A stretch of DNA of 64,000 nucleotides from Acidobacteriota bacterium (GTDB taxonomy: Bacteria > Acidobacteriota > UBA890 > WLXD01). Of this stretch, positions 1 through 64,000 are shown in pieces (position 1 is the stretch's first letter; the number at the start of each line of letters is the position of its first letter). The translations under genes and the position numbers were made by a program. The notes under the pieces were generated by a model, which worked only from the letters and a program-made list of their open reading frames with translations, had not been told where the DNA came from and did no database searches. The stretch covers positions 32,001 to 96,000 of the forward strand of contig CAXWPH010000010.1 of NCBI GenBank assembly GCA_963666055.2. The letters are read 5' to 3'.

Positions 1-518
1 ATCGACATCAGCAGACGAGCCGCGGCGCATCGTGTGGACGGTCAGCCGGGAGGCGCAACAAGAAAGAAGAGCGCATCGAAGTGTATGCTCAAACCGCAGA
101 GCGAGCCGCCGAGGCTGCATGCTGGTTTGCAGACCACGCAGAGGATGCGCTCGAACTGATTACGCGCGAGTTCATCGATCCAGCGCATCTGTGGAAAGAC
201 CGTCCATCACGAGAACATAGTCCAGAGCCTTTTCCGAGCCCGCTTGATGACATGTCCCCTGATGAAGCCACCGAGTCCAGTCAATAAATCCACGAGCACG
301 TGTACCGTAATTGGCACAATGAGCCTATCCCGGCGCTCGCGAACCAGACCCCCGAGCAAGCCATGCGTTCCAAGTCAGGCCGACGCGACATCGTTCGGCT
401 CATGAAGAGCTATGATATCTAGGAGGAGCGCCGCGCGGAAACAGAAGATCGACCCGCGATCGACTACGGTTTTCTTTGCAAGAGGCTAGGAATGTCTCGG
501 CGCGAGGAGTCGGGCTAG
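1..518 (+). pseudogene. Degraded C-terminal part of a protein with an MbcA/ParS/Xre C-terminal (DUF2384)-like motif
   Basis: The frame of ORF 81..287 continues past TAA 285-287 as IHEHVYRNWHNEPIPALANQTPEQAMRSKSGRRDIVRLMKSY, and past TAG 420-422 to TAG 516-518. W-x3-PIPAL-x3-TP resembles DUF2384. Confidence 0.45.
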
Positions 519-651
519 ATATGCCTGCCGACGGGCAATCGCGCCAGCCGACGCAGCCGCGCCGCCGGACAGCGCAGCGATGTCGGCCGACCGTGGAAAG
601 AGCGTGACTTCCTAGGCGTCCTGCGCCCGGCACGGTGGAGACGGAATCGTC

Positions 652-1797
652 ATGTGTAGCACGTCTGTGGAGTGCAAATGGCCAATGAACGACACGGCCG
701 CCATCAACGTTGCCGTGCGAAGAATCCCATGTGCCCTGCTGTTCGCTTTGAATGCTGTGGGAGCCGCTGGCTGCGTCTCGAACCCCACCTTGGAGATGTT
801 CCAGGCCGATGATCCTGCATGCTACGACCGCTCCGTCCAATCCCAAACTGCGGTGGTGGATACTCATCTCCACTTCCGGCCGTTTGGAGGTCCTGCGATC
901 CCGTTCGAGGAACTGGTCTCCTATCTCGAGGAGACCGGCGTCGTGTTCGCCAACATCTATGGCGTTGGCCAGACGCTGCCCGTGACTACGTCCTGCACCT
1001 ATTACTTGGACTGTCCCGGTACGCCGGTGACACCGACGTTGAAGAATGACTTTCTCAATGCCGCCAACACCATCATGAACGCGCCCGCTGGGATCCATCT
1101 GACGCTCTCGATGAGCTTCCCGGACTTGTCGCGCCCAGAGACGATCCTCCCCAGGATGCAACTGCTGAACGAGGAATACCCCAGCGCATTCGCCTGGATG
1201 GGCGAAATCAACCTGGTGAAACAAGCGCTGTTCGGCAACGGGAGGGCGCCGGTCCCCCTGGCGACGCTACTCAGGTGGGCGCCTTTCATGGAGGCGCTGC
1301 GGGAACGAGATATCCCGCTGGCGATTCACGCCGATTTGGGCAACGACGAGGAACCGACACGACACCTGCCGCTCATGGAGGAAGTGCTGCGCTTGTATCC
1401 GGACAACGCAATCGTTTGGGTGCACATGGGCCTGTCCCGGGAACTGGTCAACATGAACGCCGTCCAGCATATTCGAATCATGAGTGCGCTGCTGGATCGT
1501 TATTCGAAGCTGCTGTTGGATATCTCCTGGCGGGTGCTCGACGATGCCTACTTCTCAGACCCGGACAACCGGACGCTCTATGCGTCGTTTCTGAATGAGT
1601 ACTCGGAGCGAATCCTGCCGGGAACGGACTTCTTGGCATCGAGTGACAAAGACATCGCCGTCTATCGCACCGAGCTGCAGATCACCAGTCGGATCCTGCG
1701 TGACTTGAACGACACGGCCTTCCGCAACATCGCCTTGGGTCAGAACTATTTCCGCTTGTTGGATCTGGACTACACCGCGCCGCCGGTATGTCAATGA
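652..1797 (+). CDS. Amidohydrolase family protein (TIM barrel), possibly a lipoprotein
   Basis: VVDTHLHF metal-binding HxH, AIHAD, VHMG and PGTDF motifs; N-terminal hydrophobic stretch ending AAGC. The start could be ATG 685. Confidence 0.8.
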   Translation: MCSTSVECKWPMNDTAAINVAVRRIPCALLFALNAVGAAGCVSNPTLEMFQADDPACYDRSVQSQTAVVDTHLHFRPFGGPAIPFEELVSYLEETGVVFANIYGVGQTLPVTTSCTYYLDCPGTPVTPTLKNDFLNAANTIMNAPAGIHLTLSMSFPDLSRPETILPRMQLLNEEYPSAFAWMGEINLVKQALFGNGRAPVPLATLLRWAPFMEALRERDIPLAIHADLGNDEEPTRHLPLMEEVLRLYPDNAIVWVHMGLSRELVNMNAVQHIRIMSALLDRYSKLLLDISWRVLDDAYFSDPDNRTLYASFLNEYSERILPGTDFLASSDKDIAVYRTELQITSRILRDLNDTAFRNIALGQNYFRLLDLDYTAPPVCQ

Positions 1798-2101
1798 AAC
1801 CCGAATTCGACGTGTCGGTTCCCGTCGTGCCGATGACCGACGAGACGTCGGCGAAGCGCTTCTAATCTCGAGTACCTGGGCATGAAATCGACTGGGAGCA
1901 CCGATTTAGCGATACATCGCCCCTGTACATGCAGGTCCGACAGGGTGGATCCGTAATCCATCTCGACGGTCACACGGGCGCTGAAGCTCCAAGGGCACGG
2001 TGCGTGTGACGGTGCAGGGTCTCGATCACTACCGCCAGCTGCTGTGTTCGAGGGCTCCCGGTGCCAACGCCCCCTCGCTGGTTAGACCACGGGGTACGAA
2101 T

Positions 2102-2170
2102 CGGGAAATGCCGATCGAGGACCCGTCGGGGAACCTGCTGATCTTCGCGGAGCCGGACTCCGACGACTAG
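2102..2170 (+). pseudogene. VOC/glyoxalase C-terminal remnant
   Basis: Translates REMPIEDPSGNLLIFAEPDSDD*; DPxGN is the typical VOC C-terminal motif. No N-terminus found. Confidence 0.35.
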
Positions 2171-2360
2171 CGAGCACCGGTCTGTTCATCAAGACCGAGC
2201 CGTCAACCGAGCACGATTGATCCTGATGTGGGACTGGACTTGTGCTAGCAATCGAGCGTCACGATGAGTGCCCTGGGTGGCCGGCCGGGACCTCGATTCC
2301 GGGCGGGCTCGGGGCGATGGAGCGCCCGCGAGGGGCAGGCGCTACGGCGATGCAGGCCAC

Positions 2361-2470
2361 ATGTCCACGAAAACCCAACCTCGTAGGGCCGGTGAGATGA
2401 TCGACTTGGAGGAGCGGATCGCGGCGCTGCAGGGGATGGACTTGCCCACGCTCCGTGATGAATGGCGTCG
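2361..2470 (+). pseudogene. DUF2924 protein N-terminal fragment
   Basis: IDLEERIAALQGMDLPTLRDEWRR, cut off by the IS3 remnant on the opposite strand. Confidence 0.5.
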
Positions 2471-2471
2471 T

Positions 2472-2613
2472 CCTTCTTAGCCCTCCTGCCCGACTCCACC
2501 TCCTGCAGAACCCGGATGATCTGCTCTTCGCTGAATCGACTCTTGCGCATCCGCTCCTCCGTAGCTTGACCAGTCTCGCATTTCCACTGTGCCGAGTTAC
2601 GGGGAGCACGTCA
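2472..2613 (-). mobile_element. IS3-family left end with truncated orfA
   Basis: The minus strand begins TGACGTGCTCCCCGTAACTCGG at 2613 (IS3-like TG end), followed by GGAGGAG and MRKSRFSEEQIIRVLQEVESGRRAK, then truncates. Confidence 0.7.
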
Positions 2614-2689
2614 GATTAGGCCTCGGATCGGCGGGATCGAGGGACGATCTCAGTTTACACTTAGCCCTGACGCTCATCTCGGCATATAC

Positions 2690-3046
2690 TTAGCTGTGAC
2701 GCTCGAAGATGCTGAACTGATTGTCTTGCCGTAGGTGCCGCGCCCGCGCTTGCCCTTGATCCGACGCGCCCCGAAGAAGCTCTCGCCCACCTCGACGACC
2801 CCGAGCGGGCGCTGCGCTTCACAGGCAAGCACAATGCGTTGCCGCAAGCCCCGGTACAGCCGGTTCACAGTGTTGCGGTTCCGACCGCTCAGCGCCGCCG
2901 TCTGAAGGGCTGTGAGATCGGCCGCGAGGCAGCGCACGATCTCGCGGGTCTGGGCCTCGGACATCCTTGCACGCTTCCCGCACCTGTTTTTCATTGTCAT
3001 GCTTAGCCTTATGCCTCATCCAGAGACTCTCAGCTAGGCAAGACCC
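2690..3046 (-). mobile_element. IS1595-family (IS1016-like) truncated transposase with left end
   Basis: MKNR..ARMSEAQTREIVRC..DLTA..NRNTVNRLY..VEVGESFFGARRIKGKRGRG; the first catalytic D (VEVDES) appears as G. Putative end GGGTCTTGCCTAGCTG at 3031-3046. C-terminal half missing. Confidence 0.75.
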
Positions 3047-3084
3047 TTTCTTTATTGGAGTTCCCCATGGCCGCGTTCCGGCCT

Positions 3085-3395
3085 TCACCCATCTAACCGG
3101 AAGCCCCAGTCGTAGCTGATGCGCACGTAGTAGTAAGCGCCGTTAAAGCCGAAAGGCGAAGACTGACCGTATCGGATTCCTTGGCCAGCAGCGCCCAGCA
3201 GGTTGACGTCCGGGTACGTGTTCAGAATGTTCTGGGCCCCCGTGGAGAAGGTGAGCTCGTCGTTGATAGGTACGTTGAACACGACATCGAGAAGCACCTT
3301 GCCCCGGTACAACTGGTACAGGTAGGACAGGTCGGGGTTGCCGAGCGTTGCCGTTGCCCAGGTTCTAGCGTCTTCCTGGTCCCAGTACTGGCCGT
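3085..3395 (-). pseudogene. TonB-dependent receptor C-terminal fragment fused to IS3 orfB
   Basis: GKVLLDV...LTFSTGAQNILNTYPD...SPFGFNGAYYYVRISYDW is a typical TBDR C-terminus. Confidence 0.7.
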
Positions 3396-4194
3396 TTCGA
3401 GTGCGCTGCGGCGGTCGGCGCTCGTTGTAGAAGTCCATCCAGCAGCCGATCCCGGCCCGAGCCTCGGAGCCAGTCGCGTACTCTGACAGATAGACTTGCT
3501 CGTATTTCAGTGATCGCCATAGCCGCTCGATGAAGACGTTGTCCATCCAGCGGCCCTTGCCGTCCATGGAGATCCGAATGCCGGCCTCCTTGAGCGCGTC
3601 GGTGAAGTCGACGCTGGTGAATTGGCTACCCTGATCAGTGTTGAAGATCTCGGGCGCACCGTAGCGCTCGAGAGCCTCTTGCAAGGCCTCGACGCAGAAG
3701 CTCGCATCGAGCGTGTTGGACAGGCGCCAGGACAGCACCTTGCGGCTCGCCCAGTCCATCACCGCAACCAGGTACAGAAAACCTCGCTGCAGCGGGATGT
3801 AGGTCACATCCGCACACCAAACGTGGTTCGGTCGCGTGATCTGCAGATCGCCCAGCAGGTAGGGATAGATCCTGTGCTCCGGGTGCGGCTGAGACGTCCT
3901 GGGCCGCTGGAAGATAGCTTGCAACCGCAGCAGCCGCATCAGGCGGCGCACCCGCTTGCGAGAGACCGTGTAGCCCTGACGACGTAGCCAGCGTTTCATC
4001 TGACGGGAGCCGTAGAACGGCGTCTCCAAAAACTGCTCGCCGATCAACCGCATCAGGCGCAGGTTCAACGGGCTCTCGCCCTTGCCCTCGTAGTAGAACG
4101 ACGAGCGCGCGATTGACACCAAGCAGCACTGTCGCGCGCTGCTGAGCCGTGCGTGGTCGCGATCAATCATCGCTACTCTCCGGCCGCGGCTCAA
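3396..4194 (-). mobile_element. IS3-family transposase OrfB (rve integrase core), 3' end lost
   Basis: PFYGSRQM, WCADVTY, NTDQGSQFTS and DNVFIERLWRSLKYE give the DDE triad. Ends near YNERRP, where it joins the TBDR fragment. Confidence 0.9.
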
Positions 4195-4475
4195 CGACCG
4201 AAGACTTTGGATAAAAAATCCCGCTCGATGACGAGCTCTCCGATCTTCGCCCGCAGCTCCTTGATCTCCGCCTCCCGAGAGACCTCATCCCGCTCTTGCT
4301 TGCCCGAGAAGCCGGCCAGTACCTTCTGCCGAGCCTTCTTCTTCCAGTTGGCGATCAGGTTCGGATGCACATCGTAGCGGGCTGCCAGCTCCGCCATCGT
4401 CGCTTCCTCCCGAAGCGCCTCCAAAGCGACCTTCGCCTTCAGCTCAGCAGGATAACTTCGTCTCTTCCGTGGCAT
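4191..4475 (-). mobile_element. IS3-family transposase OrfA
   Basis: RRSYPAELKAKVALEAL...LAARYDVHPNLIANWKK...KIGELVIERDFL; 4-nt overlap with orfB. Confidence 0.9.
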
Positions 4476-4542
4476 TCCAGACTCCTTCGGGGTCCACCTC
4501 TATGACCCACGCAAGGGCACGCTATCGTCTCGACAGCTGGCC

Positions 4543-5526
4543 ATGCTGCCCCCGCCGGACGAGTTCACGATGCTGCTTCTGGACCCACCGGACCACACGC
4601 GGCTGCGGGCGGTCGTCAGGACGGCGTTTACCCCGAGGGCGGTCAACGCGCTTGAGTCCCGCATCCGCGCCATTCTGGGGGCCCTGCTGGACGAAATCGA
4701 CGACCCGACGGCGTTCGACTTTATGCAGGCAGTGGCCCGGCCCCTGCCAGTGATCGTCATCGCCGAGATGCTGGGCGTTCCGGCTGAAGACAGGGCACAA
4801 TTCATGATCTGGTCGGAGCAGCGTGCGCGACTGGCTGGACCCGATGATCGGTGCGCGCGAACGTAAGGCCGGCGCGGCGGCCTCGCGGGCGTTCGACGCC
4901 TATTTCCGACCGATCATCGAGGAGCGGCGCGCCGAGCCGCGCGACGACATCGTAAGCACCCTGGTGCGAGCGCAGGACGAAAGCGTACATTTGAGCGAAC
5001 GCGAGACGCTGAACATGCTTCGGCTTCTGCTCAGCGCCGGCAACGAGACCACCGTAAACCTGATCGAAACGGCATCCTGGCCCTGCTTCGGCATCCCGAA
5101 CAGCTTCAACGGCTCCGGGAAGACCCGAGCCTGATCCCGGCGGCCGTGGAGGAACTGCTGCGCTTCGACTCTCCGGTGCAGGTGGATTTTCGGCGTGTGC
5201 TCGCGGACTGCGAGGTCAACGGCTCTCCGCTACGAGAACGTGACAATGTCGTCCTTCTTCTGGGCGCAGCCAACCGGGATCCGGACGTGTTCGAGAATCC
5301 GGACCGGCTCGATGTTGATCGCCACCAGGGTTCGCACCTCTCTTTCGGGAGCGGGATCCACCATTGCCTCGGCGCCCTGCTAGCGCGTTTGGAAGGCCGG
5401 ATCGTTCTCGAGATACTGCTCGACCGGTTCAAGTCGATGAGCCTATTTGAGGATCACCCGCGGTTTCGCAAGAGCCTCATCATCCGAGGCCCCCAATCCC
5501 TGGCGGTGCGCTGCCGCAGACTCTGA
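4543..5526 (+). pseudogene. Cytochrome P450, 5'-truncated, with two frameshifts
   Basis: Split over ORFs 4543, 4823 and 5146: LLLDPPDHTRLR, AGNETT (I-helix), EELLR (ExxR), FGSGIHHCLG (heme Cys). Confidence 0.9.
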
Positions 5527-5694
5527 GGCATGGACGCCATGTATCTCGGCGGTGGCTAGTTCGTCCCTGCTTCGGCGATAGTATCTCCAGCGGTGGCGGT
5601 GGCTTATTCGGTGCAGCAAGGAAGAGCGCTAGCCGTCGGAGATGATTGAGTCAGGAGTGTGCCCGAAGGAAAATCCTGCGATAAAGGCACCATC

Positions 5695-5814
5695 ATGAGC
5701 GAAAGGAGACACATTCGATCGCATCCTGGCATCGTTGCACGAAGCCGCGCTCGACGACGCCTACTGGCCAGCCGCCTCCGCCCTTATAGATGACGCGGTC
5801 CGCGCGAAGGGCCA
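5695..5814 (+). pseudogene. N-terminal remnant of a probable LuxR-type regulator
   Basis: After a frameshift just past ATG 5695 it reads DTFDRILASLHEAALDDAYWPAASALIDDAVRAKG. Family recalled by resemblance only. Confidence 0.35.
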
Positions 5815-6278
5815 CGACCGGGCTGGCCGTCGACCTGCGGGTGCGGATGCTGGTGGTGCACCAGGCTGAAGGGTTCCGGGAGCGGGGGCATGGCGCTGTC
5901 GCTGAGCTACAACCCGACGCCGTCGACGCCGCTGGGCTTTACGGCGCGGGTGGCGCCGTCGTGGAGCGGTGAGGCGACGAGCGGGGCCGAAGGCGATGTG
6001 GGGCCGGGAGACGATGGCGGGGATGGAGCACGGCGGCGGCGACGACGGCACCCGGCTCGATGCGGAGGTTAGCTACGGGCTGCCGGTGGGCAGCCGCTTC
6101 GTGGGGACGCCGCGGGCCGGCGTCAGAACCTCGGAGTACGGACGGGACTACCGGGTCGGCTACGGCCTTGGAGTGCTCGACCGGGAGCGTCTGAACCTCG
6201 AACTGGAGGTCGATGCGCACCGCCGTGAGAGTCCGATGCTGGACGGCACAGATCACGGCGCGCTCGCGCGGGCCACAC
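5815..6278 (+). pseudogene. Autotransporter-like beta-barrel C-terminal remnant of a large surface protein
   Basis: Across two frameshifts: GLAVDLRVRMLVVHQAEGFRERG / LSLSYNPTPSTPLGFTARVAPSW / RLDAEVSYGLPVGSRFVGTP...RDYRVGYGL, with amphipathic beta-strand patterning. Confidence 0.55.
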
Positions 6279-6444
6279 AGTTCTTCACGCTGACCGACAC
6301 CGGACAAAAGCCTAGCAGCCTCTGCCGGCTTGCGTCCCAGTTGCTCTCGTCGCACTTTGTCGGCGTGGGCGGCACTTACGATCCAGTCCACGGGCTCCAG
6401 CGCGGGTTGTACCGGGGGTACCGGGTGCGGACGGTGCATCAGAG

Positions 6445-7240
6445 TCAGTAGGGTCCGCCAGTTGTCGGCGACACGGTCGTTCAGGCCATCGGGCACGTCG
6501 GGATCGGCGTTGCGGAGCGCCTCGCGGTGATCGGCAGCCCACCGCGCCGCCTGGCGGAGCACGTCCTCAAGGTCGAGGCTTCCGAGTCGCAATCGCTCGA
6601 CCTTCTCGGCCGGTGTCTTGCGCTGCATGGGGACCACGATGGAGCGGTCCTGCAGCGTGTCCGTCAGGTTGCCGATCAGAGCCACGGCTTTCGGTCCCCA
6701 CGTGGAGAACTTAGCCGGCTCGTGGTCTTCGCCCACAGTGCGAATCACGTACGCGGTTCCCCGCGTGTGCCCAGCATTCAGAATGCCTCGAAGCTCCTCC
6801 CGCTCTCGGAGAAACGAGTCCGCCTCATCGACCAATAGGGTCGGTCTCCATTTCTCTACCGCACGGAACAGCGCGGCCGGCGTGATATTGGAAGCAGCGA
6901 GCGGTCTCGGCACGAGGCGGCTGAGCACTGTCAGCGCGGTGGTCTTGCCGCACCGCTTCTCCGGCGACACCAGCGCCAGTAGTGGAGAAACGTCGGCAGC
7001 ATCGTGCGCGTGAGCGAAGACGGTCCAGAGGGCGAAGGCCGTTGCGGCCCCCTCTGCCAGCACCGCGAATCGAGTGAACGTCTGGGCAAGAGCGGCCAGG
7101 AGAACGGCTCCATCCACTGATTCTGGCCACAGCTCCGGATCTGCCAACGCGACACTCGCCCCCTGGTCGGTGCGGTCCTTCGCCGGTCCACCGTCCAGAC
7201 GCCGAAGGTCTTTGTGCGCCTCGTCGCGCAGAGTGTCGAT
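6445..7240 (-). pseudogene. DUF3631-type phage/ICE replication-associated ATPase fragment
   Basis: [14 protein letters not shown]...FALW...SPEKRCGKTT (Walker A-like), TLLVDEAD (Walker B), GILNAGH, TLQDRSI. Both ends run into unrelated sequence. Confidence 0.75.
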
Positions 7241-7274
7241 CACGCTGACTCGCCAGTCACTGGCTCGCGCGATC

Positions 7275-8384
7275 GGCCGTGCCCCCCTGGGCGCGGTATT
7301 GCGTGAATACATTGTCAGCGAGGCTATGGCGTCCCTGGACATTCCCTCAACGCGCTCGCTGGCGGCCGTGACCACTGGCGAGCAGGTATACCGGGAGACC
7401 GCCCTGCCCGGCGCAGTCCTGGCCCGCGTGGCTCAGAGCCATATCCGTATTGGTACCTTTCAGTTTTTTGCCTCAAAGCAGGATACCGAAGCACTGCAAA
7501 TGCTGGTGGCCCACGTGATAGCTCGCCACTACCCGGACCTGGCCGCGGCAGACAATCCCGCGCAGGCGCTGCTGCAGGAAGTCGTAAGCCAGCAGGCACA
7601 ACTGGTGGCTCGCTGGCAACTGGTGGGCTTTATCCACGGGGTGATGAATACGGACAATATGCTGCTTTCCGGGTAAACCATTGATTACGGGCCCTGTGCC
7701 TTTATGGATGATTTCAATCCCGACACGGTCTACAGCTCCATTGACCACGGCGGCCGTTATGCCTACCGCAACCAGCCCCGCATCGCCCACTGGAACCTGG
7801 CCTTCCTGGCACAGATCCTGTTACCACTGCTGCATGAAGTCCAGGAGCAAGCCGTAACGCTGGCGAAGGAGAGCATTGATGCGTTTCCCGATTTGTTCCG
7901 GGACGCCCACCAGCAGGGCATTGCTTGCAAGCTTGGCTTTCGGCCCGAGGGTGAAGAGGACGAATCCCTGCTACAGGACCTGTTGTCAGTGATGGCGGAG
8001 ACCGGTGTGTACTTCACCCTCAGTTTCCGGCACCTGGCCGACCTCGCCAACGGGGACGCGGGCGACGAAGGCGTCAGCGCTATTTTTGAATTCCCGCAAG
8101 TATTCAATTCATGGCTGGAGCGCTGGCGGAAGCGACTGGAAAAAGAACCGACCACGCCCGCCGGGAGACAGGGATCCATGTACGCAGCCAACCCGGCCTT
8201 CATTCCGCGCAATCACCTCGTGGAAGAAGCGATTGAGGCGGCTACCACCGACAGTGATTTCGAGCCATTTCACGCCCTGGTGGAGCGTCTGGCAAAGCCC
8301 TTTGAGTACGATCCGTCCCAATCGCGCCTGGCCCTGCCGCCACGACCGGAGCAAGTCGTGCGACAGACTTTCTGCGGGACGTAA
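7275..8384 (+). pseudogene. selO: Protein adenylyltransferase SelO (YdiU), 5'-truncated, with internal stop
   Basis: [27 protein letters not shown] and [11 protein letters not shown], then TAA 7674-7676, continuing in frame as TIDYGPCAFMD...ANPAFIPRNH...QTFCGT. Confidence 0.9.
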
Positions 8385-8661
8385 TGACGCTACCCGGAAG
8401 ATGCGCAGTGCTTGAAGCCGGCACCTACCGTCAGAGGATTACCGTGCGCTGGCCGTTCAGCAGCACCCGCTGTTCGTCCTTTCGCACAGCCCGGCCCCTT
8501 AAGCTCCTTTGTAGCCGTATCTTCTGAAAGCAGGCCAGTGGCGAATCCTTCGGGTGCTCCTCCGGCGCGCTTCGGCTCCAGAATCGTTTTGGAACAGTCG
8601 CTCAGGGCACGCTGGTTAAGCGGCGGGAGCGGCTATCGGTGATTGCGGCGACCGTTGCCGC

Positions 8662-9984
8662 TCATCGAGCTCGTCTGGACACTCCAGCCCTCCATTCCTT
8701 CCACCGCGACCACCGCTTTCTCCTTGATGACGACGGTTTGATCGACACGTCGCCACCGCCCTTCAACTCCATCACCGCATCGAGCACGTTCTGCGCCACG
8801 GCTCTGAAGATCTTGGTGACTTCGCTGTCGGGGTGCTCGACAACGTAGGGTGTGCCTGCATCGCCCGCAATGGCAATCTGCGGATCGAGCGGCAGCGCGC
8901 CCAGGAACGGCACGCCGAGCTCCTCTGCCGTTCGCCGCCCGCCATCAGTGCTGAACACGTGCGTGCGATGCCCGCACTCCGGACACGTGAAGACCGACAT
9001 GTTCTCCACCAGCCCGAGCACCGGCACATCGACTTCCTGGAACATGCGGAGCCCTTTGCGGGCGTCGATCAACGCCACATCCTGCGGCGTGGTGACAATC
9101 ACGGCGCCATCGAGTGGCGCCGATTGAGTCAACGTGAGCTGCACATCGCCGGTGCCCGGAGGCAGGTCGATTACCAGCACCTCAGCGCCGCGCCAATCGA
9201 CGTCGCGGAGGAACTGCCGTACCGCCTTCGTCACGATTGGCCCGCGCCAGATCACCGGATCGCCTTCGGGCTGCAGGAAACCGAGCGACATGAGCTTCAT
9301 ACCGAACTTGTCGACCGGCACCATCACCCGCTTGCCGTCGAGATCGATGATCTTCGGCTGCTCATGGGTGCCCAGCATGGTGGGTACCGAGGGACCGTAA
9401 ATATCTGCATCCATCAGGCCGACGTGCTGGCCGAGCTGCGCCAGGGCGGCCGAGAGATTCACCGCCACGGTTGACTTTCCCACGCCTCCCTTTCCCGAGG
9501 CCACCGCCACCACGTGCTTCACCCCACCGATCGGGGTGCGGTCGTACAGCGCCGCCGGTCGGCCAGGGGCTGGGGGCCCGGTACCAGGCGCCGGCGGTCT
9601 GCCGGTCGCAGGACCTGCCGGTGCGCCGGCCGCACCGCCGAGGCCGGGGCTGGCTGCACCGCCAGGTGACCGGCCAGGCTGCGGCGCCGAAACGCCCTTC
9701 GACTCGGGAGCCGCGATCTCGAGGCTGACGCTGTCGACCCCGTCGAGCGCCATCACCGCGTCGTGCGATGCGCGTGCGATCTGCTGCTGATGTTCCGGCG
9801 AGCCGATTGGGATATTGAGACGGACAGTCACCCCGCCACCGTCGATTCGCACTGCCTCGACAAAGCCGAACGACACGATGTCGCGCGACAGGCCCGGGAA
9901 CTGCACGGTGGTCAGAGCTTCTCGAATACGTTCTTCGCTGAGAGCCAATTTGCGAGACTCCTCGTCCATCCGTTTCAATGTCAA
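8662..9984 (-). CDS. mrp: Mrp/NBP35 Fe-S cluster carrier ATPase
   Basis: N-terminal DUF59-like domain, SGKGGVGKST, DADIYGPS, WRGP, DLPPGTGD, ENMS..CPEC. Confidence 0.95.
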   Translation of the reverse strand: MTLKRMDEESRKLALSEERIREALTTVQFPGLSRDIVSFGFVEAVRIDGGGVTVRLNIPIGSPEHQQQIARASHDAVMALDGVDSVSLEIAAPESKGVSAPQPGRSPGGAASPGLGGAAGAPAGPATGRPPAPGTGPPAPGRPAALYDRTPIGGVKHVVAVASGKGGVGKSTVAVNLSAALAQLGQHVGLMDADIYGPSVPTMLGTHEQPKIIDLDGKRVMVPVDKFGMKLMSLGFLQPEGDPVIWRGPIVTKAVRQFLRDVDWRGAEVLVIDLPPGTGDVQLTLTQSAPLDGAVIVTTPQDVALIDARKGLRMFQEVDVPVLGLVENMSVFTCPECGHRTHVFSTDGGRRTAEELGVPFLGALPLDPQIAIAGDAGTPYVVEHPDSEVTKIFRAVAQNVLDAVMELKGGGDVSIKPSSSRRKRWSRWKEWRAGVSRRAR

Positions 9985-10242
9985 CCTGTCCTGCGTCCCA
10001 CAGATCGACTCTCTTTCGACGAGCGCGCGGAACGTTCTAACGAAGATAGCGCGATTGCCCGGTTCCGGTATACCAGCGGCCTCGATGATTCAAGCCAAGG
10101 GACGGAAGCCAAGTATCATACGATAGCCACATTGATCTTTTTGGGGAGTCTCTTTGGCGTCGGGATGCTACCGCTGAAGGAATTGTTTCAGTTTGCCGTC
10201 GACAATAGGGTGGCCATCTTCGAAGCAAGTGGCAGATCAGCG

Positions 10243-11274
10243 ATGAAGGTAACCTCCAGCGGCCGAACCCTTGGCGTGCGCGACCGGTTGGACAGGCCGA
10301 TGCGCGACCTGCGAATCTCGATCACCGACCGCTGCAACTTCCGCTGTCGCTATTGCATGCCCAGGGAGGTCTTCGGCGAGGGCTACCAGTTCCTGCCGCG
10401 CGAGGAGATCCTCAGCTTCGAGGAGATCACTCGCCTGGTCCACATCTTCCGCGGACTAGGCGTCCGCAAGGTGCGCCTCACGGGCGGGGAGCCACTTCTG
10501 CGCAGCGAGCTGCCAAAGCTCATTGGCATGCTGGCTGAGATCCCTGGCCTGGAGATCGCCATGACCACAAACGGCTCACTGCTGGCGCAGCAGGCGCAGG
10601 CGCTGGCAGAGGCCGGGCCTGTGCGCCTCACGGTGAGCATCGACTCGCTGGACGAAGCCGTTTTCCAAGCGATGAACGACGCAGACTTCCCTGTCTCGCG
10701 CGTGCTAGAGGGCATCGAGGCGGCCACCGCCGCGGGGCTGGGACCGCTAAAGGTCAACGCGGTCGTACGCCGCGGAGTCAACGACCACACGGTAGTGGGA
10801 CTGGCGCGGTACTTCCAGGGCAGCGGCCACATCCTGAGGTTCATCGAGTACATGGATGTTGGCAGCACCAACGGCTGGCGCATGGAGGAGGTGGTTCCCG
10901 GCGCCGAGATCATCGAGCGCATCAGTGCCGAGATGCCCCTGGAGCCGCTGGATCCGAATTACCGTGGCGAGGTAGCGAAGCGGTGGCGGCACGCTGACGG
11001 AGATGGCGAGATCGGCGTGATCACCTCCGTGACGCAGCCGTTCTGTGTTGATTGCACGCGCGCCCGGCTGTCAGCGGCGGGCGAACTCTACACTTGCCTA
11101 TTCGCTGCTGCCGGCACCGACCTTCGAACTCCGCTGCGGGACGGAACCAACGAGGAAGAGATCGGCGAACGGCTGCGCCGGCTATGGGGTGTACGCGAAG
11201 ACCGATACTCAGAGATGCGTTCCGAGGAGACGAGGGATCTTCAGCGGATCGAAATGTCCTATATCGGCGGGTAG
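10243..11274 (+). CDS. moaA: GTP 3',8-cyclase MoaA
   Basis: LRISITDRCNFRCRYCMP radical SAM motif, FCVDCTRARLS..LYTCLF, C-terminal MSYIGG. ATG 10243 chosen as start. Confidence 0.95.
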   Translation: MKVTSSGRTLGVRDRLDRPMRDLRISITDRCNFRCRYCMPREVFGEGYQFLPREEILSFEEITRLVHIFRGLGVRKVRLTGGEPLLRSELPKLIGMLAEIPGLEIAMTTNGSLLAQQAQALAEAGPVRLTVSIDSLDEAVFQAMNDADFPVSRVLEGIEAATAAGLGPLKVNAVVRRGVNDHTVVGLARYFQGSGHILRFIEYMDVGSTNGWRMEEVVPGAEIIERISAEMPLEPLDPNYRGEVAKRWRHADGDGEIGVITSVTQPFCVDCTRARLSAAGELYTCLFAAAGTDLRTPLRDGTNEEEIGERLRRLWGVREDRYSEMRSEETRDLQRIEMSYIGG

Positions 11275-11341
11275 TGGTCATGGGACCCATGATTACGGTG
11301 CGCTCATCTCGCCCGCTCTGCCGATAGGCTTTAGGTGCCGA

Positions 11342-13013
11342 TTACTCCAGTTCGAGATCGGCAACAGCGCCGCGATCGGCGCTGGAAACCAGCCGCGCGT
11401 ACTTGGCGAGAACGCCGCGCGAATAACGGGGAGCCGGCGGCTCCCAGGCGGTGCGGCGGCGCCGCAGCTCCTCCTCGTCGACCTCCAGTTGGAGCTTCCG
11501 CGCCGGCGCATCGATCGTGACCGTGTCGCCTTCGTGCACCAGCGCGATCGGCTCGCCGACGGCTGCCTCCGGCACGACGTGGCCGACCACCATGCCATAG
11601 GTGCCACCGCTGAATCGTCCATCCGTGATGAGCCCGACCGAATCTCCGAGCCCGGCACCGATGAGGGCGCTCGTTGGAGCCAGCATCTCGCGCATGCCGG
11701 GTCCACCGCGGGGGCCTTCGTAGCGAACCACGACGATGTCGCCAGCGCCGATCTCACCGGCGAGGATCGCGCTCAAGCTGTCCTCCTCGCAATCGAACAC
11801 CCGCGCCGGACCCGATAAGCGCGGGTTCTTGACGCCCGAGAGCTTCGCCACGCTGCCGCCCGGCGCCAGGTTGCCACGAAGGATCGCCAGGTGGCCGGTC
11901 GGGTAAAGGGGTTGGCCCCACGGTCGGATCACGTCCTGGTTGGAGGGTGGCACCGGCGGGACCTCTGCCAGACTCTCGGAGATGGTTGCACCCGTCACCG
12001 TGCGGCAGTCTCCATCGAGGACACCGTGCTCGAGCAGCACCTTCATGACCTGAGGCACGCCGCCGGCACGATGGAAGTCGACCGTCACATACCGACCACT
12101 GGGCTTCAGGTCGCACAGGACGGGCACCCGAGCACCGACCAGCTCGAAGTCGTCGAGGCTGAGCTCCACGCCCGTCGAATGGGCGATGGCGGGCAGGTGC
12201 AGCACCGCGTTCGTCGAACCCCCGATCGCTATGGTGACGGCCACGGCGTTCAGGAGCGCCTGGCGCGTCACGATGTCTCGCGGCAGCCGATCGGCTGCGA
12301 TGCAGTCGGCGAGGACGCGAGCCGACTCGGCCGCGCTCTCGGCCTTCTCCGCGTCCTCCGTGGCCATGGTGGACGAGTACGGGAGGCTCATCCCCATCGC
12401 CTCGATGGCGCTCGACATGGTGTTGGCTGTGAACATCCCACCACACGAGCCTGCGCCGGGGCAGGCGTTGCGCTCGATCGCCGCGAGTTCCTCGTCCGTT
12501 ATTCTGCCGGCGGCGTGCTCTCCAACCGCCTCGAACGCGCTTACCACCGTCAGGTCGCGGCCTGCGTGGTGACCTGGCTTGATGGTGCCTCCGTAGACGA
12601 ACACCGCGGGAATGTTCAGGCGCCCGATGGCCATCATGGCACCGGGCATGTTCTTGTCACACCCGCCCAGGGCGAGAACGCCGTCGAAGCTCTGGCCGTT
12701 GCATACGGTCTCGATGGAATCGGCGATGACCTCGCGCGAAACCAGCGAGTATTTCATCCCCTCGGTGCCCATCGAGATGCCGTCGGCCACGGTGATCGTC
12801 CCGAACTCGAGAGCGCGAGCGCCCGCCTCGTGTAGCGCGCTCCGAGAGCGCGCCGAGACCTATGTTGCACGGCGTCAGGTTCGAGTGGTCGTTAGCGATA
12901 CCGACGATCGGCTTGTCGAAGTCCTCGTCCTCGAATCCGACCGCACGGAGCATCGCCCGATTGGGAGCGCGCTGCACTCCTTCCGTCACGGCACTGCTAC
13001 GTCGTTTCCTCAA
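11342..13013 (-). pseudogene. ilvD: Dihydroxy-acid dehydratase, frameshifted near 12835
   Basis: N-terminus [16 protein letters not shown] lies in ORF 12657..13013; the rest ([31 protein letters not shown]) is in a different frame, ORF 11342..12790. Confidence 0.9.
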
Positions 13014-13029
13014 TGTTACCTAAGCTTAA

Positions 13030-14198
13030 GGAACCTCTGATCAATTCGGGTTCGATGGGATAATGCACGCGGATCCGATCACGCCGCCAGAGGGAGAAGG
13101 GAATGCGCCAGCAGACGCTTGCCGAAGGGTCCTTTGAGCAGTACCGGAAGGTGACCCGCCGGGAGCGGTTCCTGGCAGAGATGGATCAGGTGGTGCCGTG
13201 GGCCCAGCTGTGCGCTTTGATCGAGCCGGTGTATCCGAAGCCGAAGGGAGCGGGACGGCGCCCAGTCGGGCTGGAGAGGATGCTGCGCATCTACTTCATG
13301 CAGCAGTGGTTCAACCTGTCGGACCCGGGGGTGGAGGAGGCGCTGTACGACTCGCGGGCGATGCGTGCCTTCGTGGGGATCGATCTGGGACGGGAGCCGG
13401 CGCCGGACGAGACGACGGTGTGCAAGTTCCGGCACCTTCTGGAGACCCACGAGCTGGGCGTGCAGGTGTTCCACATCGTTGCCGAGCACCTGCAGGGGCG
13501 GGGGCTGAAGGTCAGCACGGGCACCATCGTCGACGCGACGATCATCACCGCCCCGTCATCGACCAAGAACAAGGCCAAGCAGCGGGATCCGGAGATGCGC
13601 TCGACCAAGAAGGGCAACCAATGGTACTTCGGGATGAAGGGACACTTCGGTGTGGACAGCAAATCCAAGCTCATTCACTCGGTCGTGGCCACCGCCGCCA
13701 ATGTCCATGACAGCCAGGTGCTAGAGGATCTGCTGCATGGGCAGGAGACGCGGGTGTGGGGAGACAGCGCTTATACGGGCCGACGGGAGGTCATTGTCCG
13801 GTGTGCTCCCGGTGCCAAGGACTTCACCAACAAGAAAGGGCACCGTCACCGGCCACTGACCGAGCGAGACCGAGCTCGAAACCGCACCAAGTCGAAGGTG
13901 CGGGCCAAAGTCGAGCACCCGATGCTGGTGATCAAGCGCATCTTCGGCTTCAGAAAGGTCCGATACCGAGGGCTCCACAAGAACGCGCACCGGCTCTTCG
14001 TGACCTGCGCGTTGGCCAACCTATTCATGGCACGCAAGGTGCTGCTCGCGCAAACCTGAAACAGGCACCCTGAGAGGCCGCCGTCGCGGTTGAACCCGTC
14101 GGCAGCAGCTCGGAGGGCGACTGCATTCCCACCCTTATGCCGACCAGTTCCTCCAATCAGGCTCCATCCTGACTGACGGCCAATTGATCAGACCTTCC
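13030..14198 (+). mobile_element. IS5-family insertion sequence, apparently complete (1169 bp)
   Basis: IRL GGAACCTCTGATCAATT (13030) and IRR AATTGATCAGACCTTCC (ends 14198) match at 15/17; YTAR flanks TTAA and CTAA. Confidence 0.92.
13103..14059 (+). CDS. IS5-family transposase
   Basis: TRRERFLAEM, GTIVDATII, WYFGMK, VWGDSAY, RAKVEHP. Confidence 0.95.
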   Translation: MRQQTLAEGSFEQYRKVTRRERFLAEMDQVVPWAQLCALIEPVYPKPKGAGRRPVGLERMLRIYFMQQWFNLSDPGVEEALYDSRAMRAFVGIDLGREPAPDETTVCKFRHLLETHELGVQVFHIVAEHLQGRGLKVSTGTIVDATIITAPSSTKNKAKQRDPEMRSTKKGNQWYFGMKGHFGVDSKSKLIHSVVATAANVHDSQVLEDLLHGQETRVWGDSAYTGRREVIVRCAPGAKDFTNKKGHRHRPLTERDRARNRTKSKVRAKVEHPMLVIKRIFGFRKVRYRGLHKNAHRLFVTCALANLFMARKVLLAQT

Positions 14199-14643
14199 CT
14201 AACTAGAAAAAAAAAGACATAACTAGTATTCGATTGCGCTCGCCGGGCGTTCATCCTTGCCGACCCATGTAGCCAACGCAATGGAAGCGAATCGCACACC
14301 GGCCGGCCACACGGCCAGCCCTGGCGTGCAAGCGGCCAACACGGACATGCCGTCGGTGGCATGCTCGCGGCCAAGGCTGCTCGAGTCTGTCGGGGACCCA
14401 CCGAAGAACTATGCGCCGGAGGACTTTCAGCCGTTACCCCGGGATCATCCCGAGGTTGTGGAGGTGCTTCGGTGGCTTTGGCCGATTCGGATCACGAAGC
14501 CACGTTGACGACGATCTTCCCCTTGTGGCGTGCTTCTCCGAACCGCCGGTTCGCACAACGACATCCTGGCGCTCGTGATCCGCTAAGGGATGACGCTGAC
14601 CGGGATCGCCGTTCTGATCGGCGTGCTGGGTGCGACTGAGTTT

Positions 14644-15207
14644 TCAGGCGGTATCCGCGCTACCCGGCCCTAACCGCTGAGCCACGCTCCGAGCAGCGAC
14701 GAAGGCCGCCACGGAACGATCGATATCCTCGCGTGTGGTAGCCCAAGAGCACACGCTCACGCGAATCACCGCTCGCCCTTGCCATTTGGACCCGCCACAC
14801 CAGCACTCCCCCGACGCCTGAACACCCTCCAGGGTGGCTCCCGTCTCCTGGTCGTCCGTCCCGGACGCGAGAACCTGGTTGAAGACGACGTCGTTGTGTA
14901 TCTGAAATCCCTCATCGGCCAAGCGCTGAGCGAAGTATTGCGCGTTCGCGCACAGCTGCTCTACCAAACGGGCGACGCCGCTCCGGCCCAGCGTCTTCAG
15001 GATGGCCCACAGCTCGATAGCACGAGCCCGTTGGGACATTGAGGGGGTGTACTTCATCGGGTCGCGGTGCGAGCTCCACTGAAAATACGCCGCCGTCGCA
15101 TGGAAGGCGGCGATGACGGGGCGGTCGTCCAACGCTCGGATGTACTGCTCCGAGTAGGCTCGAGCCTGGTCGAGGAGCTCCAGGTGTTCGTCGGCGGTCA
15201 GGCTCAC
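14644..15207 (-). pseudogene. Group II PLP-dependent decarboxylase with a large in-frame internal deletion
   Basis: N-terminus ..YIRALDDRPV is joined directly to C-terminal ..TPSMSQRARAIELWAILKTLGRSG..NQVL..IRVSVCSWATT; the PLP-lysine region is absent. Confidence 0.75.
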
Positions 15208-15407
15208 TTATCCATCCTTCGTGTCGCTTGTCGACGGTTCGAGTGCGCGGTGGTCGAGCCCTAGCCGGCTGATGGGAAGCGATATGTGAGGACATCTAAG
15301 CCCTATTGGCTCTCACTTGCCAGCCGCAACACGGCCACCACGCCGACCGGCGCGAGCAGCCCGAGGTCACCCTGGCTTCGTGCTCCACGCGTGCGTATCC
15401 TGCCGCC

Positions 15408-16436
15408 ATGACGCTGCAAGGAAGGGTCGCGCTCGTCGCCGGCGCCACGCGTGGAGCGGGCCGCGGCATCGCCCGGGCGCTCGGGGAGGCCGGTGCAACC
15501 GTGTACTGCACGGGCCGCAGCAGCCACGAGGGAACGGTGGATCCCAAGCGACCCGAGACCATCGAAGAGACCGCCGAGCAGGTCACCGCCGCCGGCGGGA
15601 CGGGGATCGCCGTTCGCGTCGATCACACCGAGGAGGGCGCGGTGGCGCAACTGTTCGAGCGGGTGCGCGCCGACCACGGCAAGCTCGACATCCTCATCAA
15701 CGACATCTGGGGCGGCGACCCCCTCACCGAGTGGGGCAAGACGTTCTGGGAGGTCGACGTGCAGCAAGGCTTCACGATGATGGAGCGCGCCGTTCACACG
15801 CACATCATCACGAGCCGCCACGGCGTCCCGCTCATGCTCGACGGCGACGGCGGGCTCATCGTCGAGCTCACCGACGGGGCCTTCTACGGCTACCGCGGAC
15901 AGCTCTTCTACGACCTTTGCAAGATGTCCGTCATCCGACTTGCGTACGCGATGTCCGTGGAGCTCGCCGACCACCCGATAACCGCCGTCGCCGTGACCCC
16001 GGGCTTCCTGCGCTCCGAGGCCGTGCTCGATCACTTCGGAGTCAGCGGGGAGAACTGGCGCGACGCGGTCGAAAAGGACCCCCACTTCGCACTCTCCGAG
16101 ACGCCGCTGCTCGTCGGGCGCGTGATCGCCGCGCTCGCGACGGACCCCGACGTGCACCGCCGCGCCGGCCAGGTGCTCACCTGCTGGGACCTCGCCCGGC
16201 ACTACGACGTCAAGGACGCCGATGGCAGGCAGCCTCATTGGGACGAGTACCTCGACGCCGCCGTCGACGAGATCATCGACCGTGCTTCGCCGAGCCCGGA
16301 GGACATCTTCCTGCTGACGGTGCGCAAGCCCCAGCTCGACTTCGACGATGCCCGCGCCGCGCAACGCGCCCGTATCGAGACGTTCCTGAAGCGGCACGGC
16401 GGCCCGGTCCGTCTCGATCCCGACGCGCTCGACTGA
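15408..16436 (+). CDS. SDR family oxidoreductase
   Basis: VALVAGATRGAGRGIA Rossmann motif, YDLCK (YxxxK), VTPGFLRSE. Confidence 0.9.
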   Translation: MTLQGRVALVAGATRGAGRGIARALGEAGATVYCTGRSSHEGTVDPKRPETIEETAEQVTAAGGTGIAVRVDHTEEGAVAQLFERVRADHGKLDILINDIWGGDPLTEWGKTFWEVDVQQGFTMMERAVHTHIITSRHGVPLMLDGDGGLIVELTDGAFYGYRGQLFYDLCKMSVIRLAYAMSVELADHPITAVAVTPGFLRSEAVLDHFGVSGENWRDAVEKDPHFALSETPLLVGRVIAALATDPDVHRRAGQVLTCWDLARHYDVKDADGRQPHWDEYLDAAVDEIIDRASPSPEDIFLLTVRKPQLDFDDARAAQRARIETFLKRHGGPVRLDPDALD

Positions 16437-16509
16437 GCTGTCCGCAATCTCCGCTTCCCAACGGTCAAGCGACTCCATCCCGAGGACGGCGGAACACGGC
16501 AAGCGTTGC

Positions 16510-17106
16510 TTAGCCACCCCCATAACGATGCATTGCCTCGAGGTAAGGAAGCGCAGACAGTGTTTTCGCATCAACGCATGCGCCTCGAAACGAGCGCACG
16601 AAGAGTGCGACGAGAGCCCTGACCAAGAGATTGTCCGTGCGGGTGAAGAACAGGAATGCCGCGGTTCCTCCAGGCTCTAGATGTTCGAGAGCACCCCTGA
16701 CGGTGCTTTCGGGATGTTCAAGGTGGGACAGAAGCCAGGTGCAAACGATGAAGCCGAATGATCCACCGAGGCCCGAAAGATCGGTTGAATCCCCGAGCTG
16801 CAGGGTGATGCGGTCGTCGTCTCGCGCTGCCACTCGCGCGCGATCGAGCATCGCCGAGCTGACGTCGATTCCCAGGTAGGAATGAAAGTTCGCACAACGA
16901 CGGAACAGACGTTCGATGTTGATTCCGGTCCCGGGAGCGAGCTCGAGCACTCGTGTTGCTGCGCCAATACGCTCTCCGAAAAGCGAATCGAGCTGGACCT
17001 CCGCATCTCGGCTGCTCCAGAGGGGTCGGATCGCATCGTAGATGCATGCGACACATCCGTAGAGAAAGCGGGCCCACCTGGGCTCCCAGCCGCCGTTCGG
17101 AATCAC
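16510..17106 (-). CDS. Class I SAM-dependent methyltransferase (possibly with a premature stop)
   Basis: VLELAPGTG, GIDVSSAML, LEPGG. The frame continues ATLAVFRR after TAA 16510-16512. Confidence 0.8.
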   Translation of the reverse strand: MIPNGGWEPRWARFLYGCVACIYDAIRPLWSSRDAEVQLDSLFGERIGAATRVLELAPGTGINIERLFRRCANFHSYLGIDVSSAMLDRARVAARDDDRITLQLGDSTDLSGLGGSFGFIVCTWLLSHLEHPESTVRGALEHLEPGGTAAFLFFTRTDNLLVRALVALFVRSFRGACVDAKTLSALPYLEAMHRYGGG

Positions 17107-17156
17107 TGCGTCGACTCTCTGGACACTCCCGACATTCGCTCAGTATCCGTCGCGAC

Positions 17157-17186
17157 GTCTACCCTTGCTGCGCTTCAGCTGCGAGC
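17157..17186 (-). other. Degenerate attC right half (L'-R')
   Basis: Minus strand GCTCGCAGCTGAAGCGCAGCAAG-GGTAGAC (one mismatch to GTTRRRY), upstream of the methyltransferase. Confidence 0.4.
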
Positions 17187-17211
17187 TGCGCCGAGACGAC
17201 TCACCATGGCT

Positions 17212-17586
17212 CTAGAGCTCGTACCTGAGCTCGTACCTGTGTCCGTTCGCATCCTGGGAGATGGCCATGGAGCCGGCAATTGTCGCCAAATCGCCGCTGC
17301 CTGACCCTGGAAGAATGGTGACCTCTAGCGACTGAGTGTCCTTGTTCATACGACCCTGGTGGACAAGGGTGAAGGCACCGCTTACCCCTTCAACTGAGCC
17401 GGAGAACTCCTCAATTGCGTAATAAGCAGCCGTCCCGTTGTCCGTCCTCTTGCTGATCATCTGACCGATGCTGGAACCGGTCATGTCTCCTTGGTAGCTC
17501 TTGTTCAGGATCATCCGCCCAGCAGGCGCGCAAGCATCTGCTTGCGGTTCCAGGTCTACTTCGAAGACACCCTTTGCGGACACCAC
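17212..17586 (-). CDS. DUF3224 domain protein
   Basis: AKGVFEV..KSYQGDMTGSSIGQM..AAYYAIEEFSGSVEG.SGAFTLVHQG..ILPGSGSGDLATIAG. Confidence 0.85.
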   Translation of the reverse strand: MVSAKGVFEVDLEPQADACAPAGRMILNKSYQGDMTGSSIGQMISKRTDNGTAAYYAIEEFSGSVEGVSGAFTLVHQGRMNKDTQSLEVTILPGSGSGDLATIAGSMAISQDANGHRYELRYEL

Positions 17587-17647
17587 TTCCCCTCCCTCGA
17601 GTGCGTTATGCCGGCGTTTTCCGATCGCAGCACCAGCCGGCCAGGCC

Positions 17648-17674
17648 GCGGTCAGATGCTAGCGCTTGTTGGGC
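17648..17674 (-). other. Degenerate attC left half (R''-L'')
   Basis: Minus strand GCCCAAC-AAGCGCTAGCATCTGACC just after the VOC stop codon; GCCCAAC fits RYYYAAC. Confidence 0.45.
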
Positions 17675-17683
17675 CGCGCGTGA

Positions 17684-18085
17684 TCAGCCGGTGAAGATCG
17701 AGTCGCGGCTGACAAAGCAGAGGCCGTTGCCGAACGGGTCGGCGACATAGAAGGACTCCTCGCCCCATGGACGCGTGGCGATCTCTCCGAGAGGGCCGAC
17801 TCCCGGTGGAGCGCCTTCCGAGAACCGGGCCCCCGCCTGTCGACAGGCATCGTACGTCGCGTTGAGATCCGATACCGCGAGGTAGAGGGGCTCAGAGTTC
17901 GGCTTCGCTGCGTAGCCATCGCCGTCCGCTCGGGAATCGAAGCAGGCAAGGATTGTTCCCTCGCAGTCGAAGTAGTGGCGACCTGGCGAGACCCGCTCGC
18001 CCGGAACTCCGAGAACCGACTCATAGAAACGACTGGCAGCCTCGATATCGGAAACGGGGACGAGGACTCGGTAAAGCCGTGCCAT
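17684..18085 (-). CDS. VOC/glyoxalase family protein
   Basis: VPVSDIEAASRFYESVLG, YLAVSDL, RPWGEESFYVADPFGNGLCFV. Confidence 0.9.
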   Translation of the reverse strand: MARLYRVLVPVSDIEAASRFYESVLGVPGERVSPGRHYFDCEGTILACFDSRADGDGYAAKPNSEPLYLAVSDLNATYDACRQAGARFSEGAPPGVGPLGEIATRPWGEESFYVADPFGNGLCFVSRDSIFTG

Positions 18086-18132
18086 TCGGTCTATCTCCTC
18101 TCCGACGTGTTTCAGTTGGACCGACCGATTCG

Positions 18133-18350
18133 TCAGTCGGAGTGCTTCCCGTAGGCGCTGAGCGTGGCCAAGCCGTGCAGGAGGACGCCTAGCACGACGG
18201 CCCCGATCAACCCGCTACGGGGCAGCGCGGGGGCCGATAATCTCACGACGGCGACACTCAGAGGCAGGTTCAGTAGTAGACCAGTCGCAGTACCAGGCGA
18301 ATAGCTACCCACGGCTACCGTGGCAACCGCGTGCAATACCGCATTGAGAC
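18133..18350 (-). pseudogene. HXXEE-domain membrane protein C-terminal fragment
   Basis: LNAVLHAVATV..YSPGTATGLLLNLPLS matches the N-x3-H...YSPG pattern; the N-terminus is missing. Confidence 0.55.
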
Positions 18351-18389
18351 CTATGGCCTACCGTCGATGGTGTGCTCGCAGCTAAGGCT

Positions 18390-18785
18390 GCAGAGCCTAT
18401 CGGCCGGGCTCTCTGAATTCCCCTACCAGCGTTCAGGACATGGGTCTAGATCATCGTCGTCTTGAGATGACGGTGTCCGAGCAGTTCCTGGACGGTGCGG
18501 ATGTCGTAGCCAGCCTGCAGCAGATGCGTGGCGAAGGAATGCCTGAGGGGGTGGCAGCTGGCTTTCTTGACGATTCCGGAACCTACGACAGCCTTGCGCA
18601 TCGCTCGCTGAATCACCGATTCGTGTAGATGATGACGGCGACGCTGTCCGATAACGCGGTCGGTGTAGGTTCGCGTTGCGGCGAAGACCCACTGCCATTC
18701 CCATTCTCGACTCGCGCCAGGCATCTTGGCGGAAAGGTGCCCCATACCATAGGACGTACGTTCAGCAGGCGCAGGCCAGATCCCT
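18390..18785 (-). pseudogene. intI: Integron integrase IntI remnant
   Basis: Box I GSGLRLL (18761-18783) is deleted onto the IntI-specific patch [29 protein letters not shown], followed by [33 protein letters not shown]. Confidence 0.85.
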
Positions 18786-18813
18786 CGGATCACCCCACGT
18801 CGAGTCGAGGCGC

Positions 18814-19170
18814 TCAGCCGCCGTACGGCAGCGACAGCACGAGACGGAGGCCTGCATCGATTTCTGCTAGAACGGCGTCGGACAGTCTGCCCACGCGCTC
18901 GGTCAAGAACCGTCGATCGACGGTCAGGATCTGGGCAACGTTGACGACGGATGGCTTCGCGAGCCTCACCTGACGAGCCGTCAGGCGGACGTTGCCCGGA
19001 GCGTCGCTCAGACTGAGGTTCGAGGTGATCGCCGCGACGACCACTGTGCGGATGCTGCTTCGGTTGTACGCCTCCGACTGTACGACGAGGACGGGACGCC
19101 GAGAGCCAGGACCGGAACCGCGTGGATCTCCCAGGCTCGCCCACCAGATCTCGCCCCGGCGGATCACCAT
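18814..19170 (-). CDS. mazF: MazF/PemK toxin
   Basis: [46 protein letters not shown]. Confidence 0.93.
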
Positions 19171-19406
19171 TCCTCATCAGGCAGGCTAAAGCGCTGCAGC
19201 TCGGCAAGGACGGGATCGAGTGGTGACCCGTCGGGATGGTCGGCGTAAACGGCGTCGAGTGCCTCGGTGACGGAACGGACATCGTGCTCGTCGAGGAACT
19301 CGCGCAGCGCTCTCCGGTACAGCTCACTACGACTCATGCCCAGGCGCTCCGCCGCCTGCTCGGCGGCGGCAAACAGCTCATCGGGGATGGAGATCGCCGT
19401 TTTCAT
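19164..19406 (-). CDS. RHH antitoxin (MazE-like)
   Basis: [34 protein letters not shown]; overlaps the toxin start. Confidence 0.88.
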
Positions 19407-19414
19407 GCATGTGA

Positions 19415-19432
19415 GTATAACTATAGTTATAC
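19415..19432. promoter_or_regulatory. Perfect 18-bp palindromic operator overlapping the -10 box of the TA promoter
   Basis: GTATAACTATAGTTATAC is its own reverse complement; minus-strand TATACT lies 7 nt before the antitoxin ATG. Confidence 0.8.
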
Positions 19433-19465
19433 CGACGATCCAGACCTGAACCGGTGGTGCGCCGC

Positions 19466-21553
19466 CTACTCCCTCTCCCCCGCCGTCTCCGTCATCTCCG
19501 CCCGCGCCCGCTGCATCTGCTTCGGCAGCGCGTCGTCTGTCATGTAGCGCTCGAACCACTTGCGCAGGTACATCTGCGTGCGCAGGAAGTTCGAGGGCTT
19601 CGACGAGGTGCCGTGCCACTCGTCGTTGAAGCGGATCATCGCGGTCGGCACGCGCATCACCTTGAGCGCCGCGTAGAACTCCTCGGTCTGGGCGATGGGG
19701 GTGCGCAGGTCGTTGACGCCGGTCATGAGCATGGTCGGCGTGGTGACGTTGCCGACGTACATGAGGGGTGAGCGGCGCAGGTGCTCGCTGGGGTCGTCCC
19801 AGGGGAGCTCGTCGAAGTTGCGGTACCAGGAGATGCCGTCGGTGGTGCCGACGAACGACAGCCAGTTGATCACCGGGCAGTTGGAGGAGGCGGCGGCGAA
19901 GCGGTCGGTGTGGCCGACGACCCAGGCGGTGAGCACGCCACCGCCGGAGCAGCCGTAGACATACATGTTGCGCTCGTCGATGTAGCCATCGGCAATGACG
20001 GTGTCGACGCCGGCCATGAGGTCGTCGAAGTCCTTGTCGGGATAGGCGCGGTTGATGGCGTTGCCGAAGTCGGTGCCGTAGCCGGACGAGCCGCGCGGGT
20101 TGGTGTAGACGACGACGTAGCCGTTGGCGGCGTGGTTCTGCCAGCCGAAGTTGAAGCCGACGTTGTACATGCCGTGCGGACCGCCATGGATGGCGAGCAC
20201 CAGCGGGTAGCTGCGCGACGGGTCGAAATCGGGCGGCTTGATGACCCAGCCCTGGATGTCGAGATCGCCGGTCGACTTGTAGTTGAACTCCTCGACCTCG
20301 CCCAGCTGCAGGCCGGCCAGCAGGTTCTCGTTAACGTTGGTGAGGCGACGCATAGTGCCGGGGCTGTCGACGTCGAAAGTGTAGATGTCGCCGGGCTCGT
20401 GGAAGCTACTCATGGTGGCCACGGCAATGCCGGTGTCGCTGATGTTCGACACCGACAGCATGTGGTTGCCATCTGTCACCTTGACCGGCGGCTCGGAGCC
20501 GTCGGCGGGAGCGAAGTAGACATTGCGGGTGCCGTGATCGTTGGCGGTGAAGTGGATGCCGCTGCTATCGGCACGCCAGCGCAGGTTGGATGGCGAGCGA
20601 TCGAGCTCCGGCGTGACGCTGTGCACCATCGTGCCGTCGGCGCGCATGACGTAGAGCTGGCGCTCTATGTAGGTCTGATCAACGTGGTCGTTGCCGATGA
20701 ACGCCACCATAGTTCCGTCGGGCGAGACCACCGGGCCGGAGTCGGGGCCCTTGCGGTCAGTCAGTTGGGTGGTCCTGCCGGTGGCCACGTCGAGGGCGTA
20801 GATCTCGCTCTCGCGCCAGTGGTACTCGGCGTCCTCGAGCAGCAGGCCAGAGAAGTACATCGTCGCACCGTCGGGCGCCCAGACGGGCGAGCCATGGTCG
20901 TAGTCGCCGTGGGTAAGCTGTCGCACCGGGCCGCCGTGGGCGGGCACTACGAAGATGTGCTCGTAGCCGGGGTCGATGAAGCCACGGCGATCGCGCTTGT
21001 AGTTGGCACGCTCGACAATGCGCGGCGTCTCGGTCCACTCGGCACTGTCGGGACGACCCGGCAGGCTGATGGCCCAGTCGCTGTCGGCGTCAACACGAGT
21101 GCGGAAGGCGATGCGCGTGCCATCCGGCGACCAGGAGATATCGCGCGGCGTGTCGCTCGCATGCGTAATCTGACTGGCGGCACCCTCGGCGTCCATCCAG
21201 CGCACCCAGATCTGGCTGCCGCGCGGCTCACCCTCGGCGAGGTAGACGATGCGGCTGCCGTCGGGCGACCAGTTCGCCGAGTCGCCCTCGACCAACTTAC
21301 GCTTACGGGAGCCGTCGGCGTTCATGATCCACAGCTCCGACTCGCGCGCGTCGTTGACCGCGTCCATCCAGCCGCGGGTATAGACGACGTGCTGGCCATC
21401 GGGCGAGATCTGCGGCCCGCCGACGGATTGCATCTGCAGGTAGGTCTCGAGCGTCAGCTTGCTGGGCAGCACCTCCTGCGCCTCGGCGGTCCCAACGAAG
21501 GCGGCGAGCGCTGCGACTGTGGTCAGCAACACGAATCCGGGTCGACGACGCAT
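19466..21553 (-). CDS. S9 family secreted peptidase (beta-propeller plus hydrolase)
   Basis: Signal peptide, PD40-type WSPDG repeats, IHGGPH, nucleophile GCSGGG, DLRTP, EWHG; GAGGAG RBS before ATG 21553. Confidence 0.93.
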   Translation of the reverse strand: MRRRPGFVLLTTVAALAAFVGTAEAQEVLPSKLTLETYLQMQSVGGPQISPDGQHVVYTRGWMDAVNDARESELWIMNADGSRKRKLVEGDSANWSPDGSRIVYLAEGEPRGSQIWVRWMDAEGAASQITHASDTPRDISWSPDGTRIAFRTRVDADSDWAISLPGRPDSAEWTETPRIVERANYKRDRRGFIDPGYEHIFVVPAHGGPVRQLTHGDYDHGSPVWAPDGATMYFSGLLLEDAEYHWRESEIYALDVATGRTTQLTDRKGPDSGPVVSPDGTMVAFIGNDHVDQTYIERQLYVMRADGTMVHSVTPELDRSPSNLRWRADSSGIHFTANDHGTRNVYFAPADGSEPPVKVTDGNHMLSVSNISDTGIAVATMSSFHEPGDIYTFDVDSPGTMRRLTNVNENLLAGLQLGEVEEFNYKSTGDLDIQGWVIKPPDFDPSRSYPLVLAIHGGPHGMYNVGFNFGWQNHAANGYVVVYTNPRGSSGYGTDFGNAINRAYPDKDFDDLMAGVDTVIADGYIDERNMYVYGCSGGGVLTAWVVGHTDRFAAASSNCPVINWLSFVGTTDGISWYRNFDELPWDDPSEHLRRSPLMYVGNVTTPTMLMTGVNDLRTPIAQTEEFYAALKVMRVPTAMIRFNDEWHGTSSKPSNFLRTQMYLRKWFERYMTDDALPKQMQRARAEMTETAGERE

Positions 21554-21858
21554 GATGCTCCTCACTACGGGGTACAGAGACGGGGAGAACGATCGTGCCG
21601 GCGGACGGCCTCAGCGCATCCTTTAGCACGTCTGTAGGGTCGTTTCCACCGAGCCGAGACGGCGTCCCGGGCCGCGCAGGCGGCCGTGACCCGGGCGAGC
21701 CACGCACATCATGGTGGACAGGCTCCTTCCAGGTCGCTCGCCGCCCGTGCCCTCACGACGGTGCCAACGTGGTCGACTTCTGGGACCGGCGCTTCGAGTT
21801 CCTCGCCGAATACCTCGATCTGAGCGTCGACGCCAGCGGCCGCGTCGCGGTTCCCTAG

Positions 21859-22254
21859 CTAGCGCGGGCGCACCGCACCGATGTCGGTATCGGCGAAGTC
21901 ATCGCCCTTGAACAGCAGTGGTTCGCCGAGAACATGGGCAAGTGCGTAGGAGAAACAGTCGCCGTAGTTCAAGCCCGCCGGGTGATGCCCCTTGCCGAAA
22001 CGCTTGTACGCTCGGCGCGCCACGGTCGCTTGCTCCAGGTCAACGGCCCGAAGCTCGATGCCGGCTTCATCGATGAAGGCATCCAACTCATAGAGACCGT
22101 CGCTGCCGTACCTAGACTCGAAGACGATCGACACCTCGACGAAGCTGGCAACAGACAGGTACTTCGACTCCGTTGCTTCGATGGCCTCCGTGAAGGCGAG
22201 CTGCTCCGGCTCTGCTTGCAGAATCGCAAGGAGCGCGGAACTATCGATCACCAT
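21859..22254 (-). CDS. vapC: VapC PIN-domain toxin
   Basis: MVIDSSALLAIL..E..FGKGHHPAGLNYGDCFSYALA..LLFKGDDF. Confidence 0.95.
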   Translation of the reverse strand: MVIDSSALLAILQAEPEQLAFTEAIEATESKYLSVASFVEVSIVFESRYGSDGLYELDAFIDEAGIELRAVDLEQATVARRAYKRFGKGHHPAGLNYGDCFSYALAHVLGEPLLFKGDDFADTDIGAVRPR

Positions 22255-22508
22255 CAGGTGGGTAGCCCGTGCTCGTCGTAACCCAAGATCTCGTCGGCGC
22301 TTCGAGGGTCGAGGACCGGCAGCGCGGCACAGCGACGAGCGATCTCATTGAGTCTGTCGGCGAGGCTCACGCCAGTCCGCTCGCGTCGTATCCGCTCGAT
22401 TCGACTGCGGATCGCTTGTGTTACAGCCTCGGTCTTCGTCTCACCGGTGAGCTTGGCGAGCTCGGCCGCCAGGCGCTCGGTTTCCGGGTTTCGGATGTTC
22501 AGGGCCAT
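22254..22508 (-). CDS. vapB: VapB antitoxin
   Basis: MALNIRNPETERLAAELAKLTGETKTEAV..EILGYDEHGLP; translationally coupled to vapC. Confidence 0.92.
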   Translation of the reverse strand: MALNIRNPETERLAAELAKLTGETKTEAVTQAIRSRIERIRRERTGVSLADRLNEIARRCAALPVLDPRSADEILGYDEHGLPT

Positions 22509-22520
22509 GGAATTCCCTAC

Positions 22521-22540
22521 GTGTAGTAGATGAGCTACAC
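22521..22540. promoter_or_regulatory. vapBC operator (inverted repeat)
   Basis: GTGTAG-N8-CTACAC, 12 bp upstream of the vapB ATG. Confidence 0.6.
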
Positions 22541-22723
22541 AGTAACATCCGCCGGGCTCAATCATCAAACTCGTTGGACGGCCGCGTCGCATTCGAATCG
22601 GCTCTGCGGCACGCAGCGGCGGTTTAGTTGGGCCAGACCGGTTGACATGATCCTCCCACCCCGCACCATAGCCAGGTGCGCGAGCCTTCAAGTTCCAATC
22701 GCCGTCCTACGCGGGAGTCCCCA

Positions 22724-23857
22724 ATGCGTGTTTCCAGAGCCCCATTGCTCAGCGCGGCCGTCGCATCGCTGGTGGCCATCCTGACTCTGTTCAGCATCTC
22801 GCTCACTACCTCGGCTCTGGCCCAGTCGGAGACCAAGCGCTACCTCTACCTGAGCACGCCCGACGACGCGCAGCGGGTGGGGCGCGCCGATGGGGCGGGG
22901 ATTCTGATCTACGACATCGACAACGGGCACAAGCTGGTGCGGCGAATCGACATCCCGGTCTTCGAGGAAGGCCTGCGGGGTTTCGCTGCCAGCCTGATCA
23001 ACCATGCGGCGTACTACTCCACGACGCACCGGCGGGTCGGCGCCTTCGATCTGGAGAGCGAAGAGATCGTCTGGGAGCACACCTATCCGAACGGGGCCGA
23101 CCGCTCGTCGGTCACGATGGACGGCAGCAAGGTCTACGTGCCGACCGGGTGGTGGTACATCGGCCCCGACAGCGGGATGCTGGTGCTCGATGCGCGGGAC
23201 GGCAAGCTGCTGAACAAGATCGCCGACAGTCCTCGGGCACACAACAGCATTGTCAGCCTCGACGGACGGAGGCTCTATCTCGGTAGCGAGACCACGCTCA
23301 GCGTCTATGACACAGCCGACGACAAGAGGTTGATGCAGATCCAGGAAGTCGGCGAAGCCGCGATCTTCCCGTTCACGATCAACTCGGCGCAGACGATCGC
23401 CTACATCTGCCTGTTCGACCACATCGGGTTCGACGTGGTCGACCTCACCACCGGACAGGCGATCCACCGCGTGCTTGCCGACGACGGGAACATCCTTCAC
23501 CGCACCCACGGCGTGGCACTGACTCCCGATGAGACCGAGCTGTGGATCAGCGACCAGGTCGGCAACAAGCTCTTCTACTACGACGCCACCGTGATGCCTC
23601 CGGTCCAGAAAGGTCAGCTCGAGCTCACACAGGGCGGGCACGGCTGGGTCACCTTCAGCCTCGACGGCAAGTACGCCTGGACGCACACGCCGGACGTGTT
23701 CGACGTCGCCACCAAGCAGAAGATCGCGACGCTGCGCGACCAGAACGGCCGACCCGTCAGCGGCTCCAAGTACTTCGAGGTCCACTTCCGCGACGGCAAG
23801 GTGGTAACGGTGGGCAATGAGTTCGGGCTGGGCCGGAAGAACGTTCCTTCGGACTGA
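22724..23857 (+). CDS. Secreted YncE/YVTN-like beta-propeller protein
   Basis: Signal peptide ending ALA; repeats TMDGSKVYV, SLDGRRLYL, HGVALTPDETELW, FSLDGKYAW. Confidence 0.8.
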   Translation: MRVSRAPLLSAAVASLVAILTLFSISLTTSALAQSETKRYLYLSTPDDAQRVGRADGAGILIYDIDNGHKLVRRIDIPVFEEGLRGFAASLINHAAYYSTTHRRVGAFDLESEEIVWEHTYPNGADRSSVTMDGSKVYVPTGWWYIGPDSGMLVLDARDGKLLNKIADSPRAHNSIVSLDGRRLYLGSETTLSVYDTADDKRLMQIQEVGEAAIFPFTINSAQTIAYICLFDHIGFDVVDLTTGQAIHRVLADDGNILHRTHGVALTPDETELWISDQVGNKLFYYDATVMPPVQKGQLELTQGGHGWVTFSLDGKYAWTHTPDVFDVATKQKIATLRDQNGRPVSGSKYFEVHFRDGKVVTVGNEFGLGRKNVPSD

Positions 23858-23880
23858 TCGGCTGTCGATCACTGCCCTAG

Positions 23881-24151
23881 CAGGCCGTGGTGAAAGTGTG
23901 GTGGGTCTGGTTACGGCGAGTTGGGGCCAGATGCAAGGCGGCCTGACACTGGCGATGCCCTAGCCATCGTCGAGGAAGGCCAACGCTGCAAATGGCCCCA
24001 AATCGCCGTAACCCTTCGGGCGACAGGGGGTTGCGCGCGTATGCTGCGTCGTTCCTCGTCAACGATGGGGTAACCATCGCCTCCTCCTCTCTCCTTGCCT
24101 CCACCTCGCAAGACCCTGTCGCCAGACCCGCCACACTTTCACCATGGCCTG
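23881..24151 (+). mobile_element. MITE copy 1 (271 bp)
   Basis: Terminal IR CAGGCCGTGGTGAAAGTGTGGTGGGTCTGG ... CCAGACCCGCCACACTTTCACCATGGCCTG; flanks CTAG and CTTG. Confidence 0.9.
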
Positions 24152-24289
24152 CTTGCCATGGTCGGGATCTTCGATCGACCAAGGCGACCCCTTGCACATT
24201 GAGCCTCTTGGCGGTATTCCGTCGTGCGACACCGTCGCCGAGCTCGGCACGTCGCCCACAACCGCGCGCTTCGAACCGCTGGAGTGTCC

Positions 24290-27200
24290 ATGCGTTTCTC
24301 GGGTATCCCCTCCCTCAGGATCTTCGTCTCGCTGATATCGGCCCTCGTGGCCATCGCCTCCATATCCACCGTGGGAGCTGCGCCCCAGGCCGCCACGGAT
24401 GCAAACGCCATCGTCGATCCGGCTCTCTACCAGTCGCTGCGCTTCCGCTTCCTCGGCCCCTATCGCGGCGGACGCTCCGGCGCCGTCATGGGCGTGCCCG
24501 GCGAGCCGCACACCTTCTACCTGGGCGCCTCGGGCGGCCTGTACAAGACCACCAACGCCGGCGAGACCTGGAACGTCATCTCCGACGATGACTTCGAGGT
24601 GAGCACCATCGGTGCCATCGCGGTGGCGCCTTCGGACGCCAACGTCGTCTACGTGGGAACGGGTCAGAAGACGATCCGCAGCAACGTGTCGATCGGCAAG
24701 GGCATGTACCGCTCCACCGATGCCGGGCGCAGCTGGACGCACATCGGGCTGCGCGACGCCGGGCAGATCGGGCGCATCCGAGTGCACCCCGACGATCCGG
24801 ACCTGGTGTACGTGGCGGTGATCGGCAACCCGTTCGGGCGCAGCGAGACCCGTGGGGTATTCCGCTCGCGCGACGGCGGTGAGAACTGGGAGAAGGTCCT
24901 CTACTTCGACGACGACACCGGTTCGAGCGAGCTGGAGCTCGACCTGTCGAACCCGCGCAACCTGTACGCCACCGCCTGGACCGTCGAGCGGAAGCCGTGG
25001 ACGATCATCTCGGGCGGCGACGACGACGGAATCTACAAAAGCACCGATGGCGGCGACACCTGGAAGCGGCTCGCCGGTGGGCTGCCCGAGACCACGATGG
25101 GGAAGATCGGGTTGACGCTGTCGGCGTCGAACCCCGACAAGCTCTATGCGCTGGTTGAGACCGACCCCGAGGTGTCCGGGCTCTACATCTCCGATGACGC
25201 CGGCGAGACCTGGCGACTGCAGGAGACCAACGTCGGCCGCAATCTGTACGAGCGCTCCTGGTACTACACCCACATCTTCGTCGACCCGCAGAACGAAAAC
25301 CTCGTCTACGCGCTAGCCGTGGGCTTGTTCAAGTCGACCGACGGTGGGCGCACGTGGGAGCGCCGCAGTGCCCCGCACGGGGACTATCACGATCTGTGGA
25401 TCAACCCGAACGACTCCGACATCCTGGCCATCGCTGACGACGGTGGGGTGCAGGTGACGCTCGATCAGATGAACACCTGGACCACCTATCTGAACCAACC
25501 GACGGCGGAGATCTACAACATCTTCGTCGACAACCTGTTCCCCTATCACGTGTACGGGTCCCAGCAGGACAATTCCACCATCCGGCTACCGAGCCAGTTC
25601 CAGGGCGCCCTAACGCCCTACGGATACTGGCGCAGCGTCGGCGGCTGCGAATCGGCGCACATCGGCTTCGACCCCGACAACCCGGTGGAGATCTACGCCG
25701 GCTGTTACTCGGGCGAGATCAGCCGGGTGAACCTGGAGACCGGCGACCGCCAGGCGATCATGGTGTACCCGCAGATGGAGTTCGGGTTGCCGGCCTCCGA
25801 CCTGAAGTTCCGCTTCAACTGGAACGCGCCCATCCGCATGTCGCCGTACGACCAGTCGATCGTCTACCACAGCGCCCAGCGCGTCGTGCGAACGCGTGAC
25901 GGCGGCCATAGCTGGGAGGTGATCAGCCCCGACCTGACGACGAACGACCCCGAGACGCAGATTCGTTCCGGTGCGCCGATCACGTATGAGGATACTGGCG
26001 GCGAGGTCTATAACACCATCTTCGCGTTCGAGGAGTCGCTGTACGAGAAGGACCTGTTGTGGGTGGGCACCGACGACGGCAAGGTGTGGGTGTCGCGCGA
26101 CGCGGGCGGCAACTGGAGCGACATCACGCCGCCGGGCATGCCGGCTCGCGGCACGGTGAACAACATCGAGATGTCGGCGCATGATCCGGGGCGCATCTTC
26201 GTACCGGTAAAAGCCTTCATGCTCGATGACTGGCAGCCTTATGTCTTCGCCACCAGCGACTACGGGGCCAGCTGGACGCGGCTCACCACCGGCGACAACG
26301 GCATCCCAGCAGATACACCGGTGCGCATCGTGCGCGAGGACCCCGAGGTTCGCGGGCTGCTGTACGCCGGCACCGAGTTCGGCCTCTACGTGTCGTTCGA
26401 CGACGGCGCCCACTGGCAGAAGATGCAACTGAACCTGCCGCCGATTCCGATCACCGACATGCGCGTGCACCGCAACGACCTGGTGATCTCCACCCAGGGC
26501 CGCGGCATCTACATCCTCGACGACATCACACCGCTGCACCAGGCGCGCGAGGCGCATGCGGCGCTAGGGTCGGTCACCGAAGGCGCCGCACCGGCCCACC
26601 TCTTCCCTCCCCGCGAAACGGTGCAAGCGTTCACCAGCGGCCGTTCGGGGCCGGAGGCGCGAAGCGGCGAGAATCCGCCGGTTGGGGTGCAGATCTTCTA
26701 CGCGCTGCAGGCAGACGCTGCTGCGGCGGCTGAGGACGACGACGACGCGGGCGAAGCAGATCAGGACGACGCGCTGACGCTCGAGATCTTCGGGCCAAAC
26801 GGCGATCTCGTGCACACCTTCCACAGCGACCGCGATCCCGAGTCCAACCCCCGGGACATCGACTTCGCGTCGCGCGGGCAGATCCGATTGACCACCGATG
26901 CGGGCATGAACCGCTTCCTGTGGAACACGCGCTACCCGCCCATTGACCGGCCCGACGGCATGGTGGTCTACGGTCTGACGCACGGCCCGCGCACCATCCC
27001 GGGCGAGCACCGTGTGCGGCTGTCGATCGGAGATTGGAGCCAGGAGGCAACGTTCCGCATGGTCTCCAACCCGCGCGTCGATACGCCGCAGGCACACCAT
27101 GAGGAACGGCTGGAGATGGAGCTGCGCATGCGCGACGACCTGCAGGCGGTCTTCGACGCGATTCGCACCCTGTCGTCGGTGCGCGGTCAGATTGGCGACC

Positions 27201-27565
27201 GAATCGACAGCATGCGCGCCGCTGAAATCGACCTTTCCGAGATCGAAACGGCGGCCAAGTCGATCACCGAGCGCCTCGGCGAACTCGAGCTGCTGCTGTG
27301 GAACCCGCAGGTCGAAGGCTACAACGACATCCACCACTTCACTGCCGGCTACGATACCAAGGTGGCGTACCTGTACGACAAGGTGGACGCATCGGATCAC
27401 CGCCCCACCACTGGGCAGCGCCTGCGCTACGAGGAGCTACACGCCGAGCTCGAGACGCTGTTCGCGCAGCTGGAGGAGCTCTATGCCTCAGACGTCGCGA
27501 CGCTCGGCCAGATGATGCGGGCCTCCGGCGCGATGCCGGTGCAGGTACCAAAACAGCAGCGCTGA
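24290..27565 (+). CDS. Secreted VPS10/BNR-repeat protein (often annotated as glycosyl hydrolase)
   Basis: Signal peptide, RFLGPYRGGRS, many S/TxDGGxTW Asp-box repeats, C-terminal helical domain. Confidence 0.9.
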   Translation: MRFSGIPSLRIFVSLISALVAIASISTVGAAPQAATDANAIVDPALYQSLRFRFLGPYRGGRSGAVMGVPGEPHTFYLGASGGLYKTTNAGETWNVISDDDFEVSTIGAIAVAPSDANVVYVGTGQKTIRSNVSIGKGMYRSTDAGRSWTHIGLRDAGQIGRIRVHPDDPDLVYVAVIGNPFGRSETRGVFRSRDGGENWEKVLYFDDDTGSSELELDLSNPRNLYATAWTVERKPWTIISGGDDDGIYKSTDGGDTWKRLAGGLPETTMGKIGLTLSASNPDKLYALVETDPEVSGLYISDDAGETWRLQETNVGRNLYERSWYYTHIFVDPQNENLVYALAVGLFKSTDGGRTWERRSAPHGDYHDLWINPNDSDILAIADDGGVQVTLDQMNTWTTYLNQPTAEIYNIFVDNLFPYHVYGSQQDNSTIRLPSQFQGALTPYGYWRSVGGCESAHIGFDPDNPVEIYAGCYSGEISRVNLETGDRQAIMVYPQMEFGLPASDLKFRFNWNAPIRMSPYDQSIVYHSAQRVVRTRDGGHSWEVISPDLTTNDPETQIRSGAPITYEDTGGEVYNTIFAFEESLYEKDLLWVGTDDGKVWVSRDAGGNWSDITPPGMPARGTVNNIEMSAHDPGRIFVPVKAFMLDDWQPYVFATSDYGASWTRLTTGDNGIPADTPVRIVREDPEVRGLLYAGTEFGLYVSFDDGAHWQKMQLNLPPIPITDMRVHRNDLVISTQGRGIYILDDITPLHQAREAHAALGSVTEGAAPAHLFPPRETVQAFTSGRSGPEARSGENPPVGVQIFYALQADAAAAAEDDDDAGEADQDDALTLEIFGPNGDLVHTFHSDRDPESNPRDIDFASRGQIRLTTDAGMNRFLWNTRYPPIDRPDGMVVYGLTHGPRTIPGEHRVRLSIGDWSQEATFRMVSNPRVDTPQAHHEERLEMELRMRDDLQAVFDAIRTLSSVRGQIGDRIDSMRAAEIDLSEIETAAKSITERLGELELLLWNPQVEGYNDIHHFTAGYDTKVAYLYDKVDASDHRPTTGQRLRYEELHAELETLFAQLEELYASDVATLGQMMRASGAMPVQVPKQQR

Positions 27566-27731
27566 CGGCCGGGTCGCCCAACCGCATCACCGGAACGGCG
27601 CAACTACGGCCGAACCGCCCCGCTACATGTACATTCCGAGGACGTTGTTCACATCGGGGCTCAGCAAGCCCAGCATGCTATTTTAGACGCCGGAAAACCT
27701 CGCTGAACCGTGAGGGGGCAGTGCGCCAACC

Positions 27732-30188
27732 ATGAAGACAGTCGCCGCACCTGCTGCGGTCGTCGCCATCTGGCTCGCCGCTGGATGTCAGCCCGCCGGG
27801 ATTGGTGCGGCCCGCTGGCCGACAGCAAACGTGCTCTCGGCCGCGAACACGCTCGCCGTCACCCGCTGGGCCGCCACAACGCCCCCGACTCGCCCTTCGG
27901 AGCTGAACCCGGTCATCCGGCAGTATTGCGTCCGGTGCCACAACGACCAGATGCTGCGCGGCAATCTCTCGCTCGAGACGTTCGACACCGCTGCGGCGCA
28001 CGAGCACGCCGCGACGGCCGAGAAGATGATCGTCAAGCTTCGGGCCGGGATGATGCCCCCGCCCGGCGCCCGCCGGCCGGCCGCAAGTACACTCTTGACG
28101 CTCGTCGAGACGCTCGAGAACGTGGTCGACGAGGCCGCCGCGGTCAATCCGAATCCCGGCGCGCGCCGATTCCAGCGCCTCAATCGGGCCGAGTACGAGC
28201 GCGTGATTCGCGATCTTCTGGCGCTCGAGGTGGACGCTAGTCGGTGGCTTCCCGCCGATACCTACCTGGGCAACTTCGACAACATGTCGGACGCGCAGGG
28301 GCTTTCGACCACGCTGCTGGAAGCGTACCTGCGGGCCGCGACGGACGTCAGTCGCCTGGCCGTCGGCAACCCGGCGGCGCTGCCCAAGAGCGTCAAGTAC
28401 ACGAACCCGATCGAGGTCTCGCAACACGCCTGGGACCACATCGAGGGAGCCCCCTACGGGACGCGGGGCGGGATGGTCGTCACCCACGACTTCGCCGCCG
28501 ACGGGGAGTACGTCTTCTCGATCGAGACCCTGTTCGGCGACGGTGCCGGATTCGAGGATATCGATATCTCGATCGACGGCGAGGGCGTGGCTTCCCTCGG
28601 TCTGGCACACGGCGCCGCCTCGGGCCTCCCGATCCGGACGGGCCCGATCCTCGTTCGTGCTGGCCAGCGCCGGGTCTCGGCAGCGTTCGTCCGCAAGATC
28701 GAAGGTCCCTACGAGGATCGCCTGAGCCCACACGCGTGGTCCTTCGTCGGGGGCGAGGACTCTGTGGCCTGGGCCAACTACGGAATCACGGCGTTACCGC
28801 ACCTCAGCAATCTCATCATCACGGGACCTCAGCGATCCCGCGGTCTCTCGGCGACCACCAGTCGCGAGCGGATCTTCAGCTGCCGTCCGTCGTCCGCCGA
28901 ACAAGAGCGTCCGTGCGCCGAAGCGATCGTCTCGCGCCTCGCTCGGCAGGCGTACCGCCGGCCGGTAACGGAAGAGGACCTCGCCGGCCCTATGTCGTTC
29001 TATGATCGCGCCGCCGTGGAAGGGGGGTTCGAGGTCGGAGTCCGAACCGCGCTTCAGGCGGTCCTGGCGAGCCCGCTTTTCATCTTCCGCCTCGAGCGGG
29101 TACCTTCCGGCGTCCGGCCGGGGGCGAGCTATCGTTTGAACGACCTCGATCTCGCCACCCGCCTCTCGTTCTTCCTGTGGGCCACCAGCCCGGACAACGA
29201 GCTGCTCGCGCTGGCGGCGGACGGACGGCTTTCCGAGCCAGGCGTATTGGAACAGCAGGTCGAACGGATGTTGGTCGACCCGCGCTCGGAGGCGCTCGCG
29301 ACGCGCTTCGCGTCGCAGTGGCTACGTCTCCAGGACACCGAGGACAACCAGCCCGAGCCCTACCTGTATCCCGATTTTACCGGCCAGCTGCGCGACGACC
29401 TGGTGCGCGAGACACAGCTGCTCTTCGACTACCTCGTCCGCGACGACCGCAGTCTTCTCGAGCTGTTCACGGCGGACTACACATTGCTCAACGAGCGCCT
29501 GGCGCGTCACTACGGGATTCCCGGCGTGTCGGGCGACGAGTTCCGTCGTGTCACCTACCCTGACGACACGCGACGCGGCATCTTGGGCCACGGCAGCGTC
29601 CTGTTGCTGACCTCGATGTCGGCCCGCACGTCGCCGGTGCTCCGCGGCAAGTGGGTGATGGAGGTGCTCATGGGGACGCCGCCGCCCCCGCCGCCCCCCG
29701 ACATTCCGGCGTTCGAGGACACCAAGAGCGCCGCGCAGGGCCGGCAGCTGACTACACGCGAGCGGCTGGAGATCCACCGGGCCAACCCGACCTGCCACGC
29801 CTGCCACCGGTTCATGGACCCGATCGGCCTGGCGCTGGACAACTACGACGTGACGGGCCGATTGCGAATCCGCGAGAACGGCGCCCCGCTCGACACGCGG
29901 GGCACCTTTTATGACGGCACCGACGTGAGCACCCCGAGCGAGCTCGTGGACCTGCTCATGAAGCGTCCCATTCCACTGGTACGGAACTTCGCCACGAACC
30001 TACTCGCGTATGCCATGGGTCGACGCGTCGAGTATTACGATCAACCCCAGATCCGCGCCCTCGTGCGTGCAGCGGAGGCCAACGACTACCGGATGTCTTC
30101 GTTCATCCTGGGGGTCGTGAAGAGCGTTCCGTTCCGGATGATGCGATCTGCAACGGTGGTCGACCAACAGACCGAGCCAGGCAACTAG
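27732..30188 (+). CDS. DUF1592/1588/1587/1595/1585 cytochrome-c-containing protein
   Basis: CVRCH and CHACH heme motifs, RLNRAEY, LATRLSFFLW..PD, TSPVLRGKWV, DPIGLALDNYD. Confidence 0.9.
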   Translation: MKTVAAPAAVVAIWLAAGCQPAGIGAARWPTANVLSAANTLAVTRWAATTPPTRPSELNPVIRQYCVRCHNDQMLRGNLSLETFDTAAAHEHAATAEKMIVKLRAGMMPPPGARRPAASTLLTLVETLENVVDEAAAVNPNPGARRFQRLNRAEYERVIRDLLALEVDASRWLPADTYLGNFDNMSDAQGLSTTLLEAYLRAATDVSRLAVGNPAALPKSVKYTNPIEVSQHAWDHIEGAPYGTRGGMVVTHDFAADGEYVFSIETLFGDGAGFEDIDISIDGEGVASLGLAHGAASGLPIRTGPILVRAGQRRVSAAFVRKIEGPYEDRLSPHAWSFVGGEDSVAWANYGITALPHLSNLIITGPQRSRGLSATTSRERIFSCRPSSAEQERPCAEAIVSRLARQAYRRPVTEEDLAGPMSFYDRAAVEGGFEVGVRTALQAVLASPLFIFRLERVPSGVRPGASYRLNDLDLATRLSFFLWATSPDNELLALAADGRLSEPGVLEQQVERMLVDPRSEALATRFASQWLRLQDTEDNQPEPYLYPDFTGQLRDDLVRETQLLFDYLVRDDRSLLELFTADYTLLNERLARHYGIPGVSGDEFRRVTYPDDTRRGILGHGSVLLLTSMSARTSPVLRGKWVMEVLMGTPPPPPPPDIPAFEDTKSAAQGRQLTTRERLEIHRANPTCHACHRFMDPIGLALDNYDVTGRLRIRENGAPLDTRGTFYDGTDVSTPSELVDLLMKRPIPLVRNFATNLLAYAMGRRVEYYDQPQIRALVRAAEANDYRMSSFILGVVKSVPFRMMRSATVVDQQTEPGN

Positions 30189-30207
30189 AACCAGGACACT
30201 GAAAGCC

Positions 30208-31638
30208 ATGGAATTCATCACCGGGAAACACCTCTCTCGCCGCTCGTTCATCCGGGGTACGGGTGTGAGCGTGGCGCTGCCCTTTCTCGACGCAATGGTG
30301 CCCGCCGGGCGGCTCTGGCGGGACAGCGCCAGCGAGCCGGGCTTCACGCGTCTGGTATGCATCGAGGAGTCGATGGGCGCCGCCGGCTGCAGCGATTGGG
30401 GCGACGCCCGGCACCTGTTCGCTCCCGCCCAGGTCGGCCGCAATTTCGAGCTCGTCACCGACAGCCAGCTGGCGCCGCTGGCGGAATTCCGCGAGTACAT
30501 GACGATCGTCAGCAACACCGATTGCCGGCCGGCCGAGGCGTTCCGTGCGCAGGAGATCGGCGGCGATCACGAGCGGTCGACGGCAGTGTTTCTGACCCAG
30601 GCCCACCCCAAGCAGACGCAGAGCTCGGACATCTATCTCGGCACGTCGCTCGACCAGCTCCACGCGCAGCGCTTCGGGCACGACACCGCGCTGGCGTCGC
30701 TCGAGCTCTGCATCGAGGGCATCGACCGTGGCGGCGGCTGCGCCTACAACTACCACTGCGCGTACACGGACTCGTTGGCCTGGGCATCGCCCAACCAGCC
30801 GCTGCCGGCAATCCGGGAGCCTAGGGTGGTGTTCGAACGGCTGTTCGGTGCCGGGGACACTCCCGAAGACCGGGCCGCCCGACGCCGCACGAACCGGAGC
30901 ATGATCGACTGGATCGTGACCGAGGTGGCGCGGCTCAAGCGAAGCCTGGGAGCGGTGGATCGCGTGGCACTGGACCAATACGTGGAGCACATCCGCGAGA
31001 TCGAGCGCCGCATCCAGCTCGTCGAGGCCCGCAACAGCAGCGGCGAGGAACGGAGGATGCCCGAGGCACCTTCCGGCATCCCCGACTCGTTCGAAGAGCA
31101 CATGCAACTGATGTTCGATCTACAGGTGCTGGCGCTACAGACCGATCTGACCCGCGTCATCACCTTCAAGACCGGATTCGATCAGTCGAACCGCACCTTC
31201 CCGCGGAGCGGCACCACGAAGTCGATCCACGGGGCCTCCCACCACGGCAACGTCCCCGCCGAGGTCATGGCCTTCCACAAGATCAACAGGTACCGCCTCG
31301 GCCAGCTCAGATACTTCCTCGAGAAGATGCGGGATACGGTCGATGGAGAGGCGTCGCTGCTGGACAAGACGGCGATCGTCTGGGGGTCCGCGATGGCCGA
31401 TCCCAACCTCCACAACCACCGTCGCAATCCGCTTCTGCTCCTGGGTCATGCCAACGGAGCGCTCGAAGGAGGACTGCATGTACGGGCCCCCGAGGGCACG
31501 CCGATGGCGAACGCGCTCCTCAGCCTGATGCGGGAGATCGGGCACGAAGAGATGGAGACGTTCGGCGACAGCGACGGGGCGCTCGCGTTGAGCTTGCCGC
31601 GTGGGGCCGCCCGCGCGAACAGGAGCGACGTGGAATGA
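30208..31638 (+). CDS. DUF1552 (HXXSHH) protein with a Tat-like signal
   Basis: LSRRSFIRGTGVSVALPFLDAM and HGASHH. Confidence 0.9.
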   Translation: MEFITGKHLSRRSFIRGTGVSVALPFLDAMVPAGRLWRDSASEPGFTRLVCIEESMGAAGCSDWGDARHLFAPAQVGRNFELVTDSQLAPLAEFREYMTIVSNTDCRPAEAFRAQEIGGDHERSTAVFLTQAHPKQTQSSDIYLGTSLDQLHAQRFGHDTALASLELCIEGIDRGGGCAYNYHCAYTDSLAWASPNQPLPAIREPRVVFERLFGAGDTPEDRAARRRTNRSMIDWIVTEVARLKRSLGAVDRVALDQYVEHIREIERRIQLVEARNSSGEERRMPEAPSGIPDSFEEHMQLMFDLQVLALQTDLTRVITFKTGFDQSNRTFPRSGTTKSIHGASHHGNVPAEVMAFHKINRYRLGQLRYFLEKMRDTVDGEASLLDKTAIVWGSAMADPNLHNHRRNPLLLLGHANGALEGGLHVRAPEGTPMANALLSLMREIGHEEMETFGDSDGALALSLPRGAARANRSDVE

Positions 31639-33599
31639 GCGCGCGCCCGCTCGACTCGGTGAGGCCGCTGGTCCTGGTCGGCCTGGCAGCGTTTCTTTGC
31701 GGCGCCGCCTTCTCTCCCGACACCCCGCTCATCGATGCGGCGCGCAACGGAGACGCCGTCGCCGTCGGCGCGCTTCTCGATCGTGGTGCCGACGTGAACA
31801 CGGCGCAGGGCGACGGCATGACCGCTCTGCACTGGGCCGCCGAGCGCGGCCACGTTGCGGTTGCCAAACACCTGGTCTCGGCGTCCGCCGATGTCGGAGC
31901 GAAGACGCGGATCGGCGGCTACACGCCGCTACATCTGGCCAGCCGTGGCGGGCGCGGCGCGGTCGTCCGCATGCTGCTGGAGGCGGGGAGCGACCCCGAC
32001 GCGATCACCTCGAGCAGTGGTGTGACGCCGCTGCACCTCGCCGCAGCGGCGATCGGCGGCACCGACGCGGTTGCTGCCCTTGTGGCTCACGGTGCGGACC
32101 CCAATGTCCTGGAATGGTCGGCCGGGCAGACTCCGCTGATGTTTGCCGCCGGATCCGGTCGCGCCGGGGCCGTGCGGAAGCTCCTCGCGGCCGGCGCGGA
32201 CTCCGGGATCAGCACTCAGGTGGTGGACGTTCTGCCGCGCCTGGCGCTGGATCGCGAGGCCAGGCGGCGCCTACAGGAGATGGTCGGCGCATCGCCGGCC
32301 GCTGCGGACCGCTACGGCGCGGGGACAGAAAACGCTGTGACCGTGGAGCCGGATCCTGCCGACGTCCAGGCGGCCATTCGCGCCCAGCGCGAGTTCCTGC
32401 GTTCCGGCTACGATGTCGGCGAGGTCGACCCATACTCGCTGGCACGCGTCCGCCCCGACTACCCTGGCGGCCCCGACGTCGTGCGACCCCCCTATCGGGA
32501 GACCCTGGTCAGAATAACCGGCGGCATGACAGCGCTCCTGCACGCGGCTCGGGAGGGCCATATCGAAGCGGCCGTGGCGCTTCTCGATGGCGGCGCAGAC
32601 GTCAACCAGGTGAGCGACGGAGATCGAACCAGCGCGCTGCTCATGGCGGCGCTGAACGGCCAGCTCGATCTCGCACTGATTCTTCTCGAGGCAGGTGCGG
32701 ATCCCGACCTGGCTGCGTCCACCGATGGAGCCACGCCCCTGTTCGCCGTGCTACAGACACAGTGGGCTCCGAAGTCGAACTACCCCCAGCCGCGGGCGCA
32801 GGATGATCAGCGGTCGGAGTACATGGAAGTGCTGGAGGCCCTGCTCGCCGCCGGTGCCGACCCCGACGTCCGGCTGAACACACATCTGTGGTACTGGGAG
32901 TTCGGGCTCACCAAGATGGGGCTCGATCTGACCGGCGCGACGCCGTTCTGGCGTGCCGCGTTCGCCCAGGATCTCGAGGCCATGAAGCTGCTCGCGGCGC
33001 ATGGCGCCGATCCGAACATCCCGACTCGTTGGCCGGAGGTCGGGATGCGCGAGCGACGTCAGCAAGACGGCCGACAGCAGGAAGACTCGCGCCTGCCCTA
33101 CATCCCCGAGGGGGCGTCTAACGCCTATTCGATCCACGCCGCGGCGGGCGGCGCTTACATCGGGCTCGGCGCCTTCAGCGTGCGGAGCGCGCCGGAGCAG
33201 TTTCTTCCGGCGGTCAAGTACCTGGTCGAGGAGCACGCCGCCGATGTCAACCTCGCTGACTCCTGGCTCTACACGCCCCTCCACTACGCGGCATCGCGTG
33301 GGGACAACGAGCTAATCGAATACCTCGTAGCGCAGGGCGCCGACGTCAACGCAATCACAAGACTGGGCCAGTCGACGGCCGACATGGCACGCGGCGGGCA
33401 AGGCGGGTTCTTCGTGCGCGTGGCGTACCCGGAGACGGTCGAGCTGCTCACCAGCCTGGGCTCGACGCTCGAATGCCTCAACACCCATTTCCTCGGCACC
33501 GGGGACGTCTGCGCGGGCGCCGGCGTCAACGACCCGTGGGCGCCGCCGGCGGATGGTGACGAGTCTGCGCCATCGGGGAACCCAAAGACACCGCGCTAG
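31635..33599 (+). CDS. Secreted ankyrin-repeat protein
   Basis: Repeated GMTALHWAA, GYTPLHLA, GVTPLHLAA, GQTPLMFAA; ATGA overlap with the DUF1552 gene. Confidence 0.92.
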   Translation: MSARPLDSVRPLVLVGLAAFLCGAAFSPDTPLIDAARNGDAVAVGALLDRGADVNTAQGDGMTALHWAAERGHVAVAKHLVSASADVGAKTRIGGYTPLHLASRGGRGAVVRMLLEAGSDPDAITSSSGVTPLHLAAAAIGGTDAVAALVAHGADPNVLEWSAGQTPLMFAAGSGRAGAVRKLLAAGADSGISTQVVDVLPRLALDREARRRLQEMVGASPAAADRYGAGTENAVTVEPDPADVQAAIRAQREFLRSGYDVGEVDPYSLARVRPDYPGGPDVVRPPYRETLVRITGGMTALLHAAREGHIEAAVALLDGGADVNQVSDGDRTSALLMAALNGQLDLALILLEAGADPDLAASTDGATPLFAVLQTQWAPKSNYPQPRAQDDQRSEYMEVLEALLAAGADPDVRLNTHLWYWEFGLTKMGLDLTGATPFWRAAFAQDLEAMKLLAAHGADPNIPTRWPEVGMRERRQQDGRQQEDSRLPYIPEGASNAYSIHAAAGGAYIGLGAFSVRSAPEQFLPAVKYLVEEHAADVNLADSWLYTPLHYAASRGDNELIEYLVAQGADVNAITRLGQSTADMARGGQGGFFVRVAYPETVELLTSLGSTLECLNTHFLGTGDVCAGAGVNDPWAPPADGDESAPSGNPKTPR

Positions 33600-33652
33600 C
33601 GCGGGGAGCCGGGCGGCACACCCCTACCCCGCCAACCACGCAGGGAGAGGCC

Positions 33653-34807
33653 ATGAGGACTCGTTCCGCTCCGCTCGTCGTCGTGTGTGCCTTCGTGGCG
33701 GTCTTGCCCGCCTGCCTGGGTGAGGACTCGGCTCCGCCGCTTCCGGATTCGAACGGAGCGATCAGCAAGGGCGGTGACGACAGGACGGGTCACTACGACC
33801 CCGTGGACGGCTGGTGGAAGCAAGCACCCAACCACGACGACGAGTGGTCGTGGGGCCAGGTGGCGGGCGTCGCGGCGGACCACTCCGACCGGATCATCGT
33901 GGTGACGCGCGGCGACTGGCCGGCGAACCGAGCGCAGCCGCGGGAGGGGCGGCTGCGACGCACCAACTTCATCGTCGTCGCAGATGGAAACGGCAACATC
34001 GTCGAGCAGTGGAGCCAATGGGACTCGATCATGACCTTGCCACATCAGGTCTACATCAGCCCCTACGATCTCGAGCGCCACGTCTGGGTCATCGACAGTG
34101 GTGGCGGCCAGGGCCACATGCAGGTCTTGAAGTTCACCAACGACGGCAGCGAGCTGGTGATGCAGCTCGGCGAGCGCGACCACCCCAAGACTCGCGAGGC
34201 GGCCCGCGCACGGTTCGACTGGGGTCCGCATACCTATGGCTGGCCGTCGAAGCTCGCCTTCCTCCCCGACGGCAGCTTCTTGCTGGCCGACGGCTACTGG
34301 AACTCACGCATCATCAAGTACACCGAGGACGGAGAGCTGGTGACGCAGTGGGGAGCGCTCGGAGACGGCCCCGGGGAGTTCGATCTCCTTCACGGCCTCG
34401 CCGTGGACGAGGATCGCGTCTATGTCGGCGACCGGCAGAATCAGCGCATCCAGGTCTTCACCCACGAGGGCGAGTTCATCGAGGAATGGCCGAACATCTT
34501 CGATCCGGTCAACATCTGGGTCGACGAGAGCCATGCGGTGTGGGTGTTGGACGCGAGCTTGAACCGGGTCCTCAAGTACAGCCGCGACGGTGAGCTCCAG
34601 TACCACTGGGGGGCCTATGGCCAAGCAGGAGCAGTCGGGCGAGGGATCTGGCCGGGTGGTCTGTCGCTTCCCCATCAGCTCGACATGGATGAGGACGGCA
34701 ACCTCTACATCGCCTCCTACAGCGGCGGCTGGGTGAACAAGTTCGTCCCGAAGCCGGATGCCGATCCGAGCAAGCTCCTGGGCAGGCGGCTACTGCTGAC
34801 GAACTGA
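33653..34807 (+). CDS. NHL-repeat (PAL-like six-bladed propeller) lipoprotein
   Basis: Lipobox-like LPAC, ADGYWNSRIIKY, GPGEFDLLHGLAVD..VYVGDRQNQRIQVF, LSLPHQ. Confidence 0.85.
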   Translation: MRTRSAPLVVVCAFVAVLPACLGEDSAPPLPDSNGAISKGGDDRTGHYDPVDGWWKQAPNHDDEWSWGQVAGVAADHSDRIIVVTRGDWPANRAQPREGRLRRTNFIVVADGNGNIVEQWSQWDSIMTLPHQVYISPYDLERHVWVIDSGGGQGHMQVLKFTNDGSELVMQLGERDHPKTREAARARFDWGPHTYGWPSKLAFLPDGSFLLADGYWNSRIIKYTEDGELVTQWGALGDGPGEFDLLHGLAVDEDRVYVGDRQNQRIQVFTHEGEFIEEWPNIFDPVNIWVDESHAVWVLDASLNRVLKYSRDGELQYHWGAYGQAGAVGRGIWPGGLSLPHQLDMDEDGNLYIASYSGGWVNKFVPKPDADPSKLLGRRLLLTN

Positions 34808-34916
34808 GAGCGTGCTTCAACCCTGGTATCGCATCCGAATACACGACGGCAGGCCTCGATTCTGAGAAGCTGGCCGGTCTGAGTCCGCAACAGCAGCAAT
34901 GCTACGGAGGGGAACG

Positions 34917-35405
34917 ATGTCCGACGAGACGATTCGCTATGACGGAAGGTGCGCGTGCGGAGCCGTGCGGGTCACCGCCACCGGCAAGCCTACCGCCGCC
35001 GGCTACTGTCACTGTGAGTCGTGTCGTCGGTGGCACACGGCTCCGATCAATGCCTGGGCGGCGTGGCCGGGCGACGCCGTCACTATCACCCAGGGCGAGG
35101 ACGAGCTCGTCCGGTTCGATACCCGCGATCAGGGCGGCTCCAACGTTCGCTGCTCGTGTGGCCGGTGCGGTTCGGGGGTGATGAACCAGCGACACGACGG
35201 CGTGACGGTGGTCTACCCGTCGGCGCTGCACGGCTCCGGCTTCGAGCATGATCCGATGGTGCACATCCACTACCAAGAGCGTGTCCTCGACGTCAACGAC
35301 GGCTTGCCCAAGTTCGCCGACAGCCCGGCGGAGTATGGCGGATCCGGGAAGATGATCGAGGAGCCAACTCGTACCGGGCCGTCCAGCGGCCAGGAAGCGT
35401 CGTGA
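34917..35405 (+). CDS. GFA/CENP-V family protein
   Basis: GRCACGAV, YCHCESCRR, CGRCGS. Confidence 0.9.
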   Translation: MSDETIRYDGRCACGAVRVTATGKPTAAGYCHCESCRRWHTAPINAWAAWPGDAVTITQGEDELVRFDTRDQGGSNVRCSCGRCGSGVMNQRHDGVTVVYPSALHGSGFEHDPMVHIHYQERVLDVNDGLPKFADSPAEYGGSGKMIEEPTRTGPSSGQEAS

Positions 35406-35482
35406 CGTCGTTCTGAAAGCGCCGCTCGGCGACTGCCCCGGACCGGCAGCGTGGATTCGTGCCAGTGCTCGCAGCGCGGTGT

Positions 35483-36772
35483 TCAGTGCCAGTCGATCCG
35501 ATGCGCGCTGGCAATCGCTTCGACGCGTGCGGGTGGGACGCCCGCTGTGGCGGCGAACTGCGTCCACCGCGCCACCGTCGTCGACACCTCGTCGAGGATC
35601 GCCCGAGCTAGACCTCGCCGCAGCAGGGCAAGCTTGCCGACGACCTCGAAGTCGGCCGCCTCGAAGCCGTCGCGCTTGCCGTTGAGGCTCATCTGCTGCT
35701 CGGCAGTCCACGCCCCGTCCGGGTTGTAGCTGTAGGTGACGTCGAAGGCCGGGGCGAGCCACCAGTTGCCGGCCCGGTCCATCAGGAACGCAATGTTCTT
35801 GACGTGATCGTCCTGGTTGCGAGCCACGATGTTGAACACCATGCGCCGAAACATCTGCTCGCGGCTGGCCGCGGGTAGATCGAGTCGCGTCACTACCTCG
35901 AATGCCTGCTCGTACGAGTGTGCTCCGGCAAGATTGAAGTCGTAGTGGGCAATCGCTCCCAGCGACTGCATGTGGAGCTTGTACCCGGCCGCAGTCCGGT
36001 CGAAGCGGCGGGTGAGGAAATGATGTCGCGGTCCTTCGTCGAGGACGCGGCACTCGGCCATCTCGATGCCCGCCTCGACCGCCATGAGGTGATACGCGTA
36101 TTCGATCAGACCGTAGCCGGGGGGGTCCTCAAGCTCCCTATCCCGGTTGCCGGCGACACCATCGAACTTCAGGATCCAGTGAGAAAAGCCAGCGGGCGCA
36201 TCGAGCTGCCCGGAACGCACCTCGCCGGTGTCGGGATTCCACGTGATCACCGCCTTGGCGCGGGCGCCACCTGCCGAAGTACCGACGCGCAGGATCTGCC
36301 CCAACCCGTCGGCGTCGAGCACATGCGCGAGATCCTGCCGTTGCGAAAGCACCGCGCTTGCCAGCTCGACGAGATGGTCCACCTGGAGTCTCTCGTCCGC
36401 CGTGGCGCTGGGACCGAGCACCGGTCGGAACTCCAGCGCACCCATCCCACGTCGACCCACGTAGCAAAGTCGCTCGACGGCATGGAAGTCGGCCGCGGCG
36501 CGTCCTTGTGCGGCCAGCCAGGCGTCGATCAGCGCGTTGCCGAAGAGGTCGGGCAGGGAGTCGGCCAGCAGACCGGGCAGCCCTTGGAAGGTCTCCCGCG
36601 ACAAACCAGGGAACGAGTAGATCCTCGCACCCAGCGGCATCGTCAGCGGCGCGACTTGAATCCCACTGGCACGGAATGCCTCGGCGTACTCGAAGAATGC
36701 CAACGCCCGGCCGGTGTCCCACGAAACCGCGCCCACGGTTCGACCCCAGAGACGGACCTCGGCGAGGGTCAC
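35483..36772 (-). CDS. hipA: HipA-family kinase toxin
   Basis: GRRGMGALEF, GTSAGGARAKA, WILKF, RRFDR, NQDDHVKN, LAPAFD. Confidence 0.95.
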   Translation of the reverse strand: MTLAEVRLWGRTVGAVSWDTGRALAFFEYAEAFRASGIQVAPLTMPLGARIYSFPGLSRETFQGLPGLLADSLPDLFGNALIDAWLAAQGRAAADFHAVERLCYVGRRGMGALEFRPVLGPSATADERLQVDHLVELASAVLSQRQDLAHVLDADGLGQILRVGTSAGGARAKAVITWNPDTGEVRSGQLDAPAGFSHWILKFDGVAGNRDRELEDPPGYGLIEYAYHLMAVEAGIEMAECRVLDEGPRHHFLTRRFDRTAAGYKLHMQSLGAIAHYDFNLAGAHSYEQAFEVVTRLDLPAASREQMFRRMVFNIVARNQDDHVKNIAFLMDRAGNWWLAPAFDVTYSYNPDGAWTAEQQMSLNGKRDGFEAADFEVVGKLALLRRGLARAILDEVSTTVARWTQFAATAGVPPARVEAIASAHRIDWH

Positions 36773-37125
36773 CTCTCGTCACCCCACGTCCAGGGCTTGG
36801 CGGACGGCGCCTGATCGGAGCTCACGGAACCACGTGAGGCACGCTGCTTGCGACGACCCATTGTCCGCAGCTGCAACATCGGGCTGACCGGCGGCTCGGG
36901 CACCAGCCCATCGAGGTTGCCGACCAGGTCGAGCGCCCGCAGCACCCGCAACAGATTCGTCAGGCTCGTCGACCTGCCGCGCTCGAGCCGCGAGACGGTC
37001 GGTACCGACACGCCAGCCTCCTCGGCCAGCTTCTCCTGAGACCAATCGCGGTTCAGCCGCTGCCGCGCAAGCCGCTCCCCTAGCCGCGCCAGGATCGCGG
37101 TGTCGGATTCTGCAGATCGATACAT
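36769..37125 (-). CDS. hipB: XRE/HipB-like antitoxin
   Basis: RLNRDWSQEKLAEEAGVSVPTVSRLERG helix-turn-helix; GTGA overlap with hipA. Confidence 0.85.
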   Translation of the reverse strand: MYRSAESDTAILARLGERLARQRLNRDWSQEKLAEEAGVSVPTVSRLERGRSTSLTNLLRVLRALDLVGNLDGLVPEPPVSPMLQLRTMGRRKQRASRGSVSSDQAPSAKPWTWGDER

Positions 37126-37189
37126 AACAAATCAATTATGATTTCTTAATCAATTTTAGTCAATCTATAAATCATATTTGATCTGTTAT
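37124..37189. promoter_or_regulatory. AT-rich hipBA promoter with 21-bp inverted operator repeats
   Basis: ATAACAAATCAATTATGATTT (37124-37144) and AAATCATATTTGATCTGTTAT (37169-37189) match at 19/21 as inverted repeats. Confidence 0.75.
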
Positions 37190-39961
37190 ATCATCTCCGG
37201 CCGCCATTCGGCGGAGCACGGTGTGCAGGATGCCACCGTTGCGGTAGTAGTCGACCTCGACCGGGGTGTCGATACGCACGACCGTATCGAACTCCGTCAA
37301 GGCGCCGTCGGGCTTGGTCGCACGCACCGTCACGGTCTGCTTCGGCTGCAGCTCATCGGGTAGGTCGATGTCGAAGGTCTCGGTACCGTCGAGGCCCAGG
37401 CTGTCGGCCGTGTCACCAGGGTTGAAAGTGAGCGGCAACACGCCCATCCCCACCAGGTTGGAGCGATGGATGCGCTCGTAGGACGTGACGATCACCGCCT
37501 TCACGCCCAGCAACAGCGTGCCCTTGGCGGCCCAGTCGCGCGACGAGCCCATGCCGTAGTCCTTGCCCGCCAGCACGACCAGGGGAATGCCGGCGGCACG
37601 GTAGCTCTCCGAGGCCTCGAAGATCGTCTTCACGGCGCCATCGGTGAAGTCGGTGGTAAAGCCACCCTCGGTGCCGGGTGCCAGCTGGTTGCGCATGCGC
37701 ACGTTGGCGAAGGTGCCGCGCGTCATCACGTTGTGGTTGCCGCGGCGCGAACCATAGCTGTTGAACATCTGGCGCTCAACGCCGCGTCCGTTCAGGTACT
37801 GCCCCGCTGGAGTATCGGGGCCGATGGCGCCCGCCGGCGAGATGTGGTCGGTGGTCGTCGAGTCGCCCAGCTTGGCCAGACATCGGGCACCGTGAATGGA
37901 GGCGATCGGCGCTGGCTCGGGCGGCATGTCCATGAAGAACGTCGGCTCCTGGATATAGGTGCTGTCGTCGGACCACTCGTAGTTGGCGTCGTCGGAGGTG
38001 GCGATCGCCTTCCACTCGTCGCTGCCCTCGAAGACGTTGCCGTACTTGTCGAGGAACTGGTCGCGCGACAGCGACTCGGCGATGACAGCCTCAATCTCGT
38101 TGTCCCTCGGCCAGATCTCGTGCAGGAACACGTCGTTGCCGTCGGGATCCTGGCCGAGCGGATCGTTGACGAGGTCGATATCGACGGTGCCAGCAAGCGC
38201 GAATGCGACCACCAGCGGCGGCGACGCCAGGTAGTTGGCCTTGATGTCGGCGTGGATGCGGCCCTCGAAGTTACGGTTGCCCGACAGCACCGAGGCGACG
38301 GTGAGGTCGTTGTCGCGCACCGCATTTCCGATCGGCTCTGGCAGCGGGCCCGAGTTGCCGATGCAAGTCGTGCAGCCGAAGCCGACGACGTAGAAGCCCA
38401 TGGTCTCGAGCTCGTCGAGCAGGCCGGCCTTCTCGAGGTAATCGGTAACCACCTGCGAGCCCGGCGCCAACGAGGTCTTCACCCAGGGCTGTCGCTGCAG
38501 GCCGCGCCGCGCCGCGTTGCGCGCCAGCAGACCGGCGCCCACCATGACGCTCGGGTTCGAGGTGTTCGTGCAACTGGTAATGGCTGCGATGACCACCGCT
38601 CCGTCGCGCAGCTCGAAGGTATCACCGTCGAGATCGACCTGGACCGAGCGCACCTGCCCGGCGTCGACTGCGGTGGCTGTCGCGCCGCCGGCTACCGTCA
38701 CCGCGCCGCCACCTGCTGATGCGCCGCCGGCAGACGGCTCCGCGCTGCTTTCGGCATCGCGCCGCGCAAACGTCGTGGCGAGCCCCTCCTGCCACTTGGT
38801 GCCCATGTCGCCCAGCGCGATGCGATCCTGCGGCCGCTTGGGCCCGGCAAGCGCTGGCTCGACGCTGCCGAGATCGAGCGACAGCTGGTCGGCGTAGGTG
38901 ATCGAACGATCGTCGTCGCGCCAGAGGCCCTGGGCGCGGTAATAGGTCTCCACAGTGTCGATGAGCTCCTGCGGCCGGCCCGTGAGCCACAGGTACTCGA
39001 GCACGCGATCGTCCACCGGGAAGAAACCGCAAGTGGCCCCGTATTCCGGCGCCATGTTGGCGATCGTCGCCCGGTTGGCGACCGGCATCGACGCCAGGCC
39101 GGGCCCGTAGAACTCCACGAATTTCCCCACCACGCCGAGCTCGCGCAGCATCTCGGTCACCCGCAACACCATGTCGGTGGCGGTGCTACCGGCGCGCAGC
39201 TCACCGTCGAGGCGAAATCCGACGACCTCGGGCATCAGCATGTAGATCGGCTGCCCGAGCATTACCGCCTCGGCCTCGATGCCGCCCACGCCCCAACCGA
39301 GCACGCCGAGACCGTTGATCATCGTGGTGTGTGAGTCGGTACCGACAAGCGAGTCGGGATAGAGCTGCTGGCCGTCGTCCCAGACCACCTTGGCGAGATA
39401 CTCGAGGTTCACCTGGTGCACGATACCGGTGGCCGGCGGCACGACGCGGAAGTTGTCGAAGCCGCTCTGTCCCCACTTGAGGAACTCGTAGCGCTCGCGA
39501 TTGCGCTCGAACTCCTTCGCGGCGTTGATCTGCAACGCCGCGCCGGAGTTGAACGCGTCGACCTGCACCGAGTGATCGATCACCAGGTCGCAGGCCACCA
39601 GCGGGTTCACCTTCGCCGGATCGCCGCCCATGCGCACCATCGCCGAGCGCATGGCGGCCAGATCGACCACCGCCGGAACGCCGGTAAAGTCCTGCAGGAC
39701 GACGCGACCCGGCGTGAACGGTATCTCGACCGCGGCAACGTTGGTCGCGTCGTAGGCGGCGAGCGCCTCGAGGTGCTCCGCGGTGACAACGTGATCGTCG
39801 TAACTACGCAGGCACGACTCCAGCAGCACCTTGATGGTGTAGGGCAGCGAGTCGATCGGTCCGAGCGCACCCAGCGCGTCGAGGCGAAGGATCTGGCGCT
39901 CTCCGACAGCCGTATCGAGGCTCTGACGAGCGCTGCGGGCAAGCTCAGCGGTATCCGGCAT
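37172..39961 (-). CDS. acnA: Aconitate hydratase AcnA
   Basis: [54 protein letters not shown]. Confidence 0.97.
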
Positions 39962-40260
39962 ACGGTCGATTCTAGCGCAGGACCCGCTACGTGACTCCCA
40001 CCGGGACCTCCCGTGCTCGCCTACCAGAGGCGCCCCGTCGCTCCCTCGATGTGCAGGCGGCGTTCGGATCGTGCGCGCCTACGATGCAAGACCGGTGAAC
40101 TGCTCTGGAGCCACAGGAGACAAGGCTTGAACATCCGGTTCGAAGATGTTGCGGTCGACAACGATGGCGTCTACGTGGCCGGGCGGCTAGACACCGCCAG
40201 CGGCGACGACGGCTGGCTCGTCTCCGGGTGGTGCGCGCCTAGCCAGGCTCAGTAGGAGAG

Positions 40261-40761
40261 TCAGCCAACCAGGCGCCCCAGACGCCTCAGGCAACTGTCC
40301 CAGCCCTGCTCGTGCGCTCTGGTGGCCTCGCTATTCGGGAACCCCTCTTGCGTAATCACCACCTCGGTGGATCCGCCCCTGTCGTTAAGCTCGATGGTCA
40401 CCAAGGTCTCACCCATCTGTGAGTCAGCCTCCTCCCAATCCCAGGTGTATACGAGACGGTTCGGAGGCTCGATCTCGCGATATGCACCGAACGCCGTATG
40501 CACCTTGCCGCCGGCTCCTTTCATGACGATACGGAACGCACCGCCCACGACCAGGTCGACCTGCGCGTCTTCGACGTTGGCATCCTCGGGGCAGGACCAC
40601 CGGCGAAGCTGGTCGGGCTGCGTCCAGGCATCAAAGACCCTGTCAGGTGACGCGTTCACGACACAGGACACTCGCAGCGAGGTGGCGTTGTCGGCGCCGA
40701 GGTCGGTGCCAGTGCCTGTTTCGGTGCCGGTGTTCGTTGGGGTCTCGGTGTTCGGGCTCAT
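40261..40761 (-). CDS. SRPBCC/AHSA1 domain protein
   Basis: ASPDRVFDAWT..DLVVGG.F..YREIEPPNRLVYTW..HEQGW. Confidence 0.9.
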   Translation of the reverse strand: MSPNTETPTNTGTETGTGTDLGADNATSLRVSCVVNASPDRVFDAWTQPDQLRRWSCPEDANVEDAQVDLVVGGAFRIVMKGAGGKVHTAFGAYREIEPPNRLVYTWDWEEADSQMGETLVTIELNDRGGSTEVVITQEGFPNSEATRAHEQGWDSCLRRLGRLVG

Positions 40762-41132
40762 GGCTGTTGCTCCTTGATCCAGTCCTTGCTGGTGTCCGTG
40801 CTTGTCGCGGGTTTGACGGTCGCCTCCCCTTCCAAGTAGCGAGACAGGGAGCCAAGCTGACCTTCCCAGAACTTCCGGTAGTAGCCCACCCAGTCGGCAG
40901 CGGCGCGCAACGGTGACGCATCGAGCTCGCAGCGGCTGAGGCGACCATCGCGCTCACGACGAACCAGGCCGGCTCGCTCGAGCACACGCAGGTGCTTGGA
41001 GATCGCTGGGCGCGAGACGTTGAACGGCCTCGCCAGCTCGCCAACTGTGGCTTCCCCATCCCCGAGACGCGCCAGGATCGAGCGGCGGGTCGGATCCGCC
41101 AGCGCGCTGAAGGTGAGGTCGAGTTGCGACAT
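40758..41132 (-). CDS. ArsR family regulator
   Basis: LDLTFSALADPTRRSILARL..SRPAISKHLRVLERAGLV; alternative start at 41144. Confidence 0.92.
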   Translation of the reverse strand: MSQLDLTFSALADPTRRSILARLGDGEATVGELARPFNVSRPAISKHLRVLERAGLVRRERDGRLSRCELDASPLRAAADWVGYYRKFWEGQLGSLSRYLEGEATVKPATSTDTSKDWIKEQQP

Positions 41133-41134
41133 AT

Positions 41135-41154
41135 TGGTAACCATTCGGTTACCA
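41135..41154. promoter_or_regulatory. ArsR autoregulatory operator
   Basis: TGGTAACC-ATTC-GGTTACCA, a perfect inverted repeat at the arsR start. Confidence 0.75.
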
Positions 41155-41340
41155 TTTCTACCCTACCGCTGTGCGCTCGTCAACTAGTGGCCTGTAACAG
41201 AGGTTCGTTGCGTATTGCTGGGCCGAGATGGGGGCCAGCTCAAGGCGCGATGAGGATGGCGATGCCTCGCCCATCGTCGACGAATCGCAACACTGAGATT
41301 GCCGCCATATCGGCCCAGCCCTCCGAGTGCCCGCGGGACA

Positions 41341-42771
41341 CTAGCGGACGCGCTCGAACCACAGGTCGACGACGCGCCCGGCATCCAACTCGAAGCCGCT
41401 GACTCGTCCGGCCGAGTCGCGCTCGAAGCGGAACAAGACCGGCCATTCGTCAGCGCGCATGCGGTCCCGGCCTTCCGAGGCCAAGCGGTTGCGCAGGCGG
41501 AGCGGGATCTCCCAGTACAGCTCGCCCTCCTCGATCTCCAACACGTAGCTCGAGCGCAGCTCGGAGCTCACGTACCGGCCTTCGAACTCACGCAGCTCCG
41601 CAACGGAAAGCGCGAACTCCTGCGGCGCCGCCGCCGGCTCAGGCGCGGCGTCGGGGCCGCGCGTACCGAGCTCATCAGCGAGATAGACATCGGCTACCCG
41701 CCGGCCGAGCTGCGAGGGGTTGGCGGTAGCGACGTTACAAAGCACGATGGCGGTAAAGCGCTGCTCGGGGAACCGCAGGATGTTGGCTCGGAACCCGACA
41801 TACGATCCCCCGTGACTGACGAGGCGTACTCCCCTGTAGGTGCCGTCGGTGATACCTGCCGCATATTCGATGGGCTCGCCGCTGTCCAAGCTGCCCGGCC
41901 GCAACCAGCGCGTAATGAGCTCGGGCGAGCCGGATCCGAGGCGGTTTTCGTAGAAGTTCCGGTCCCACGCGAGCAGATCGTTGACCGTGGTGAACACGCC
42001 GCCATCACCCACGATAGGTAGGGTCGTCATGCTGATATCGAAACCATCGTCGCCAGGCGCGTAACCGCTGGCGCGATGCGGCACCAGGCGACTGTGATCG
42101 TCGTGAAAGTGTGTCTGGCTCATTCCGAGCGGCGCGAAGATGCGCTCATCGGCGACTGCCGCCAAGCTCTGCCCGGTGACCCGCGCGACGATCTCGCCGA
42201 GCAGAAAGTACCCCGAGTTGGAGTAGAGATGCTCAGCGCCTGGCCGGAAGTTGAGATCGCGCTGGCGTGCCAGCATCGCCAGGAGATCGGCCGCCGAGAA
42301 GTAGTCGGCATCGCGGTACCCGGCGAGCGCCATGAGGGTCAGATAGTCGCGGATTCCGCTGGTGTGATGGAGCAGCTGCCGGACCGAGATTTGGTCACCG
42401 AAATCGCGCAGCTCCGAAATCCACCCGCGAACGGAATCGTCGAGCGACAACCGGCCTTCTTCCGCCAGCAAGAGCACGATCATCGCGGTGAACTGCTTGC
42501 TCACCGAGCCCGTTCTAAACACCGTGTCGGCATTGATCGGAACGGCGTGCTCGAGGTTGGCCATGCCGTAGCCACGACGGTAGATGAACTCACCATCGCG
42601 AATCACCCCGAGGGCACAGCCCGGTGTTTGATCGCCATACGACGCAAAGACCGCATCGATCTCGGGCATCGCCCCGATCAGCGGTTGATCTACGGGAGCT
42701 GCGCAGCCCGTCACACACGCCAGCAGTGCAGCGCTCGGCGCGAGGTGCCGCCAGGTGGCGCAGACCATCAT
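41341..42771 (-). CDS. Serine hydrolase (class C beta-lactamase-like) lipoprotein
   Basis: FRTGSVSKQF (SxxK), LLHHTSG, YSNSGY (YxN), HGG; lipobox VTGC. Confidence 0.9.
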   Translation of the reverse strand: MMVCATWRHLAPSAALLACVTGCAAPVDQPLIGAMPEIDAVFASYGDQTPGCALGVIRDGEFIYRRGYGMANLEHAVPINADTVFRTGSVSKQFTAMIVLLLAEEGRLSLDDSVRGWISELRDFGDQISVRQLLHHTSGIRDYLTLMALAGYRDADYFSAADLLAMLARQRDLNFRPGAEHLYSNSGYFLLGEIVARVTGQSLAAVADERIFAPLGMSQTHFHDDHSRLVPHRASGYAPGDDGFDISMTTLPIVGDGGVFTTVNDLLAWDRNFYENRLGSGSPELITRWLRPGSLDSGEPIEYAAGITDGTYRGVRLVSHGGSYVGFRANILRFPEQRFTAIVLCNVATANPSQLGRRVADVYLADELGTRGPDAAPEPAAAPQEFALSVAELREFEGRYVSSELRSSYVLEIEEGELYWEIPLRLRNRLASEGRDRMRADEWPVLFRFERDSAGRVSGFELDAGRVVDLWFERVR

Positions 42772-42798
42772 GACCTCTCCAACCTAGACCCTGCCCTG

Positions 42799-43716
42799 CT
42801 AGCGTCCCCGCACGCTGCGGCGCAACTCCGCCGGCTCCGGCAAGATCCCCGTCCAGACCTGCACGGTCTCGCCATCGCGCAAGTACACAAGCTGCGGCAC
42901 CGACCCCACCCCGGTGATACGAATGAAGGTCTGGGGAGGCAGAACCTGAACCGGCATCTGCAGGTCGTAGCGCTCGCGGTAGCTGTTGACGTCCGAGCCG
43001 GATGTCTCGTAGGTGAGGCCGACGACCGGCGGCAGCGCTCCGTCCTTGGTGTACTCAGACACGCGGGGGCTCATCGCTGCGCAGTGCGGGCATTCGTGAT
43101 GGAACAGATATAGGAGATGTTCGCCGCGCTCTAGGTCAACCTCGCGCATGTCCATGGTCCTGCCAAGCGCCGCCGCCGATGCGCCGCTCGGACCGCTCGT
43201 GTAATTCACGAAGCTCATACCGAGCGCCGCGACAGACGCGATTGCCAGCGCCGCTGCCCGCCAGTCGGTGCGCGAACGGGTCGCAGGTGTCCAAACGCAT
43301 ACCCCAAGGGCGATCGCCATGAACGCGAGGTCCATGAGGAAGGCGTCGCGTGGCTCACGCTCCATCATGGGGCCAAAGCAGCCACACTCTTGCAGCGTTC
43401 CGGCCGCCCAGCCGTAACCGACAGCGACGAGAAACACCGCCATGAGGGCAGCCGCCACCGTGGCCGCCAACCGCATCTGCCAGCGCAACAGCAACATCAC
43501 TCCCACGCCGACCTCTACAGCCGGAAGCACCAGGGCCACCGGTGTTCGCATCCAGCCGGGAACGCCGTAGCCGCCGAGCGAACCGAGAAAGCTCCACGGG
43601 TCGAGCACCTTGGCAATACCGGCGACCAGGAACACTAGGCCGAGGATCACTGGCCCGAATGACCGAATCAGGTTCGCCCATGCGGGTCCGGACGATGAGG
43701 CCTTGCTTGATGGCAT
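42799..43716 (-). CDS. MauE/DoxX membrane protein fused to a thioredoxin-like domain
   Basis: FLVAGIAKVLDP, ECGCFG (MauE), C-terminal ECPHC and VPQLV (cis-Pro loop). Confidence 0.8.
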   Translation of the reverse strand: MPSSKASSSGPAWANLIRSFGPVILGLVFLVAGIAKVLDPWSFLGSLGGYGVPGWMRTPVALVLPAVEVGVGVMLLLRWQMRLAATVAAALMAVFLVAVGYGWAAGTLQECGCFGPMMEREPRDAFLMDLAFMAIALGVCVWTPATRSRTDWRAAALAIASVAALGMSFVNYTSGPSGASAAALGRTMDMREVDLERGEHLLYLFHHECPHCAAMSPRVSEYTKDGALPPVVGLTYETSGSDVNSYRERYDLQMPVQVLPPQTFIRITGVGSVPQLVYLRDGETVQVWTGILPEPAELRRSVRGR

Positions 43717-43731
43717 TGCAGTTACCCCTGG

Positions 43732-45588
43732 CTACCAGGCAATTCCGTAGTCCTCGCCATGATGGCTCGAGCCACCCCAGAACGTACCGTGCTCCCAGTC
43801 GATGAACACGGCGTTGATTGGCCCCGATGTGCGCTCACGGTCGACGAGCGCATAACCCATACGTCGCAGCTCGTCACGCACCCACGGCGGCGTGGCCGAC
43901 TGGATCAGCAGTCGCCCAGGGCTCGACTCGTGTTCGGCGAACGATCCCTGCATCTGGAAGCTATTGATATTGGGTGCCTCCACCGCCTGCTGCACATCCA
44001 TTCCCCATTCCACGAAGTTGAGGAAGAACTGCAGCAGGTTCTGATCCTGGCCGTCACCGCCCTGCACCGCGAACGACAGGTAGGGGCGACCATCCTTGAG
44101 CGCCATACCCGGGGTCAAGGTAGCGCGCGGACGCTTTCCCGGCTCCACCACGTTGTAGGGATTCTGTGCCGCATCTAACACGAAGCTCTGCATGCGCTGG
44201 CTCATGCCGATACCGGTGCGACCTGCGATCACCGCCGGGATCCAGCCGCCGCTGGGCGTAATCGAAACCACCCAGCCTTCGGCGTCGATCGCCTGGATGG
44301 AAGTCGTGCCAGCGTAGAAGTCGTCCTCGAACTCGGCCAGCGCGGCAGAGCCGGCATCCGGAGAGATCGTGGAGCCGCCCCAGTTCTCTAGCTGCTGCCG
44401 GAAGGGATTCTCGCCGCCCTGGAACGGATAGGGATCGCCGGGCTTTACGGACTCGTTGTTGCGCTCCCAGTCGATTTCGGCGACGCGCTGGGCAGCGTAG
44501 TCTTTAGACAACAACCCATCGATCGGCTCGGCAGGCGGAAAGTAAGGATCGCCGTAGTAGAAATCGCGATCCGCGAAGGCCATGTTCATGACCTGGTAGA
44601 GCGTGTGTATGTAGCGCGCGCTGTTGTACCCCATTCCCTTGAGGTCGAGGTTCTCGAGCATGTTGAGCGCCTGCAACATGACCGGTCCTTGCACCCAGGT
44701 GGTGAGCTTGTAGACTTCAATGCCCTTGTAGTTGACCGAAACGGGCTCCTCGAGATAGACCTCCCAGTTGGCGAGATCGTCGAGCGTGTGGAGCCCGCCC
44801 ATTTCCTGCGACCCGCGCACGAACTCCGCGGCGATATCGCCACGATAGAACCTGTCGTTCGCAGCCTGGATTGCCTCCTCTCGGGAGGCTCCACCGATCA
44901 GCGCCTCGGCTTCGGCGTCGACCATCTTGCGCAGCGTCGCCGCCAGGTCCTCCTGCCTGAAGATCTCGCCGGCGTACGGGGCGGCGCGATCGCCCTCACC
45001 CAGGTGCGGCAGGAACACCTTCTTGGAGTAGGGCCATTGCTGTAACCGTTCCTTCTCGCTCTCGATCGAGTTCGCCGTGTCCTCTTCGATCGGATAGCCG
45101 TCGGCCATCTCGATCGCCGGCGCCAGCACCTGCGCCAGGCTCATGGTGCCGAAGTTCTCCAGCATCACCAGCAAGCCGCCGGGCGTGCCGGGCGTGACCG
45201 CGGCGTGCACGCCGAACTCGGGCGGGTAGCTCATGTCCATGTTCTTGAAGAACTCGGGAGTGGCGCCGGTCGGCGCGACGCCGAGCGCGTTGACGCCGAT
45301 GACCTTCTTGTCGTTCGGGTCGTAGATCAGCGCCTGCGTCTCGCCGCCCCAACCGAGCACGTCCCACATTGTCGCCGTCGCGGCGAGCATGGCACATGCT
45401 GCATCGACGGCGTTGCCGCCCTGCTGGAAGATCATTGCGCCAGCCGTAGCTGCCAGCGGCTTCCCCGTAATCGCCACCCAATGGCGCCCGTGCAACACCG
45501 GTTTGGCAGTGCGTTGAGCGAGGCCGGGGCTGGCTATCGTCAGAGCTGCGACAAGAATTACGACGACGGCGAAACGGCGGTTGCGCAT
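43732..45588 (-). CDS. ggt: Gamma-glutamyltransferase family protein
   Basis: GGNAVDAA, AFADRD, nucleophile GTTSIQAID, PGKRPRATLTP. Confidence 0.92.
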   Translation of the reverse strand: MRNRRFAVVVILVAALTIASPGLAQRTAKPVLHGRHWVAITGKPLAATAGAMIFQQGGNAVDAACAMLAATATMWDVLGWGGETQALIYDPNDKKVIGVNALGVAPTGATPEFFKNMDMSYPPEFGVHAAVTPGTPGGLLVMLENFGTMSLAQVLAPAIEMADGYPIEEDTANSIESEKERLQQWPYSKKVFLPHLGEGDRAAPYAGEIFRQEDLAATLRKMVDAEAEALIGGASREEAIQAANDRFYRGDIAAEFVRGSQEMGGLHTLDDLANWEVYLEEPVSVNYKGIEVYKLTTWVQGPVMLQALNMLENLDLKGMGYNSARYIHTLYQVMNMAFADRDFYYGDPYFPPAEPIDGLLSKDYAAQRVAEIDWERNNESVKPGDPYPFQGGENPFRQQLENWGGSTISPDAGSAALAEFEDDFYAGTTSIQAIDAEGWVVSITPSGGWIPAVIAGRTGIGMSQRMQSFVLDAAQNPYNVVEPGKRPRATLTPGMALKDGRPYLSFAVQGGDGQDQNLLQFFLNFVEWGMDVQQAVEAPNINSFQMQGSFAEHESSPGRLLIQSATPPWVRDELRRMGYALVDRERTSGPINAVFIDWEHGTFWGGSSHHGEDYGIAW

Positions 45589-45722
45589 GAGTAGTCCTTG
45601 TCCTGGGTCTGCTGTCGGGTGCGTCCCGAATCTCCTATGAGCTGCGACGAAACGAGCCTACAGCCCCGCATCCGACGGCGTCGAGGGGCTCGAGTCCCCT
45701 AACCGGGTGCTGAAGAACTCTG

Positions 45723-46265
45723 CTAAGGGTCGATCTCCACGACCATCTCGATCTCGACCGAGATATTACGCGGCAATGACGCCATTCCGACGGCGGCTCG
45801 GGCGTGTCGGCCGCGGTCGCCGAAAACCTCCACCAAGAAGTCCGATGCACCGTTGATCACCTCGGGCTGCTGACCAAAACCCTCCACCGCATTGACCATC
45901 CCGAACACACGAACGATGCGGCGCACGCGACCGAGATCGCCGATCTCCTTCTTGAGGGAGGTCAGTAAGCTCACGGCCGTCAGACGGGCCGCTTCATACC
46001 CCTGCTCGATGGTCACATCGGAGCCTACCTTCCCCGTTGCGAACGTCCCGTCGGCCTGCGTCGGGCCGTGCCCGGCAAGGAAGACCAGGTTGCCGGTGGT
46101 CACCGCCCGTACGTAGTTGGCTACCGGCGGCGCCGGATCGCCGAGCTCGATGCCGAGCGACTTCAAACGAGCCTCGGGATCGTAGTCTTCCTGAGCCAAC
46201 GCGGGCATTGCAGCCAGTGCCGCAACTACCAACAGGAACGGAGCCGCGCCTGAGAGCTTGCTCAT
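45723..46265 (-). CDS. RidA/YjgF family protein with a signal peptide
   Basis: PPVANYV..GKVG..QPEVINGASD..GRHARAAVG..LP..VEIE; N-terminal hydrophobic segment ending ALA. Confidence 0.9.
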   Translation of the reverse strand: MSKLSGAAPFLLVVAALAAMPALAQEDYDPEARLKSLGIELGDPAPPVANYVRAVTTGNLVFLAGHGPTQADGTFATGKVGSDVTIEQGYEAARLTAVSLLTSLKKEIGDLGRVRRIVRVFGMVNAVEGFGQQPEVINGASDFLVEVFGDRGRHARAAVGMASLPRNISVEIEMVVEIDP

Positions 46266-46351
46266 CGTTTTGTCATGTCCTCGCAGTAGAGAGTGCCGTG
46301 TTCAAGATGGGATTAGGCCACCTGCGAAAGCTTTCGTCCAGCCTGCGCAGG

Positions 46352-46906
46352 CTAGGAACCCGTTGCGGCGCCACGATCTCGCCAAAGCAGCAGAGCGGCG
46401 AAGCCTGGCAGGAATGCCACGCACCAGTACACGAAACTACGCCAGTACACAGGCCCAGGGTCGTGGGCGCCTAGCCAGATATCGGAAATCACCCAGAACC
46501 CGAGCCCCGCAAGCAGTGCCGCGAGCACACCACGCGTGACGGTGCGCGAGCCGCTCTCGCCACTGCCGCCGGCGATATTGCCTACGACGGCAAGCGCAAC
46601 CCAGAGCGCCATCCAGGCGACCACCATGGCGGTAACGCCAATGACCGGGAATAGTAAGTAGAAGAGCGCCGCAGACAGCACCCCGACCAGGAGACCTGCG
46701 AGCGCTGCGAACCCGTTTCGGCCCCCGCCCGTGGCCCAGGCAATCACCAAGCCCATCACGGCGAGCAACAGCCCACCGTGAACGAGCCCGTAGAGAGCGC
46801 GGTGCTCGGAGATCGCGGCGGCCCAGAATGCATCGGCGAAAGTGCTCGCCGCCGCCATCACGACCGTGGCGATCAGGCTCTCGCGAAGTCCCCTAATTGC
46901 GCCCAT
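46352..46906 (-). CDS. Hypothetical membrane protein
   Basis: About six hydrophobic segments; co-oriented with neighbouring genes. Confidence 0.65.
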   Translation of the reverse strand: MGAIRGLRESLIATVVMAAASTFADAFWAAAISEHRALYGLVHGGLLLAVMGLVIAWATGGGRNGFAALAGLLVGVLSAALFYLLFPVIGVTAMVVAWMALWVALAVVGNIAGGSGESGSRTVTRGVLAALLAGLGFWVISDIWLGAHDPGPVYWRSFVYWCVAFLPGFAALLLWRDRGAATGS

Positions 46907-46918
46907 CTTGCCGACTCC

Positions 46919-48283
46919 TCAGTGGATCAGGTGTAACTCGGTTTGGCGCCGCAGCGACCAGCGCCGATCGCCCCACGGCGTGACCTCGGCTTCTTCCTCC
47001 ATCATCATCCGAACCCGCTGCCCGTCCCATTCCGGCACCGGCGTGGTGACCTGTAACTCGGTCGAGAACCACATGTTCGCCAGCACCGGCACGTCACCGC
47101 GACCCGGCACACCTTCCTGATAGTCCCACAGGCCGATCAATGGGCCGGCACCATGCCCGTGGTCGCCGATCGGGTGCGTGTACATGGTTCCGTCGAGTCC
47201 GTTGGCATGCATCCGCTCGAGCACGCTGTAGAGCACCTCGTTACCGGTCCGGCCGACTCGCATCTCCTCCAGAAGAATGTCCTGCAAACGCTTGCTGTTG
47301 TCCAGCGCCAGCCGCAGACCGGCCGGCGCCTCAGTCTCGCCCTCGCGTAGCACGTAGGCCATGTGCTGGGTATCGGTGTTTAGACCCATCACGGTGATGC
47401 CGAAGTCGGTGTGCAGCACGTCACCGGCCTCGATCACCGGGTCGTCACCGAGGTCGCCCGCCTCAACCCCACGGCGCTGGATGCTGACGGAAGGCTGGAA
47501 CCATGTCCCAAAGCCGAGATCGAGGACGCGCTGGCGCATCCACCAGGCGACGTCCTCCGTGCTCGTCGTCCCCGGCCTGATCACCGCGTTGGAGAACGCC
47601 GTTCCGATGATCTCGTGAACATACGCCTGCATGCGCCGATAGACCGGTGTCATGCCGGGGACGCGCAAGGCCAGATAGTCGATCGCCAGACGCGGGTTCG
47701 GGACGACGCGCGCCACCAGCTCCGGTCCGAGCGCTGCCTGCATCTGCTCCCACTCGCCCGCGGTCAGGCCGTCGGCGAAGTTGTGCTCGCGGGAAATGTT
47801 GACGGCGATCACACGGGGATCGCGCTCGCGAATCAGATCCGCAAGAAGCGTCCACTGCGACGAGCCCCAGAGCTCGGCCTGAACTCCTTCGCGACTGGTA
47901 GCGACGTTGGCACGGTAGGCTTCGTAGAGTCCTCCTTGTGAGCCTCCGCCGAGCGCCAGCGGCTCGACGCCTCGTTCGGGGCCGCGGTCGGTGAAGACAT
48001 AAATCGTACGGCGCCGGGCGGCGAAGCTCGTTGGTGCGACGAGGGCGCGAAACACCGGGTCTTCGTTGTACTCGCGCATCGGCACCACCCACATGTCGAC
48101 CCCATGGTCACGCATCACCTTCGGTAGGTTGACCGTGATCCGCTGCTTCAGCCAGGCCTGCTGGATCTTCGCCTGCTCGCGCAGCGTCCCGAACGGCGGC
48201 GTGGGGCGAACGCTCGGCTCCTGGAACAGGAGCGTCGGGAGCGAGGCGGCGAGGGCAAGCGTCAGGGCGGCAAGACGGGTCAT
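46919..48283 (-). CDS. M24 family metallopeptidase (secreted)
   Basis: GDVLHTDFG, NTDTQH, THPIGDHGHG, STE. Confidence 0.88.
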   Translation of the reverse strand: MTRLAALTLALAASLPTLLFQEPSVRPTPPFGTLREQAKIQQAWLKQRITVNLPKVMRDHGVDMWVVPMREYNEDPVFRALVAPTSFAARRRTIYVFTDRGPERGVEPLALGGGSQGGLYEAYRANVATSREGVQAELWGSSQWTLLADLIRERDPRVIAVNISREHNFADGLTAGEWEQMQAALGPELVARVVPNPRLAIDYLALRVPGMTPVYRRMQAYVHEIIGTAFSNAVIRPGTTSTEDVAWWMRQRVLDLGFGTWFQPSVSIQRRGVEAGDLGDDPVIEAGDVLHTDFGITVMGLNTDTQHMAYVLREGETEAPAGLRLALDNSKRLQDILLEEMRVGRTGNEVLYSVLERMHANGLDGTMYTHPIGDHGHGAGPLIGLWDYQEGVPGRGDVPVLANMWFSTELQVTTPVPEWDGQRVRMMMEEEAEVTPWGDRRWSLRRQTELHLIH

Positions 48284-48530
48284 CCAATTCCTCGGGGTCG
48301 ACGTTGAGGGTCATCGGGGTCCTGGCGTTGGCCACCGTACACCCTATGGGCTGCTATCCAACCGCGCCTTGCCCGGGCCTGCAAACGGCAGACCAGCTGT
48401 ACGGTCTCTGAAGACAACGGGCAACACGAGCGAAACGGGGCCGGTGTGGCCTGTTCCGCTACCGACCCGGGCTCACTCCGCACGCCTGGTGTCTCGGCCG
48501 CGAGGTGAAAGTGTGGCGGCGCGACCCTAG

Positions 48531-48801
48531 CAGGCCGTGGTGAAAGTGTGGTGGGTCTGGTTACGGCGAGTTGGGGCCAGATGCAAGGCAGCCTGACACA
48601 GGTGATGCCCCGGCCATCGTCGAGGAAGGACAACGCTACAGATGGCCCCAAATCGCCGTAACCCTTCGGGCGACAGGGGGTTGCGCGCGTATGCGGCGTC
48701 GTTCCTCGTCAACGATGGGGTAACCATCGCCTCCTCCTCTCTCCTTGCCTCCACTTCGCAAGTCCCTGTCGCCAGACCCACCACACTTTCACCACGGCCT
48801 G
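48531..48801 (+). mobile_element. MITE copy 2 (271 bp, CTAG target duplication)
   Basis: Near-identical to copy 1; CTAG at 48527-48530 and 48802-48805. Confidence 0.92.
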
Positions 48802-49755
48802 CTAGCGACCCAGCTCGGCCGGCGAGCTCAGCGGGCGAGCAAAAATGTCGAGATCGCTCAGGCGCTCGTGAAGATCCCGGAACTCGCCGTCGTGCAGTGG
48901 TCGCAGCGGCAGGCGCACGATTCCGCAATCGACACCGAGCATCGACACCAACGCCTTGCCGGCGCGCACGGCGCCGAACTCCTGCAGGACGCGCCCTAGC
49001 TGCAGAGACTTGGCATGTTCCGCACGAGCGCGATCGATGTCGCCGGCGGCAAACGCTTCCTCGATTCGCCGGTAGAGTGGCGCCGCGAACCCGATGGTGC
49101 CCCCGACGGCCCCCTGAGCTCCGAGGGCCAGGCCTGGCAGCCAGCTTTCCTCGCTTCCGATGAGCACGTCGAAGTCGCCGTCCAGTTGTTGACAGCGCGC
49201 GAACGTCTTCAGGTCGGACGAAGTGAGGTTGACACCCACAAGGTTGGGGATGCGTAGCCGCCCCCACTCGAGCACCTGCTCGGTCGGAAAGCTCACGCCG
49301 CTACGGTCGGGCACATCGTAAAAGAAAAACGGCGTGTTCGGCACGGCCGCGGCAATGGCCGCAAGGTACTCGATGAGCTCTTCCAGGGTGGCCGGCGGGT
49401 GGTACGTGGGGGCCATGGCTGCCAGCGCCGTCGCGCCAGCTTTGGCGGCGTGCTCGGCAAGCCGCACAGCATCGCGCAGCGAGCTATGACCTACGTGCGC
49501 GATCAACGGCAGTTCGCCCGACGTCACCCCGACCCAGGTTTCGAGAACGGCGCACCTCTCGGCCACGGACAATGAATGACCTTCGCCCTCGATACCACAA
49601 ATGAACACGCCGCTGACGCCGGCATCGCGAAACAGCTCGTACTGCCGGACAACCGTGCTGCCGTTGAAACGGCCGTCCGCATTGAAGGGTGTAGGGGCCG
49701 AAGCAAATAGGCCGCGAAAGGGCTCCGGGTGCACGCCAGCATCGGTGTCGCTCAA
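48802..49755 (-). CDS. DHDPS/N-acetylneuraminate lyase family protein lacking the Schiff-base Lys
   Basis: PTPFNADG, FICGIEGEG.SLS..ER, IAHVG, FFFYDVP, PNLVGVNLTS. Confidence 0.85.
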   Translation of the reverse strand: MSDTDAGVHPEPFRGLFASAPTPFNADGRFNGSTVVRQYELFRDAGVSGVFICGIEGEGHSLSVAERCAVLETWVGVTSGELPLIAHVGHSSLRDAVRLAEHAAKAGATALAAMAPTYHPPATLEELIEYLAAIAAAVPNTPFFFYDVPDRSGVSFPTEQVLEWGRLRIPNLVGVNLTSSDLKTFARCQQLDGDFDVLIGSEESWLPGLALGAQGAVGGTIGFAAPLYRRIEEAFAAGDIDRARAEHAKSLQLGRVLQEFGAVRAGKALVSMLGVDCGIVRLPLRPLHDGEFRDLHERLSDLDIFARPLSSPAELGR

Positions 49756-49774
49756 GCTGCCGCCGGCACGCTGA

Positions 49775-50197
49775 TCAGCGCGGCGATCGCGCCACGACGG
49801 TGGCTTCGGTCTCGATCACGGCGCCCGGGTCGGCTGGCGCGTCGCGCCGCGCGCCGAACCAACGCGCCGATACGCGCCGCGATCGGGCTCGCATCTCGGG
49901 AGTGACCGACGCAGCTACGGCAGTGAGCGCCATTATCAGCACACCCAGATCGTCGCTGTAGCCGGCACCCGGAATCAGATCGGGAATGGCATCGATCGGC
50001 GCAATGAAATAGCCCAGCGCCCCGATCACCGTTGTCTTCGCCCACACCGGGGTACGCGGGTCGCGCAGGACTTGCGACAGCAACACCGCCTTCTCGACTA
50101 CTTCACGGCCTGCGGCGCGCGCGTAGCTACGAAGTTTGGCGATGAGCCCGTCCGCCGAATACACCTCTCGATAGGCGGAAGTGCGATCATCATCCAT
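49775..50197 (-). CDS. YkvA/DUF1232 family protein
   Basis: TPVWAK..GALGYFIAPIDAIPDLIPGAGYSDD. Confidence 0.9.
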   Translation of the reverse strand: MDDDRTSAYREVYSADGLIAKLRSYARAAGREVVEKAVLLSQVLRDPRTPVWAKTTVIGALGYFIAPIDAIPDLIPGAGYSDDLGVLIMALTAVAASVTPEMRARSRRVSARWFGARRDAPADPGAVIETEATVVARSPR

Positions 50198-50263
50198 GCT
50201 GCTAGCCTAACATCCGGCCGACAGGCGAAAGCGGACCCTATTTGACGCCGCTGCCCGGCGACA

Positions 50264-51310
50264 TCACGGCCGCAACACGACCTTGGTGTAGCCGTCACGG
50301 CGCTCGTCGAATTGGCGATACGCGTCGGGGCCATCAGCAAGCGGCAACCGGTGCGAAATCACCCGCGTAATGTCGAGCTCGCGATCGCGCACGATCGGGG
50401 CGAGCCGCTCCATATAGGCACGCGCGGGGCAACGCCCGACTCGATAGGTCAGGTTCTTGTCGTAGGCCTCGACCGGGCTGAACGGGAAGTTGTCGTCGGT
50501 GTGTACCCCGACGACCGAGATGGTCCCGCCCGGACGCACGAGCTCGATTGCCAGGCGTGCCGCATCGTAGGTACCGGCCGCCTCCATCACCGCGTCCGCG
50601 CCGGGTGCATCGGCGCGGTCGCGAATCGCCATTACCGGGTTCTCAGCCTGAAAATCGATCGGCACCGCACCGACCTCCTGTGCCAAATCGAGTCTTTCAG
50701 GCACGCTGTCGATCGCGTAGATCATCTCCGCACCGAGCTCCCGTGCCGCGACGATCGCCAGAATTCCGACCGGGCCGCATCCGACGACTGCGTAGACACC
50801 ACCGGGCTTGATACTCGCCATCTCGGCGCAGAAGTACCCGGTGGAGAAAACGTCGCCGAGCAACAACGCCTGTTCGTCGGTCACCCCCTCTGGGATACGC
50901 AGCAGCGTTGAGTCCGCCAGCGGCACCCGCACGAGCTCTGCCTGTCCGCCCTGCAGTCCCTCGCCCATTCCGACCCAACCGAACAGCTGGCCTCGTTGGC
51001 AACGGCTCGTGAGACCAGAGCGGCAGTACGAGCACTCACCGCAGTTGGTCGTGAATGGGCTGAACACACGATCGCCGACCGCTAGACCGCGAATATCGGC
51101 GCCAGTTTCGACAACCTCTCCGACGAACTCGTGCCCCATGATGGTGCCGATGTCGAGACCCTCCTCGCGCTCGTTGTAGGGGTGCAAGTCGGACCCGCAC
51201 ACGCCGGCGATATCAACCTTCACGATGACATCGCCGGGAGTCTCGATCTCGGGGTCGGGGACGGTCTCGTGAACCGCCGTACGATAGCCACCAAACGTAA
51301 TCGCTTTCAT
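50264..51310 (-). CDS. Zinc-dependent alcohol dehydrogenase family protein
   Basis: CGSDLH, GHEFVG, CGECSYC..C, GCGPVG. Confidence 0.93.
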   Translation of the reverse strand: MKAITFGGYRTAVHETVPDPEIETPGDVIVKVDIAGVCGSDLHPYNEREEGLDIGTIMGHEFVGEVVETGADIRGLAVGDRVFSPFTTNCGECSYCRSGLTSRCQRGQLFGWVGMGEGLQGGQAELVRVPLADSTLLRIPEGVTDEQALLLGDVFSTGYFCAEMASIKPGGVYAVVGCGPVGILAIVAARELGAEMIYAIDSVPERLDLAQEVGAVPIDFQAENPVMAIRDRADAPGADAVMEAAGTYDAARLAIELVRPGGTISVVGVHTDDNFPFSPVEAYDKNLTYRVGRCPARAYMERLAPIVRDRELDITRVISHRLPLADGPDAYRQFDERRDGYTKVVLRP

Positions 51311-51385
51311 TCGCGTTCAACTCGGCCGGGTTATCGAATCGTCGCTACAAATCATAGGGTACCGAGCAATCACTCAACTCACAGA

Positions 51386-51541
51386 ATCGCCTTGTGTCAC
51401 CCTTCGGGCGATAGGGGGGGGGGTGTGCGCATGCTGTGTCGTTCGTCGTCGACGATGGGGGAACCATCGCCTCCTCCTTTCTCCCCGCCTCCACCTCCCA
51501 AGAGCCTGTCGCCAGGCCCGCTTCACTTCCACCCCGGCCTG
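51386..51541 (+). mobile_element. MITE copy 3 (diverged right half only)
   Basis: CCCTTCGGGCGATAGGG...CCATCGCCTCCTCC...CCTGTCGCCAGGCCCG..CACTTCCACCCCGGCCTG followed by CTAG. Confidence 0.8.
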
Positions 51542-51554
51542 CTAGCTGTGCGGC

Positions 51555-53054
51555 CTAGAGGCGCAGGCCACGCGGCACGATCAAGCGCTCGAGGAGATCG
51601 AACGCGCCCTGAACGAACAGCGCAAGCACCGCCGCCGGTATCGCACCCTCGAGAATGAGAGCCGTGTTGTTGAGCCGAATGCCGGCGAGAATTGGCTGAC
51701 CGTACCCGCCGGCGCCGATCAGCGCGCCGAGGGTCGCGGTGCCGACGTTGATTACCGCCGCGGTCTTTATGCCAGCGAGTATCGGTCGCGACGCGAGGGG
51801 TAATTCCACCCGCCACAGGCGTGCACCACGGGGTAACCCGAGGGCATCGGCCGACTCGAGTAGACCCCGCGGGATCGACGTCAGCCCGGTGGCGGTGTTG
51901 CGCACGATCGGCAGAAGACTGTAAAGGAACAGCGCCACAATCGCAGGCGGGGCACCGATACCGAGCGGGGGTATCAAGAACACGAGCAACGCCAGCGAGG
52001 GGATCGTCTGCAGGATCCCGGTGGCGCTGAGGACAAACCGGCCCAACCGCGGCCGACGCGACGCGAGCATCCCGAGAGGCAACGCCACCAGGATCGCCGC
52101 GGCCAGTGAGACGATCACCAAGCCAAGATGATCGAGCGTGTTGTCCCACAGCCGATCTCCGAAGCCAGCGGCGACGCGATCGGCGGCAACCCCGAGTTGG
52201 CGCTGCAAGAAGCGGTTGGCAACGTCGGTCTCGGGTTGGCGCTCGATCTGGGACGCCGCGTTCATTTCAACCATCGAGGCGGTGTCGATGCTGCCCTGTA
52301 ACCGCTCGATCACATCGACCACAGCCGGCCACGACTCGAGCTCCGCACGATAGAGGATGACGGCGCGGTAGTCAGGAAAGTAGTCGCGGTCGTCGGTCAG
52401 GATGCGCAGGTCGTAGTGGCGAATCTCGGCGTCGGTGGAGTACAGGTCGGTCACCTCGAGCTCGCCAGCTTCGAGGGCGCGATAGGCAAGATCGTGGTTG
52501 AGGCCGCGCACGTCGCGGTGCGGAAGAGAATAGCGCGCGCGCAGGCCGGGCCAAGCGTCCTGCCGCTGCATGAACCCTTCCGAGAACCCGAGCTGTAGCT
52601 CCGGGTAGCTTGCCAGGTCGCTGATGGTCTCGATACCCAGCGCATCGGCCACCTGCCGCAGCATGCCGATCGCATACGTGTTGGCGAATCCCAACGGAGC
52701 GCTGATCCGCAGCCCCTCGGCGGTTACCGCTTGGCGGAGCGCCGCGAGGTCGGTCGCTACACGGCCGCCGAAGATCTCCTCGCCGAGCGTGCCCGTGTAC
52801 TCGACATAGGCATCGATCTCGTCAGCCAACAAGGCGTTCCAAAGCACCAGGCTACCGCCGAGCTGACGACGATGCTCGACCCTGGCCCCGGTAGACGCGA
52901 ACGCCCCCGCCATGACCTCGCCCAGGATGACGCTCTCGGTGAAGGCCTTCGAGCCCACCACCACCCCCGGAGCTGCCCCTGCCGATTCGCCACTCGTGCA
53001 CGCCGAGCTCAACAACATCAACGTGAGCGCGCCGCAACCAACGCGGGCGCTCAT
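51555..53054 (-). CDS. Osmoprotectant ABC transporter, fused substrate-binding protein and permease
   Basis: VGSKAFTES.ILGE, YVEYTGT, YFPDY, LQTIPSLALL, IGAGGYG. Confidence 0.92.
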   Translation of the reverse strand: MSARVGCGALTLMLLSSACTSGESAGAAPGVVVGSKAFTESVILGEVMAGAFASTGARVEHRRQLGGSLVLWNALLADEIDAYVEYTGTLGEEIFGGRVATDLAALRQAVTAEGLRISAPLGFANTYAIGMLRQVADALGIETISDLASYPELQLGFSEGFMQRQDAWPGLRARYSLPHRDVRGLNHDLAYRALEAGELEVTDLYSTDAEIRHYDLRILTDDRDYFPDYRAVILYRAELESWPAVVDVIERLQGSIDTASMVEMNAASQIERQPETDVANRFLQRQLGVAADRVAAGFGDRLWDNTLDHLGLVIVSLAAAILVALPLGMLASRRPRLGRFVLSATGILQTIPSLALLVFLIPPLGIGAPPAIVALFLYSLLPIVRNTATGLTSIPRGLLESADALGLPRGARLWRVELPLASRPILAGIKTAAVINVGTATLGALIGAGGYGQPILAGIRLNNTALILEGAIPAAVLALFVQGAFDLLERLIVPRGLRL

Positions 53055-53797
53055 CCAGAGTCCTCGGTGCTCTGAAGATACCGTTGGGCGCGCACGAACG
53101 GTCGCACGAAGTCGTTGGCCGGGGCCGATATGAGGTCGCTGCCGGTGGCCACCTGCTCGATCTTCCCGGCTCGCATCAAGACGACGCTGTCGGCAATGTA
53201 GACAGGCTCGGCGAGATCGTGCGTTACCAGCACGACCGTAGTCTCGAGACGCCGAAAGATGGCGCGTAGATCCTCCTGTAGGTCAGAGCGGATCATCGGA
53301 TCGAGCGCCGCCAGCGGCTCGTCGAGCAGCAGCACCTCGGGCTCCAGCATAAGGGCCCGCATGAGCGAGATGCGTTGCGCCTGACCGCCCGAGAGCTCGG
53401 CGGGGAAGCGCTCGAGCAGCCCCGGCCTCAAGCGAGTGAGCTGTGCCAGTTCGTCCAGCCGCTGGTCAATGCGCGCCGACTCCCACCCGAGGAAGCGAGC
53501 CATCAGCGTGATGTTGTCCGCTGCGCTCAGGTGCGGGAACAGGCCGCCGTCCTGGATCACGTAGCCCATCCGACGCCGTAGCGCTTGCACATTCGACGCG
53601 GTCATGCGCTCGCCGTCGAAACACACCTCACCGGTATCGGGGAACAGGAGCCCGTTCAACAACCGTAGCAGGGTCGACTTGCCGCACCCGCTGGGTCCGA
53701 TGAGCGCCGTGATCTGGCTCTGCGGCAACCTCAGCTCAGTCGCGTGCAGCGCGACGGTGTCACCGAAAGACTTGCTTGCGCCCTTCAGTTCCAGCAT
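53051..53797 (-). CDS. Osmoprotectant ABC transporter ATP-binding protein
   Basis: GPSGCGKST, LSGGQAQR, LLLDEP, VTHD. Confidence 0.95.
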   Translation of the reverse strand: MLELKGASKSFGDTVALHATELRLPQSQITALIGPSGCGKSTLLRLLNGLLFPDTGEVCFDGERMTASNVQALRRRMGYVIQDGGLFPHLSAADNITLMARFLGWESARIDQRLDELAQLTRLRPGLLERFPAELSGGQAQRISLMRALMLEPEVLLLDEPLAALDPMIRSDLQEDLRAIFRRLETTVVLVTHDLAEPVYIADSVVLMRAGKIEQVATGSDLISAPANDFVRPFVRAQRYLQSTEDSG

Positions 53798-53837
53798 CTG
53801 CCAAGCTCATCCATCGCGCCTCACCTGGATCGTATGA

Positions 53838-54311
53838 TCAGTCGTCGCGCACCCAATCGAAACTCGTACGGCATGTCACACAGTAGTATTGCGCCAGGCA
53901 GCCGTAGATCGAGACCGGCTCGGTATCCGCGCTGCCGCAAAAGACGCATGCCACCGTCGGCATGGCGGCGCGGGGAACTACCGGCTGGCGGCGGCGTCCA
54001 CGCCGGTTCGGCAACTCGATCAGCTTACCGCCGGGGCCGACGCCCATCGAACGCGCGTGAGCTCCGGTGAGCATGTGTGCGTGGGCGAGCTCATCCTGGA
54101 TGATCGCCATCGCCGAGATCATGCTGTTGACGGACGGCGCCTTGCGAGCCGCGTAGTAGTAGGCGGGCGCGCTCAGCGGCTCGGTATCGCCCGACACGGT
54201 GACAATGTGGCGCAGCTCGCGCTTGTACTCCTCGGTCATCTCGCTGACCGACTCGATCAGGCCGCCTGCCTGAACCGTCTGTCGAAGAAGCAGATCGGCG
54301 TCGGTGCTCAA
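53838..54311 (-). pseudogene. Deletion fusion of a PaaA-like di-iron subunit N-terminus and a PaaD-like zinc ribbon
   Basis: IESVSEMTEEYK..DTE..KAPS..AIIQDELAHAH joined to CVFCGSADTE..YG..C..YYCVTCRTSFDWV. Confidence 0.7.
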
Positions 54312-54475
54312 AGATACCTTCGGCCGCGATTAGGGGGCGTAGAGTGGCGAGGGGACCGCTGGCCCGGCCCTCAGAATCTACCTTAGAAGGCGCCCGAGAG
54401 GCAGACAAGTTGGGTGACAGCCGCCGATCTCACGCGACCTGCCGAGACCGGCCCCGCGGGCCAATGGTCCACTAG

Positions 54476-54646
54476 CAGGCCGTGGTGAAAGTGTGGTGGG
54501 TCTGGCGACAGGGTCTTGCGAAGTGCAGGCAAGGAGAGAGGAGGAGGCGATGGATACCCCATCGTTGACGAGGAACGACGCAGCATACGCGCGCAACCCC
54601 CTATCGCCCGAAGGGTTACGGCCCACCACACTTCCACCACGGCCTG
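54476..54646 (-). mobile_element. MITE copy 4 (171 bp, inverted, about 100-bp internal deletion)
   Basis: Same terminal IRs; CTAG at 54472-54475 and 54647-54650; one internal hairpin arm missing. Confidence 0.9.
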
Positions 54647-54874
54647 CTAGCGCGCCACCTCGCGATGGGTCGACGAGGGCCCCGGTACGTCCCGACGCAG
54701 ACGCTCTTCGAGCCGCTGGCCGCAGTCTACGCAAACGAGACAGTGGGCCAGAATGGCCACCGCATGGCCGCTCGCCAGCGTCCCGCGCACGTATTGGCGT
54801 AGCTCGATCTCGGCCGGGTGCAACTCGCCCCCAGCACGCAACCTGAGATCGGGGCTGCCTCGGTTGCCGGTCAA
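54647..54874 (-). CDS. Stand-alone zf-HC2 (ZAS) microprotein 2, 75 aa
   Basis: TTG start overlaps the upstream TGA (TTGA); HPAEIELRQYVRGTL..AHCLVCVDC. Confidence 0.6.
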   Translation of the reverse strand: MTGNRGSPDLRLRAGGELHPAEIELRQYVRGTLASGHAVAILAHCLVCVDCGQRLEERLRRDVPGPSSTHREVAR

Positions 54875-55089
54875 TGCGTCGTGCCTGAGGCTGCGTACAC
54901 CTCGCCAAGGCCGACGCTCGGCACGGCCAGCCCGGCAGCCGCTCGCAGCCACAGTAGCGCCCGTGCCTGGCTGCCGCAGGTGTCGCAAACAAGGCAGTGG
55001 ATGTGCAGCAGGTACGCTTCCTCGCGAGCGAGCGATCCGCTCACGAACGCAGCGATATCCAATGCGTCGGGGTGGATCGGGCGATTCAT
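54871..55089 (-). CDS. Stand-alone zf-HC2 (ZAS) microprotein 1, 72 aa
   Basis: GAGAGGA RBS; MNRPIHPDALDIAAFVSGSL..HIHCLVCDTC. Confidence 0.7.
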   Translation of the reverse strand: MNRPIHPDALDIAAFVSGSLAREEAYLLHIHCLVCDTCGSQARALLWLRAAAGLAVPSVGLGEVYAASGTTH

Positions 55090-55239
55090 CAGGGACGTCC
55101 TCTCGATCCAGACCCGCGTCGAGCCAGTCGGACCTGGAAACCGCGTGCGCAGCCACCTGAGCGGCCGCGCACGCGATGGGTCCACAGCGAGTGACCTGTG
55201 GCAGATCCAGCGCAGCATCCGTGGTCAGCACCGCCGAGC

Positions 55240-55817
55240 CGGCGCCTGGCGCTGTCATGGCAGAGCGTGCCCAGGTGTGCACAACTGCCTGATCAGCGTC
55301 GTTCAACACGCCGTTCCAGGCGGCAATGCCGCGGGTCACGGGATCGATACCCAGGGTGCTTGGATACGCAGACAAGCCGAGGAGCGGCAGCACCGCCGGA
55401 TCGACCAGCCGTACCGGCAGGTCGAGGTCATGCGTCGCGAGAAATTCGCGCGTCTCGCGGTCACCGCTGACCGACAGCACATAGATCTCGGGCGCTCGGG
55501 CGCCGAGCTCGGCAACCCTTGCTGCCAAGCTTCGCCATTCCGGCATGTTCTGCTCGCAGAAGGGGCATGTAAGTGCTCAGCACGAACAGCATCAACGGCC
55601 GGTCACGGTCGCTTACCTGCAGCGCGACCTCGTCTCCGGCGAGCGTCCGACCGGGTATGTCGACCGGCGCCGTAACCGGACCGTCGAGTCGCGACGCCTG
55701 TCCGTGTGTAACGTAGTTGTGTTGCACCATCTGGCCCAGCCAGGCGGTCCCGGCAACCAGCGCCAGAACGAACCCAACCTCGGCGATCTTGGCAACCCTG
55801 GACATCGACATCGTCAA
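55240..55817 (-). pseudogene. Membrane-anchored thioredoxin/TlpA-like redoxin (CPFC), +1 frameshift near 55571
   Basis: N-terminal TM segment and GRTLAG..PLMLFVLST in ORF 55461..55817; removing one T gives TCPFCEQNMPEW..GLSAYPSTL..WNGVL. The 3' end is uncertain because no in-frame stop occurs before 54647. Confidence 0.75.
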
Positions 55818-56051
55818 CTAGAGCAGTGCGCAGGTGCTCGAGCCGCCGCCGCCCTCGACGCAGGTCCAAACACACTTACACCCTCGTTTGCGGTATGCCC
55901 CACATTGCTCACAGTCGTTGGCGCACTCTGAGGCGCACGAGCTAGAGTCATGCAAGGCTTCGGCTTGTTCGGCCTGAAACGACAGACCGAAGACCAAGAG
56001 AACAGCCCAGCTGATCAGCAAGACCTTCTTCCAATTGATTGAGCTTCGCAC
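55818..56051 (-). CDS. Secreted 8-cysteine peptide precursor (77 aa)
   Basis: GGAGGA RBS then GTG; Sec-type signal ending AEA; predicted mature peptide LHDSSSCASECANDCEQCGAYRKRGCKCVWTCVEGGGGSSTCALL. Confidence 0.8.
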   Translation of the reverse strand: MRSSINWKKVLLISWAVLLVFGLSFQAEQAEALHDSSSCASECANDCEQCGAYRKRGCKCVWTCVEGGGGSSTCALL

Positions 56052-56101
56052 TGTGCTCCTCCAGGAACTGAGTGACGGGTACCTGTCACAGCGTTCCTGG
56101 G

Positions 56102-56117
56102 GCAAAGTGCATGCCAG
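56102..56117 (-). promoter_or_regulatory. Sigma54 (-24/-12) promoter
   Basis: Minus strand CTGGCATGCACTTTGC = TGGCAY-N5-TTGC with GG-N10-GC spacing, 50 bp upstream of the peptide gene. Confidence 0.8.
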
Positions 56118-56270
56118 CGCCCCATCAAAGCTGGGCGGCCCGGTAAGGCTCGCCTCATCAACGGCTTACGGGCAATCGCCCGGACACCGTCGGGGGGCGA
56201 TCCGGCCCGAGATAACGACGGGCCGCCAGTGGCGCGGGCGTCTGCGCCAGCCGGCCGGCAGGCGCCGGTC

Positions 56271-57128
56271 CTAGTCCAGTTCGAGCAGGAGTTGGCGGAC
56301 GGCTGTCTGTACGAGATCGAGGTCGGATTCCAGAGCGAGATCGGTCGCACCTACCGTGGCCGCTTGGCGCAGGAGCTGTCGGGCTGCGCCGGACCGACCA
56401 GCCTCGAGATGGAGCCGCGCGAGGTAGTAGGCGGTGGTGCGACCGGCCGAGTCCCAATCGGTACGCCCAGGATCGCCTAGTGCCGACAGATGGGTCTCCA
56501 GCGCCTGCCGGGCATCCGGCAGCCGGCTGCCCTCGAAAAACAGCGCCAAGCCGAGCAGGTACGTCCCGGCAGGGTGGTAAGAATCCCCGAACCGATCCAG
56601 GTAACCCGCCGCCTTGCCATAGTCACCACCGGCCAGGGCGCCCACCCCCGCCTGCACAGAAGACAACGTATCCGCGGCCTCGCTGCCCGCCGCGGCCGGG
56701 ACCTCGAGGCCGCTGAGCTGACCCTCGACCAGTGCGATCAGGTTGATGATCTCTACGTCCGCTGCCGTCAGCGCGGCAAACCCGCCCGCGCCGGGCAGCG
56801 AGTCAATCGATCGGTCCGGCGACGCCACCACGTCGCCGTTGTCGACTACCCCCCTCGGTCCAGCGCCCACGCCGAGGCCGACGAGCCAGGCCGACGCACC
56901 GACGAGCAACACGACGCCAGCAGCTGCAGCGACCCATCGAGAGGCGTACCAGGGAACCGACGCCCGCACCGGAGCGGCGCCGCGCAAGAGAATGATGGCG
57001 GCCAGCTGATCGCCGCAATCGCGGCAGGCGAAGCAGTGTTTCCGCACTTCCTCGGCGCGCGCCTCGCTCAGACAGCCCCGAACGTAGGTCACCATGTCCA
57101 ACGGATCCGCGTGCACAATCACCGTCAT
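56271..57128 (-). CDS. Zinc-finger (zf-HC2) transmembrane anti-sigma factor with a helical/TPR-like C-terminal domain
   Basis: HADPLDMVTYVRGCL..KHCFACRDC, TM segment WVAAAAGVVLLVG, TPR-like YLLGLALF and YYLARLHL; ATGA overlap with the sigma gene. Confidence 0.8.
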   Translation of the reverse strand: MTVIVHADPLDMVTYVRGCLSEARAEEVRKHCFACRDCGDQLAAIILLRGAAPVRASVPWYASRWVAAAAGVVLLVGASAWLVGLGVGAGPRGVVDNGDVVASPDRSIDSLPGAGGFAALTAADVEIINLIALVEGQLSGLEVPAAAGSEAADTLSSVQAGVGALAGGDYGKAAGYLDRFGDSYHPAGTYLLGLALFFEGSRLPDARQALETHLSALGDPGRTDWDSAGRTTAYYLARLHLEAGRSGAARQLLRQAATVGATDLALESDLDLVQTAVRQLLLELD

Positions 57129-57685
57129 GTCTCCCAGCCTTCGCCGGACTCCGTTTCCATGCGACGCCCGATCTGCAGCAATGCTGCTTGTAGCCGACTG
57201 TGCACCGTGCTGATCGGAGCTGACTGGATCGCCGCTACCTCGCGTAGCTTCATCGGCGGATCACGCAATACCAACAACTCGAGCACCTCGCGATGAACCG
57301 GCTCCAAGTCGCCTATTAGTCGTAGCGCCACCTCGACAAGATGCCGGCGGGTGCGGGATTCCTCTTCACGAAGCAACGTGCGCAGTGGATCGGAAGAGAT
57401 TTCCTCGCCCGGCACCGGCAGCGGTACCTCGTCGAGCGGTAACAGCCGCCGCCGTTGCTGGAATATCTGCAGAGCCGCCGTGCGAACCGCAGTAAGCACG
57501 TAGTTGTGCGCGTCTTGTTCGCTGCCGAACTTCGGCCGCGCGCGAACCGTGCGAGCGACGGCTTCCTGAACTACCTCCTCGGCGTCCGTCACATTACCCA
57601 TGAGGGACAACGCGTACCCTCTCCAACGATGAAACCGGGCGCGCCACGCTTTTTCGATGTAGCCGTAGGAAGCTGGTTGAGACAC
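57125..57685 (-). CDS. ECF RNA polymerase sigma factor
   Basis: Region 2 DAEEVVQEA..YVLTAVR; region 4 REVLEL..LREVA..ISTVHSRL; AGGAGG upstream of GTG 57685. Confidence 0.88.
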   Translation of the reverse strand: MSQPASYGYIEKAWRARFHRWRGYALSLMGNVTDAEEVVQEAVARTVRARPKFGSEQDAHNYVLTAVRTAALQIFQQRRRLLPLDEVPLPVPGEEISSDPLRTLLREEESRTRRHLVEVALRLIGDLEPVHREVLELLVLRDPPMKLREVAAIQSAPISTVHSRLQAALLQIGRRMETESGEGWET

Positions 57686-57900
57686 AGGCCTGCGATCCTC
57701 CTGGCGCTCGCCGGCACCGACGAGGTAACCATCCTGGTATGGCGGCCGCGACGGCGTCAATGGGTGGCCCGGAAAACCCCAGACGCCTGAGAGCAGATGC
57801 AAAAAACTTCTACAAATACGAGACTCGACAGCCGTACACCTGGTGATTCGACGGGCTCCGCCAGGTACGATCCGTACGGGGGCAGAACTTCGGACGGCTA

Positions 57901-58370
57901 GTGCGACGTACCACAGCTCAGCCTCGGCCGGCTCGGCACAACGAAAGCCGCTTGCTCGGTGGCAGCGATGCGATGTGTCGGGTCCGCGATCAAATCGAGG
58001 TCGCCGCCCAATATACGGAGCCGGCGCTCGTACTCGGCGAGACGGGCGTCGGTAAGGAGCTGGTGGCGCGGCGAATTCACCGTCGTAGCTCCAGATCGCT
58101 CGCCGAGCCAGAGATCGTGAATTGCGCCGGGCTGAGCCCGGACGTGCTTGCCTCGGAGCTGTTCGGTCACCGCCGTGGCGCGTTCACCGGCGCGGATCGC
58201 GATCGCGCCGGCCGCATCAGGGCCGCCGACGGCTCGACCTTGATCCTGGATGAAATCAGCGCAGCGCCCCCGTCACTTCAGGCCACCGTGTTGCGCGCGG
58301 TGGAATACGGCGAGGTCCAGCCAGTCGGATCCGATTCCGTCTTCCAAGTCGACGTGCGATTCGTCTGGTC
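57901..58370 (+). pseudogene. Sigma54 enhancer-binding protein (AAA+ only, no N-terminal sensor), C-terminally truncated
   Basis: GETGVGKE, VNCA, SELFGHRRGAFTGA, LILDEI, VDVRFV, after which similarity is lost (no ATN, R-finger or HTH). Confidence 0.88.
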
Positions 58371-58415
58371 AAGTACCGGATACAGGCGCCCGCCCGCGGA
58401 CGCGCCGCCCGCTAG

Positions 58416-58686
58416 CAGGCCGTGGCAGAAGTGTGGCGGGCCTGGTTACGACGAGTTGGGGCCAGATGGAAGGCGGCCTGACACTGGCGATGCCCTAGCC
58501 ATCGTCGAGGAAGGCCAACGCCACAGATGGCCCCAAATCGTCGTAACCCTTCGGGCGATAGGGGGTTGCGCGCATATGCTACGTCGTTCCTCGTCAACGA
58601 TGGGGTATCCATCGCCTCCTCCTCTCTCCTTGCCTCCGCCCCGCAAGACCCGGCCGCCAGGCCCGCCACACTTCCGCCACGGCCTG
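58416..58686 (+). mobile_element. MITE copy 5 (271 bp, CTAG target duplication)
   Basis: Same internal sequence as copies 1 and 2; CTAG at 58412-58415 and 58687-58690. Confidence 0.92.
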
Positions 58687-58831
58687 CTAGGGGCAATCGC
58701 CCCGCTGGCGAAGGGATCCAGCCAAGGATCTCGGAAAAACGGCAGCAACCAGCTTCCTCCTAGCGAAAGCTGTGTTTTCCGGGTGGTTCTCTGTCGAGCG
58801 AAGTATCCAAACTGCAACGAGCGGAGCAATC

Positions 58832-59314
58832 ATGCAGGTCTCGTCAGAGGGTGGACGACCGTCGGGACGCGAGGTGGCGGAGCTTGCACGTGTGCACATA
58901 GAGCGCCACTACGCATCGGCTGTCGGATGCGGCACTACCAGCATCGCGACACTGCTGGGAGTCTCCTCGTCGCTGCTGTGCCATCGATATCGCGCTGCCT
59001 ACGGGGTGACGATCGGCCAGCACGTTCGTAGGCTGCGCATCGGCAAGGCGCGTGAGTTGCTGAGCTCGCGATCTGGCCAGCTGATCAAGGAAGTCGCAGC
59101 CGACGTGGGCTACTGTCGGCAGTCATACCGTACGTTCCTTAACGCCTTCCGGGCGGAAACCGGTATGCCGCCGAGCCGTTACCAGCGCCAGGCGCTCGCC
59201 CCGATTCAGGCCACACCGATCGAGGTAGAGGTGCCGCAGCAGCGCCCGGATCAAGCTCGCTCCGCAAACCTGACGCACCGCCTCACACCAGCATCGACGC
59301 CCCGATTCAGGTAG
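58832..59314 (+). CDS. Stand-alone AraC-family HTH regulator
   Basis: IATLLGVSSSLL..LRIGKARELL..IKEVAADVGY..FRAETGMPPSRY; no sensor domain. Confidence 0.85.
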   Translation: MQVSSEGGRPSGREVAELARVHIERHYASAVGCGTTSIATLLGVSSSLLCHRYRAAYGVTIGQHVRRLRIGKARELLSSRSGQLIKEVAADVGYCRQSYRTFLNAFRAETGMPPSRYQRQALAPIQATPIEVEVPQQRPDQARSANLTHRLTPASTPRFR

Positions 59315-59720
59315 GCTCGGCCTGACGTTCGAAGGCCCGGTCAGTCAGAATCTCGCCGATCAGAGCGATGTTGGGCACCGCCACGACAAACGCTGCGGCA
59401 CCGTCAGTACGAGTACTCACCGTGTACGAGTGCTCGATGTTGATTCCAGCCTCGCCGAGCTCCTGGGCGATCTCCGCCAGGTTGCCGGGCTCGTCGGGAA
59501 CCACCAGTCGCAGCACATCGACGAGCTCGACAGCGAACCCCGCCTCGGTCAGGAGCTCGGCGGCTCGCTCCGGGTCGCTCGCGAGGACGTGGGCAGTAGG
59601 CTCCCACACGGCGAAGCCGACGATGTTGATTCCGCTGGCGCCGAGCATCTCAGAAATCGTTCCCAACACGCCGGGCTCGTCGGCCACCCGGATCCTCAGC
59701 TCGCGCGCCGCCGCCATCAT
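59307..59720 (-). CDS. Tandem ACT domain protein
   Basis: VADEPGVLG..SGINI and VPDEPGNLA..AGINIEHSY. Confidence 0.85.
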   Translation of the reverse strand: MMAAARELRIRVADEPGVLGTISEMLGASGINIVGFAVWEPTAHVLASDPERAAELLTEAGFAVELVDVLRLVVPDEPGNLAEIAQELGEAGINIEHSYTVSTRTDGAAAFVVAVPNIALIGEILTDRAFERQAEPT

Positions 59721-59876
59721 CCCTCCACGGTGAGCCCCACCGGGCACATCGTAGCAGCCGCCCGCAGGACGTAGTAGAGGTAGGCTTTGGCCTACTTCGC
59801 AGACGCGGCCTGCCGCCGGCGATGACCTATCGTTACGACTCCGGTGGGCCTTGTTAGGCGGCAGCAGGAGGCGACG

Positions 59877-60095
59877 ATGCGGTTTCGCGTCAAAGTGAAC
59901 GCAGGCTCCAAGTCAGAGGGTGTGCGCCTGCTCGAAGAAGGCTTCTACCAGGTACGCACTCGCGCCCCGGCTGAAGGGGGAAAGGCCAACCGACGTGTGC
60001 TGGAGCTGCTGGCGCGCGAGCTCGGATGTAGCTGCGATCGCCTGCGCATCGTGGCCGGATCCAGCGGCTCGATGAAGCGGGTGGAATGGGTCTGA
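59877..60095 (+). CDS. DUF167 (YggU) family protein
   Basis: VKV..APAEGGKAN..LA..IVAG.S..K; AGGAGG RBS. Confidence 0.85.
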   Translation: MRFRVKVNAGSKSEGVRLLEEGFYQVRTRAPAEGGKANRRVLELLARELGCSCDRLRIVAGSSGSMKRVEWV

Positions 60096-60114
60096 GCCTC
60101 GCAGCGTTCCCGCG

Positions 60115-60762
60115 TCACACGAGCACAGGCCCGCGCGCAACGCGGCGCGCGAGCACCAGGCCCCACGGGCCCCAGAGTACGTACGCCATGCGGACGGGCG
60201 CCGCACCGGCGGGCACGTCCAGCATCAAGTGGGCCCCCACGGCAACGATCGACAGCACCGCGCAGGCACTCGACAGATACCCGAAGGCGCGCCCGGACGC
60301 TGAGCCGGGCTCTTTGCCGTTCGTCCGCCCTAGCACATGCCATCCGATCATCGCCCACCAGGCCCCAACGGCCAGGACAGCCATCACTTCGCTCAGCACG
60401 ATCGGCCAGTCGGCAAGATCAGCAAGCAGTCCTACACCGGACACCAGAAAGCCCGCAGCGCCGAGGAGAGCCCACGAGCGTAGCTGCCTGGCCCGACGCG
60501 GCAATACCGGCCTGGCGCCAAGTGCTACCGACGCGGCGGCCAACGCCACGGCTGCCAATGCGAACCCCCAGCCCACTACAAGTCCGGATCGGCCTGCGAG
60601 ATGGAAGAATAACGCTACCGCAGACAGGAGCGCGAGCGTACCGCCCGCAAGTGCGGAGCGCGCCACCGGCAGCTGCCAGCCAGAGGCAGGATCGTCGTCG
60701 TTCGCGGCGACCTGCGGATCGTCGCCCGCGTTTTCTGTCGAACCTTCATCGCTCGGTTGCAT
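60115..60762 (-). CDS. Hypothetical membrane protein
   Basis: Multiple hydrophobic segments. Confidence 0.6.
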   Translation of the reverse strand: MQPSDEGSTENAGDDPQVAANDDDPASGWQLPVARSALAGGTLALLSAVALFFHLAGRSGLVVGWGFALAAVALAAASVALGARPVLPRRARQLRSWALLGAAGFLVSGVGLLADLADWPIVLSEVMAVLAVGAWWAMIGWHVLGRTNGKEPGSASGRAFGYLSSACAVLSIVAVGAHLMLDVPAGAAPVRMAYVLWGPWGLVLARRVARGPVLV

Positions 60763-60871
60763 CGGTCACCGGTTGCAGGGCCGGGATCTAAGAGTACCAG
60801 CTAGTGGCGCGCGCAGCGGACGGCAAAGGCTCGGAGCGGCCGAGCGCCAGCAATGCGCCAGCGCCACGTGC

Positions 60872-61183
60872 TCAGGCGAGCAATACGAAAGCCGCTGCTG
60901 AGGCGGCGACTTGGATCGTGAAGTTGTCGAGACCGTGGTTGCTAATCGCCTTAACAAGCGCGCCGAAGACGCCGCACGCAACGCCGGTGGCCACCGCCGT
61001 CCCGGCGGAGAGCCCCTCACGGCTCAGAAGAAACTCGAGCACGTAGGCCATGTCGATGTCGTCCTCGGCTACCATCAGACGGGGAATATGCAGTGCGCGC
61101 GCGGGCTCGGCTCCTAGGGTCATCTGTAACGTCGTTCGTCCTAGGCGGGTGACCGCCTTCACATACAGGGTGTCAGCAGGCAT
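60872..61183 (-). pseudogene. Deletion fusion of a receiver-domain N-terminus and a phytol/dolichol-kinase-like C-terminus
   Basis: RLMVAEDDIDMAYVLEFLLSREG joined to ..GALVKAISNHGLDNFTIQVAAS. Confidence 0.55.
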
Positions 61184-61287
61184 GTTAGCAACGTGTATTG
61201 AATGTCAGAAGCTACTTATGATTAGGCTTAATTTTTACTAGATATTATCAATTATAATTAATCACTAAAAGATATCTGAGGCCGGCC

Positions 61288-62115
61288 ATGGACGCCGATT
61301 TCAGCGGCCTGCTTGAATTCGCTGTCTCTATGGCGCAGCAGGCGGGCCGCAAGACGCTGCGCTATTTCGACGCCACCGTGCACGTGGAGCTCAAGGCTGA
61401 TTCCACCCCGGTGACGCAGGCCGATCGCGAGGCCGAACAACTGTGTCGAGCTCTGATAGAGGCCCGCTTCCCCGACGATGGCATCGTCGGCGAGGAGTTC
61501 GGTGCCTGCCGCGCCGACGCGACGCGCCGGTGGATCATTGACCCAATCGACGGCACCAAGAGCTTCATCCGGGGCGTACCGCTGTACGGCGTGCTGATCG
61601 CACTCGAGGAGGCTGGCCGACCAGTGCTCGGCGTTGCCCACTTCCCGGCCCTCTCGGAGACGGTGGCGGCTGCCCGTGGAAGCGGCTGCTACTGGAACGG
61701 TCGCCGCGCCCGGGTATCAGAGATCGGCACTCTGAAGGACGCGCTAGTGCTGAGCACCGATGCCGAGTCGTTCGCCGAGGAGGGTCGTGGGGCGGAATGG
61801 GACCAGCTAACGACCTGCGCCGCGATGGTGCGAACGTGGGGAGACTGCTACGGGCACGCGCTCGTCGCCACCGGCCGCGCTGAAGCGATGCTCGACCCGG
61901 TTCTGGCGCTGTGGGACTCTGCGGCACTGCTCCCCATCGTCGAGGAAGCCGGCGGTGTCTTCACCGATTGGGCCGGCCGGCCGGTACATGATGGGGGGTC
62001 CGGAATCGCCACCAACGCAGCGCTGGCAAAGGAGGTTCGAGAGCTGCTCGGCGCCGGCGACTCGGTTTCCTGCAGCGGTCACGGTAGTTGCCCGCACGAC
62101 CCAATGGCACAATAG
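61288..62115 (+). CDS. hisN: Histidinol-phosphatase, inositol monophosphatase family
   Basis: KADSTPVTQADR, GEEFG, WIIDPIDGTKSF, RTWGDCYG, WDSAAL. Confidence 0.85.
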   Translation: MDADFSGLLEFAVSMAQQAGRKTLRYFDATVHVELKADSTPVTQADREAEQLCRALIEARFPDDGIVGEEFGACRADATRRWIIDPIDGTKSFIRGVPLYGVLIALEEAGRPVLGVAHFPALSETVAAARGSGCYWNGRRARVSEIGTLKDALVLSTDAESFAEEGRGAEWDQLTTCAAMVRTWGDCYGHALVATGRAEAMLDPVLALWDSAALLPIVEEAGGVFTDWAGRPVHDGGSGIATNAALAKEVRELLGAGDSVSCSGHGSCPHDPMAQ

Positions 62116-62121
62116 GCGTCC

Positions 62122-63282
62122 ATGGACCAGGAACTCGAGGAACTAGTACGCCCACGCATCGAGGACAGCTACCTCCGCATCCTCGTGGTTGAAGAGGATC
62201 CCGAGCTCAGATCCCTGGTCGTTTCCACGCTTGCCCACTTCGGGTTCGGTTGTCAGGAGGCAATCGATGCCGGTGATGCGCTGCGCATCCTGCGCGAGGC
62301 CGCTGCCGGTCGCGACGATAGCCCGCTACAACCGGAGGGCGGCACGCTCACCCCGATCGGCGGACGCTACGCCAGCCTGGCGTGCGAGTTCGGGATGGTG
62401 ATCTGTGACGTGCGGATGCCCGACCGTGACGGCCTGTGGTTTCTCGACCAGGTGCTCACCACATACCCGGACGTCTCGGTCATCATGTTGACGTCCGTGG
62501 ATCGCAGCCGTCTGGCAGTCGAGTGCCTGCGCCGCGGGGCCACCGACTACTTGGTCAAGCCCATCGACATGGACGATCTGCTGATCTCGGTCCATCAAGG
62601 GCTGGAACGGCGGCGCCTGGTGATCGAGAACCAGCTCTATCAGACGAAGCTCGAACGCATGGTTCAGGATCGGACGTTCGAGCTGCGACATACCCTCGAC
62701 AAGCTGCGAGACAGCTACAACGAGACGCTCACGGCCCTGGCGGCCGCGCTGGACGCACGCGAGCAGGAGACTGCCAACCACTCCGTGCGTGTTTCCGAGG
62801 GCTGCACCCGGCTGCTCCGTCGGCTCGGCATAGACGATGACGAAACGCTACGAGTGATCGAGGCCGGGGCGTTGCTGCATGACATCGGCAAGATCGGCAT
62901 TCCCGACTCGATCTTGCTCAAGGAGGGTCCGTTGGACGTCAGCGAGCGCGCCGTGATGAAGCGCCACCCGCAGATCGGCTACGACATGCTGCGCGGCATC
63001 CGCTTCCTCGACCCGTCGTTAGAGCTCGTCCTTTACCACCAAGAGCGCTACGACGGCACGGGGTATCCGCATGGCCTGGCCGGTGAGCACATCCCCCTGG
63101 CGGCGCGCGCCTTCGCAGTCGTAGACGCATGGGACGCGATGACCAACACCCGCCCCTACCGTCAGGCAATGACGGCAAAGCTGGCAGCAGAGGAGCTGCG
63201 TTCGTGCGCCGGCGCGCACTTTGACCCGGTGGTCGTCGAGGCGTTCCTCGATATGAAACGCTCCGAAGGGGCCCTCATCTGA
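62122..63282 (+). CDS. Response regulator with an HD-GYP phosphodiesterase domain (RpfG-like)
   Basis: REC domain (CDVRMP, DYLVKP), LLHDIGKIG, HQERYDGTGYP. Confidence 0.93.
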   Translation: MDQELEELVRPRIEDSYLRILVVEEDPELRSLVVSTLAHFGFGCQEAIDAGDALRILREAAAGRDDSPLQPEGGTLTPIGGRYASLACEFGMVICDVRMPDRDGLWFLDQVLTTYPDVSVIMLTSVDRSRLAVECLRRGATDYLVKPIDMDDLLISVHQGLERRRLVIENQLYQTKLERMVQDRTFELRHTLDKLRDSYNETLTALAAALDAREQETANHSVRVSEGCTRLLRRLGIDDDETLRVIEAGALLHDIGKIGIPDSILLKEGPLDVSERAVMKRHPQIGYDMLRGIRFLDPSLELVLYHQERYDGTGYPHGLAGEHIPLAARAFAVVDAWDAMTNTRPYRQAMTAKLAAEELRSCAGAHFDPVVVEAFLDMKRSEGALI

Positions 63283-64000
63283 GCCCGCCGAGCCAGCGAG
63301 CGCCGCGCAGAGAGCTGTTCGCCTGGTGCACCTTCGACTTCGCGAACTCCGGATACACGACCGTCATCATCACGGCCGTCTATAGCGTCTACTTTGTCAG
63401 CGTCGTGGCCGAGAACCGCCCCGAGGCTACCCTCGTATGGACGCTGGCGCTCTCGGTTTCCTACCTGCTCGTGCTCCTCACCGCGCCGTTGCTGGGTGCC
63501 ATCGCCGACTACTCGGCCTGCAAGAAGCGGCTGCTCGTCTGGACCACCAGCTTGTGCGTGCTCGCCACGGCTGCGCTGGTGACAACCGGGCGGGGTGATA
63601 TCTGGCTCGCCTGCGGCTTGATCATCGTGTCCAACACCTTCTACGCGGCGGGCGAGAACCTGATCGCCGCCTTCTTGCCCGACCTGGCGCCACCCGAGGA
63701 CATAGGGAAGCTGTCTGGATACGGTTGGGCCTGGGGTTACATTGGCGGGCTGGTGGCGCTGGCGCTGTGCTTGGTTTACATACGAACGGCTGTTGCTGGC
63801 GGCGCGCTGGAGGAAGAGGTTGTCCCGAACACCGCATTGATCGTCGCAGGCCTGTTCGCGGCGGCCGTAGTGCCGTCCTTCCTATGGCTTCGTGAGCCCC
63901 GCGCCAGCGGTCAGCTGGACAGCGTTTCGGAGTATGTTCGGGTAGGCTTCGCGCGCCTCCGGACGACACTACGAGAAGCGCGCCGATTCGACGACCTGTT
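63279..64000 (+). CDS. MFS transporter (UMF1/ATG22-like), runs off the window end
   Basis: Frame from 63279: RELFAWCTFDFANSGYTTVIITAV..APLLGAIAD..AAFLPDLA..SGYGWAWGY. Start uncertain, probably CTG overlapping the upstream TGA. Confidence 0.85.
   Translation, partial: MSPPSQRAPRRELFAWCTFDFANSGYTTVIITAVYSVYFVSVVAENRPEATLVWTLALSVSYLLVLLTAPLLGAIADYSACKKRLLVWTTSLCVLATAALVTTGRGDIWLACGLIIVSNTFYAAGENLIAAFLPDLAPPEDIGKLSGYGWAWGYIGGLVALALCLVYIRTAVAGGALEEEVVPNTALIVAGLFAAAVVPSFLWLREPRASGQLDSVSEYVRVGFARLRTTLREARRFDDL

Follow-up and report, generated by a model that had tools for sequence, protein, structure and literature searches.

The window analysed here, a stretch of 64,000 nucleotides, holds a copy of a cassette in which an ECF sigma factor and an anti-sigma factor of ZAS-TM-TPR type are encoded beside a small cysteine-rich protein. 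Our preferred reading, at slightly less than even confidence, is that this cassette is conserved and that its new eight-cysteine protein, for which secretion and disulfide bonds are predicted, is likely a periplasmic co-regulator of the sigma/anti-sigma pair. All parts listed in the initial annotation were confirmed on both strands of the window (Table 1), and the architecture, unrecognised at the time, was not found described in print. The parts covered of the ECF reclassification (PMC7826278) likewise contain no ECF group with this cassette context, and the rest of its supplement could bear on novelty.

Table 1. Features of the cassette in the window
Feature	Position	Strand	Remarks
ZAS2, ZAS-only microprotein 2, 75 aa	54647..54874	-	H-x24-H-x3-C-x2-C, no TM; TTG start overlaps ZAS1 stop
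ZAS1, ZAS-only microprotein 1, 72 aa	54871..55089	-	paralogue of anti-sigma N-terminus
Membrane-anchored TlpA/ResA-like redoxin (CPFC), broken	55196..55811	-	frameshift and lost stop
Membrane anchor WL[GA]-x4-[HQ]N	55689..55796	-	still in frame; conserved across genomes
Secreted miniprotein precursor (predicted), 77 aa	55818..56051	-	signal-like 32 aa ending AEA, then 45-aa core with 8 Cys
sigma54 -24/-12 box	56102..56116	-	65 bp before peptide start
IHF-like site	56156..56168	-	about 52 bp upstream of sigma54 box; 8/9 consensus positions
Anti-sigma factor: HHCC ZAS, one TM helix, about 3 periplasmic TPRs	56271..57128	-	by profile and Pfam
ECF sigma factor, 186 aa, GTG start	57125..57685	-	Sigma70_r2, E 2e-7; stop overlaps anti-sigma start
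sigma70-like motif TTGAC[GT]-N18-[CA]A[GC]GAT facing ECF gene	57731..57760	-	10/10 family-f1 ECF upstream regions of this type
A-rich ACTTC motif	57801..57810	+	about 100 bp before activator; conserved among family-f1 activator loci
Sensor-less sigma54 activator (bEBP), relic	57901..58415	+	PF00158, E 6e-43; GAFTGA
Sensor-less AraC-type HTH protein, 160 aa	58832..59314	+	HTH_18, E 3e-17

Layout and spread of the cassette

The initial annotation proposed as a check whether these genes recur together with a conserved -24/-12 box, and they do: in 7 of 11 genomes of the window's own family, f1, the full order is kept, with the activator divergent from ECF gene, anti-sigma gene, sigma54 box, eight-cysteine peptide, CPFC redoxin and ZAS microproteins. 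The peptide itself occurs in 16 of the 26 genomes of the Acidobacteriota class. Neighbour counts given below refer to the 25 peptide loci of the genomes searched, which all come from one class, so that the counts are not independent; 43 library peptides lie outside them. The anti-sigma gene stands upstream on the same strand in 24/25 loci (the 25th is cut off by a contig edge) and directly adjoins the peptide in 21, and an ECF gene is present in 21. The constant partner of the peptide is thus the anti-sigma factor and not, as first read, the redoxin (11/25), while the genes as a set do co-occur. Sister-family loci mostly lack the sigma54 layer, and there the peptide gene follows the anti-sigma gene in direct coupling; in L029, L031 and L055-L058, for example, its start overlaps or abuts the anti-sigma stop. 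This type of anti-sigma factor can exist without a peptide, as none lies next to the ECF/anti-sigma pair in at least seven related loci (L065-L067, L092, L094, L095, L097). A phylum-wide search scoring 14 candidates per genome gave two marginal matches outside the class (G224, E 9e-4; G394, E 7e-4), with no cassette genes there; absence here means not found in the genomes searched. The cassette is conserved in one Acidobacteriota class, where it is likely a switch that senses the envelope and has two promoter layers.

Few ZAS-TM anti-sigma factors have a known signal. Here 24 of 25 loci carry the gene of a candidate partner close by, so that ligand and receptor become testable with two small proteins. 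The interest is bounded by the cassette's restriction to a single class among the genomes searched and by decay in four of five genus copies.

The eight-cysteine peptide and the gene behind it

The signal peptide and 45-aa core at 55818-56051 were found as first described, with the core spacing C-x3-C-x3-C-x2-C-x7-C-x-C-x3-C-x9-C. Sec-type features (a basic N-region, a hydrophobic core and AxA at most 16 aa before C1) were recognized by hydropathy and motif in 48 of 61 members of a family with 47 representatives; two large proteins (P0043, P0047) and P0011 were excluded from peptide alignment A5. The peptide has no Pfam family over the cut-off, neither of two peptides matched NCBIfam, and none of the 61 members matched DUF2282 (Pfam, E 0.01). 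A comparison of the five genus copies gives dN/dS values under 1 (signal 0.13, core 0.42), which bears out the conservation that the initial annotation had made a check. We conclude that the peptide is a new small eight-cysteine family, mostly acidic, with secretion and disulfides predicted, and thus a bacterial miniprotein family with four predicted disulfides that has neither a Pfam family nor a solved relative.

The structural model consists of a helix and three strands, as does the designed disulfide miniprotein gHEEE_02 (PDB 5W9F; about 41-44 residues), which is synthetic; the match (Z 3.1, rmsd 2.7 A over 37 residues, 8% identity) is weak and shows no kinship. VIA-align gave a best Z of 3.4 among 48,161 chains, also weak, and the best PDB sequence profile match had E 0.09. 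Foldseek returned no match at E 0.001, which does not show a new fold, and the ESM Atlas only Acidobacteriota clusters at 0.83-0.85, to be taken as leads only.

The miniprotein could instead be what the switch produces: a defensin-like effector that is released to act on microbes or on a host and is matured by the anchor-borne enzyme, with the sigma factors only timing its production. Its signal peptide, four predicted disulfides and fast-changing core are consistent with this, as are the maturation-type domains (redoxin, glutaminyl cyclase, propeller) in the following gene, weak Pfam matches in 2 of 61 members (Myticin-prepro, E 2.5e-4; Defensin_like, E 0.005) and a genome, G011, in which the cassette is divergent from further genes for secreted Cys-rich peptides that are accompanied by propellers and redoxins. 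Defensins are cationic, however, and the net positive core expected of CSab defensins is not the rule here: of 58 cores (61 rows less 3 that could not be parsed), 42 are negative, 5 neutral and 11 positive (median -3). Six of these 58 sequences lack both C5 and C8, and 3 lack one of the two. In the CSab motif a helix CxxxC is bonded to a strand CxC, and the co-variation argues against such bonding, as it misfits a motif using C5-x-C6; in view of this, the helix and three-strand model and the weak structural matches, a mytilin-like CSab fold, considered at first, seemed less likely and was set aside. In the loci listed, neither immunity nor transporter genes are conserved near the peptide, and its constant neighbour encodes an anti-sigma factor rather than an enzyme. 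We regard a released effector as rather unlikely.

Co-regulation, our preferred reading, is in keeping with the pace of change within the genus, where the fastest-changing parts are the peptide core (53% identity) and the periplasmic part of the anti-sigma factor (50% identity, dN/dS 0.39). ZAS domain, signal, redoxin and activator show 76-86% identity and the ECF 78-93%; the ECF was left out of the dN/dS comparison because of an internal stop in the G003 copy. The similar fast change fits a co-varying pair but is no proof of one. Complex prediction for the two parts scored 0.00 in two runs, which, as the partner fold is uncertain, is no evidence either way.

The gene behind the peptide had been taken for a dedicated redoxin, a claim that does not hold as stated, since the redoxin lies directly 3' of the peptide in 11 of 25 loci and is absent from the slot in 14: one anchor is kept and its domain swapped, a propeller or glutaminyl cyclase standing in elsewhere. 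Intact relatives have the membrane anchor, thioredoxin fold with N-terminal hairpin, CxxC and cis-Pro loop of TlpA/ResA proteins (the window copy is frameshifted), and the intact G001 redoxin folds like ResA/StoA/TlpA (Foldseek E 2e-9; for ResA/StoA, 5e-9 to 8e-9). C82, C85 and P150 are invariant in 16 redoxins, as are H31, N32 and H36 past the anchor helix.

The ResA/TlpA family mostly reduces its substrates, and the redoxin could accordingly serve a periplasmic metal or redox buffer, bufferin-like but without MNIO, by keeping some thiols of the miniprotein reduced for Cu/Zn or oxidants. The invariant H31, N32 and H36 would suit this role, and, in the parts covered of the respective papers, bufferin loci share the cysteine-rich protein, ECF/anti-sigma pair and Sec signal (PMC11626156) and HHCC sites react with oxidants (PMC6432622). 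Yet the paired C5/C8 loss points to structural disulfides, more than half of the loci lack the redoxin, and no metal-efflux genes are conserved in the loci listed. MNIO (DUF692, PF05114), stated to be missing, was indeed not found in the window genome (G000, 95.7% complete) or five relatives, whereas the positive control in Caulobacter worked. A buffering function appears unlikely.

Regulators, promoter motifs and microproteins

The anti-sigma family profile matches consensus TPR structures (E 3e-30), and the motif H/C-x24/25-H-x3-C-x2-C is at least 90% conserved in 27 anti-sigma factors. Their tree, with long branches and many poorly settled forks, does not tell in which order events happened. 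The sigma70-like motif facing the ECF gene has 3 matches in the whole genome. Of the 11 activator loci in family f1, 7 have the ACTTC motif at -100 to -113 before the activator, and two others show a variant of it farther upstream; it is possibly an ECF -35 element, and no clear -10 element accompanies it, only the -35-like element of the proposed promoter being conserved.

The activator lacks a sensor domain, since Walker A already lies at residue 46. PspF is a sensor-less sigma54 activator of this kind, and the relatives' activators resemble it in having only AAA+ and HTH parts, GAFTGA and a length of 325-346 aa; the NCBIfam PspF match (220 bits) is below its cut-off of 443, and, unlike in PspF systems, no pspA-like gene is present in the loci listed and the activator is linked to an ECF cassette. 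GAFTGA or GAYTGA, sensor II and HTH are kept in 10 of 12 relatives' activators, nine of which match all motifs including the R-finger, while one more misses only the R-finger pattern used. The activator of the window was described correctly as to GAFTGA and missing sensor, although this copy also lacks R-finger, sensor II and HTH.

The position of the proposed sigma54 promoter is conserved. All 9 peptide loci of family f1, as well as metagenome locus L102, have the box 55-67 bp before the peptide; since the pattern occurs 107 times genome-wide, or about 3e-4 per 30-nt segment, this is more than chance. The box is present in 13 of 13 activator-bearing loci versus 1 of 12 without activator; activator and sigma54 layer are found in 13 of 25 loci. 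The IHF-like site, scored against the IHF consensus, keeps its position in the five genus copies. The window genome also carries rpoN and one DsbD/CcdA-family gene.

The ZAS microproteins are conserved as ZAS-only proteins, with H6/H31/C35/C38 invariant in 16 of 16 and dN/dS of 0.18 (ZAS1) and 0.29 (ZAS2) among five genus copies; as parts of the module they hold for family f1, the only one in which they were found. ZAS1 has 38% identity to the anti-sigma N-terminus (E 6e-7), and the G001 copy of ZAS2 matches the ChrR-family TIGR02451 (E 7e-5) below cut-off. Rather than their cognate ECF, they might inhibit another ECF or, in trans, the sensor-less activator, as PspA inhibits PspF; their genes follow the sigma54 promoter assigned to that activator, and they were found in no family but the one in which a divergent sensor-less activator is the rule. 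This is very unlikely in our view, as ZAS1 is a clear paralogue of the sigma-binding domain and five sister-family loci with activator show no microprotein.

Working model, known systems and decay

ECF and anti-sigma genes are coupled behind the sigma70-like motif, and the HHCC zinc domain, by its role in the family, would keep the ECF tethered to the membrane. Release may follow when the TPR domain meets an envelope signal, and the freed ECF would likely transcribe the divergent activator, whose synthesis, for want of a sensor domain, is probably enough for activity. The activator would then drive the sigma54 promoter, where the footprint is observed, for peptide, anchored redoxin, ZAS1 and ZAS2. 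The peptide is predicted to be exported by Sec, cleaved after AxA and folded into a single helix over three strands, with four disulfides that include C5-C8; the TlpA-like domain likely reduces or reshuffles these bonds. Miniprotein and anchor may act on the anti-sigma factor, and the soluble ZAS proteins would probably capture the ECF again, so that negative feedback sets in with a delay. The role in secretion, folding and sensing that the initial annotation proposed for the module is likewise putative. For family f1 we thus infer an ECF-activator-sigma54 feedback loop; if this wiring is true, an ECF has its own soluble anti-sigmas made by way of a sensor-less activator and sigma54, a circuit not found in print. 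A wider reading, which we consider improbable, would make eight-cysteine miniproteins a new class of diffusible, lineage-specific signals read by TPR anti-sigmas, with the anchor bringing exchangeable maturation domains and the cascade and zinc anti-sigma decoys producing a pulse.

The following comparisons draw on the parts covered of the papers cited. DdvS-DdvA of Myxococcus xanthus (PMC11506125) also pairs an ECF with a single-pass anti-sigma factor having a cytoplasmic ZAS and periplasmic TPRs. DdvA is about 970 aa long, has a CHAT domain and CHCC site and controls CBASS/CRISPR genes, whereas the anti-sigma factors here are 250-300 aa long, carry HHCC, end about 100-130 aa past the first TPR with no Pfam match to CHAT, and are followed by the miniprotein gene. 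In CnrH-CnrY-CnrX of Cupriavidus metallidurans (PMC6851896), an ECF, an anti-sigma factor and a third extracytoplasmic partner are encoded together, and our working model follows this arrangement. CnrX is a membrane-anchored helical Ni/Co sensor; CnrY, compared by description only, is not described there as ZAS-TPR, nor the Cnr system with a sigma54 layer. Bufferins (Caulobacter buf1/buf2, SigF-NrsF; PMC11626156) are likewise Sec-exported Cys-rich small proteins near an ECF/anti-sigma pair, but the present cassette has no MNIO or DUF2063 partner, other spacing of its eight cysteines, a TlpA-like redoxin instead of DoxX and a ZAS-TPR anti-sigma factor, and its peptide has no match to DUF2282 or another family. 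The HHCC motif of anti-sigma factor and both microproteins is as in ChrR/RslA (PMC6432622), from which the cassette differs in having two proteins of 72-75 aa, encoded after a sigma54 promoter, that consist of that domain alone and lack a cupin domain.

The window copy, thought to be partly decayed, proved worse than that. A one-base insertion near 55571 frameshifts the redoxin, with CPFC behind it, its stop at 55196-55198 reads CAG, and a 493-bp deletion at 58364/58365 cuts short the activator. An assembly artefact was rejected, as the same lesions stand in public contigs: the frameshift in those of 4 of 4 runs, the deletion junction spanned without difference by those of runs X1 and X2, with the caveat that the source sample may itself be X1 and that rare variants are lost in contigs. 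A repeat element was rejected as the cause of the broken activator, since it lies where the gene ends, apart from the deletion that did the damage. Lesions also affect G002 (redoxin tail, AraC), G003 (ECF nonsense codon) and G004 (ECF frameshift, activator-AraC deletion), so that the cassette is dispensable in the genus. The AraC-type gene, initially counted as part of the circuit, was found only in the genus, G007 (as a fragment) and G008, and on this distribution is accessory, outside the core.

Gene order and distribution of the cassette

Every component that the initial annotation had listed from sequence alone is present in the window at the place it named (see table), and no paralogous cassette was found in the G000 genome, to which the window belongs.

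Features of the cassette in the window
Feature	Position	Strand	Remarks
ECF sigma	57125-57685	minus	
Anti-sigma	56271-57128	minus	
Sigma54 box	56102-56116	minus	
Peptide precursor	55818-56051	minus	77 aa, eight Cys within C-terminal 45 residues
Redoxin gene	from 55811	minus	
ZAS1	54871-55089	minus	ZAS-only ORF
ZAS2	54647-54874	minus	ZAS-only ORF
Sigma54 activator	from 57901	plus	
AraC-type protein	58832-59314	plus	

Co-occurrence of these genes, proposed as a check, was borne out: the complete order activator / ECF, anti-sigma, peptide, redoxin, ZAS is conserved in seven of the 11 genomes of the window's family (G000-G004, G006 and G007) and in metagenome loci L102 and L103, a single sequence type. 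It continues up to the contig end in G008, G009 and G010, and the cassette was not found in family genome G005. Within the class, 16 of 26 genomes (9/12 high-quality ones) gave a match to the peptide profile, and a phylum search of 401 genomes, with 14 candidates scored per genome, gave matches in 12, ten inside the class and two marginal ones outside it that had no cassette genes around them. Against 1.84 billion representatives, the profile recovered 47 proteins at E <= 0.001. G003 carries a second copy (L025:9541-10768) of anti-sigma, sigma54 box and peptide, with no ECF, activator or redoxin match nearby.

The eight-Cys peptide and its neighbours

Seven profiles were mapped onto 43 loci, 25 of which contain the peptide. 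The anti-sigma lies upstream of it in 24 (direct neighbour in 21), the 25th locus stopping at a contig edge, while the ECF was found in 21 and the activator in 13; ZAS microproteins were confined to the window's family among the 43 loci. The redoxin had been regarded as a dedicated partner, a claim that did not hold, as it directly follows the peptide in 11/25 loci. The same anchor, WL[GA]-x4-[HQ]N, opens the post-peptide gene in 15/25 loci, where the domain identities are TlpA-like (ten), DUF5128 propeller (three), glutaminyl cyclase (one) and none recognised (one); cyclase and propeller anchors share 59% identity across 32 residues. In the 26 genomes the anchor profile matches 16 places: the 15 loci just counted, 14 of which belong to the seed, and one more that likewise follows a peptide tail. 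Because one anchor carries TlpA-like, propeller or cyclase domains, the redoxin is, judged by sequence comparison, one of several domains in an exchangeable slot and no fixed partner. The complete cyclase (PF05096, E 1e-89; L030:6443-7291 in G022), encoded immediately next to the peptide, has an anchor of the redoxin type, and its N-terminus is common to two database proteins.

Among 61 aligned peptides C1, C3, C4 and C7 are invariant, the spacing being C-x3-C-x3-C-x2-6-C-x7-C-x-C-x3-C-x8-9-C, and 48 of them have an AxA motif ahead of the core. C5 and C8 are both present in 49 of 58 parsed sequences, both absent in six and singly absent in three, counts that include non-independent kin sequences and one single loss due to a parse shift; this paired presence and loss points to a C5-C8 disulfide bond. 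Core net charge is negative in 42 of the 58, neutral in five and positive in eleven. Export and fold are predictions, with an AlphaFold2 model of one helix and three strands (pLDDT 83) and two weak Pfam matches among the 61, to myticin and defensin-like models. Within the genus, dN/dS of 0.13 for the signal and 0.42 for the core reveals purifying selection and thus indicates a real, fast-changing gene. The intact redoxin has a predicted fold like ResA, StoA and TlpA, with an invariant CxxC and cis-Pro position.

At least seven related ECF/anti-sigma loci lack the peptide; in L065, L066, L067, L094 and L095 none is adjacent, and L065-L067 form a single clade in the anti-sigma tree. Three loci of the sister family encode, beside the ECF, a conserved Cys/His-rich protein of 82-93 aa without a Pfam match (L056:1485-1736, L029:11205-11453, L055:4231-4512). 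In G011, other small Cys-rich ORFs with signal peptides are grouped with genes for six-bladed propellers and for DsbA- or TlpA-like proteins (L060:4828-7428, L061:12078-14853); they lie divergent from ECF/anti-sigma/peptide cassettes and are possibly regulon members.

Promoter footprints and a proposed circuit

A conserved -24/-12 element, proposed as a check, was recovered in all 13 activator-bearing loci as a sigma54 box 55-71 bp upstream of the peptide unit's first gene, before the peptide in nine and before a preceding propeller gene in four. It occurs in one of the 12 peptide loci without activator (120 bp searched; several are short contigs), and the pattern occurs 107 times across the G000 genome. 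In the genus, an IHF-like site lies ~52 bp further upstream. All 10/10 family loci of this type have a sigma70-like motif directed at the ECF (three occurrences in the G000 genome), and an A-rich ACTTC motif with no clear -10 faces the activator in 7/11 family loci. G000 encodes rpoN and one DsbD/CcdA-family gene.

Besides H6, H31, C35 and C38, the anti-sigma contains a single TM helix and roughly three TPRs; the four ligands, retained in 16/16 ZAS microproteins, form the HHCC motif given for ChrR (PMC6432622). We propose, tentatively and at slightly less than even odds, that the miniprotein acts in the periplasm as co-regulator of the anti-sigma, on the model of CnrX acting on CnrY (PMC6851896). 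The anti-sigma is the peptide's constant neighbour, the two are gene-coupled in the sister family, and the peptide core and the anti-sigma periplasmic domain are the two fastest-changing parts, all of which argue for this role. A released effector is an unlikely alternative function for the same protein. For the window's family we infer a circuit in which production of the sensor-less activator would depend on the ECF, the activator would in turn switch on the sigma54 promoter, and ZAS1 and ZAS2 would rebind the ECF; that the two microproteins act on the activator seems improbable.

Bufferins likewise have an exported, Cys-rich precursor under ECF control, but they require MNIO (PMC11626156). 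No MNIO was found in G000 or five relatives, in agreement with the initial annotation; a metal- or redox-buffering miniprotein is a little less probable still than a released one. DdvA shares ZAS-TM-TPR with the anti-sigma but differs in its CHAT domain and CHCC site (PMC11506125). ECF, anti-sigma and periplasmic partner are an already known design; what appears to be undescribed is the family of miniproteins, the anchor slot with its exchangeable domains, and the layer of sigma54 and ZAS. No published description was found in the literature searched, which included few subscription papers, nor a group with such context in the searched parts of the ECF reclassification text and supplement (PMC7826278).

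Lesions and neighbouring elements

The copy in the window is decayed, as had been suspected. Its redoxin has a one-base insertion immediately 5' of the CPFC codons and a stop codon that reads CAG, and a 493-bp deletion between VDVRF and the final HTH codons has deprived its activator of R-finger, sensor II and HTH. Both the deletion and the frameshift recur in public contigs: those of runs X1 (possibly the source sample) and X2 cover 54621-58481 without difference or gap, and the frameshift is unchanged in X4, from a separate study, and X6. These identical contigs rule out assembly error. Three of the four other genus genomes carry lesions of their own, in the redoxin tail and AraC (G002), as a stop at ECF codon 10 (G003), and as a frameshifted ECF and an activator-AraC deletion (G004); cassette function therefore has to be read from relatives. 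Every frame is open in G001, and relatives' activators have 325-378 aa with Walker A inside the first 50 residues (GESGGGK in G001, GESGVGK in metagenome copy L101). The G004 deletion, independent of the window's, has produced an in-frame fusion of the activator with the tail of AraC (L018:10739-11716).

A MITE-like repeat of ~190-290 bp, bounded by inverted repeats of ~35 bp, lies at 51345-51546, 54465-54657 and 58407-58693, has 186 BLAST matches in the genome (91 of >= 250 nt), and its ends fall on the TAG stops of ZAS2 and the activator relic. At 53838-54311 (minus strand) one ORF fuses a PaaA start to a PaaD zinc ribbon and so represents a collapsed phenylacetate operon, and G003 and G004 have ~2.3 kb extra at this site.

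What the first reader, a model, noticed from the sequence alone, without database searches (positions are those of the whole stretch)
55818..56051. Defensin-like or metal-binding mini-protein with spacing C-x3-C-x3-C-x2-C-x7-C-x-C-x3-C-x9-C
Seen: strong RBS, basic n-region, hydrophobic h-region, AEA cleavage site, and 8 Cys in 45 residues with an RKR patch and GGGGSS. Established: CxxxC on a helix plus CxC on a strand is the cysteine-stabilised alpha-beta signature of defensins and scorpion toxins, and it is rare in bacteria. Inference: a four-disulfide antimicrobial or signalling peptide, or a periplasmic metal buffer.
Basis: partly seen in the sequence, partly recalled or inferred. Interest (0 to 1): 0.8.

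Follow-up and report, generated by a model that had tools for sequence, protein, structure and literature searches.

The report
Disulfide mini-protein partnering an anti-sigma sensor
This is a real, unnamed family of small eight-cysteine proteins, likely exported, that sits in a conserved sigma-factor switch of one bacterial class and likely works as the matched partner of a membrane stress sensor rather than as a defensin-type antibiotic.

Summary
The ORF is real (minus strand, 77 aa, signal-peptide-like leader, 8 Cys spaced 3-3-2-7-1-3-9). It belongs to an unnamed family (98 aligned members). The family was found in 17 of 26 genomes of one Acidobacteriota class and in none of 375 other genomes of the phylum. 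The defensin reading is weak. Cys5 of the CxC is lost together with Cys8, never with a helix Cys. The model is helix plus three-strand meander. Members are neutral to acidic, and RKR is unique to this copy. There is no MNIO (bufferin) enzyme in the class. Context points to signalling: a zinc-finger, transmembrane, TPR anti-sigma lies in 26 of 28 loci, an ECF sigma in 24 and a sigma54 promoter motif in 17. A redoxin or beta-propeller gene is adjacent in 23. The sensor's outer domain and the peptide diverge fast and changed as one block, with a breakpoint inside the anti-sigma gene. Best reading (about 45%): a periplasmic ligand or cap of that anti-sigma; binding is untested. Here the sigma54 activator is deleted and the redoxin frameshifted. 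This scan noted the cassette before in other genomes.

The parts
55818..56051 (-). 8-Cys mini-protein precursor, 77 aa, GTG start
   Evidence: homologues
55956..56051 (-). Likely Sec signal peptide, residues 1-32, ending A-E-A
   Evidence: sequence; hydropathy 2.95; predicted helix 7-30; A30 at least 90% conserved in 49 rows; no SignalP run
55821..55955 (-). Mature 45-residue domain, predicted helix + three-stranded meander (HEEE); C1, C3, C4, C7 invariant; likely C5-C8 disulfide
   Evidence: AF2 pLDDT 81.4, H6-14 E18-24 E27-32 E37-41; Cys co-loss
56056..56062 (-). Ribosome-binding site GGAGGAG
56102..56116 (-). Sigma54-type -24/-12 promoter motif (YGGCA-N6-TTGC; consensus recalled)
   Evidence: 9 of 9 loci of the own family, 55-67 nt before the start; genome background 0.0013 per 70 nt; coordinates
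55199..55811 (-). Membrane-anchored TlpA/DsbE-like redoxin (CPFC); broken here by one extra base near 55572, and the congeners' stop is not seen in frame; end approximate
   Evidence: tblastn in two frames; intact in 4 of 4 congeners; AhpC-TSA/Redoxin E 3.5e-5 for the congener; same break in short-read contigs
54871..55089 (-). Small soluble zinc-finger anti-sigma-like protein 1 (HxxxCxxC), 72 aa
   Evidence: (ChrR/RseA weak hits); no Pfam hit at E 0.01
54647..54874 (-). Small soluble zinc-finger anti-sigma-like protein 2 (HxxxCxxC), 75 aa, start overlaps the stop of protein 1
   Evidence: (ChrR E 0.001 on this stretch)
56271..57128 (-). Anti-sigma: N-terminal zf-HC2 (ZAS), one likely transmembrane helix, C-terminal TPR-like domain (likely periplasmic); no CHAT domain
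   Evidence: TPR_16 E 1.5e-5, zf-HC2 E 0.019; alignment A4
57125..57685 (-). ECF sigma factor (likely start GTG 57685; longest ORF runs to 57802)
   Evidence: Sigma70_r2 E 2.8e-7, TIGR02937 E 3.2e-10; start from congener comparison
57755..57810 (.). Two conserved boxes between ECF and activator genes (57755-57763, 57800-57810); likely promoter elements, one resembling an ECF -35 box facing the activator
   Evidence: alignment of 6 genomes; coordinates; role inferred
57901..58445 (+). Divergent sensor-less sigma54 activator (bEBP), about 335 aa in relatives; here a remnant with an internal deletion of about 490 bp
   Evidence: Sigma54_activat E 2.7e-42; blastn jump against G002; adjacent in 7 of 7 other own-family loci of this orthologue

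Best explanation
The gene encodes a 45-residue, eight-cysteine mini-protein, likely exported and disulfide-stapled, that likely binds the outer TPR domain of the neighbouring membrane anti-sigma factor and would hold its ECF sigma switch off until the mini-protein is lost, cut or reduced. Shown: the ORF, its family, the gene cassette, the sigma54 motif, the Cys co-loss pattern, fast divergence of peptide and sensor domain, and their joint change as one block. Inferred, step by step: (1) Sec export and cleavage after A32; (2) folding to a helix plus three strands with four disulfides, one of them C5-C8, helped by the co-encoded membrane redoxin where present; (3) binding to the anti-sigma TPR domain, as an RseB-like cap (RseB recalled; 'cap' wording taken from an earlier scan note); (4) loss of the cap allows intramembrane proteolysis and release of the ECF sigma, as proposed for DdvA; (5) in this family of genomes the ECF sigma would switch on the sensor-less activator, which would fire the sigma54 promoter and make more peptide, redoxin and two soluble zinc-finger anti-sigma proteins, resetting the switch. 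In this genome the activator is deleted and the redoxin broken, so the resetting arm is probably dead although the peptide ORF is intact.
For: Context in 28 genome loci: a ZAS/TPR anti-sigma is directly upstream in 21 and upstream of a propeller gene in 5 of the other 7, 26 of 28; ECF sigma in 24 of 28; in 6 loci the peptide start overlaps the anti-sigma stop; four loci (L018, L052, L057, L058) keep the anti-sigma but have neither redoxin nor propeller next to the peptide. Strict sigma54 motif in 17 of 28 and an activator beside 15 of 28. Among congeners the mature peptide (48-67% identity to this copy) and the sensor's outer domain (49-66%) diverge much faster than ECF (82-92%), ZAS domain (72-94%), redoxin (78-84%) or activator (80-88%). 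G000 and G002 are 87-97% identical over activator, ECF and ZAS domain, and 56-86% from about 56980, inside the anti-sigma gene, through outer domain, peptide, redoxin and the two small genes; trees put G000 with G001 for peptide (0.90) and outer domain (0.98) but with G002 for ECF (0.82). AF2 gives one compact fold, five models at pLDDT 79-81. DdvA shows that a ZAS-TM-TPR anti-sigma is protected from RseP by its periplasmic part, and its authors expect a protein signal (PMC11506125, abstract and first part of Discussion).
Against: No direct evidence of binding or of the direction of the effect. The swapped block also carries the redoxin and the two small genes, so linkage alone could explain it, and it is one event. 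Across 18 loci peptide distances track the ZAS domain (partial r 0.47) and ECF (0.46) better than the outer domain (0.30), so there is no specific co-evolution signal (one ECF row was a frameshifted fragment). Related ECF/anti-sigma pairs exist with no peptide beside them (L124-L128, L112, L113, L115). In 7 loci a propeller gene separates anti-sigma and peptide. A gene under sigma54 control downstream of a relay looks as much like an output as a regulator. Six members lack C2 alone and three (L054, L080, L085) lack C5 but keep a late Cys, so pairing is not strict.
Confidence: 0.45

Rival explanations
1. The mini-protein is an output of the switch: an exported inhibitor, decoy or toxin aimed at an outside target (a protease, a phage protein, a competitor), not a regulator of the anti-sigma.
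For: Own sigma54 promoter and strong RBS; variable surface on a fixed Cys frame, 35-60% identity at non-Cys sites among congeners; tandem duplicate in G021; up to 5 matches per genome; DdvS controls a defence island (PMC11506125 abstract).
Against: Median net charge -2, only 2 of 98 members at +2, which argues against a cationic membrane-active peptide; I saw no dedicated exporter or immunity gene in the gene maps of the loci (not searched by profile); start overlaps the anti-sigma stop in 6 loci.
Confidence: 0.22
2. The mini-protein is the partner of the co-encoded six-bladed beta-propeller or the substrate of the redoxin; the complex, not the free peptide, is the sensor or effector.
For: Propeller adjacent in 13 of 28 loci, redoxin in 14, either in 23; redoxin, propeller and glutamine cyclotransferase carry the same N-terminal membrane anchor when they follow the peptide; an earlier unchecked scan note predicts peptide-propeller binding in a Gemmatimonadota cassette.
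Against: No propeller in this locus or in the other 8 loci of the own family; four loci have neither gene; the downstream gene is exchangeable while the anti-sigma is nearly constant.
Confidence: 0.13
3. A periplasmic metal or redox buffer: the cysteines bind Cu or Zn, as in bufferins under SigF/NrsF control.
For: 8 Cys, Sec-type leader, ECF/anti-sigma neighbourhood like bufferins (PMC11626156 passages); odd-Cys members would leave a free thiol; a redoxin could keep thiols reduced.
Against: No MNIO (PF05114) in 26 of 26 genomes of the class, while the control rang in Caulobacter; pairwise loss of C5 and C8 fits a disulfide; no conserved His or Met; I saw no metal-handling genes in the gene maps.
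Confidence: 0.11
4. A true CSab (cis-) defensin with a C-terminal hairpin added: C1-C4, C2-C5, C3-C6 plus C7-C8.
For: Regular expression met by 79 of 98, G-x-C before C4 in 61 of 98; weak Pfam hits in 4 of 17 members (Defensin_like E 0.005 in two, Gamma-thionin 0.023, Myticin 0.038); heliomicin E 1.6; actinodefensin E 0.011 in 1 of 98.
Against: Predicted pair losses are not seen: C7 is never lost although C8 is absent in 10, and C2 and C5 are never lost together; C5 goes with C8 in 9 of those 10, about 5 changes on a quick tree; this copy has no G-x-C before C4 and only 2 residues between C3 and C4.
Confidence: 0.09

Closest known systems
DdvS/DdvA of Myxococcus xanthus (PMC11506125; abstract and part 1 of 2 of the Discussion read)
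   Same: ECF sigma next to a single-pass anti-sigma with a cytoplasmic zinc domain and a periplasmic TPR region; a protein signal is expected.
   Different: DdvA has a CHAT protease-like domain and controls CBASS/CRISPR; this anti-sigma is 285 aa, TPR only, and comes with a secreted 8-Cys mini-protein, a redoxin, two soluble ZAS proteins and a sigma54 relay. No such peptide is named in the parts read.
CSab / cis-defensins, including the five bacterial classes (PMC11561630: parts 1-2 of 7 and passages; PMC5116183: passages)
   Same: Signal peptide, short Cys-rich core, helix followed by strands, passes the published Cys regular expression; the myxobacterial xanthusin-1 also showed no antimicrobial activity.
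   Different: Extra strand after the CxC, invariant C7, C5 lost with C8; class V has its fourth bond between C1 and C8; the only acidobacterial defensin listed is class IV with a long N-terminal tail, absent here.
Bufferins under SigF/NrsF (PMC11626156; passages)
   Same: Sec-exported small Cys protein near an ECF sigma and anti-sigma.
   Different: Bufferins need MNIO (BufB) and BufC; no MNIO in the class; here a redoxin or propeller, a ZAS-TPR anti-sigma and sigma54 control.
RseB/MucB caps of anti-sigma factors, PspF-type sensor-less activators, and agr/ComCD pherotype cassettes (all recalled, no call)
   Same: Soluble periplasmic partner encoded behind the anti-sigma; activator without input domain divergent from its module; sensor domain and ligand exchanged together.
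   Different: RseB is a large lipoprotein-fold protein without a Cys frame; pherotype ligands are short processed peptides read by histidine kinases in Gram-positive bacteria.
De novo mini protein gHEEE_02 (PDB 5w9f), and generic cystatin-like HEEE folds
   Same: Helix plus three-strand meander: Z 3.1, rmsd 2.9, 38 aligned of 41; best row 4r80 Z 3.6, rmsd 2.8, 45 aligned.
   Different: Z is in the range of a common arrangement and shows neither kinship nor function; identity 7-8%.

Membership tests
CSab (cis-) defensin | Signal peptide and 30-130 aa precursor | tested here: met
   77 aa; leader judged by hydropathy, A-x-A and conservation; no SignalP/Phobius run
CSab (cis-) defensin | Cys pattern CX(2,18)CX3CX(2,12)CX(4,17)CXC | tested here: met
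   this copy and 79 of 98 members (pattern from PMC11561630)
CSab (cis-) defensin | CSH pairing: both Cys of the CxC bonded to the helix CxxxC | tested here: not met
   indirect test by natural loss: C5 goes with C8 (9 of 10 members lacking C8), never with C2; C7 98 of 98. Three members lack C5 but keep a late Cys. Bonds were not read from coordinates or measured.
CSab (cis-) defensin | Fold: helix followed by two antiparallel strands, structural match to defensins | tested here: inconclusive
   model has a helix and three strands; structure searches gave only weak generic matches, which exclude no family
CSab (cis-) defensin | Gamma-core G-x-C | tested here: inconclusive
   G-x-C before C4 in 61 of 98 members, not in this copy
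CSab (cis-) defensin | Antimicrobial activity / cationic surface | not testable with these tools
   activity needs assays; net charge -1 here, median -2
Bufferin (MNIO-modified metal-binding RiPP) | Associated MNIO (DUF692) enzyme | tested here: not met
   0 of 26 genomes (12 at least 90% complete and at most 5% contaminated); control rang in Caulobacter
Bufferin (MNIO-modified metal-binding RiPP) | Copper binding and induction by copper | not testable with these tools
   needs experiments
Radical-SAM-modified Cys-x3 RiPP (TIGR04117) | Score over the curated cut-off (50 bits) | tested here: not met
   16.6 bits here; 30 of 98 members hit weakly, best E 7.3e-5
Radical-SAM-modified Cys-x3 RiPP (TIGR04117) | Neighbouring radical SAM enzyme | tested here: not met
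   no CxxxCxxC in gene-like ORFs of 200 aa or more in 27 of 27 stretches of 3-18 kb around peptide loci; several contigs are short
DdvA-type anti-sigma system | ZAS domain + one TM + periplasmic TPR next to an ECF sigma | tested here: met
DdvA-type anti-sigma system | CHAT domain and linked CBASS/CRISPR island | tested here: not met
   no CHAT hit in the 285-aa protein; none of the genes at 46-64 kb of the window that I scanned belongs to such a system; regulon elsewhere not examined

The most novel reading that the evidence does not exclude
A pherotype-like recognition system in Gram-negative bacteria built from a folded disulfide mini-protein and an anti-sigma TPR receptor. Ligand and receptor domain are swapped between strains as matched alleles while the sigma machinery stays put, and the signal is passed from an ECF sigma through a sensor-less activator to sigma54. 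The mini-protein would also define a new natural four-disulfide helix-three-strand scaffold distinct from CSab.
Probability: 0.25. Interest if true: 0.8.

Novelty: new variant of a known kind. Interest (0 to 1): 0.55.

Why it matters
The signals read by most transmembrane anti-sigma factors are unknown; DdvA's authors call this a knowledge gap. Here a candidate ligand is encoded next to the receptor, is 45 residues long and can be synthesised, and natural allele pairs from close relatives give a ready specificity test. The family is also a warning for defensin mining: it passes the published CSab regular expression in 79 of 98 members, yet its natural Cys losses contradict CSab pairing. A small acidic four-disulfide scaffold that tolerates wide surface change could be useful for binder design. 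If the peptide is only an output, it is still an unnamed secreted family with a defined regulatory circuit.

Tried and rejected
Plus-strand reading: has a stop. Pfam and NCBIfam: no family at its cut-off. PDB by sequence: best E 1.6 (heliomicin) and E 0.12 (big defensin), not significant. Foldseek on the precursor and on the mature model: no match at E 0.001 or better, no defensin among the rows shown. VIA over 48,161 chains: best Z 3.6, none at Z 5 or more, no defensin among the 50 rows shown. This does not exclude the family. The second-look library pdb_via never ran. ESM Atlas: only unnamed clusters at 0.80-0.84, and structure rows dominated by the leader helix of a poor model. Cluster membership look-up could not be made. 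Scans of genome and metagenome contigs with the alignments did not run, so the context and taxonomy of the roughly 70 metagenome proteins are unknown. Mirror-tree test: not specific. Assembly error as cause of the broken redoxin and activator: rejected. Rows dropped: L017 (chance hit), P0036 and P0037 (truncated or deleted forms), P0072 and P0081 (long repeats, unrelated). Five type-B peptides found later (L074, L080, L082, L084, L085) are not in the 98-row alignment. In one search the 'redox' and 'prop' labels cross-react through the shared membrane anchor; I counted these genes from the sequences. Literature: seven searches listed no paper on this family or cassette; the library lacks most subscription papers, and I read no supplements (the sequence tables of PMC11561630 could hold a member).

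Full report
Observation. The stretch 55818-56051 is an ORF on the minus strand (the plus strand has a stop). It gives 77 aa from GTG, behind GGAGGAG at 56062-56056. Residues 1-32 look like a Sec signal: basic start, hydrophobic core (11-residue hydropathy 2.95) and A-E-A. The 45-residue remainder has 8 Cys spaced 3-3-2-7-1-3-9. A genome-wide filter for RBS, hydrophobic leader and Cys-rich tail returned 2 ORFs in 5.7 Mb, and only this one looks like a gene. There is no paralogue in the own genome. SignalP was not available.

Family. A direct search found 2 relatives at 69-73%, one named as an Acidobacteriota MAG protein. Genome searches found the family in 17 of 26 genomes of the class (one order, two families). 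It was in none of 375 sampled genomes from the rest of the phylum, where only 14 candidates per genome were scored. Profile searches added 36 and 55 proteins, partly overlapping. I aligned 98 members after dropping four artefactual or unrelated rows. No Pfam or NCBIfam model reaches its cut-off. The frame is C-x3-C-x3-C-x(2-6)-C-x7-C-x-C-x3-C-x9-C, with G before C5, an aromatic residue between C6 and C7, and two G after C7. RKR is in 1 of 98 and GGGG in 10 of 98. Median net charge is -2, 84 of 98 are at or below 0, and 2 reach +2.

Is it CSab? It passes the published regular expression in 79 of 98 members (PMC11561630), and 4 of 17 members have weak defensin-type Pfam hits. That pattern predicts C1-C4, C2-C5, C3-C6, leaving C7-C8. 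Natural variants disagree. C1, C3, C4 and C7 are in 98 of 98. After correcting two one-residue shifts (L018, P0084), C8 is absent in 10 members, and 9 of these also lack C5. C2 is absent in 6, one clade, and all of them keep C5. Joint loss needs about 5 changes on a quick, weakly supported tree. Against strict pairing: L054, and two later type-B peptides not in the alignment (L080, L085), lack C5 but keep a late Cys, and L052, beside an insertion sequence, lacks C8 alone. AF2 on the mature part gives pLDDT 81.4 (five models 79-81), helix 6-14 and strands 18-24, 27-32 and 37-41. The best structural matches are generic helix-three-strand folds (Z 3.6, rmsd 2.8, 45 aligned; gHEEE_02 Z 3.1, rmsd 2.9, 38 aligned). 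I infer a C5-C8 bond between strands 2 and 3, with C1-C4, C6 and C7 tying the helix to the sheet; the bonds were not read from coordinates.

Context in the window. Upstream on the same strand lie an ECF sigma (57125-57685) and an anti-sigma with zf-HC2, one likely membrane helix and TPR repeats (56271-57128). A sigma54-type motif at 56116-56102 precedes the peptide (consensus recalled). It is present in 9 of 9 own-family loci at 55-67 nt, against 0.0013 expected per 70 nt. Downstream are a membrane-anchored CPFC redoxin and two small soluble HxxxCxxC proteins. Divergent from the ECF gene is a sigma54 activator without an input domain, about 335 aa in relatives and adjacent in 7 of 7 other own-family loci of this orthologue. 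In this genome it has lost about 490 bp, and the redoxin has one extra base. Short-read contigs carry the same sequence: X1 and X2 over 54621-58481 with no difference, and X5, of another study, over 54621-57594 with one substitution. X1 or X2 may be the source sample. The peptide ORF is intact in all four runs.

Context in relatives. Of 28 genome loci (29 peptide genes), 21 have the anti-sigma directly upstream. In 6 of these the peptide start overlaps the anti-sigma stop. The other 7 read sigma54 motif, six-bladed propeller, peptide(s), often redoxin, then a convergent full-length activator; 5 of them also have ECF and anti-sigma upstream, one has the ECF only, and one is cut by the contig end. 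Totals: anti-sigma 26, ECF 24, sigma54 motif 17, activator 15, redoxin 14, propeller 13, redoxin or propeller 23, all of 28. These genomes are kin, so the counts are not independent. The link is one-way: a group of related ECF/anti-sigma pairs has no peptide nearby. No MNIO was found in 26 genomes, and no radical SAM motif in 27 stretches.

Evolution. Against four congeners the mature peptide is 48-67% identical (35-60% without Cys) and the anti-sigma outer domain 49-66%. The leader is 84-91%, the ZAS domain 72-94%, ECF 82-92%, redoxin 78-84% and two flanking metabolic genes 82-95%. dN/dS stays below 1. Against the nearest relative G002, DNA identity is 87-97% across activator, ECF and ZAS domain. 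It falls to 56-86% from about 56980, inside the anti-sigma gene, to the end of the small genes. Trees group this genome with G001 for peptide and outer domain but with G002 for ECF. So the outer sensor domain and the peptide operon changed as one block. This is one event, and it includes the redoxin. A partial Mantel test over 18 loci showed no specific peptide/outer-domain signal (0.30, against 0.47 for ZAS and 0.46 for ECF; one ECF row was faulty).

Mechanism. The most constant neighbour is the anti-sigma, the two likely periplasmic parts vary fastest and moved together, and in the own family the peptide is co-expressed with two soluble anti-sigma-like proteins, which would be shut-off parts. 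I therefore read the peptide as a likely periplasmic cap or ligand of the TPR domain (0.45). It would be made through an ECF-to-activator-to-sigma54 relay, inferred from gene order and conserved boxes at 57755-57810. Rivals: exported effector or decoy (0.22), partner of propeller or redoxin (0.13), metal buffer (0.11), true CSab defensin (0.09). Binding was not examined. In this genome the relay is probably dead.

Known systems and novelty. The nearest studied system is DdvS/DdvA (PMC11506125; abstract and part of the Discussion), which adds a CHAT domain and has no such peptide in the parts read. Bufferins share the ECF-plus-Cys-protein theme but need an MNIO (PMC11626156, passages). Bacterial cis-defensins exist in five classes, none with this frame as described in the text read (PMC11561630; PMC5116183, passages). 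Seven paper searches listed nothing on this family. Two unchecked notes of this scan describe the same cassette in other genomes, one with predicted binding to the anti-sigma; they are not independent evidence. Verdict: real, an unnamed mini-protein family in a new variant of ECF/anti-sigma signalling; interest 0.55.

Noticed in passing
window 48527-48800, 54472-54650, 58412-58690: Dispersed repeat of about 280 bp (MITE-like); the three queries gave 155-207 blastn pieces each across the genome. One copy follows the activator remnant, one closes the cassette.
   Followed up: partly
window 55740-55811; L010, L011, L014, L016, L009: The gene after the peptide always begins with the same membrane anchor (W-L-G-x-L-x-x-H/Q-N motif), fused to a redoxin, a six-bladed propeller or a glutamine cyclotransferase. 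The anchor may be a functional part of the module.
   Followed up: partly
window 54647-55089: Two tandem soluble zinc-finger anti-sigma-like micro-proteins with overlapping stop/start, kept in G001-G004 and G007 (one seen in G006); no Pfam hit.
   Followed up: partly
window 53838-54408: Remnant of a phenylacetate/benzoyl-CoA epoxidase operon: PaaA start fused to a PaaD zinc ribbon; longer in G003 and G004. Another sign of local decay.
   Followed up: no
L123:1537-1935 (-) and L131:2145-2979 (-): Other secreted Cys-rich mini-proteins with different spacings sit divergently beside related ECF/anti-sigma pairs, one with a propeller gene; no Pfam hit for the two scanned.
   Followed up: no
L117:5159-5765 (G021:C485): Tandem duplicate of the peptide gene with near-identical, Trp-rich mature parts.
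   Followed up: no
P0080, P0085-P0088, L057, L058: Subgroup with a spacer after the leader and a ninth Cys in a C-terminal tail.
   Followed up: no
L124-L127, L115: Peptide-less ECF / ZAS-TPR anti-sigma orthologue group; in several genomes both parts lie in one open frame, possibly a sigma/anti-sigma fusion.
   Followed up: no
window 58772-59314 (+): AraC-type HTH protein directly behind the activator; a similar ORF is at the same place in G001; may be part of the relay.
   Followed up: no
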